Below are positions 1 through 20,562 of a stretch of 20,562 nt of DNA, piece by piece. Position 1 is the stretch's first letter; each line of letters opens with the position of its first letter. Under the pieces are notes generated by a model that saw only the letters and a program-made list of their open reading frames with translations, ran no database searches and was not told the origin of the DNA. The position numbers and the translations under genes were made by a program. The stretch comes from Chthonomonadales bacterium (GTDB lineage: Bacteria > Armatimonadota > Chthonomonadetes > Chthonomonadales > Chthonomonadaceae): contig JBBQPO010000086.1 in the NCBI GenBank assembly GCA_038217285.1, positions 1 to 20,562 of the forward strand. Reading direction: 5' to 3'.

Positions 1-258
1 GTCACCGTGCTGGCGACCGGTTTCAACGCGCGCGAAGAGACAGGGAGCCCGCAGGCCAGTCGTTCCGGCGTTCCAACCCGTCCCTTCACACAGCAGGCTC
101 CGGCCTCCGCCGCCCCGCCCGCTTCCGCGCCGCGCCCGGTCGAGCAGACACCCGGCGCGCCGGGCCAGGAAAAACCTGCCGCGCAGTCTCAGCCGCCCGT
201 CCCACCGGACCCGCGCAAAGACGACCTCGACATCCCGGCCTTCCTCCGCAAACGGTAG
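1..258 (+). CDS. ftsZ: Cell division protein FtsZ, C-terminal part (5'-truncated by window)
   Basis: Frame from base 1 reads VTVLATGF (end of the FtsZ core), then a Pro/Ala/Gln-rich linker and the conserved C-terminal peptide DDLDIPAFLRKR, stop TAG 256-258. Confidence 0.95.
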   Translation, partial: VTVLATGFNAREETGSPQASRSGVPTRPFTQQAPASAAPPASAPRPVEQTPGAPGQEKPAAQSQPPVPPDPRKDDLDIPAFLRKR

Positions 259-260
259 CG

Positions 261-398
261 ATGGCCAGGTCACTTGACACCGCGAACTACCCGCATCTTG
301 CCTCTGCCGAAGCCCTGCGCGCCCTGCCCTGGCTTCGGCACGGCTTTACCCTGCCGGGATACCGACGCCTCCGACCGCTTCCCCTTTTATTTTTATGA
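261..398 (+). pseudogene. 45-codon ORF, probable N-terminal remnant of pgeF/ylmD (peptidoglycan editing factor, laccase-like domain)
   Basis: Hand translation MARSLDTANYPHLASAEALRALPWLRHGFTLPGYRRLRPLPLLFL*. LRALPWLRHGFT resembles the PgeF N-terminal HGFT(T)R motif, and a +1 shift after FT gives CR. It lies directly after ftsZ, the usual position of ylmD. Its TGA overlaps the iscS ATG (ATGA). Confidence 0.55.
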
Positions 399-1558
399 AC
401 ACAACAGACTTACCTATCTACCTCGACTTTGCCGCGACGACGCCGACCGATCCGGAGGTCGCCGTAGCGATGCTGCCCTATCTTTCCGGGCCGTTGTCGA
501 TAGGAAATGCCAGCAGTATTCACCGGTTTGGGAGGCAGGCGCGGGCAGGCGTGGATGAGGCGAGGGACGCGGTCGCTCGGCTCATTCAGGCCGACTACGC
601 GGATCTCTATTTTACGGGCAGCGGCACGGAATCGGACAATCTGGCGCTGATCGGGACGATGCAGGCCGCGCCACCGGAGCGCAACCACCTTGTCGTGAGC
701 GCCATCGAACACCATGCCGTCCTGCACACCGCCCACTATCTGCAGACGCAAGGCTACTCCGTAACGATGGTTCCTTGCGATTCCGACGGCCTTATTTCGC
801 CGCAGGCGGTCGCGGCCGCCGTCACCGACCAGACGGCGCTCGTCTCGATCATGCAGGCCAACAACGAGATCGGAACGATTCAGCCCATCGCGGATTTTGC
901 CCGGATCGCGCACGAGCGCGGCGCGAAGTTCCATACCGATGCGGTACAGTCGGCGGGGATGCTGCCGGTCAACGTGCACGAGCTCGACTGCGACCTGCTG
1001 TCGCTCTGCGCCCACAAAATCTACGGCCCCAAGGGCGCGGGCGCCCTCTATATCCGACAGGGCATCAAGGTTTCACCACTGCTGCATGGGGGCGCGCAGG
1101 AGCGCGAAAAGCGGGCGGGAACCGAAAACGTCGCCGCGCTCGTCGGATTCGGGCGGGCTGCGGAACTCAGCAGTACGCGTCGGGAGGCGGATGTGGCGCA
1201 CCTGACCGCCCTGCGTGACCGCTTCCTCGCGCTGCTCCGCGCTGCCGTTCCGGATCTTCTTCTGAACGGCCATCCGACCCTGCGACTGCCGAACAATGTG
1301 AACGTCTCGGTCCCCGGCGCGGAAGGTACCACCCTGCTGATGAACCTCGACCGCAAGGGCGTAGCGGCCTCCAGTGGCTCAGCCTGCTCCTCCGGCTCCC
1401 TGGAACCGTCGCACGTCTTAAAGGCGATTGGCCTGCCTGCTTCACTGGCCTCCAGCGGCGTCCGCTTCTCGCTGGGCCGCACGACCACCGAGGCGGAAAT
1501 CGTCCAAGCTGCCGAAATCTTTGCCGCCATTGTCCACCGCCTGCGCCGAACGAAATAG
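395..1558 (+). CDS. iscS: Cysteine desulfurase, group I (IscS/NifS-like)
   Basis: IYLDFAATTP, GNASSIH, FTGSGTESDN, EHHAV, NNEIGTIQP, HTDAVQ, PLP-lysine motif CAHKIYGPKG, catalytic loop SSGSACSSG, RFSLGR. Confidence 0.93.
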   Translation: MNTTDLPIYLDFAATTPTDPEVAVAMLPYLSGPLSIGNASSIHRFGRQARAGVDEARDAVARLIQADYADLYFTGSGTESDNLALIGTMQAAPPERNHLVVSAIEHHAVLHTAHYLQTQGYSVTMVPCDSDGLISPQAVAAAVTDQTALVSIMQANNEIGTIQPIADFARIAHERGAKFHTDAVQSAGMLPVNVHELDCDLLSLCAHKIYGPKGAGALYIRQGIKVSPLLHGGAQEREKRAGTENVAALVGFGRAAELSSTRREADVAHLTALRDRFLALLRAAVPDLLLNGHPTLRLPNNVNVSVPGAEGTTLLMNLDRKGVAASSGSACSSGSLEPSHVLKAIGLPASLASSGVRFSLGRTTTEAEIVQAAEIFAAIVHRLRRTK

Positions 1559-1569
1559 AATGAGGCGAC

Positions 1570-1674
1570 CGGGATTAAAATCCCGTTCTGAAACGGGAAG
1601 TCCGCCTGCGCGGACTCAATAAAATTGAACCCGCGAAGGCGGGTTTTGCCTTTCAGAACGGCAATTCATTGCCG
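1570..1674. repeat. REP/REPIN-like inverted doublet of two 51-bp units, each holding two small palindromes; likely also the terminator region for the convergent genes
   Basis: Unit A 1570-1620 CGGGATTAAAATCCCGTTCTGAAACGGGAAGTCCGCCTGCGCGGACTCAAT aligns without gaps to the reverse complement of 1624-1674 CGGCAATGAATTGCCGTTCTGAAAGGCAAAACCCGCCTTCGCGGGTTCAAT. Confidence 0.8.
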
Positions 1675-2604
1675 AACTTGATCTTGATGCGTTGCGGCGG
1701 TGCGCTGAAAAGTCTCGATTTCGGAGAGGGAGCGGACACCGCACCAGCCGCCCATCTCGCCGCAGTTGAGGGCGGCGGCAGCGGAGGCGAAACGGAGGGT
1801 CGTGAGAATGTCCCACGCCTGAAGCTGTCCGTAGAGCAGGCCGGCCCGGAAGATGTCGCCGGAACCGGTCGTATCGACCACAAGGGGGGCGACGTAGGCC
1901 GGGAGATGCACGGCGGGTCGGCCGCTCAAGCCGCGTTCGGCGACAAAACAGCCGCGTTCGCCCCAGGTCACGATTGTGGTTGGGCCATAGTCATCGCGGA
2001 CACGGGCGGCGAAGGCAGAGAGTTCGGGTGCGGTGAGGCTGCGCCCGACGTGCTCGCTGGAGGTGACGACCTGAGAGGCGATGGCATTGATCACCGGGTC
2101 CTGCGCATAGTCCATCGGCAGAGTGAACATTCCGGCCGCCGCCGCGACTTTGCAGGCTTCGGCTCCGGCGGCATAGGCGTTCGGCTCCATCGTGAACAGG
2201 CGCGCGGAGGCGGCGAGCGCCGGGTCGAGGGGTGGGGGCTGCATCTCGGTGAAGCGATAGCCGAACATCGTGCGCTCCCCGTCCGGCGTGGAGGTGCAGA
2301 CGCAGTACGGCGTGTAGGCGGTGGCGGAGGTCGTCAGAAAGCGCATGTCGATCTCCGGGGCGGCGCGGGCGAAGAGCTCACGCAGCAGTCGCCCGTCGTC
2401 ATCATCGCCGAGTGCGTTACCGATCAGCGCGACCCTGACGCCCCAACGGCTCAGAGCAATCGCGGTGTTCGCGGCTTCGCCCCCGATAGCCCGCCGCTCC
2501 TCCAGAATATCCACATAGCCACCGGGCGGCGGCAGTTCCGCCACACGCCATAAAACATCCATACAGACCGTGCCGTAGACGATGACCTCGAATTCGTGTG
2601 ACAT
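1666..2604 (-). CDS. PfkB/ribokinase-family carbohydrate kinase
   Basis: VIVYGTVCMD, GGEAANTAIALSRWG, GDDDDG, VTWGERG and PfkB signature VDTTGSGDIFRAG. Start placed at ATG 2604 (MSHEF) because the longer ORF-track start overlaps namZ. Confidence 0.9.
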   Translation of the reverse strand: MSHEFEVIVYGTVCMDVLWRVAELPPPGGYVDILEERRAIGGEAANTAIALSRWGVRVALIGNALGDDDDGRLLRELFARAAPEIDMRFLTTSATAYTPYCVCTSTPDGERTMFGYRFTEMQPPPLDPALAASARLFTMEPNAYAAGAEACKVAAAAGMFTLPMDYAQDPVINAIASQVVTSSEHVGRSLTAPELSAFAARVRDDYGPTTIVTWGERGCFVAERGLSGRPAVHLPAYVAPLVVDTTGSGDIFRAGLLYGQLQAWDILTTLRFASAAAALNCGEMGGWCGVRSLSEIETFQRTAATHQDQVRQ

Positions 2605-2618
2605 AAGTATTCCATTTA

Positions 2619-3749
2619 TTAGAGATAGAGCCGATACGGTGTGCTGCGAGCGGCGAACTGGGCCAGATCGGTCTGCCAGGAGGCGACCAGTTCCGCCGGC
2701 GAAGCGCCGTTTCGGAAAGAGGTGAAGGCGGCCCGATTGACGAGCAGACGGTCGTATCGGGCCGCCTCCCACGCCTCGGGATAGAGCGTGTGCAAGGCGG
2801 CAGCGACGGCAAGGCCGGTCTCCACCGGCACAAACCGGTCTCGTTGCGTCACGATGAGGTTGATGCCGCCGCAGGGCGTTCCCTCATGCACACGAAACGT
2901 CGGGGTAAAACGGATCGGCACGAAGCGCACACCGGGCAGATCCTGCGCGTTCAGATGCGCCGCCAGTTCGCGCTCCGCGATCCACGGCGCGCCCACCACT
3001 TCGAACGGCGTGTCTGTCCCACGCCCGACCGAGACATTGGTAAACTCCAGCAGGCCGATACCGGGATAGAGCAGGGCCTGCGTCAGAGAACGCATATTCG
3101 GGGAGGGATTGATCCAGGTCAACTCCGTCGCATCCCACCAATCGGCGAGCCTCCAGCCCTCGATCTCCACGATTTCCAGATCGAGATCGAGGCCCTTTTC
3201 TGCCGCGAACAGCCGCGCCATCTCTCCCACCGTCAGCCCGTGGCGGATCGGGATCGGATGGCAGGCGATAAAATCGAGGCGGTCGGCGTCGGCCAGCGGT
3301 CCCTCCGTCACCAGACCTCCGAGAGGGTTTGGACGATCCAGCACCACAAAGCGCAGCCCCTGTTCCGCAGCGGCTTCCATGCTGGTGAGCAGGGTGCTGA
3401 TATAGGTATAGAACCGCGTGCCGACGTCCTGAATATCGAAAACCAGGGTGTCCAGTCCCGTCAGTTGTTCGGGCGTCGGGCGGGTGCGTGTGCCGTACAG
3501 ACTGTAGACAGGCAACCCTGTCGCCTCGTCCGTGCCGTCCGGAACATGCTCATCCACCGCGCCCCGGATGCCATGTTCCGGCCCGAAGAGTGCCGCCATC
3601 TCTACGCCCGGCGCGGCATGCAGCAGGTCTGCAGTCGCCATGCCATAGGTGTCCAGCCCGGTATGGTTGGTAATCAATCCGACTCGCTGTCCGCGCAGCG
3701 CCGTAAACTCCTGTCCCACCAGCAGATCGATCCCGAGGCTTACCGCCAT
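2619..3749 (-). CDS. namZ: Exo-beta-N-acetylmuramidase NamZ family (DUF1343/YbbC)
   Basis: RVGLITNHTG, LFGPEHG, LPVYSLYG, FDIQDVGTRFYTY, VLDRPNP, RHGLTVGE, PSPNM, GRGTDTPFE, YRLY. Start at MAVSLG (3749) follows AGGAGAG; alternative start 3776. Confidence 0.9.
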   Translation of the reverse strand: MAVSLGIDLLVGQEFTALRGQRVGLITNHTGLDTYGMATADLLHAAPGVEMAALFGPEHGIRGAVDEHVPDGTDEATGLPVYSLYGTRTRPTPEQLTGLDTLVFDIQDVGTRFYTYISTLLTSMEAAAEQGLRFVVLDRPNPLGGLVTEGPLADADRLDFIACHPIPIRHGLTVGEMARLFAAEKGLDLDLEIVEIEGWRLADWWDATELTWINPSPNMRSLTQALLYPGIGLLEFTNVSVGRGTDTPFEVVGAPWIAERELAAHLNAQDLPGVRFVPIRFTPTFRVHEGTPCGGINLIVTQRDRFVPVETGLAVAAALHTLYPEAWEAARYDRLLVNRAAFTSFRNGASPAELVASWQTDLAQFAARSTPYRLYL

Positions 3750-3786
3750 CTCTCTCCTCTTTTCTACGACAAACATATACTTCCTG

Positions 3787-4095
3787 TTATAACAGTCGGG
3801 CCGGTGTCGTCCACATCGTCAGACCGGGATTACGACGGTAGGTCTGCTGGAGGGCGCGCAGAGCCTGCGCGACCTGCGGTGTCTCCGCTTCCGGCAGCAG
3901 CAGATAGAGCAGCGTGACGCTGCCGGGGAAGACCGGAGAGTTCAGCTTGGCGCCCGCTCCACCGACGCCGTGCGCGTCGAATGTCTTTGTCCATTCCGTC
4001 ACCCCTGTTTCCCGCAAGGTCTCCATAATACGTTCGTCCATGCCGCTATCGTAAGCGATCGTCAGCAGCACTGTCGGTGCGTCGCGGCTCTCCAT
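3787..4095 (-). CDS. Small PII-like (GlnB-fold, PG0541-type) protein
   Basis: 102 aa with a PII-like pattern: beta strand, DERIMETLRETGVTEWT, AHGVGGAG loop, NSPVFPG. Tightly packed between hydantoinase and namZ. Confidence 0.65.
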   Translation of the reverse strand: MESRDAPTVLLTIAYDSGMDERIMETLRETGVTEWTKTFDAHGVGGAGAKLNSPVFPGSVTLLYLLLPEAETPQVAQALRALQQTYRRNPGLTMWTTPARLL

Positions 4096-4101
4096 CGTAA
4101 A

Positions 4102-6144
4102 TTATGCTCCTACACTGTTTGCCGTGAGTATCAGATTGCCCTGGGCGCCTACAATCCCTTCCCAGCCGTCCGCGACGAATGTCGTCGCGTCCGCTTGAAG
4201 CACGATTGTAGGGCCGGGGAACCGTTGTCCGGCCGCCAGCGCTTCGCGAAGAAAGAGAAGGGCCTCCTGCCGACCCGTCTCGCCGTAGAGCGGTGTCATC
4301 CCGACAGGTTTGCCGGGAGCAGTGGGCAGATCTGCTATCGGAGCGGGGCGTGTGTTCCTCCCGATCATGACAACGCGCAGCGCCACGACTTCGACGGCCT
4401 CGCCCGGGTCGGAGTGACCGTAACGCGCCTTATGCGCCCAGTGGAAGGCGGCTCGAGTCGCGCGTATATCGTTCCCGCCCACGACCGGAACCCGGAGTTC
4501 GAACGCCTGTCCGCTGTAGCGCAGGTCGAGCAGGCGCGTGAGCTCCCACGGATCCGACGGGGATTCTTCCCGCGCGGCTATCGCGACGGCATGCGCTTCC
4601 AACCTTGCGAACTGCGATTCCAGCTCCGCCCGCGCTTCCGATGTCTCGGCCAGATTCATCGTGGCCGCGGAGAGGGGCAGCGCGAACTCTCGCCGGTTGT
4701 CCGCAAGCGCCAGGCCGAGCGCGGAGAATGCCCCTGGAAAACGGGGGATAATGACGGACCGCATTCCCAATGTCTCCGCCAGGGCGCAGGCATGCAGTCC
4801 GCCCGCCCCGCCGAAACTTAACAGCGCAAAATCGGCAGGGTCGTAGCCGCGCTCCACCGAAACATGCCGCAAGGCACGGGACATCGCCGCGTTCGCCACC
4901 TGAACCACTCCGAGCGCCGCCTGTTCGACGCCGATCCCTAACCGCGCCGCCAACTCCTCAAAATGCCGTCGAACCCGCGCCGCATCCAGCGCCATTCGAC
5001 CGCCGAGCCGGGCCTCGGCAGGCAGACGGCCCAGCAGCACATTCGCATCCGTGACCGTCAGCATTTCGCCCCGGCCGTAGGCTACCGGCCCCGGCTCCGC
5101 TCCCGCGCTTTGTGGTCCAACTCTCAGAACGCCCGCCGCATCGATCCGTGCCAATGAGCCGCCGCCTGCCCCCACGGTGTGAATGTCCAGCATCGGGGTG
5201 CGAATCGGAAACCCGGCGGTCTGCCCGGTCGTCACCGTCGGGCACTGCCCGTTCAGGACCAGGGCGACATCGGTGCTCGTCCCGCCCATATCGAAGGTGA
5301 GCAGACGTGCAAATCCTGCCTCCAAGCCGATTTTCCCTGCCGCGACGACGCCGCCCGCAGGGCCAGAGAGAACGGTCTTTATCGCCTGTTCCCCCGCCTC
5401 TCCCGCCGAGAGCGCGCCGCCGTTCGACTGCATGATTCGCAATACGGAGGCTCCCAGGGCGCTTGAACGCTCGGCCAGACGTTCCAGGTAGTGCGCCATG
5501 ACGGGAGCCACGAACGCATTCGCCACTGTCGTCGCAGACCGTTCGAACTCGCGTGGCTCCGGCGCGATGTCGCAGGAGAGCGAAACGCAGAGCCCGAGAG
5601 CCCGCGCCATTTCGCCGAGGCGCCGTTCGTGGCTCGCATTGAGATAGGAGAAGAGGAAGCAGACGGCCAGCGACTCGATTCCCTCTTGCGTCAGGCGTTC
5701 CAAAAGCGCGGCGGTGGCGGCCTCGTGCAGAGGGGTGATCACGTTGCCTCGCCTGTCCATCCGTTCCTCGACTTCGTAGCGTAGGGCCTGCGGCAAGAGC
5801 GGAGGTGTCCGGGTCGGATGAAAACTATAGAGATGGTCGCGGGTCTGACGTCCGATCTCCAGCACATCTCGAAAACCCTCGGTCGTGATCAAGGCCGTCC
5901 GCGCGCCGCGCCGCTCCAACAAGGCGTTTGTGGCAACCGTCGTCCCGTGTATCAGCGTAAAACGGTCGGCCAGCAGACCGTCATCCTGCGCCCGGCGCAG
6001 TCCCTGCAGAATACTCAGGGAAGGATCGGCAGGCGTAGAGGCCCACTTCTGCACAACGGCATGGCCAGCCAAATCGATAAATACAAAGTCGGTAAACGTT
6101 CCCCCGACATCCACCCCCACAACATCCGCCGCTATCCTTTTCAT
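4102..6144 (-). CDS. Hydantoinase/oxoprolinase family, ATP-binding A subunit (HyuA-like)
   Basis: GVDVGGTFTD, HGTTVATNALLER, TTEGFRDVLEIGRQ, REFERSAT, SGPAGG, DMGGTSTDV, GAGGGS, VGPQSAGAEPGP, FGGAGGLHA, RYSGQ. Confidence 0.93.
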   Translation of the reverse strand: MKRIAADVVGVDVGGTFTDFVFIDLAGHAVVQKWASTPADPSLSILQGLRRAQDDGLLADRFTLIHGTTVATNALLERRGARTALITTEGFRDVLEIGRQTRDHLYSFHPTRTPPLLPQALRYEVEERMDRRGNVITPLHEAATAALLERLTQEGIESLAVCFLFSYLNASHERRLGEMARALGLCVSLSCDIAPEPREFERSATTVANAFVAPVMAHYLERLAERSSALGASVLRIMQSNGGALSAGEAGEQAIKTVLSGPAGGVVAAGKIGLEAGFARLLTFDMGGTSTDVALVLNGQCPTVTTGQTAGFPIRTPMLDIHTVGAGGGSLARIDAAGVLRVGPQSAGAEPGPVAYGRGEMLTVTDANVLLGRLPAEARLGGRMALDAARVRRHFEELAARLGIGVEQAALGVVQVANAAMSRALRHVSVERGYDPADFALLSFGGAGGLHACALAETLGMRSVIIPRFPGAFSALGLALADNRREFALPLSAATMNLAETSEARAELESQFARLEAHAVAIAAREESPSDPWELTRLLDLRYSGQAFELRVPVVGGNDIRATRAAFHWAHKARYGHSDPGEAVEVVALRVVMIGRNTRPAPIADLPTAPGKPVGMTPLYGETGRQEALLFLREALAAGQRFPGPTIVLQADATTFVADGWEGIVGAQGNLILTANSVGA

Positions 6145-6451
6145 GGGCTGTCATTCTTCATGGGTACGCCGGTTTCCTGTCTCATCGCCGTTTCGCTGCC
6201 TTCGCAGACAGAAACGGGTTGGTTTACTGCCGCAAGGAACTGTCGGGTGCTGGCGATTGACATTTCAGGAACCCGACAAAGGTCATTCCCGTCCATGCAC
6301 AATGAGGCATCTACCTCGTTTACCAGGGATGAGCCTGGAGGCGACGTCCTCTGCAGAACTGGGCCTGCCGCTACTGCCCACCGAGGCAGTTCGCGCCATG
6401 GGGCAGGTTTTCGGAGGGCGCACCTTATGACTTCGGGAAGGAGATAAATCG

Positions 6452-6751
6452 ATGGCACAAGAGCAGACAAAACCGCAAGAGACGGTTTCTAACGATAGCG
6501 ATGCCGATTCAGCCACAGGCGGACGGGGATGGCACGGGGACTCGGAGGGCCATGCGCGTGCTGGTCGCAAGGGCGGTACAATAGTATCCGCCAACCGGGA
6601 GCATATGGCGCAGATCGGGAGCAAGGGCGGCAAGACCGTCTCCAGCAACCGGGAGCACATGGCACAGATCGGCAGCAGGGGCGGAAAAGCACGTGGTCAG
6701 AAGTCGTCGTCCGCAGACCAGGAGGCCTCCCAACCAGGTGCGAAGGGCTGA
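6452..6751 (+). CDS. KGG-repeat general stress protein (hydrophilin-like, YciG/GsiB-like)
   Basis: GRGWHGDSEGHARAGRKGG and two NREHMAQIGS(K/R)GG repeats; RBS AAGGAG upstream. Confidence 0.88.
   Translation: MAQEQTKPQETVSNDSDADSATGGRGWHGDSEGHARAGRKGGTIVSANREHMAQIGSKGGKTVSSNREHMAQIGSRGGKARGQKSSSADQEASQPGAKG
6567..6684 (+). repeat. Intragenic 54-bp tandem repeat encoding KGG units
   Basis: 6592-6630 and 6646-6684 are near-identical (CAACCGGGAGCAYATGGCRCAGATCGGSAGCARGGGCGG); partial third copy at 6567-6576. Confidence 0.85.
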
Positions 6752-6756
6752 GTCTT

Positions 6757-6817
6757 CCTTCACGCGATTATCGTCCGGCAGCATGGCAGGAATTTGCCGT
6801 GCTGCCGGTGAAGGTTT
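6757..6817 (+). terminator. Strong hairpin after the KGG gene, probable terminator
   Basis: CCGGCAGCATGGCAG (6775-6789) GAAT TTGCCGTGCTGCCGG (6794-6808), with two G-U pairs that work on the + strand; outer CCTTCA/TGAAGG stem followed by only TTT. Confidence 0.55.
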
Positions 6818-6965
6818 GGGCAGCGGCGATCACGTCGCGGCATTTTATGGCGGATTGCCCGCTCTCCTCCTCTCCGCTGAGGCGGGAGCGAAGCAGTTTC
6901 CCGGGGAACGGCATTATGTTCATGCCGTTTTCCGACTGCCGTTAGAACCTGGAGCAATCGCAACA

Positions 6966-7544
6966 ATGGAAGCACTGAGAGTTCTTATCGCGGAAGATGA
7001 ACCCTTGACCCGTACGCTGATTCGAGCGCGGCTGGAAAAACTGGGACATACGGTCGTGGCGGAGGCCGGTGACGGCGTGCAGGCGATCGAAGCCGCACAC
7101 CTGCATCGCCCGGATGTGATCATCATGGATATCAAGATGCCCCTGATGGACGGTATCGAGGCGGCCCGCGCGATCCTCAGCGAGACGCCCTGCGCCATCC
7201 TTTTTCTAAGCGCCTTCAATGAAGCGGAACTGATAGAAGACGCCAGCGCGACAGGCGCACTGGCCTACCTGATGAAGCCGTTTCGCAAGGAGGATCTCGC
7301 GCCCGCCCTGCAGATGGCGGTCGGACGTTTCCGCCAGATCCATGATCAGAAAACCGAGATCGATGGTCTGCGCGAGACACTCGAAACCCGCAAACTGCTC
7401 GAACGTGCGAAGGGCATCCTCATGGATCGACATGGCATGAGTGAAGAGGAGGCGTTCAAACGCATCCACTTTCAGGCCCGGAATCAAAACAAAAAGATGC
7501 GTGAGATCGCCCAAAGCATCATTACCGCCGCCGACCTGATCTAA
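6966..7544 (+). CDS. ANTAR-domain response regulator (REC + ANTAR, PdtaR/EutV-like antiterminator)
   Basis: RVLIAEDE, PDVIIMDIKMPLMDG, FLSA, YLMKPF receiver motifs; coiled coil; ANTAR RKLLERAKGILM..HGMSEEEAFKRI...ARNQNKKMREIAQSII. Start placed at ATG 6966 after GGAG. Confidence 0.93.
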   Translation: MEALRVLIAEDEPLTRTLIRARLEKLGHTVVAEAGDGVQAIEAAHLHRPDVIIMDIKMPLMDGIEAARAILSETPCAILFLSAFNEAELIEDASATGALAYLMKPFRKEDLAPALQMAVGRFRQIHDQKTEIDGLRETLETRKLLERAKGILMDRHGMSEEEAFKRIHFQARNQNKKMREIAQSIITAADLI

Positions 7545-7545
7545 C

Positions 7546-8196
7546 ATGACGACCCCCTCTCCACGTCTGATCCTCGCGTCGACGTCTCCACGCCGTCGTG
7601 AGCTTTTAAGTCTCCTCGGGCTGCCCTTTACGGTCGTTCCCAGCGCCTACGAGGAGCCGCCCGCGCCGTCCACGCCTGTCGATCTGCCTGCCTTCGTTAT
7701 GGACCTGGCCCGCAACAAAGCCCGCGCGGTGGCGCAGGTCGAGCGGGACGCGCTGGTACTGGGGGCGGATACGTTGGTCAGTCTCTCCGTGGAGGCAGTC
7801 GGCGTCCCGCTCGGCAAACCGATCGACGCTGCCGATGCCTGCCGCATGCTGCGCCTCCTCGCCGGCGCCGTCCATACCGTTCATACCGGCGTAGCCCTCT
7901 TCCGCACCCTTCCCGATGGCAGCCTTGCCGAACCTCTCTGCACGGCCGTGCGGACGATGGTACGCTTTCGAACGCTCTCCGAGGCCATGATCGCCGACTA
8001 TGTGGCCACCGGGGAGCCGCTCGACAAAGCCGGAGCCTATGGCGCTCAGGGGTACGCCGCTCCTTTCATCGAAAGCTTCACAGGGGACTTCTACAACGTC
8101 GTCGGCCTTCCCCTCTGCGAAGTGGGCCGTCTGCTCGAGCGCAGCGGACTGCCCTGGTGGCAGCATCGGCAAAACATGCCTCCGCTTTCAGGCTGA
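7546..8196 (+). CDS. maf: Maf family nucleoside triphosphate pyrophosphatase, YhdE subtype
   Basis: LILASTSPRRRELL, LARNKA, LGADT, GKP, DKAGAYGAQG, NVVGLP; SPRR, DT and Q fit the YhdE rather than YceF subtype. Confidence 0.93.
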   Translation: MTTPSPRLILASTSPRRRELLSLLGLPFTVVPSAYEEPPAPSTPVDLPAFVMDLARNKARAVAQVERDALVLGADTLVSLSVEAVGVPLGKPIDAADACRMLRLLAGAVHTVHTGVALFRTLPDGSLAEPLCTAVRTMVRFRTLSEAMIADYVATGEPLDKAGAYGAQGYAAPFIESFTGDFYNVVGLPLCEVGRLLERSGLPWWQHRQNMPPLSG

Positions 8197-8237
8197 TCCC
8201 AACGGGACGATCGTGGTTAATTATTTTTTCGTTTCAC

Positions 8238-8267
8238 TTGACAAATGGGGAACAAACACAATATAAT
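8238..8267 (+). promoter_or_regulatory. Consensus sigma70-type promoter
   Basis: TTGACA (8238-8243), 18-bp spacer, TATAAT (8262-8267), with an AT-rich tract upstream. Confidence 0.75.
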
Positions 8268-8288
8268 GCAAGTCAGATAGGTTTAATA

Positions 8289-8405
8289 GAGCCATGTTCG
8301 CTCGTGTGTGGCAATGATGCCCTGTAAGTGGTCCTTTTCGCATCTTGGATAGTCAAGAGGTCAGGTTCGGAAACCTGGGGATAACATACAGGGCTTTTTG
8401 TTTTT
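8289..8405 (+). promoter_or_regulatory. Structured leader or sRNA candidate with attenuator-like architecture
   Basis: Hairpins 8289-8303 and 8310-8321; stem GCCCTGTA (8319-8326)/TACAGGGC (8387-8394) enclosing hairpins 8343-8358 and 8362-8377; followed by TTTTTGTTTTT. Confidence 0.45.
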
Positions 8406-8629
8406 GGATACTGCGGAATGCTATCTGTAGCTTTTCGTAAGCGTCCATTCGAGAATACAAACGCTACATTCCAATACATGATCTGCCTAGACCAACAGCA
8501 GGAGGTGTCTACCCAAGCAAGCTAACAATGCCATCTTCGCTTTTTTCGGTTCCACACTGTTTTGGGGCAAGGGAGCATCGGCTCCATCTTTTTCTTTTCT
8601 GACTTCGGTCATCGGGAGGGATTTTAAAT

Positions 8630-9523
8630 ATGAATCGTATCACACCGCGAGGCGGGCGTCGCTCCGCCTTCACGCTTATCGAACTTCTCGTCGTCATCGC
8701 CATTATCGCTATTCTGGCCGCGATCCTGTTCCCCGTTTTCGCTCAGGCCCGCGAGAAAGCTCGCGCCATCTCCTGCATCTCCAACGAAAAGCAGATTGGC
8801 ACCGCCACTATGATGTACGTGCAGGACTACGATGAAACCCTGCCGATGTACATTGCGTTCACCGGTGGACGCATCACGAACCCGATTGACTCCACCGACA
8901 TCGGTCCGTGGCCCATGTGGCAGGCAGCCCTCTATCCCTACACGAAAAGCTGGGATATCTACAACTGTCCCAGTGACGCTTACAAGAAGACGACTTCGCG
9001 GGATCGGTACTACTACTTGAGCTACGGCTACAACAATGGTTACCTCAGTACGTTTGGCACAGACGCAAACGGGAGGCAGCAGTGGCCCGGTCGCAATATT
9101 GCGAGCATCGTTCGCCCGGCGCAGATCGTCGCCTTTGCTGATGGCGGCGGCAAAGACCCGGCTACCACCCGATACTACGGCGGCTCGATTGTCGAAGCTC
9201 CCGATGCTTACCCCAGCACCGAAACCTGGTACTATACCGGAAGTGGCAGCGTAGGGTGGGGTTCCGATGGCGGAAGCCTCTGCAACGACAAATGGGGTAT
9301 CACCGGATGCTTCGCGCCGCGCCACAACGAGGGCGGCAATCTGGTATTCTGCGACGGACACGCCAAGTTCCTGAAGACGAATGCCGCTGCCGCAGGAACC
9401 ACGTTTAGCCCGACGACTCCCACCGCCAGTGTCTGCGTCAAGGACTACAGCCAGTATCTGTGGGATCCTCGGTTCGACTCGGGCCAGGAGTATCATAGCG
9501 ACGGCAGCCGAAGTTGCCCGTAA
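8630..9523 (+). CDS. Prepilin-type N-terminal cleavage/methylation protein with DUF1559 and H-X9-DG motif
   Basis: [81 protein letters not shown]. Confidence 0.93.
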
Positions 9524-9552
9524 CTCCTAATCACACCTTCAGAGGACCAGAC

Positions 9553-9735
9553 ATGAAATCACTCGCTCGCTTGTGCGCGGTGCTGCTATTCGGAATGATC
9601 TGCAGCTCTCTCTATGGATGCAATGGTCAATCGGAGAGCAAGACCATTGCAGCGCCTTCCACCGGTTCTTCCGACGCTACGACCACGAAACCGGTAGGTG
9701 GAAAGAAGGCTGCGTTGGAGCCACCGGGGCCGTAG
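9553..9735 (+). CDS. Small (60 aa) predicted lipoprotein
   Basis: RBS GAGGA; MKSLARLCAVLLFGMICSSLYG|C lipobox-like signal followed by a low-complexity Ser/Thr/Pro-rich tail. Confidence 0.7.
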   Translation: MKSLARLCAVLLFGMICSSLYGCNGQSESKTIAAPSTGSSDATTTKPVGGKKAALEPPGP

Positions 9736-9764
9736 TTTCTATCTAGCGGTCGTCTACTGCAACG

Positions 9765-9797
9765 AGGGGCGCGAGATAGCAAATATCTCGCGCCCCT
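9765..9797. terminator. Perfect 14-bp hairpin after the lipoprotein gene, abutting the tRNA promoter
   Basis: AGGGGCGCGAGATA GCAAA TATCTCGCGCCCCT; the U-tract is poor. Confidence 0.55.
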
Positions 9798-9825
9798 TGA
9801 CGTACACAGCGTTTTCCGGTACAAT
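9797..9825 (+). promoter_or_regulatory. sigma70-type promoter of the tRNA cluster
   Basis: TTGACG (9797-9802), 17 bp, TACAAT (9820-9825), then a GC-rich segment; about 40 bp before the first tRNA. Confidence 0.8.
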
Positions 9826-9863
9826 AGCCGTGCTTCAAGCGTAGTCTCCTGGAGCCATACCGC

Positions 9864-9936
9864 GCGCCCATAGCTCAGTGGATAGAGCGACAGGTTGCGG
9901 ACCTGTAGGCCGGGGGTCCGAGTCCCTCTGGGCGCA
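9864..9936 (+). tRNA. tRNA-Arg(GCG)
   Basis: Acceptor GCGCCCA/TGGGCGC, D arm GCTC-AGTGGATA-GAGC (A20), anticodon arm ACAGG-TTGCGGA-CCTGT, T arm GGGGG-TCCGAGT-CCCTC; no encoded CCA. Confidence 0.92.
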
Positions 9937-10045
9937 TGATCGTACCGCTTTAGAAACGCCCTTCCTGCTTCGGCAGCAGGGCGTTTCCCATGCAGCACCC
10001 GGTTACTTCCGGGCTGTTTGCTGGTTTGCGCGTCTGTCGATTTGT

Positions 10046-10118
10046 GGGGTTGTAGCTCAGTGGATAGAGCGCCTCCGTCCTAAGGAGGGCGTCGGGGGTC
10101 CGATTCCCTCCAACCCCA
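10046..10118 (+). tRNA. tRNA-Arg(CCT)
   Basis: Acceptor GGGGTTG/CAACCCC, same D arm, anticodon arm CCTCC-GTCCTAA-GGAGG, T arm GGGGG-TCCGATT-CCCTC; no encoded CCA. Confidence 0.9.
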
Positions 10119-10121
10119 TAC

Positions 10122-10206
10122 GGAGAGGTGTCCGAGTGGCTGATGGTGCGGCTCTCGAAAAGCCGTGAGGCGCAAGTCTCCGTGGGTTCGACTCCCACCC
10201 TCTCCG
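10122..10206 (+). tRNA. tRNA-Ser(CGA)
   Basis: Acceptor GGAGAGG/CCTCTCC, anticodon arm CGGCT-CTCGAAA-AGCCG, long variable arm GAGGC-GCAA-GTCTC, T arm GTGGG-TTCGACT-CCCAC, discriminator G; no encoded CCA. Confidence 0.95.
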
Positions 10207-10310
10207 TCCCCTGTTTACCTGCGCGTACCGCTTTGCGGAATAGGTCTGCGGCCTGCGCGCAGTCGTCTCCCCGGCTCTCCTGGCAGAATGGCCGAGAGTC
10301 TATGCAGACA

Positions 10311-10349
10311 GACGCCCCGGTGAGAAAATGATTTTCTCACCGGGGCGTC
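10311..10349. terminator. Perfect 19-bp inverted repeat between the tRNA cluster and the convergent gene
   Basis: GACGCCCCGGTGAGAAAAT G ATTTTCTCACCGGGGCGTC; no flanking U-tract, so the terminator role is inferred from position only. Confidence 0.55.
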
Positions 10350-10484
10350 CGAACGTTCTCCATCCCATGCCGTTGATCGTCTATATCCCAGGATGCGGAA
10401 CTTCTGTATCCTGGGAGGCGGAACTTCTGCATACCATCCCAGGATGCCGGGTGTTCACCGTCTTAACGATGCCGTGTTTTGGCG

Positions 10485-11147
10485 TCAGTTCTGTGCGTAC
10501 TTGTTCAGTTCATTGCAGTTCACCACACTCATGGGTGTCGCATCACTACCGTTCAGCACCATGCGCACTTCAGAGGGGGCGGCGATTCCAGGGCACAGCA
10601 CTTTCCAACTCAGCCGCCATGTGATCCCGTCTCGGTTGCGCTGGGGTTGCTGTGCCAGTACGATCCTGGTGCCTTTCGGCACCATCTGCAGGTCTTTCAG
10701 ATGTCGTATTGCCTCCTCCAGAGCATCGCTTGGAGAGGAGAGGGTTGGCACACCGGTGGAGCGGGACGAGGAGGTCGTTCCGTCAGAAAAAAGACTCTGT
10801 ACATTCCCAGTCACATCGTTAAAGATCAAGGTGTAGGAGTGCGATCCTACCAGGCAATCGACCACCCATAGGCGCCGCTCTCTACGCGGCATCTCCTTAT
10901 CGAGCTTCTCGATGACGAACTCCGGTTCCCCGATAATGGGGTTGGCCCCACCCAGCGAGAGACCGATACGCGTGGCCCGCTGTTTGAGATCTTGCGACTG
11001 CATGCGGGCCTTCGGCCTTGCCGACGCAATCATGGTATGATGGGGATACAGACAGAGGACGGGAAGCGCCAACAGAGACGCCAACGCCAACCCGATCACG
11101 GTCTTCCTACAACCTTCCGTACTTATCCGATGAAGTCGTTTTTTCAT
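10485..11147 (-). CDS. Hypothetical exported or membrane-anchored protein, possibly with two PepSY-like modules
   Basis: RBS GAGGAG; basic N-terminus plus hydrophobic VIGLALASLLALPVLCLY; segments LWVVD..YTLIFNDVTGNV and SPSDALEEAIRHL..TWRLSW..VRMVLNGSDATP. Confidence 0.65.
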   Translation of the reverse strand: MKKRLHRISTEGCRKTVIGLALASLLALPVLCLYPHHTMIASARPKARMQSQDLKQRATRIGLSLGGANPIIGEPEFVIEKLDKEMPRRERRLWVVDCLVGSHSYTLIFNDVTGNVQSLFSDGTTSSSRSTGVPTLSSPSDALEEAIRHLKDLQMVPKGTRIVLAQQPQRNRDGITWRLSWKVLCPGIAAPSEVRMVLNGSDATPMSVVNCNELNKYAQN

Positions 11148-11425
11148 TTATGCTCCTCTCATATTTTGAAGCTGTACGCGGTAACATTTCCCACAGCGCA
11201 ATCTCCAACGATAGGATGGAAACACACGGTTATTTCGACTTTTTTCGCATTCCTAAGCATAAAACGGACAGAGACGCCCGGATTGCGAGAAATTACACTC
11301 GTAACCACAGGACACCTCTGTCCGCTTCCACCACTTCTACCTCATAAGACGAATAGCAATGCAGAAAGTTGCACTTTTTCGAACAGATCGCATATTAAGC
11401 TACAATTCGCATTATTACCTCCTGG

Positions 11426-12508
11426 ATGAACTCTATGCCAACTCATAATGAACACGAACCGAACTTCGCAACGGATGAAGACGAAGATGGTGAGGCGGAA
11501 GACGGGCCGACGCCCCTCGAAGCGGTCTGGCAGGTGGCGATGGAACAGGCGGGCGTACGCCTGGACGTCTTTCTTGCGGCCAATCTGCCGGGGGCTTCCC
11601 GCGCCGAAGCGCAGCGATTGATAGAACGTGGGGCGGAGGAGATGGACGGAGCGCGAGTCAACGGGCGGCGCGAGAAACCAAACTACCGCTTGCGGGCAGG
11701 CGAAACTGTGACTGCCACGCGCCCACAAGCCCACCCGGCCCGAGCGGAAGCCGAAGACCTGCCGCTCACGATCGTCTATGAGGATCGAGATCTGCTGGTG
11801 ATCGATAAAGCGCGGGGAATGGTCGTCCATCCGGCGCCCGGCTCGGAACATGGGACGCTGGTCAACGCCGTGCTGGCCCATGCCGATGACCTCTCCGGCA
11901 TCGGTGGGGCGCTACGGCCCGGCATCGTCCATCGCCTGGACAAGGACACGGGCGGTCTGCTTGTCGTGGCGAAGAACGATGAGGCGCATCGCGACCTTCA
12001 GGCGCAGATCCAGGCCCGAACCGCCGAACGCCGCTATCTCGCGCTTGTCTGGGGCGTCCCGCGCTTCCAGCAGGCGACCGTCGACGCGCCCATCGGTCGG
12101 CATCCTTCGGACCGCAAAAAAATGGCGGTCGTGACGGATCCCCGTCACACCGCCCGCCCCGCTCTTACGGAACTGACCGCGCGCGAAACCTTCGCGGGCG
12201 CCTTCACGCTGCTGGAAGCCAAGCTGCAGACAGGCCGCACCCATCAGATTCGCGTTCATACCGCCTATATCCAGCATCCTGTCGTGGGCGATAGTCTCTA
12301 CAACGGCCTGCGCAAGTTCCCCGCGAGCGCCTTCCCGGTCTCCGCACGCGTGGCCATCGAAGCCGCTATCCTCGCCCTGAACGGTCAGGCCCTGCACGCC
12401 TACTCGCTCGCCTTCGACCATCCGCGTACCCGCGAACGTCTTGCCTTTACCGTCCCGCTCCCCGCTGTCATGCAAGATCTGCTCGATCTGCTTCGTCACA
12501 ACGTTTGA
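11426..12508 (+). CDS. rluD: RluA-family pseudouridine synthase with S4 domain (RluD-like)
   Basis: RLDVFLA..SRAEAQRLI (S4), IVYED, DKARGMVVHPAPG, RPGIVHRLDKDTGG, LQTGRTHQIRVH, HPVVGDSLY, QALHA. Start uncertain (11426 or 11435). Confidence 0.93.
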   Translation: MNSMPTHNEHEPNFATDEDEDGEAEDGPTPLEAVWQVAMEQAGVRLDVFLAANLPGASRAEAQRLIERGAEEMDGARVNGRREKPNYRLRAGETVTATRPQAHPARAEAEDLPLTIVYEDRDLLVIDKARGMVVHPAPGSEHGTLVNAVLAHADDLSGIGGALRPGIVHRLDKDTGGLLVVAKNDEAHRDLQAQIQARTAERRYLALVWGVPRFQQATVDAPIGRHPSDRKKMAVVTDPRHTARPALTELTARETFAGAFTLLEAKLQTGRTHQIRVHTAYIQHPVVGDSLYNGLRKFPASAFPVSARVAIEAAILALNGQALHAYSLAFDHPRTRERLAFTVPLPAVMQDLLDLLRHNV

Positions 12509-12524
12509 AGAGGGGCAGCGTTTT

Positions 12525-12586
12525 GACGGCACGGCCAGCGCTTAAATCGGGACGGCGCGGCCAGCGCTTAAATCGGGAAGGCGCGG
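12525..12586. repeat. 26-bp tandem direct repeat duplicating the 3' end of the transporter gene
   Basis: GACGGCACGGCCAGCGCTTAAATCGG (12525-12550), GACGGCGCGGCCAGCGCTTAAATCGG (12551-12576), partial GAAGGCGCGG (12577-12586). Confidence 0.85.
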
Positions 12587-14625
12587 TACGTGTGTATGCC
12601 GAAGATCGAGCCGTAGATCGCCCAGACGCTGCCGGTGATGTAGTCGCCCAGAATCAGTCCTATAAAGAAAGGGATATAGTTGCGGTAGGTCTTCATGCCG
12701 CCGTAACGGATGATGAGCGCCTTGATCGCCCAGCCGATCATGGTGGCGCACCAGAGCCAGGGCATGGTGAAGGTTCCGGCGACCGCGTAGCCGATGGGAT
12801 GGAACGGCCACCAGGTGAATCGTGACCGCATCGCCAGCAGAGCTGCCGTGATGACGAAGCCGATCCCGACCCCCTCCATGCGGGCAAAGTCCGGCTTGGT
12901 CGGGTTGTCCACCCAGTCTTTCATTGTCTTCCAGGGCACACTCCCCATGTCGGTGCGCCAACCGTTCACCTTCGCCGTGGCCGCGCCGTAGTGGTAGTAG
13001 CAGGTCAGCACCGCCGCCCAGGAGGAGAGCGCCCCCACGGCCGTGGCGATCAGCAGCACGATCGCGACATGCCGGAGATTCATACGCACCGAGGAGCCGA
13101 TCTTCATCGCCTCCAACTGGTTCGGCATCTCCGTACAGCGGTAGTCCAGGTCGTGCCAGAGCAGCATATTCAGCCCGACCTGGTTCTGGAACGAGAAGCC
13201 CCGCGACCCGACCGACGACTTCATCAGTTCGTGCACATTCATGTCCGGGCCATGCCCCCAGGGCAGCCCTGCCTCCGCGCGGATACGGGTAAACGTCAGC
13301 ACATAGAGGTAGTAGAGCCCGAAATAGATCAGGGGCACATACCAGTCCATGCCGATCGCCATGCCGAACGCTGTCAGGACGAGAAAGCCTCCCACCACCC
13401 CGATAAAGGCGGTACGATACGACATCGCCTCATTCGAGTCGTCGTACTCCGGGTCCGTTTCCATCCCCTTACTCCGGGGCTGGAACGCCCGCCGCAGCAT
13501 CGCGCCCAACTGCTTCCGCATCCCATAGAGGGCGAAGAGCGCGACGCCTATAAACGCCCCTGCCGACTGCTCTCCGGTATAGGGGATACGCGACATCGCC
13601 TGACTCGCCCCCGGATCGTGGTAGCCCATCGCGGTCGCAGCAACATTCTCGAATTTGGTAAAGAGGTAGAAGAACCAGAGCGAAAAGGCGACATCGAGGG
13701 GAAGGAAGTAGGTCAGACCGATCACCAGCGGATAGAAGGAGAGCGCGAAGTAGCCCATGCCGCTCCAGGGCGCTGTCGTGAATAGGGGAGTGAGGTTCAG
13801 CCGCACATCAGAGGGCTTGATCGGCAGAAACGGCACGCTCGGATAGAGGTAGTTCAAGCTCGCCAGCGACTCCAGCACCACCGGGATGAGAAAGCCGATC
13901 CACATCTGCCTGCTCAGCAGCGTCTTCGCCGATCCGCCCTCCGCCGTCAGCTCCAACGGCAACTGCACGATGGGGAAACTGAGGCGCTCCCTGTCCATCC
14001 ACTGCTTGCGCACCAGCACGTTCAGACACAGCATGACGCCGAGCAACACCACGATGAAGCCCGACCAGACGCAGATTGGCGTGATCCAACCCGCGATATG
14101 ATTGGCACGCCAGAAGGTGCTCTGCCCGGTGTAAAACGCCTTTGTGACGGACTCTTTCGGCAGAAGCCAGGGCTTTACCGCCGGAAGCAGCTTCTCCTGC
14201 CATTTGTTTTCCGGAGTTCCGTAGTAAAAAATGTTGCCGGTGAAGGTGTTGAGGAACTGCATCATGCCGATGCCGGAGATGCCAATGGAGACCGTCTGCA
14301 TCACATAGACGAACATCAGCTCGGCCTGCGTCAACGCGAAACGAGGCAGATAACGCTTCAGCACCAGGTTGAGCAGCAGCAGCACGAAGAGGGCGAAGAC
14401 GACGGCGATGATCAGCGACATCGCTGCAAGGTCGGTCGCCTCCGCGATGATCTCCGTATACTCGTTCCAGAAACACATGATCGGAATCATGATCAGCCCG
14501 ATCACGAAGGCACGCGGCGTGATGCCCTGCACCTTCCCGCGTTTCGACCGGTTCTGTTCTGTGTCTTTTTCTTCCGGATTTATGGGTGGAGAGGATTCCG
14601 AACTTTCAAGTGGCGGCGTTGCCAA
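12568..14625 (-). CDS. Large polytopic membrane protein, DUF6785/DUF6784-like (putative OPT-like peptide transporter)
   Basis: Many hydrophobic segments; motifs ITPRAFVIG, LTQAELMFVY, RKQWMDRERLSFPIVQLP, TRIRAEAG, RFTWWPFHPIGY, KALIIRYGG..YR..PFFIGLILGD. Start placed at TTG 14625 after AAGGAAG (ORF open to 14766). Confidence 0.75.
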   Translation of the reverse strand: MATPPLESSESSPPINPEEKDTEQNRSKRGKVQGITPRAFVIGLIMIPIMCFWNEYTEIIAEATDLAAMSLIIAVVFALFVLLLLNLVLKRYLPRFALTQAELMFVYVMQTVSIGISGIGMMQFLNTFTGNIFYYGTPENKWQEKLLPAVKPWLLPKESVTKAFYTGQSTFWRANHIAGWITPICVWSGFIVVLLGVMLCLNVLVRKQWMDRERLSFPIVQLPLELTAEGGSAKTLLSRQMWIGFLIPVVLESLASLNYLYPSVPFLPIKPSDVRLNLTPLFTTAPWSGMGYFALSFYPLVIGLTYFLPLDVAFSLWFFYLFTKFENVAATAMGYHDPGASQAMSRIPYTGEQSAGAFIGVALFALYGMRKQLGAMLRRAFQPRSKGMETDPEYDDSNEAMSYRTAFIGVVGGFLVLTAFGMAIGMDWYVPLIYFGLYYLYVLTFTRIRAEAGLPWGHGPDMNVHELMKSSVGSRGFSFQNQVGLNMLLWHDLDYRCTEMPNQLEAMKIGSSVRMNLRHVAIVLLIATAVGALSSWAAVLTCYYHYGAATAKVNGWRTDMGSVPWKTMKDWVDNPTKPDFARMEGVGIGFVITAALLAMRSRFTWWPFHPIGYAVAGTFTMPWLWCATMIGWAIKALIIRYGGMKTYRNYIPFFIGLILGDYITGSVWAIYGSIFGIHTYRAFPI

Positions 14626-14908
14626 GGCGCTTCTTCCTTCTATACACCATTGCGAACTGTGTCCTGTTTCACGATTGCTTCCTCTGTTTCCTGCACGAGC
14701 GGAGAGAAGCCCTTCGGGTGCGATAGAGATGGGCGGGATGGACGTAGATGTGGGGCAAGTTATCAATCACTGCTAGAGTGGATCCTGACGCAATTCCTTT
14801 CCAAAAGCATGCTTCCCAGATTATTCCGGCCCCGTGCGGTGCGGTCGCTTTACCGGGGTACCTAACCCCCGGCCCCTTCCCGAGACGCTTATCTTGTCTC
14901 TGAAGCCG

Positions 14909-15098
14909 CCGCCCCTCAAGGAGCAGCCTGTTGGGGAAGGTGAAGGCCCATAAATGGGCCTGGGAGGGTTGAAAGGGAGCGCAAATCTCTCCACCAGGGA
15001 TGGCTGACACCCTGTTTGCTTGCGCCATCGCCCCGGCTCACGTCCGACCCAGCCCCCTTTAGGGGGCTTACCGCCTCAGACCGCTCCTTGAGGGGCGG
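14909..15098. repeat. REP-cluster/MITE-like element of 190 bp with perfect 16-bp terminal inverted repeats and internal hairpins
   Basis: CCGCCCCTCAAGGAGC (14909-14924) and GCTCCTTGAGGGGCGG (15083-15098); mirror hairpins AGGCCCA-TAAA-TGGGCCT (14944-14961) and AGCCCCC-TTTA-GGGGGCT (15051-15068); central CAGGG/CCCTG. Confidence 0.7.
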
Positions 15099-15198
15099 GG
15101 AGTAAAGCGCGAGGAGGAGGTTCCTGCCGCCTATTGGAAAGGCATTGCCCCGAAACGCAGCGATCTATTGCGTTTTGGGATCCAGTCGATCTGCAAGA

Positions 15199-15795
15199 TC
15201 AGGACGAGGGCGCATCGCTGACAGGAAATTCCACTTTGTCGTAGATATCCGCCAGCCGCAACGCGCATTCGAGAGCTGTGAAGTGGATGACTTCCTCGCT
15301 GTCCTCGTGGCAGGTATAGCGCCACGAGCCGTCCGTCTGGCGTTGATACCGTTCCACGCGTATTTTGTCCTGGGCAATCAACACATAGTCCGTCAACGTG
15401 GAGATGCGCTGGTAGTGATTGAACTTTTCGCCTCGATCATAAGCCTCTGTCGAAGGCGATAACACCTCGAAAATCACGCTCGGATTCAGCAGGATGTCAT
15501 TGCGCTTGTCATCGAAACGCGCTTCTCCACACAATGCCACGACATCGGGGTAGGTATATAGTCCCGTACTCTCTACGAACACCTTCATGTCGTTGTTATA
15601 GACCTTGCAAGGCCGTCCTTTAAACTGAAACCACAGCCCGCCGGTGACATTGATACTGATAAGGTTATGCGCCTCACTCGCTCCTGCCATGGCATAGATC
15701 TTCCCTGCGAGATACTCACTTTTAGATGGGGCGGCCCGTTCCTGTTCCAGATACTCCTGCCGGGTTATGTAAGGTGGTTTTGCGACAGCAACCAT
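15199..15795 (-). CDS. Uma2 (DUF820) family putative endonuclease
   Basis: EYLEQE..KSEYLAGKIYAMAGASEAHNLI, YTYPDVV, NPSVIFEVLSPSTEAYDRGEKF..Y, YVLIAQD; RBS AAGGAG. Confidence 0.93.
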   Translation of the reverse strand: MVAVAKPPYITRQEYLEQERAAPSKSEYLAGKIYAMAGASEAHNLISINVTGGLWFQFKGRPCKVYNNDMKVFVESTGLYTYPDVVALCGEARFDDKRNDILLNPSVIFEVLSPSTEAYDRGEKFNHYQRISTLTDYVLIAQDKIRVERYQRQTDGSWRYTCHEDSEEVIHFTALECALRLADIYDKVEFPVSDAPSS

Positions 15796-15872
15796 CGTTG
15801 TTTCTCCTTTATCAAGATTGCTAGGCTACTCTGATCCTCATCCTGAAATAGGAAAAGATGGGACATCTGCCT

Positions 15873-16988
15873 CTAAAACAGAAGTTGATGCCGGTTGCGG
15901 GTGATGCTCTGGAGAAGGCCGACGCAGGTCATCAGGGTCAGCATGTTGCTGCCGCCGGCCGAGATGAAGGGAAGCGGAACCCCAGCAACCGGCATGAGGC
16001 CGATATTCATCCCTATATTGACCACGACATGGAAAGCCAGCATAGAGACGACGCCCGAGGCGATCAACTTGCCCAGTATGTCCTCATCGGCGGCGCGAAT
16101 CACCTGGACCCCGCGAAACAACAGCCCGGCATAGAGAAGGGCGAGCCCCAGCGTTCCCACGAAGCCAAGCTCCTCCCCGATGTCGGTAAAGATAAAGTCC
16201 GTCTGCTTCTCGGGCACGTAGCCGCCGCGCACCAGAGAGCCGTGCATCAGTCCCTTGCCCCACATTCCGCCGGAGCCGATAGCGACCCGTGCCTGCGACA
16301 CGTGCCAGCCCTTGCCGTTTTTGTCGGCATCCGGGTCGAAGAGCGATTCGTACCAGGTCACAAGGCGCTGCCGCTGATAGCCCTCGATGATTTTGCCGCT
16401 ATGCCATAGCACAACGAACAACAGGAGCCCGCTCAGCATCAGGACGAGCAGATGTCCCAATTTTGCCCCCGCCATGAAGACCATGCCGAACCAGATCGCG
16501 AGCAGCACCAACGCGGTGCCGAGGTCGTGCTGTTTGAAGATCAGCGCCATCGGAATAGCGATATGCAGCAGCGACAGTAGAAACGTCTTCGGCTCGTGCA
16601 GGGTATCGTGATGTCTCGTCAGGAAGATCGCGAGCGTGAGAATGACGCAGAGCTTGGCGAACTCCGAAGGCTGGAACTTGAATCCGGCGATATTGATCCA
16701 GCGCGCCGCCCCGTTGATACTATGGGCGAACTTCAGGACGACGGCCAGCGAAATCAGATTGAACCCATAGATGTAACGGGCGAAGCGGGTGTAGAGGTGA
16801 TAGTCCAGCAAGGTGGTGGCGATCAGGCCCACCGTTCCCAGCACGATCCAGACCAGTTGGCGTTTGTGGTAAGGCGTCGCGTCGCCGTGCGTCACGCTAT
16901 AGATGACGAGAACCCCGAAGAGCGCCAGACCGTAGGTGAGGACGAGCAACGGGACATCGACGTTTTTGTGGAGACGGTTATCTCGCAT
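15873..16988 (-). CDS. rodA: SEDS peptidoglycan glycosyltransferase RodA
   Basis: GAARWI..FQPSEFAK, QHDLGTA, YQRQRL, GWHVSQARVAIGSGGMWGKG, VPEKQTDFIF..GEELGF, NIGMNIGLMPVAGVPLPFISAGG; fits RodA better than FtsW. Confidence 0.88.
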   Translation of the reverse strand: MRDNRLHKNVDVPLLVLTYGLALFGVLVIYSVTHGDATPYHKRQLVWIVLGTVGLIATTLLDYHLYTRFARYIYGFNLISLAVVLKFAHSINGAARWINIAGFKFQPSEFAKLCVILTLAIFLTRHHDTLHEPKTFLLSLLHIAIPMALIFKQHDLGTALVLLAIWFGMVFMAGAKLGHLLVLMLSGLLLFVVLWHSGKIIEGYQRQRLVTWYESLFDPDADKNGKGWHVSQARVAIGSGGMWGKGLMHGSLVRGGYVPEKQTDFIFTDIGEELGFVGTLGLALLYAGLLFRGVQVIRAADEDILGKLIASGVVSMLAFHVVVNIGMNIGLMPVAGVPLPFISAGGSNMLTLMTCVGLLQSITRNRHQLLF

Positions 16989-18237
16989 CGGGCGGTCCCG
17001 GTTCGATAGCAGACAGAAGGGGCTGAAGCGCTGTGAGCAGACGGCCTGCCACCTCTTGTTTGGCGAGCATCGGCAGGGCTTCGGTTCGCCCGTCCGGCCA
17101 GAGCAGCGTGACGATGTTGGTGTCCGTGTCGAAGCCCGCTCCGGCCTGCGTCACATCGTTGGCAACGACCAGATCCAGATTGCGGCTGCGCAGCTTGGCG
17201 AAGGCGTTGGTGAGAAGGTTCTCCGTCTCGGCGGCAAACCCGACGACGATCTGTCCCGGACGCTTGCGGGCCGCCAGCGTGGAGAGAATATGCTTCGTCT
17301 GCCGGAGCCGCAGCGTCCAGATCTCTCCTGCTCCCTCCCCGTCGGACTTCTTGAGTTTCTGCGGGGCCACCGTCTCCGGGGTGTAGTCGGCGACGGCGGC
17401 GGCGGCGATGAACACGTCGCACGCCTCGAAGCGTTCGGCACAGGCGCGGTACATCTCCTCCGCGCTGCCGACCCGCACCATCTCCACGCCGGTCGGGGCC
17501 TCGACCGTCGCATAGCCGCTGACCAGCGTCACAGTTGCGCCGCGTACAGCCGCCTCCGCCGCGATGGCGTAGCCCATTTTGCCGCTGGAACGATTCGAGA
17601 GGAAGCGCACGGGGTCCAGGGGCTCCCGTGTGGCTCCGGCCGTCAGCAGTATGCGTCTGCCCTGAAGCTCTCTGTTCGGCGTCAGGCGGTCCACGACTGC
17701 CCGCACGATCTCATCCACATCGGCCAGTTTTCCATAGCCCACATCCTGACAGGCCAGCACTCCATAACCGGGCTGCACCATCTGCACCCCCCGCGCCTGC
17801 AGCATCGCCAGATTCGCGCGCGTCGCCGGGTGTTCCCACATGACGGTGTTCATGGCCGGCGCGACCAACAGGGGCGTGGTGGGCGGGGCGGCGAGAAGAC
17901 AGGTGGAGAGCATGTCGTCGGCGAGGCCGTGCGCCATTTTGGCCAGCAGGTTCGCGGAGGCGGGGGCGACCAGGACAAGATCGGCGGACTGCGCCAGGTC
18001 GATATGAGCGATGCGATCCGTCTGCGGCTCCTCAAAAAGGTCGGTCAGCACCGGATTGCGCGTGAGCGCGCGCAGGGTAGGAACGCCGATGAACCGCTCC
18101 GCATGGGCTGTCAGAACGACATGAACCGAAGCCCCCAGTTTGCCGAGCCGACTGCACAGGTCGGCGGCCTTGTAGGCGGCAATACTGCCGGAAACGCCCA
18201 GCAGAACTCTCTTCTGCGCAAGCGGCAGGGAGCTCAT
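16978..18237 (-). CDS. coaBC: Bifunctional phosphopantothenoylcysteine decarboxylase/synthetase
   Basis: LLGVSGSIAAYKA, HIDLA, APASANLLAK..GLADD, PAMNTVMW, LAC..G.GKL, TAGATREPLDPVRFLSNRSSGKMG, AAVADY, VGFAAET, ANDV. Start 18237 gives an ATGA overlap with gmk; alternative 18246. Confidence 0.96.
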   Translation of the reverse strand: MSSLPLAQKRVLLGVSGSIAAYKAADLCSRLGKLGASVHVVLTAHAERFIGVPTLRALTRNPVLTDLFEEPQTDRIAHIDLAQSADLVLVAPASANLLAKMAHGLADDMLSTCLLAAPPTTPLLVAPAMNTVMWEHPATRANLAMLQARGVQMVQPGYGVLACQDVGYGKLADVDEIVRAVVDRLTPNRELQGRRILLTAGATREPLDPVRFLSNRSSGKMGYAIAAEAAVRGATVTLVSGYATVEAPTGVEMVRVGSAEEMYRACAERFEACDVFIAAAAVADYTPETVAPQKLKKSDGEGAGEIWTLRLRQTKHILSTLAARKRPGQIVVGFAAETENLLTNAFAKLRSRNLDLVVANDVTQAGAGFDTDTNIVTLLWPDGRTEALPMLAKQEVAGRLLTALQPLLSAIEPGPPDAR

Positions 18238-18827
18238 TTCTGGCATTTGCGCTCCGCCTCGATCACCGCGCACAGGATCTCACTGGCGACCTCCACACTC
18301 TTATTGACGAGCACATAGTCGTACCGACCCAGAAACGACTCCTCGTACAGCGCGGTCGTCAGGCGGCTCAGGATACGCTCCTCGCTCTCGGTGCGGCGCG
18401 CGCGCAGGCGGCGCTCCAGTTCGTCGCGGGAAGGCGGCTTGATATAGATCAGCACGGCGTCCGAAGCCAGTTCGTGCACCCGCATCGCCCCCTGCACTTC
18501 CAGCTCCAAAACCACATCCCAGCCCTGCTCGCGCTGCCAGATAATCCCCTCGGCAGGCGTTCCGTACAGGTTGCCGTTGTAAGCGGCATACTCAAAAAAG
18601 AAGCCCTGTTCGATTCCCGCCTCGAACTGCTCACGTGTGTAGAAATGGTAACTCACCCCATCCACTTCGCCAGGGCGCGGCGGGCGTGTGGTGGCGCTGA
18701 TGCTGAAGACAAGGTTGTCTACCCGCGCGAACAGCCGTTTCAGCAGTGTACCCTTGCCTACCCCGGAAGGGCCCGAGACGACGAACAGCCGTCCTCGCGG
18801 CGTCCGATCCGTACCATTCCCGCTCAT
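18234..18827 (-). CDS. gmk: Guanylate kinase
   Basis: VVSGPSGVGKGT P-loop, SISATTRPPRPGEVDGVSYHF, EYAAYNGNLYGT, EVQGA, PPSRDELERRL, YDYVLVN. Start ATG 18827 (alternative GTG 18839). Confidence 0.96.
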   Translation of the reverse strand: MSGNGTDRTPRGRLFVVSGPSGVGKGTLLKRLFARVDNLVFSISATTRPPRPGEVDGVSYHFYTREQFEAGIEQGFFFEYAAYNGNLYGTPAEGIIWQREQGWDVVLELEVQGAMRVHELASDAVLIYIKPPSRDELERRLRARRTESEERILSRLTTALYEESFLGRYDYVLVNKSVEVASEILCAVIEAERKCQK

Positions 18828-18879
18828 AGTCGCTATCACCCTCTCCCAAAGCGGCCGCCGCTTCGGAAGCCTTTACGAT

Positions 18880-18911
18880 TTTCCGTATTTCCGTATTTCC
18901 GTATTTCCGTA
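18880..18911. repeat. Four perfect tandem copies of TTTCCGTA (TACGGAAA on the gmk strand)
   Basis: Units at 18880, 18888, 18896 and 18904; bracketed by CCTTTACG (18870-18877) and CGTAAAGG (18908-18915). Confidence 0.95.
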
Positions 18912-18915
18912 AAGG

Positions 18916-18944
18916 ATTATAGCACTCTGCATTGCCCCCGTCAA
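18916..18944 (-). promoter_or_regulatory. sigma70-type promoter of gmk-coaBC-rodA
   Basis: Minus strand TTGACG (18944-18939), 17 bp, TATAAT (18921-18916) with extended -10 TGc. Confidence 0.85.
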
Positions 18945-18965
18945 ACTTGAGGAGAACAGGCGAGG

Positions 18966-19274
18966 CTAAAAGGAGGGATGGTCGAGGGCTTCGGGGACGA
19001 AGCGGTAGCCGAGGCCGCGCACCGTTTCGATGAAGGCTGCATACGGGGCGGGAAGTCTGGCGCGCACCCGTTTGATCGTGGCGTCCACGACCCGTTCGTC
19101 GCCTTCAAAGTTCGAGCCCCATACCTGCGTCAGCAAGGCTTCCCGCGTGAAGACCCGGCAGCGGTGCGTCATCAAGAACTGAAGCAGTTGAAACTCACGC
19201 AGCGTCAGCGGCAGGAGATAACTCCCTGAAAAAGGAAGAAGATGCCGGAAGCGGCCCGGACTGCCGATCCGCAT
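18966..19274 (-). CDS. Stand-alone OmpR/PhoB-type winged-helix DNA-binding domain (no receiver); may be a gene fragment
   Basis: LTLREFQLLQFLMTH..RVFTREALLTQVWG..FEGDERVVDATIKRVRARL..IETVRGLGYRF; N-terminal 20 aa not conserved. Confidence 0.75.
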   Translation of the reverse strand: MRIGSPGRFRHLLPFSGSYLLPLTLREFQLLQFLMTHRCRVFTREALLTQVWGSNFEGDERVVDATIKRVRARLPAPYAAFIETVRGLGYRFVPEALDHPSF

Positions 19275-19303
19275 CCATAACGTGTTTTCAGGGGAGCAAT
19301 GCC

Positions 19304-19789
19304 TTGCCGTCCAGTTATAAAACGTGTCCGAAGTGCGGTTTGATGCTGGCGTCGGAAGTGACTGTATGCGGACGGTGTGGCAACCGTTTCGTGGTGGAGG
19401 AGATCCCTATCGTGCCTCCTCCTCCCCCTCCCTTACCCGACATTACAATGTCCTATCAGCCTCCCACTGCTATTCCAGTCGAACGCAAGCAGAAGATCGT
19501 GGCGATCTCTCTGGCGCTCGGACTGGGCGGTATCGGCGCGCACGGTTTCTACCTGGGCAACAAGGACATGGGACTGACGCTGGCCGTCATGTTCGTTGGG
19601 GGCGGAGCGCTGGGTGTGCTCTTCTTCATACTCGCGCTCGCAGGCGCGCTTCCGATGTGGCTGACAGCCGTCGGGATAGCCCCGCTGCTCATTGCCGCCA
19701 CCATTCCCATGATTCAGGCCGCTCGCTACGGCGTCGCCAACGCTGAGCAGTTTCACCAGCGTTATGTCGTCGAGAAGCGCTGGTTTTGA
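19304..19789 (+). CDS. Zinc-ribbon + poly-Pro + TM2/NINE domain membrane protein
   Basis: CPKCG-x9-CGRCG, PPPPPPLP linker, KQKIVAISLALGLGGIGAHGFYLG TM2 motif; TTG start after GGGGAG. Confidence 0.85.
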   Translation: MPSSYKTCPKCGLMLASEVTVCGRCGNRFVVEEIPIVPPPPPPLPDITMSYQPPTAIPVERKQKIVAISLALGLGGIGAHGFYLGNKDMGLTLAVMFVGGGALGVLFFILALAGALPMWLTAVGIAPLLIAATIPMIQAARYGVANAEQFHQRYVVEKRWF

Positions 19790-19962
19790 CTGGCAGCCAG
19801 GCAGGCATATTGGGCTAAACCCATCGCAGACAAGTTAAGCCTTTCGGCAATTTTTCGCCACTTTTTGGATCCAGTGAGCGGCGAAGCGAGCAACTAGTCC
19901 TGGCCTTCGGCCTTGAACCGAGTTTCAGATCGGCGCGGAGAAGATAGTCGAACTGCTCAATC

Positions 19963-20190
19963 GTGCCGAAGGCACCGGGCGTCGCCTGGCTCAACGATGC
20001 TCCCGGCCTGGTCGCTTTTATCCAGCAGACGATCTCGGGTTTGATACCGGGGCAGAGCTATACCATCAACGGTTTCTACAAGAGCCACACGTTCTGGTTC
20101 GGTGTTGGGTCGTTCCATCCCCCGATTCGAGGCTGCCATAAGCCAGCAGCTCAGCGAGCAATAAGGCGCACACATGTTCCCTGCGAATGA
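19963..20190 (+). pseudogene. Probable fragment of a secreted beta-sandwich (DUF642/PEP-CTERM-associated-like) protein gene
   Basis: WLNDAPG..FIQQTISGLIPGQSYTINGFYKS resembles the QT.SGL.PG..Y strand motif; no signal peptide, and the C-terminus degenerates. Confidence 0.4.
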
Positions 20191-20191
20191 C

Positions 20192-20562
20192 CTACTCTCC
20201 TGCTTGATCAAAATCCAGCGGTGCATGATCCCCATGAACTATGTCAACCGCCGAGTACTCAAACCAGTCGAAGTCTGCAGGTTCCCGGCAGGCGCGGCCA
20301 TGTCCCCTGCTATAGAGACTGAGAAAGACGCCGGTCCAGGTGCAGGCTACTTCTGCTGTCAGAAGTTGGGTCAGGCCGGATCCGACGACCGTCCACTCCG
20401 TCTCCCCGACAGCGCGACAGAAGAATGTGTAGCGGGTCGGATCGCCCGTTATCCGAAGCTCCAGAGAGCCTTCCGGCGCTGGAATCGGTTCGGACTCCTG
20501 ATTCAGATCCCCGACCGTTTTCCGGACGCTCACGACGCGACGTGACGCGCGATGTGTAACGC
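20192..20562 (-). CDS. Glycoside hydrolase family 43 (beta-xylosidase-like), C-terminal concanavalin-like domain, 5'-truncated by window
   Basis: Frame open to the window edge; LELRI..YTF, LLTAEVACTWTGVFLSLYS, ADFDWFEY. Confidence 0.8.
   Translation of the reverse strand, partial: VTHRASRRVVSVRKTVGDLNQESEPIPAPEGSLELRITGDPTRYTFFCRAVGETEWTVVGSGLTQLLTAEVACTWTGVFLSLYSRGHGRACREPADFDWFEYSAVDIVHGDHAPLDFDQAGE

Follow-up and report, generated by a model that had tools for sequence, protein, structure and literature searches.

ANTAR antiterminator leaders with two hexaloop hairpins are described for eutP, eutG, eutS and eutA of E. faecalis, nasF of K. oxytoca and amiE of P. aeruginosa (PMC3369931). 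These and related sources give dual hairpins for all characterised ANTAR antitermination sites and for the RNA target of Rv1626 (PMC12591593), a single hexaloop as the minimal ANTAR binding motif (PMC8934654), and loss of the EutV effect upon deletion of hairpin P1 or a change of the linker (PMC3369931, PMC8934654). The consensus of the P2 hairpin is given as RRGY-AAHGDV-GCYY, and the 13-mer of the eut sites as AGCAANGRRGCUY (PMC3369931). Actinobacterial ANTAR RNAs have been described that overlap ORF start sites, not terminators, and repress translation (bioRxiv 660928), and a small RNA, EutX / Rli55, sequesters EutV (PMC8934654).

Here we analyzed a 20,562-nt stretch of DNA from a Chthonomonadales bacterium (the window), in which a first-pass annotation had proposed an ANTAR-type antitermination leader in front of a DUF1559 gene. 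Like the ANTAR leaders, the locus has an A1/G4 hexaloop hairpin and a predicted intrinsic terminator that overlap, the former by its 3′ side and the latter by its 5′ side, and the regulator is encoded beside its presumed target; the hairpin has the GC closing pair and AAUGAU loop of published P2 sites. Unlike them, it lacks a P1 hexaloop hairpin, its terminator is Y-shaped and 76 nt long whereas theirs is a simple hairpin, and it lies in an Armatimonadota host before a DUF1559 pilin-like gene instead of nitrogen or ethanolamine genes. We conclude that the attenuator-type leader is real and new.

Genes, promoter and relatives of the locus

All genes considered here are on the + strand. The presumed regulated gene (8630..9523), the sole DUF1559 gene of the window, encodes a protein with prepilin-type N-methylation and DUF1559 domains (PF07963, PF07596); it is followed by a small ORF of 60 aa (9553..9735; no Pfam match, read as a lipoprotein by eye only from LYGC) and a GC-rich 31-nt hairpin (9766-9796). 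The ANTAR regulator expected two genes upstream is indeed encoded there, by a REC-ANTAR response regulator gene (6966..7544; 192 aa; PF00072 and PF03861) whose start was set by alignment to its counterpart in a relative (L001; 93% identity). This candidate effector is separated from the DUF1559 gene by a Maf gene (7546..8196; PF02545), with a single nucleotide between its start and the ANTAR stop codon; the two appear to share an operon. The best solved relatives of the regulator are 1s8n, a putative antiterminator (E = 1.9e-50), and 6wsh, a response regulator (E = 7.9e-40); in this comparison of proteins alone, it aligns end to end with Rv1626/PdtaR of M. tuberculosis (1s8n) and with EutV (6wsh). 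At the aligned position of the EutV tyrosine, the regulator has another aromatic residue, Phe, which it shares with 1s8n (numbering by our own count). No kinase gene was seen among the neighbours of the REC-ANTAR gene, and PdtaR likewise is not known to have one beside it.

Relatives were collected by a Maf-protein search of genome contigs, which yielded 36 loci, only three of them close (L001, L002 and L003). The ANTAR gene is adjacent in 4/4 close genomes (the window and these three). L003 ends inside Maf; L002 extends 317 nt downstream and keeps the ANTAR-Maf pair and a similar promoter (read by eye), followed by a different leader. The leader comparison is therefore one of two sequences, the window and L001, the latter from a related Chthonomonadaceae genome. 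L001 carries a DUF1559 homologue (4100-4999) whose protein is 38% identical to that of the window. The RNA is 82% identical between the two, compared with 74-77% in blastn blocks of the neighbouring, mostly coding DNA. Promoter, Y-fold, U-run and P2 all recur in L001, more than expected by chance.

The consensus promoter that had been reported upstream of the DUF1559 gene stands: a sigma-70-type promoter (8238..8267, + strand) consists of TTGACA (8238-8243), an 18-nt spacer and TATAAT (8262-8267), a 12/12 match with an A/T-rich stretch as its upstream flank. It is one of two promoter-like sites in 7500-10300 (shuffle mean 1.1), and the homologous place in L001 (3726-3754) again has a 12/12 promoter, with a 17-nt spacer. 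Transcription is predicted to start at ~8274-8275. From the terminator described below (T1) up to the start codon, neither the window nor L001 has a promoter-like site that reaches 9/12, and a by-eye check for a sigma-54 promoter between T1 and the DUF1559 gene was negative as well.

A branched terminator overlapped by a hexaloop hairpin

T1 (8319..8394, + strand) folds in the predictions into a Y-shaped body of 76 nt. Its outer stem (8319-8326/8387-8394) has 8 bp in which GCCCTGTA pairs with TACAGGGC, with GCCC/GGGC at the base; a second stem (8331-8335/8378-8382) and two hairpins, A (8343-8358) and B (8362-8377), complete it. The U-tract UUUUUGUUUUU (DNA TTTTTGTTTTT; 8395..8405) follows directly, a U5GU5 run with 10 U in 11 nt. 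Because the 8-bp GC-rich closing stem abuts U5GU5, T1 should act as an intrinsic terminator, and a short RNA of ~125 nt with its 3′ end near 8400 is predicted; we consider it very likely that promoter and terminator are both real. The + strand of 8270-8405 folds with -42 kcal/mol (z = -2.46; 4/200 shuffles fold as well), and the outer stem has pair probabilities of 0.96-1.0. The minus-strand reading gives a better z (-4.05), yet we rejected it, since the + strand alone accommodates the G-U pairs of T1 as well as the promoter and U-run.

Folded by itself, L001 adopts the same Y architecture, with an outer stem of 7 bp and two A before the U-run; the G+C-rich stem leading directly into a U-run is thus kept, and the U-tract is identical at 11/11 bases. 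Within the Y stems, three one-sided changes preserve pairs and no double-compensatory pair occurs between the two sequences. The first-pass annotation had described a stem enclosing two hairpins and followed by a U-run, while cautioning that a branched terminator is atypical, and both points hold: the outer stem encloses 60 nt with two hairpins instead of a short loop, and T1 went unscored by a terminator scan that allowed loops of 3-8 nt. A CsrA-type reading was dismissed: in the window both hairpin loops carry GGA, but L001 has lost it (by eye).

Searches for related RNAs returned little. A covariance model (R1) run over the window and the 36 loci (566 kb) found only its two training sequences, and no copy precedes any other gene in those 566 kb. 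Against Rfam 15, the whole window gave only three tRNAs at the gathering threshold. With E up to 10, 8150-8700 gave two chance-level matches (E = 7.7 and 8.7), the best scores being 13.8 bits (cut-off 100) and 13.3 bits (cut-off 40), and L001 3640-4110 gave two unrelated weak matches different from those of the window. A spurious antisense ORF (8273-8479, minus strand) had no homologue in the protein database.

P2 (8310..8321, + strand), GGC-AAUGAU-GCC, has an ANTAR-type hexaloop with A1 and G4, and its 3′ arm, GCC at 8319-8321, is also the first 3 nt of the T1 outer stem. As regards the competition of folds proposed earlier, the two overlap by 3 nt, and forcing P2 costs ~7 kcal/mol in both sequences (-42.0 to -34.7 in the window, -33.1 to -26.1 in L001). 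In the nascent RNA the pair probability of P2 is 0.83 in the window and 0.16 in L001; in the terminated fold it is 0. P2 is identical in L001, within a perfect run of 21 nt that spans linker, P2 and terminator arm. Its letters are the same as those of P2 in hit 032, a predicted ANTAR substrate published in Fig. S2 of PMC3369931, and it fits the 13-mer at 9/12 specified positions, two of the three mismatches jointly preserving the outer pair as G-C, a match to the consensus. Loop position 6 is U, outside the V of the published consensus, so that A1 can pair with U6 to give a 4-bp stem with a tetraloop, 0.7 kcal/mol better. The + strand of the window has 36 A1/G4 hexaloop hairpins with stems of 3 bp or more (1.75 per kb), and both strands together have 83, against 95.5 +/- 10.3 in shuffles, with no enrichment; the motif GCAANGNNGC likewise has six matches in the window for 5.13 expected. 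As such hairpins are common, P2 alone is weak evidence.

The proposed tandem-hairpin architecture did not survive. The strings of both hairpins do lie where they had been placed, and P2 is as described, but P1 (8289..8303, + strand; GAGC-CAUGUUC-GCUC) is unsupported as a functional hairpin. The 7-nt loop begins with C, a departure noted as a caveat in the annotation itself, and fails the A1/G4 hexaloop rule; the stem is broken in L001, where 1/4 pairs is kept. Alone it folds with -4.4 kcal/mol; in context it has a pair probability of only 2-4%, because a competing 5′ hairpin wins. This competitor, SL1 (8277..8297, + strand), is a weak hairpin that forms in both the MFE and the centroid fold; a by-eye comparison with L001 shows one compensatory pair (U-A to G-C) and two broken ones, which is weak support. 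Two tandem stem-loops of at least 3 bp each were not found, P2 having 3 bp and P1 4 bp in a minor conformer unkept in L001, and a descriptor scan of the + strand of the window gave no canonical dual-hexaloop site. A hairpin with a UAUGUUC loop upstream of the ANTAR gene (~6909-6931) resembles the P1 loop, but is not conserved in L001-L003, and we therefore regard the likeness as a coincidence. Separately, a distant helix between CAUGUU and the region around the DUF1559 start, proposed by alifold, was set aside because it is AU-rich and has just 6 bp.

Structure continues downstream of T1. HP3, a conserved hairpin of 11 pairs directly after the U-tract (8406..8446, + strand), has 22/22 cells paired in the window and L001, 4/11 pairs changed on both sides and none broken, compared with no double-changed pair and 41-64% paired in slid controls; folded by each sequence alone, it has z = -3.8 in the window and -1.2 in L001. 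Further on, a GGAGC-AUCG-GCUCC hairpin (8572-8585) followed by a U/C-rich run scored as a terminator-like site. It is overlapped by a second hexaloop hairpin (8562..8585, + strand; loop AAGGGA at 8569-8574), where GCAAGGGAGC at 8567 is one of three + strand matches to GCAANGNNGC in the window. At the same place L001 has a hairpin and T-run with a hexaloop GCUUUU; the hexaloop motif at 8567 is not kept. Finally, a helix predicted to sequester the Shine-Dalgarno sequence (8594..8620, + strand), in which CUUUUCU pairs with GGGAGGG under a GAC-UUCG-GUC cap, appears in the window and L001 singly and also in the consensus fold.

These features are consistent with the following mechanism. The interval would be the front of a ~355-nt 5′ leader of a two-gene unit, the DUF1559 pilin-like protein and the small ORF. 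RNA starting at ~8275 would, ~45 nt on, fold the 76-nt Y-shaped structure, and by default most transcripts would end near 8400 as an abundant RNA of ~125 nt; DUF1559 expression would then need read-through of T1. Of the conserved elements, P2 alone is positioned to block T1, whose stem would lose three G/C pairs beside the U-run were P2 held closed. The likeliest factor to hold it closed may be the PdtaR-like REC-ANTAR regulator, and because P1 is not part of the switch, the site would be a non-canonical ANTAR site with a single hexaloop. A cis-acting leader with conditional termination is probable. That the ANTAR protein is its effector is plausible if not quite probable, such control being non-canonical and judged from two sequences. 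The full model, in which a P1-less single-hexaloop ANTAR switch on a branched terminator gates a strongly promoted, fast-diverging DUF1559 gene, is tentative and rather doubtful.

Other readings of the conserved RNA

The ~125-nt RNA might instead be a free-standing sRNA, as the first-pass annotation also allowed, that acts in trans via UGUGGCAAUGAU, a conserved single-stranded segment separating the 5′ hairpin from the terminator; DUF1559 would then be expressed from an unrecognised promoter of its own. The perfect promoter, strong terminator and conserved U-run would suit such an RNA, as would its 82% conservation beside a downstream protein only 38% identical between the window and L001, and the UGUGGCAAUGAU stretch is unpaired in the terminated fold. 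However, conserved structure with compensatory changes runs from the U-run to the Shine-Dalgarno, neither genome has a promoter-like site from T1 to the gene, and within the 20-kb window UGUGGCAAUGAU has no complementary target with up to 2 mismatches besides its own site. A role as an ANTAR sponge fits poorly: the RNA is short, with its own promoter and an ANTAR-type hexaloop like EutX / Rli55, but it has no riboswitch domain, and sequestration of the ANTAR protein is unlikely because the hexaloop hairpin no longer exists once the RNA has terminated, the P2 probability then being 0. Since structure goes on past T1 and no second promoter was found, the evidence favours a read-through leader over a free sRNA, which we hold to be unlikely. 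Nor do we give much credence to an arrangement without any switch, with T1 serving as the ANTAR-Maf operon terminator and a leaky constitutive damper on a very strong promoter and the likeness of P2 due to chance. It is favoured by the lack of any other scored terminator from the Maf stop (8196) to T1, by the density of A1/G4 mini-hairpins (1.75 per kb) and by the absence of P1; yet the 12 nt upstream of the T1 stem are perfectly conserved though unneeded by a terminator, the chance of such a hairpin overlapping a given terminator arm is ~1% (our estimate from the observed density), and P2 matches a published P2 letter for letter.

Leader-peptide or ribosome-mediated attenuators include trp, pyrBI and antibiotic-sensing leaders, and here too a tiny ORF ends beside the terminator in the 5′ leader. 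The UGA stop of this mini-ORF, MFARVWQ* (8294..8317, + strand), falls within the P2 loop and leaves 1 nt to the terminator arm. A ribosome paused at this UGA, or at the UGG two codons before, could cover the 5′ arm of T1 and keep T1 from forming, a geometry that agrees with the ribosome footprint. The L001 counterpart, MFAMWQ*, differs by an in-frame 3-nt indel (7 versus 6 codons) and a synonymous GCT to GCC change; identity between the two is 6/13 bases upstream of the ATG and near-perfect from the ATG on. The conserved blocks ATGTTCGC and TGTGGCAATGA are both accounted for by the mini-ORF at least as well as by ANTAR binding. Unlike the known attenuators, the mini-ORF lacks a Shine-Dalgarno in both genomes, whereas DUF1559 does have one, GGGAGGG; an alternative antiterminator helix and a series of regulatory codons are likewise missing. 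Its ATG is partly paired in SL1, an ORF this short is expected by chance, and the coding test is informed by three differences only. Control by a paused ribosome is thus, in our judgement, improbable. A riboswitch, which the first-pass annotation had kept as a fallback, or another factor, with the Y or the 5′ 45 nt binding a small molecule or a non-ANTAR protein that tunes T1, would agree with the conserved, folded nature of the leader, its terminator and the absence of any credible Rfam match, and with the partly conserved internal loop between the two stems. This reading is weakened by a 5-nt indel in the Y junction, by differences between window and L001 in both hairpin loops, and by the lack of a fold consistently kept in the 5′ 45 nt, all of which speak poorly for a ligand pocket; we regard it as improbable as well.

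Significance for DUF1559 genes

In Planctomycetota, Verrucomicrobiota and Armatimonadota, few protein families are as expanded, or as poorly understood, as DUF1559. The term DUF1559 was absent among the literature matches listed, for a query that did not require the term, which is no proof of absence. Should the ANTAR link fail, the element would be an unclassified conserved leader or sRNA from a poorly studied lineage, of modest use for annotation. If the ANTAR link is true, it would be the first between two-component RNA antitermination and the DUF1559 family, and would provide a natural case of single-hexaloop antitermination, in contrast to EutV, for which two hairpins were shown to be required. 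The search pattern for ANTAR targets would also broaden if a single-hexaloop site works on a branched terminator, and ANTAR regulation would reach a phylum and a gene class outside the characterised systems listed in PMC12591593. With its testable on/off element and an adjacent candidate regulator, a leader defined in this way would offer a first experimental handle on when a DUF1559 gene is expressed.

Gene order around the element

Pfam searches and alignment identify, on the + strand, a response regulator of 192 aa with a receiver (REC) and an ANTAR domain (true start 6966), followed 1 nt past its stop codon by a Maf gene (7546-8196; Pfam). The element analyzed here, a folded RNA predicted to start near 8275, lies between Maf and a gene with prepilin N-methylation and DUF1559 domains (8630-9523; Pfam), confirming that an ANTAR regulator is encoded two genes upstream of the latter. 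Further downstream on the same strand are a 60-aa ORF, lipoprotein-like by eye (9553-9735), a GC-rich hairpin (9766-9796) and a tRNA cluster. Among solved structures, the regulator is closest to chains 1s8n (E = 1.9e-50) and 6wsh (E = 7.9e-40), each alignment running from end to end; we take these to be Mycobacterium tuberculosis Rv1626/PdtaR and EutV, respectively; Rv1626 is named as 1S8N in PMC8934654. Maf is most similar to proteins from metagenome-assembled genomes labelled Chthonomonadaceae or Chthonomonadales, i.e., Armatimonadota.

Upstream of the regulator gene, an ORF of 99 aa (6452-6751) is preceded by a good Shine-Dalgarno sequence and includes a tandemly repeated 54-nt unit (6567-6674, 80% identical) encoding KGG...NREHMAQIGS units, like those of KGG-repeat general stress proteins. 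This ORF had no Pfam match at E up to 0.01. A long hairpin (6790-6825; GGCAGCAUGGCA-GGAAUU-UGCCGUGCUGCC) lies between it and the ANTAR gene. Most of this hairpin is preserved in the related locus L001 and part of it in L003, and it may serve the ANTAR-Maf operon as a terminator or as part of its leader. Downstream of a tRNA-Ser gene is a perfect inverted repeat of 19 nt around a 1-nt spacer (10311-10349), probably a terminator. A 26-nt unit occurs as two tandem copies (12525-12576, 96% identical) in the short gap between convergent pseudouridine synthase and DUF6785 genes.

A promoter and a Y-shaped terminator

All strings listed in the first-pass annotation (promoter, hairpins, stem and U-run) are present at the positions it gave. 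The sigma-70-type promoter on the + strand (TTGACA 8238-8243, TATAAT 8262-8267, 18-nt spacer) matches the consensus at 12/12 positions and is one of two promoter-like sites in 7500-10300 (shuffle mean 1.1); its spacing would put the transcription start at about 8274-8275. Terminator T1, on the same strand, has an outer stem of GCCCTGTA (8319-8326) paired with TACAGGGC (8387-8394), which encloses an inner stem (8331-8335/8378-8382) and two inner hairpins, A (8343-8358) and B (8362-8377), and is directly followed by the U-run TTTTTGTTTTT (8395-8405). The + strand of 8270-8405 folds at -42 kcal/mol (z = -2.46, equalled by 4 of 200 shuffles), and the outer stem has a probability of 0.96-1.0 in the equilibrium ensemble. 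The minus strand has a better z-score (-4.05), but a minus-strand reading was rejected because the promoter, the U-run and several G-U pairs are compatible with the + strand only.

A Maf-based search of genome contigs gave 36 loci, three of them close relatives (Maf identity: L001, 88%; L002, 81%; L003, 80%). L003 ends inside Maf and L002 reaches only 317 nt past it; in L001 the whole region is present in the same order, with a 12/12 promoter at the homologous place. The RNA homologue is 82% identical; for the DNA around it, most of which is coding, blastn blocks give 74-77%. The U-run is identical, and a 21-nt perfect run, TGTGGCAATGATGCCCTGTAA, spans the linker, hairpin P2 (see below) and the terminator arm. 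On its own, L001 folds into the same Y-shaped architecture. Pairing is preserved at three positions altered on one side only: U-G becomes U-A in the inner stem, G-U becomes A-U in hairpin A, and U-A becomes U-G in hairpin B, which also withstands an indel. Since no double-compensatory pair occurs in the Y between window and L001, what supports it is conservation together with independent folding rather than covariation. A covariance model built from these two sequences matched only its own training sequences in 566 kb (window plus 36 loci), and the suggested search of Rfam 15 found no credible family for the window region or L001 (two chance-level matches each at E up to 10). We conclude that the element is real and conserved, on comparative evidence from two sequences, and lies outside every Rfam family; we have high confidence in its promoter and terminator.

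L002 keeps the ANTAR-Maf pair. Behind it, a near-identical strong promoter is seen by eye (L002 10770-10959; TTGACA-17-TATAAT, A-rich spacer), followed by a different 95-nt leader, a different ORF and the contig end; judging from L002, this may be a conserved site of expression whose cargo can be exchanged. Maf has other neighbors in two more distant Armatimonadetes genomes, an ABC1 kinase gene on one side and mreB-mreC on the other, and the flanking ORFs scanned there include no ANTAR gene.

Leader or free-standing RNA

The window and L001 DUF1559 proteins (L001 4100-4999) are 38% identical, with almost all shared positions among the first ~70 residues, and DNA similarity stops at 8838, whereas neighboring proteins are 88-93% identical. 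The gene's G+C content (0.55-0.61) is below that of flanking genes (0.62-0.70). It appears that promoter, leader and N terminus are conserved and that the C-terminal domain has been replaced or is diverging fast, similar to the pattern of type IV pilins. Conservation is much stronger in the RNA than in the protein encoded downstream. An element with an independent function, such as a free sRNA, would account for this, and so would a conserved site for expressing a pilin-like protein that changes fast. Directly 3' of the U-run, however, a hairpin (8406-8446) that folds alone in both sequences has 11 pairs, with 22/22 cells paired and none broken; four of the 11 pairs are changed on both sides, compared with none in slid controls (41-64% pairing). 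Its role is possibly in mRNA stability, processing or pausing. In both genomes the Shine-Dalgarno sequence GGGAGGG (8614-8620) is predicted to pair with CUUUUCU (8594-8600) in a helix of mostly G-U pairs capped by GAC-UUCG-GUC, resembling a fourU-type thermometer or translational lock, and neither genome has a promoter-like site of at least 9/12 between T1 and the start codon. Together, these three features favor a leader over a free sRNA, and we consider a cis-acting conditional terminator the probable function.

P2, the ANTAR regulator and competing explanations

The first-pass annotation proposed an ANTAR-type antitermination leader. As defined in PMC3369931, ANTAR targets carry a tandem pair of hairpins, each with 3 bp or more and a hexaloop bearing A1 and G4, P2 overlapping the 5' side of the terminator; in eut sites the linker is 5-12 nt. 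Here P2 (8310-8321; 3 bp, loop AAUGAU) shares 3 nt with the terminator stem and agrees with that definition in every feature compared. It matches 9 of 12 specified positions of the 13-mer AGCAANGRRGCUY (PMC3369931), two of the three mismatches jointly preserving the outer pair as G-C, and is letter-for-letter the P2 of hit 032 in Fig. S2 of that paper. The proposed competition of P2 with the terminator was upheld in the fold predictions: forcing P2 costs ~7 kcal/mol in both genomes, and three G/C pairs beside the U-run are lost. By established rules for terminators, such a loss should cripple termination. In the predicted nascent RNA, the share with P2 formed is 83% for the window and only 16% for L001, and U at loop position 6 would allow A1-U6 pairing.

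The proposed first hairpin, P1 (8289-8303), did not hold up as an ANTAR hairpin: the loop is 7 nt long and begins with C, its probability in context is 2-4% because a 5' hairpin (8277-8297) outcompetes it, and one of its four stem pairs survives in L001. A descriptor scan found no canonical dual site on the + strand of the window and one on the minus strand, inside Maf (expected 2.66). The first-pass observation largely holds and its interpretation is half correct: a terminator-containing leader, an ANTAR-type P2 in the right position and an adjacent regulator are well supported, and the tandem signature is not. Single A1/G4 mini-hairpins are common, with 36 on the + strand (83 on both, versus 95.5 +/- 10.3 in shuffles); at that density, the estimated chance of one overlapping a given terminator arm is ~1%. 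GCAANGNNGC occurs six times over both strands together (5.13 expected), three of them on the + strand; two of these lie in the 355-nt leader, P2 and GCAAGGGAGC at 8567. The latter, closed by only two Watson-Crick pairs, overlaps the 5' arm of a + strand hairpin with a U/C-run (8572-8585) whose L001 homologue carries the hexaloop GCUUUU; we place no weight on this second site. A third A1/G4 hexaloop mini-hairpin (UGA-AUCGUA-UCA, 8631-8642) sits upon the DUF1559 start codon, recalling the ANTAR RNAs described in bioRxiv 660928, which cover the starts of ORFs and repress translation; by eye, it is not kept in L001.

A plain operon terminator with P2 by chance does not explain the 12 perfectly conserved nt upstream of the stem. 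A 7-codon mini-ORF (MFARVWQ*, ATG at 8294, + strand) has its UGA within the P2 loop, separated by 1 nt from the terminator arm, and a ribosome held at this stop would cover the arm and block T1. Its L001 counterpart, MFAMWQ*, differs by one synonymous codon (GCT to GCC) and by a 3-nt indel that keeps the frame, and identity is 6/13 bases just upstream, then near-perfect from the ATG; the sample is tiny, however, the mini-ORF is without a Shine-Dalgarno sequence, and we judge this mechanism improbable. The riboswitch offered as a fallback is unlikely, since the junction has a 5-nt indel and both loops differ between window and L001. A role as a sponge for the ANTAR protein, as for EutX, is likewise unlikely because P2 is dissolved in the predicted fold of the terminated RNA.

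According to PMC8934654, an ANTAR dimer touches one hexaloop at a time and the minimal binding motif is redefined as a single hexaloop; binding of P2 by the neighboring regulator is therefore plausible. The same paper reports that a longer linker between the two loops abolishes EutV antitermination, and a review gives dual hairpins for all four ANTAR systems it tabulates (PMC12591593). Antitermination through P2 alone would be new, and we name the ANTAR protein as effector only tentatively. Compared with the dual-hexaloop sites of PMC3369931, the element has an A1/G4 P2 overlapping the terminator but no canonical P1; with the tandem-hairpin signature absent, it falls outside the published ANTAR-target definition. 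If it works through ANTAR, it would be a new variant of ANTAR target.
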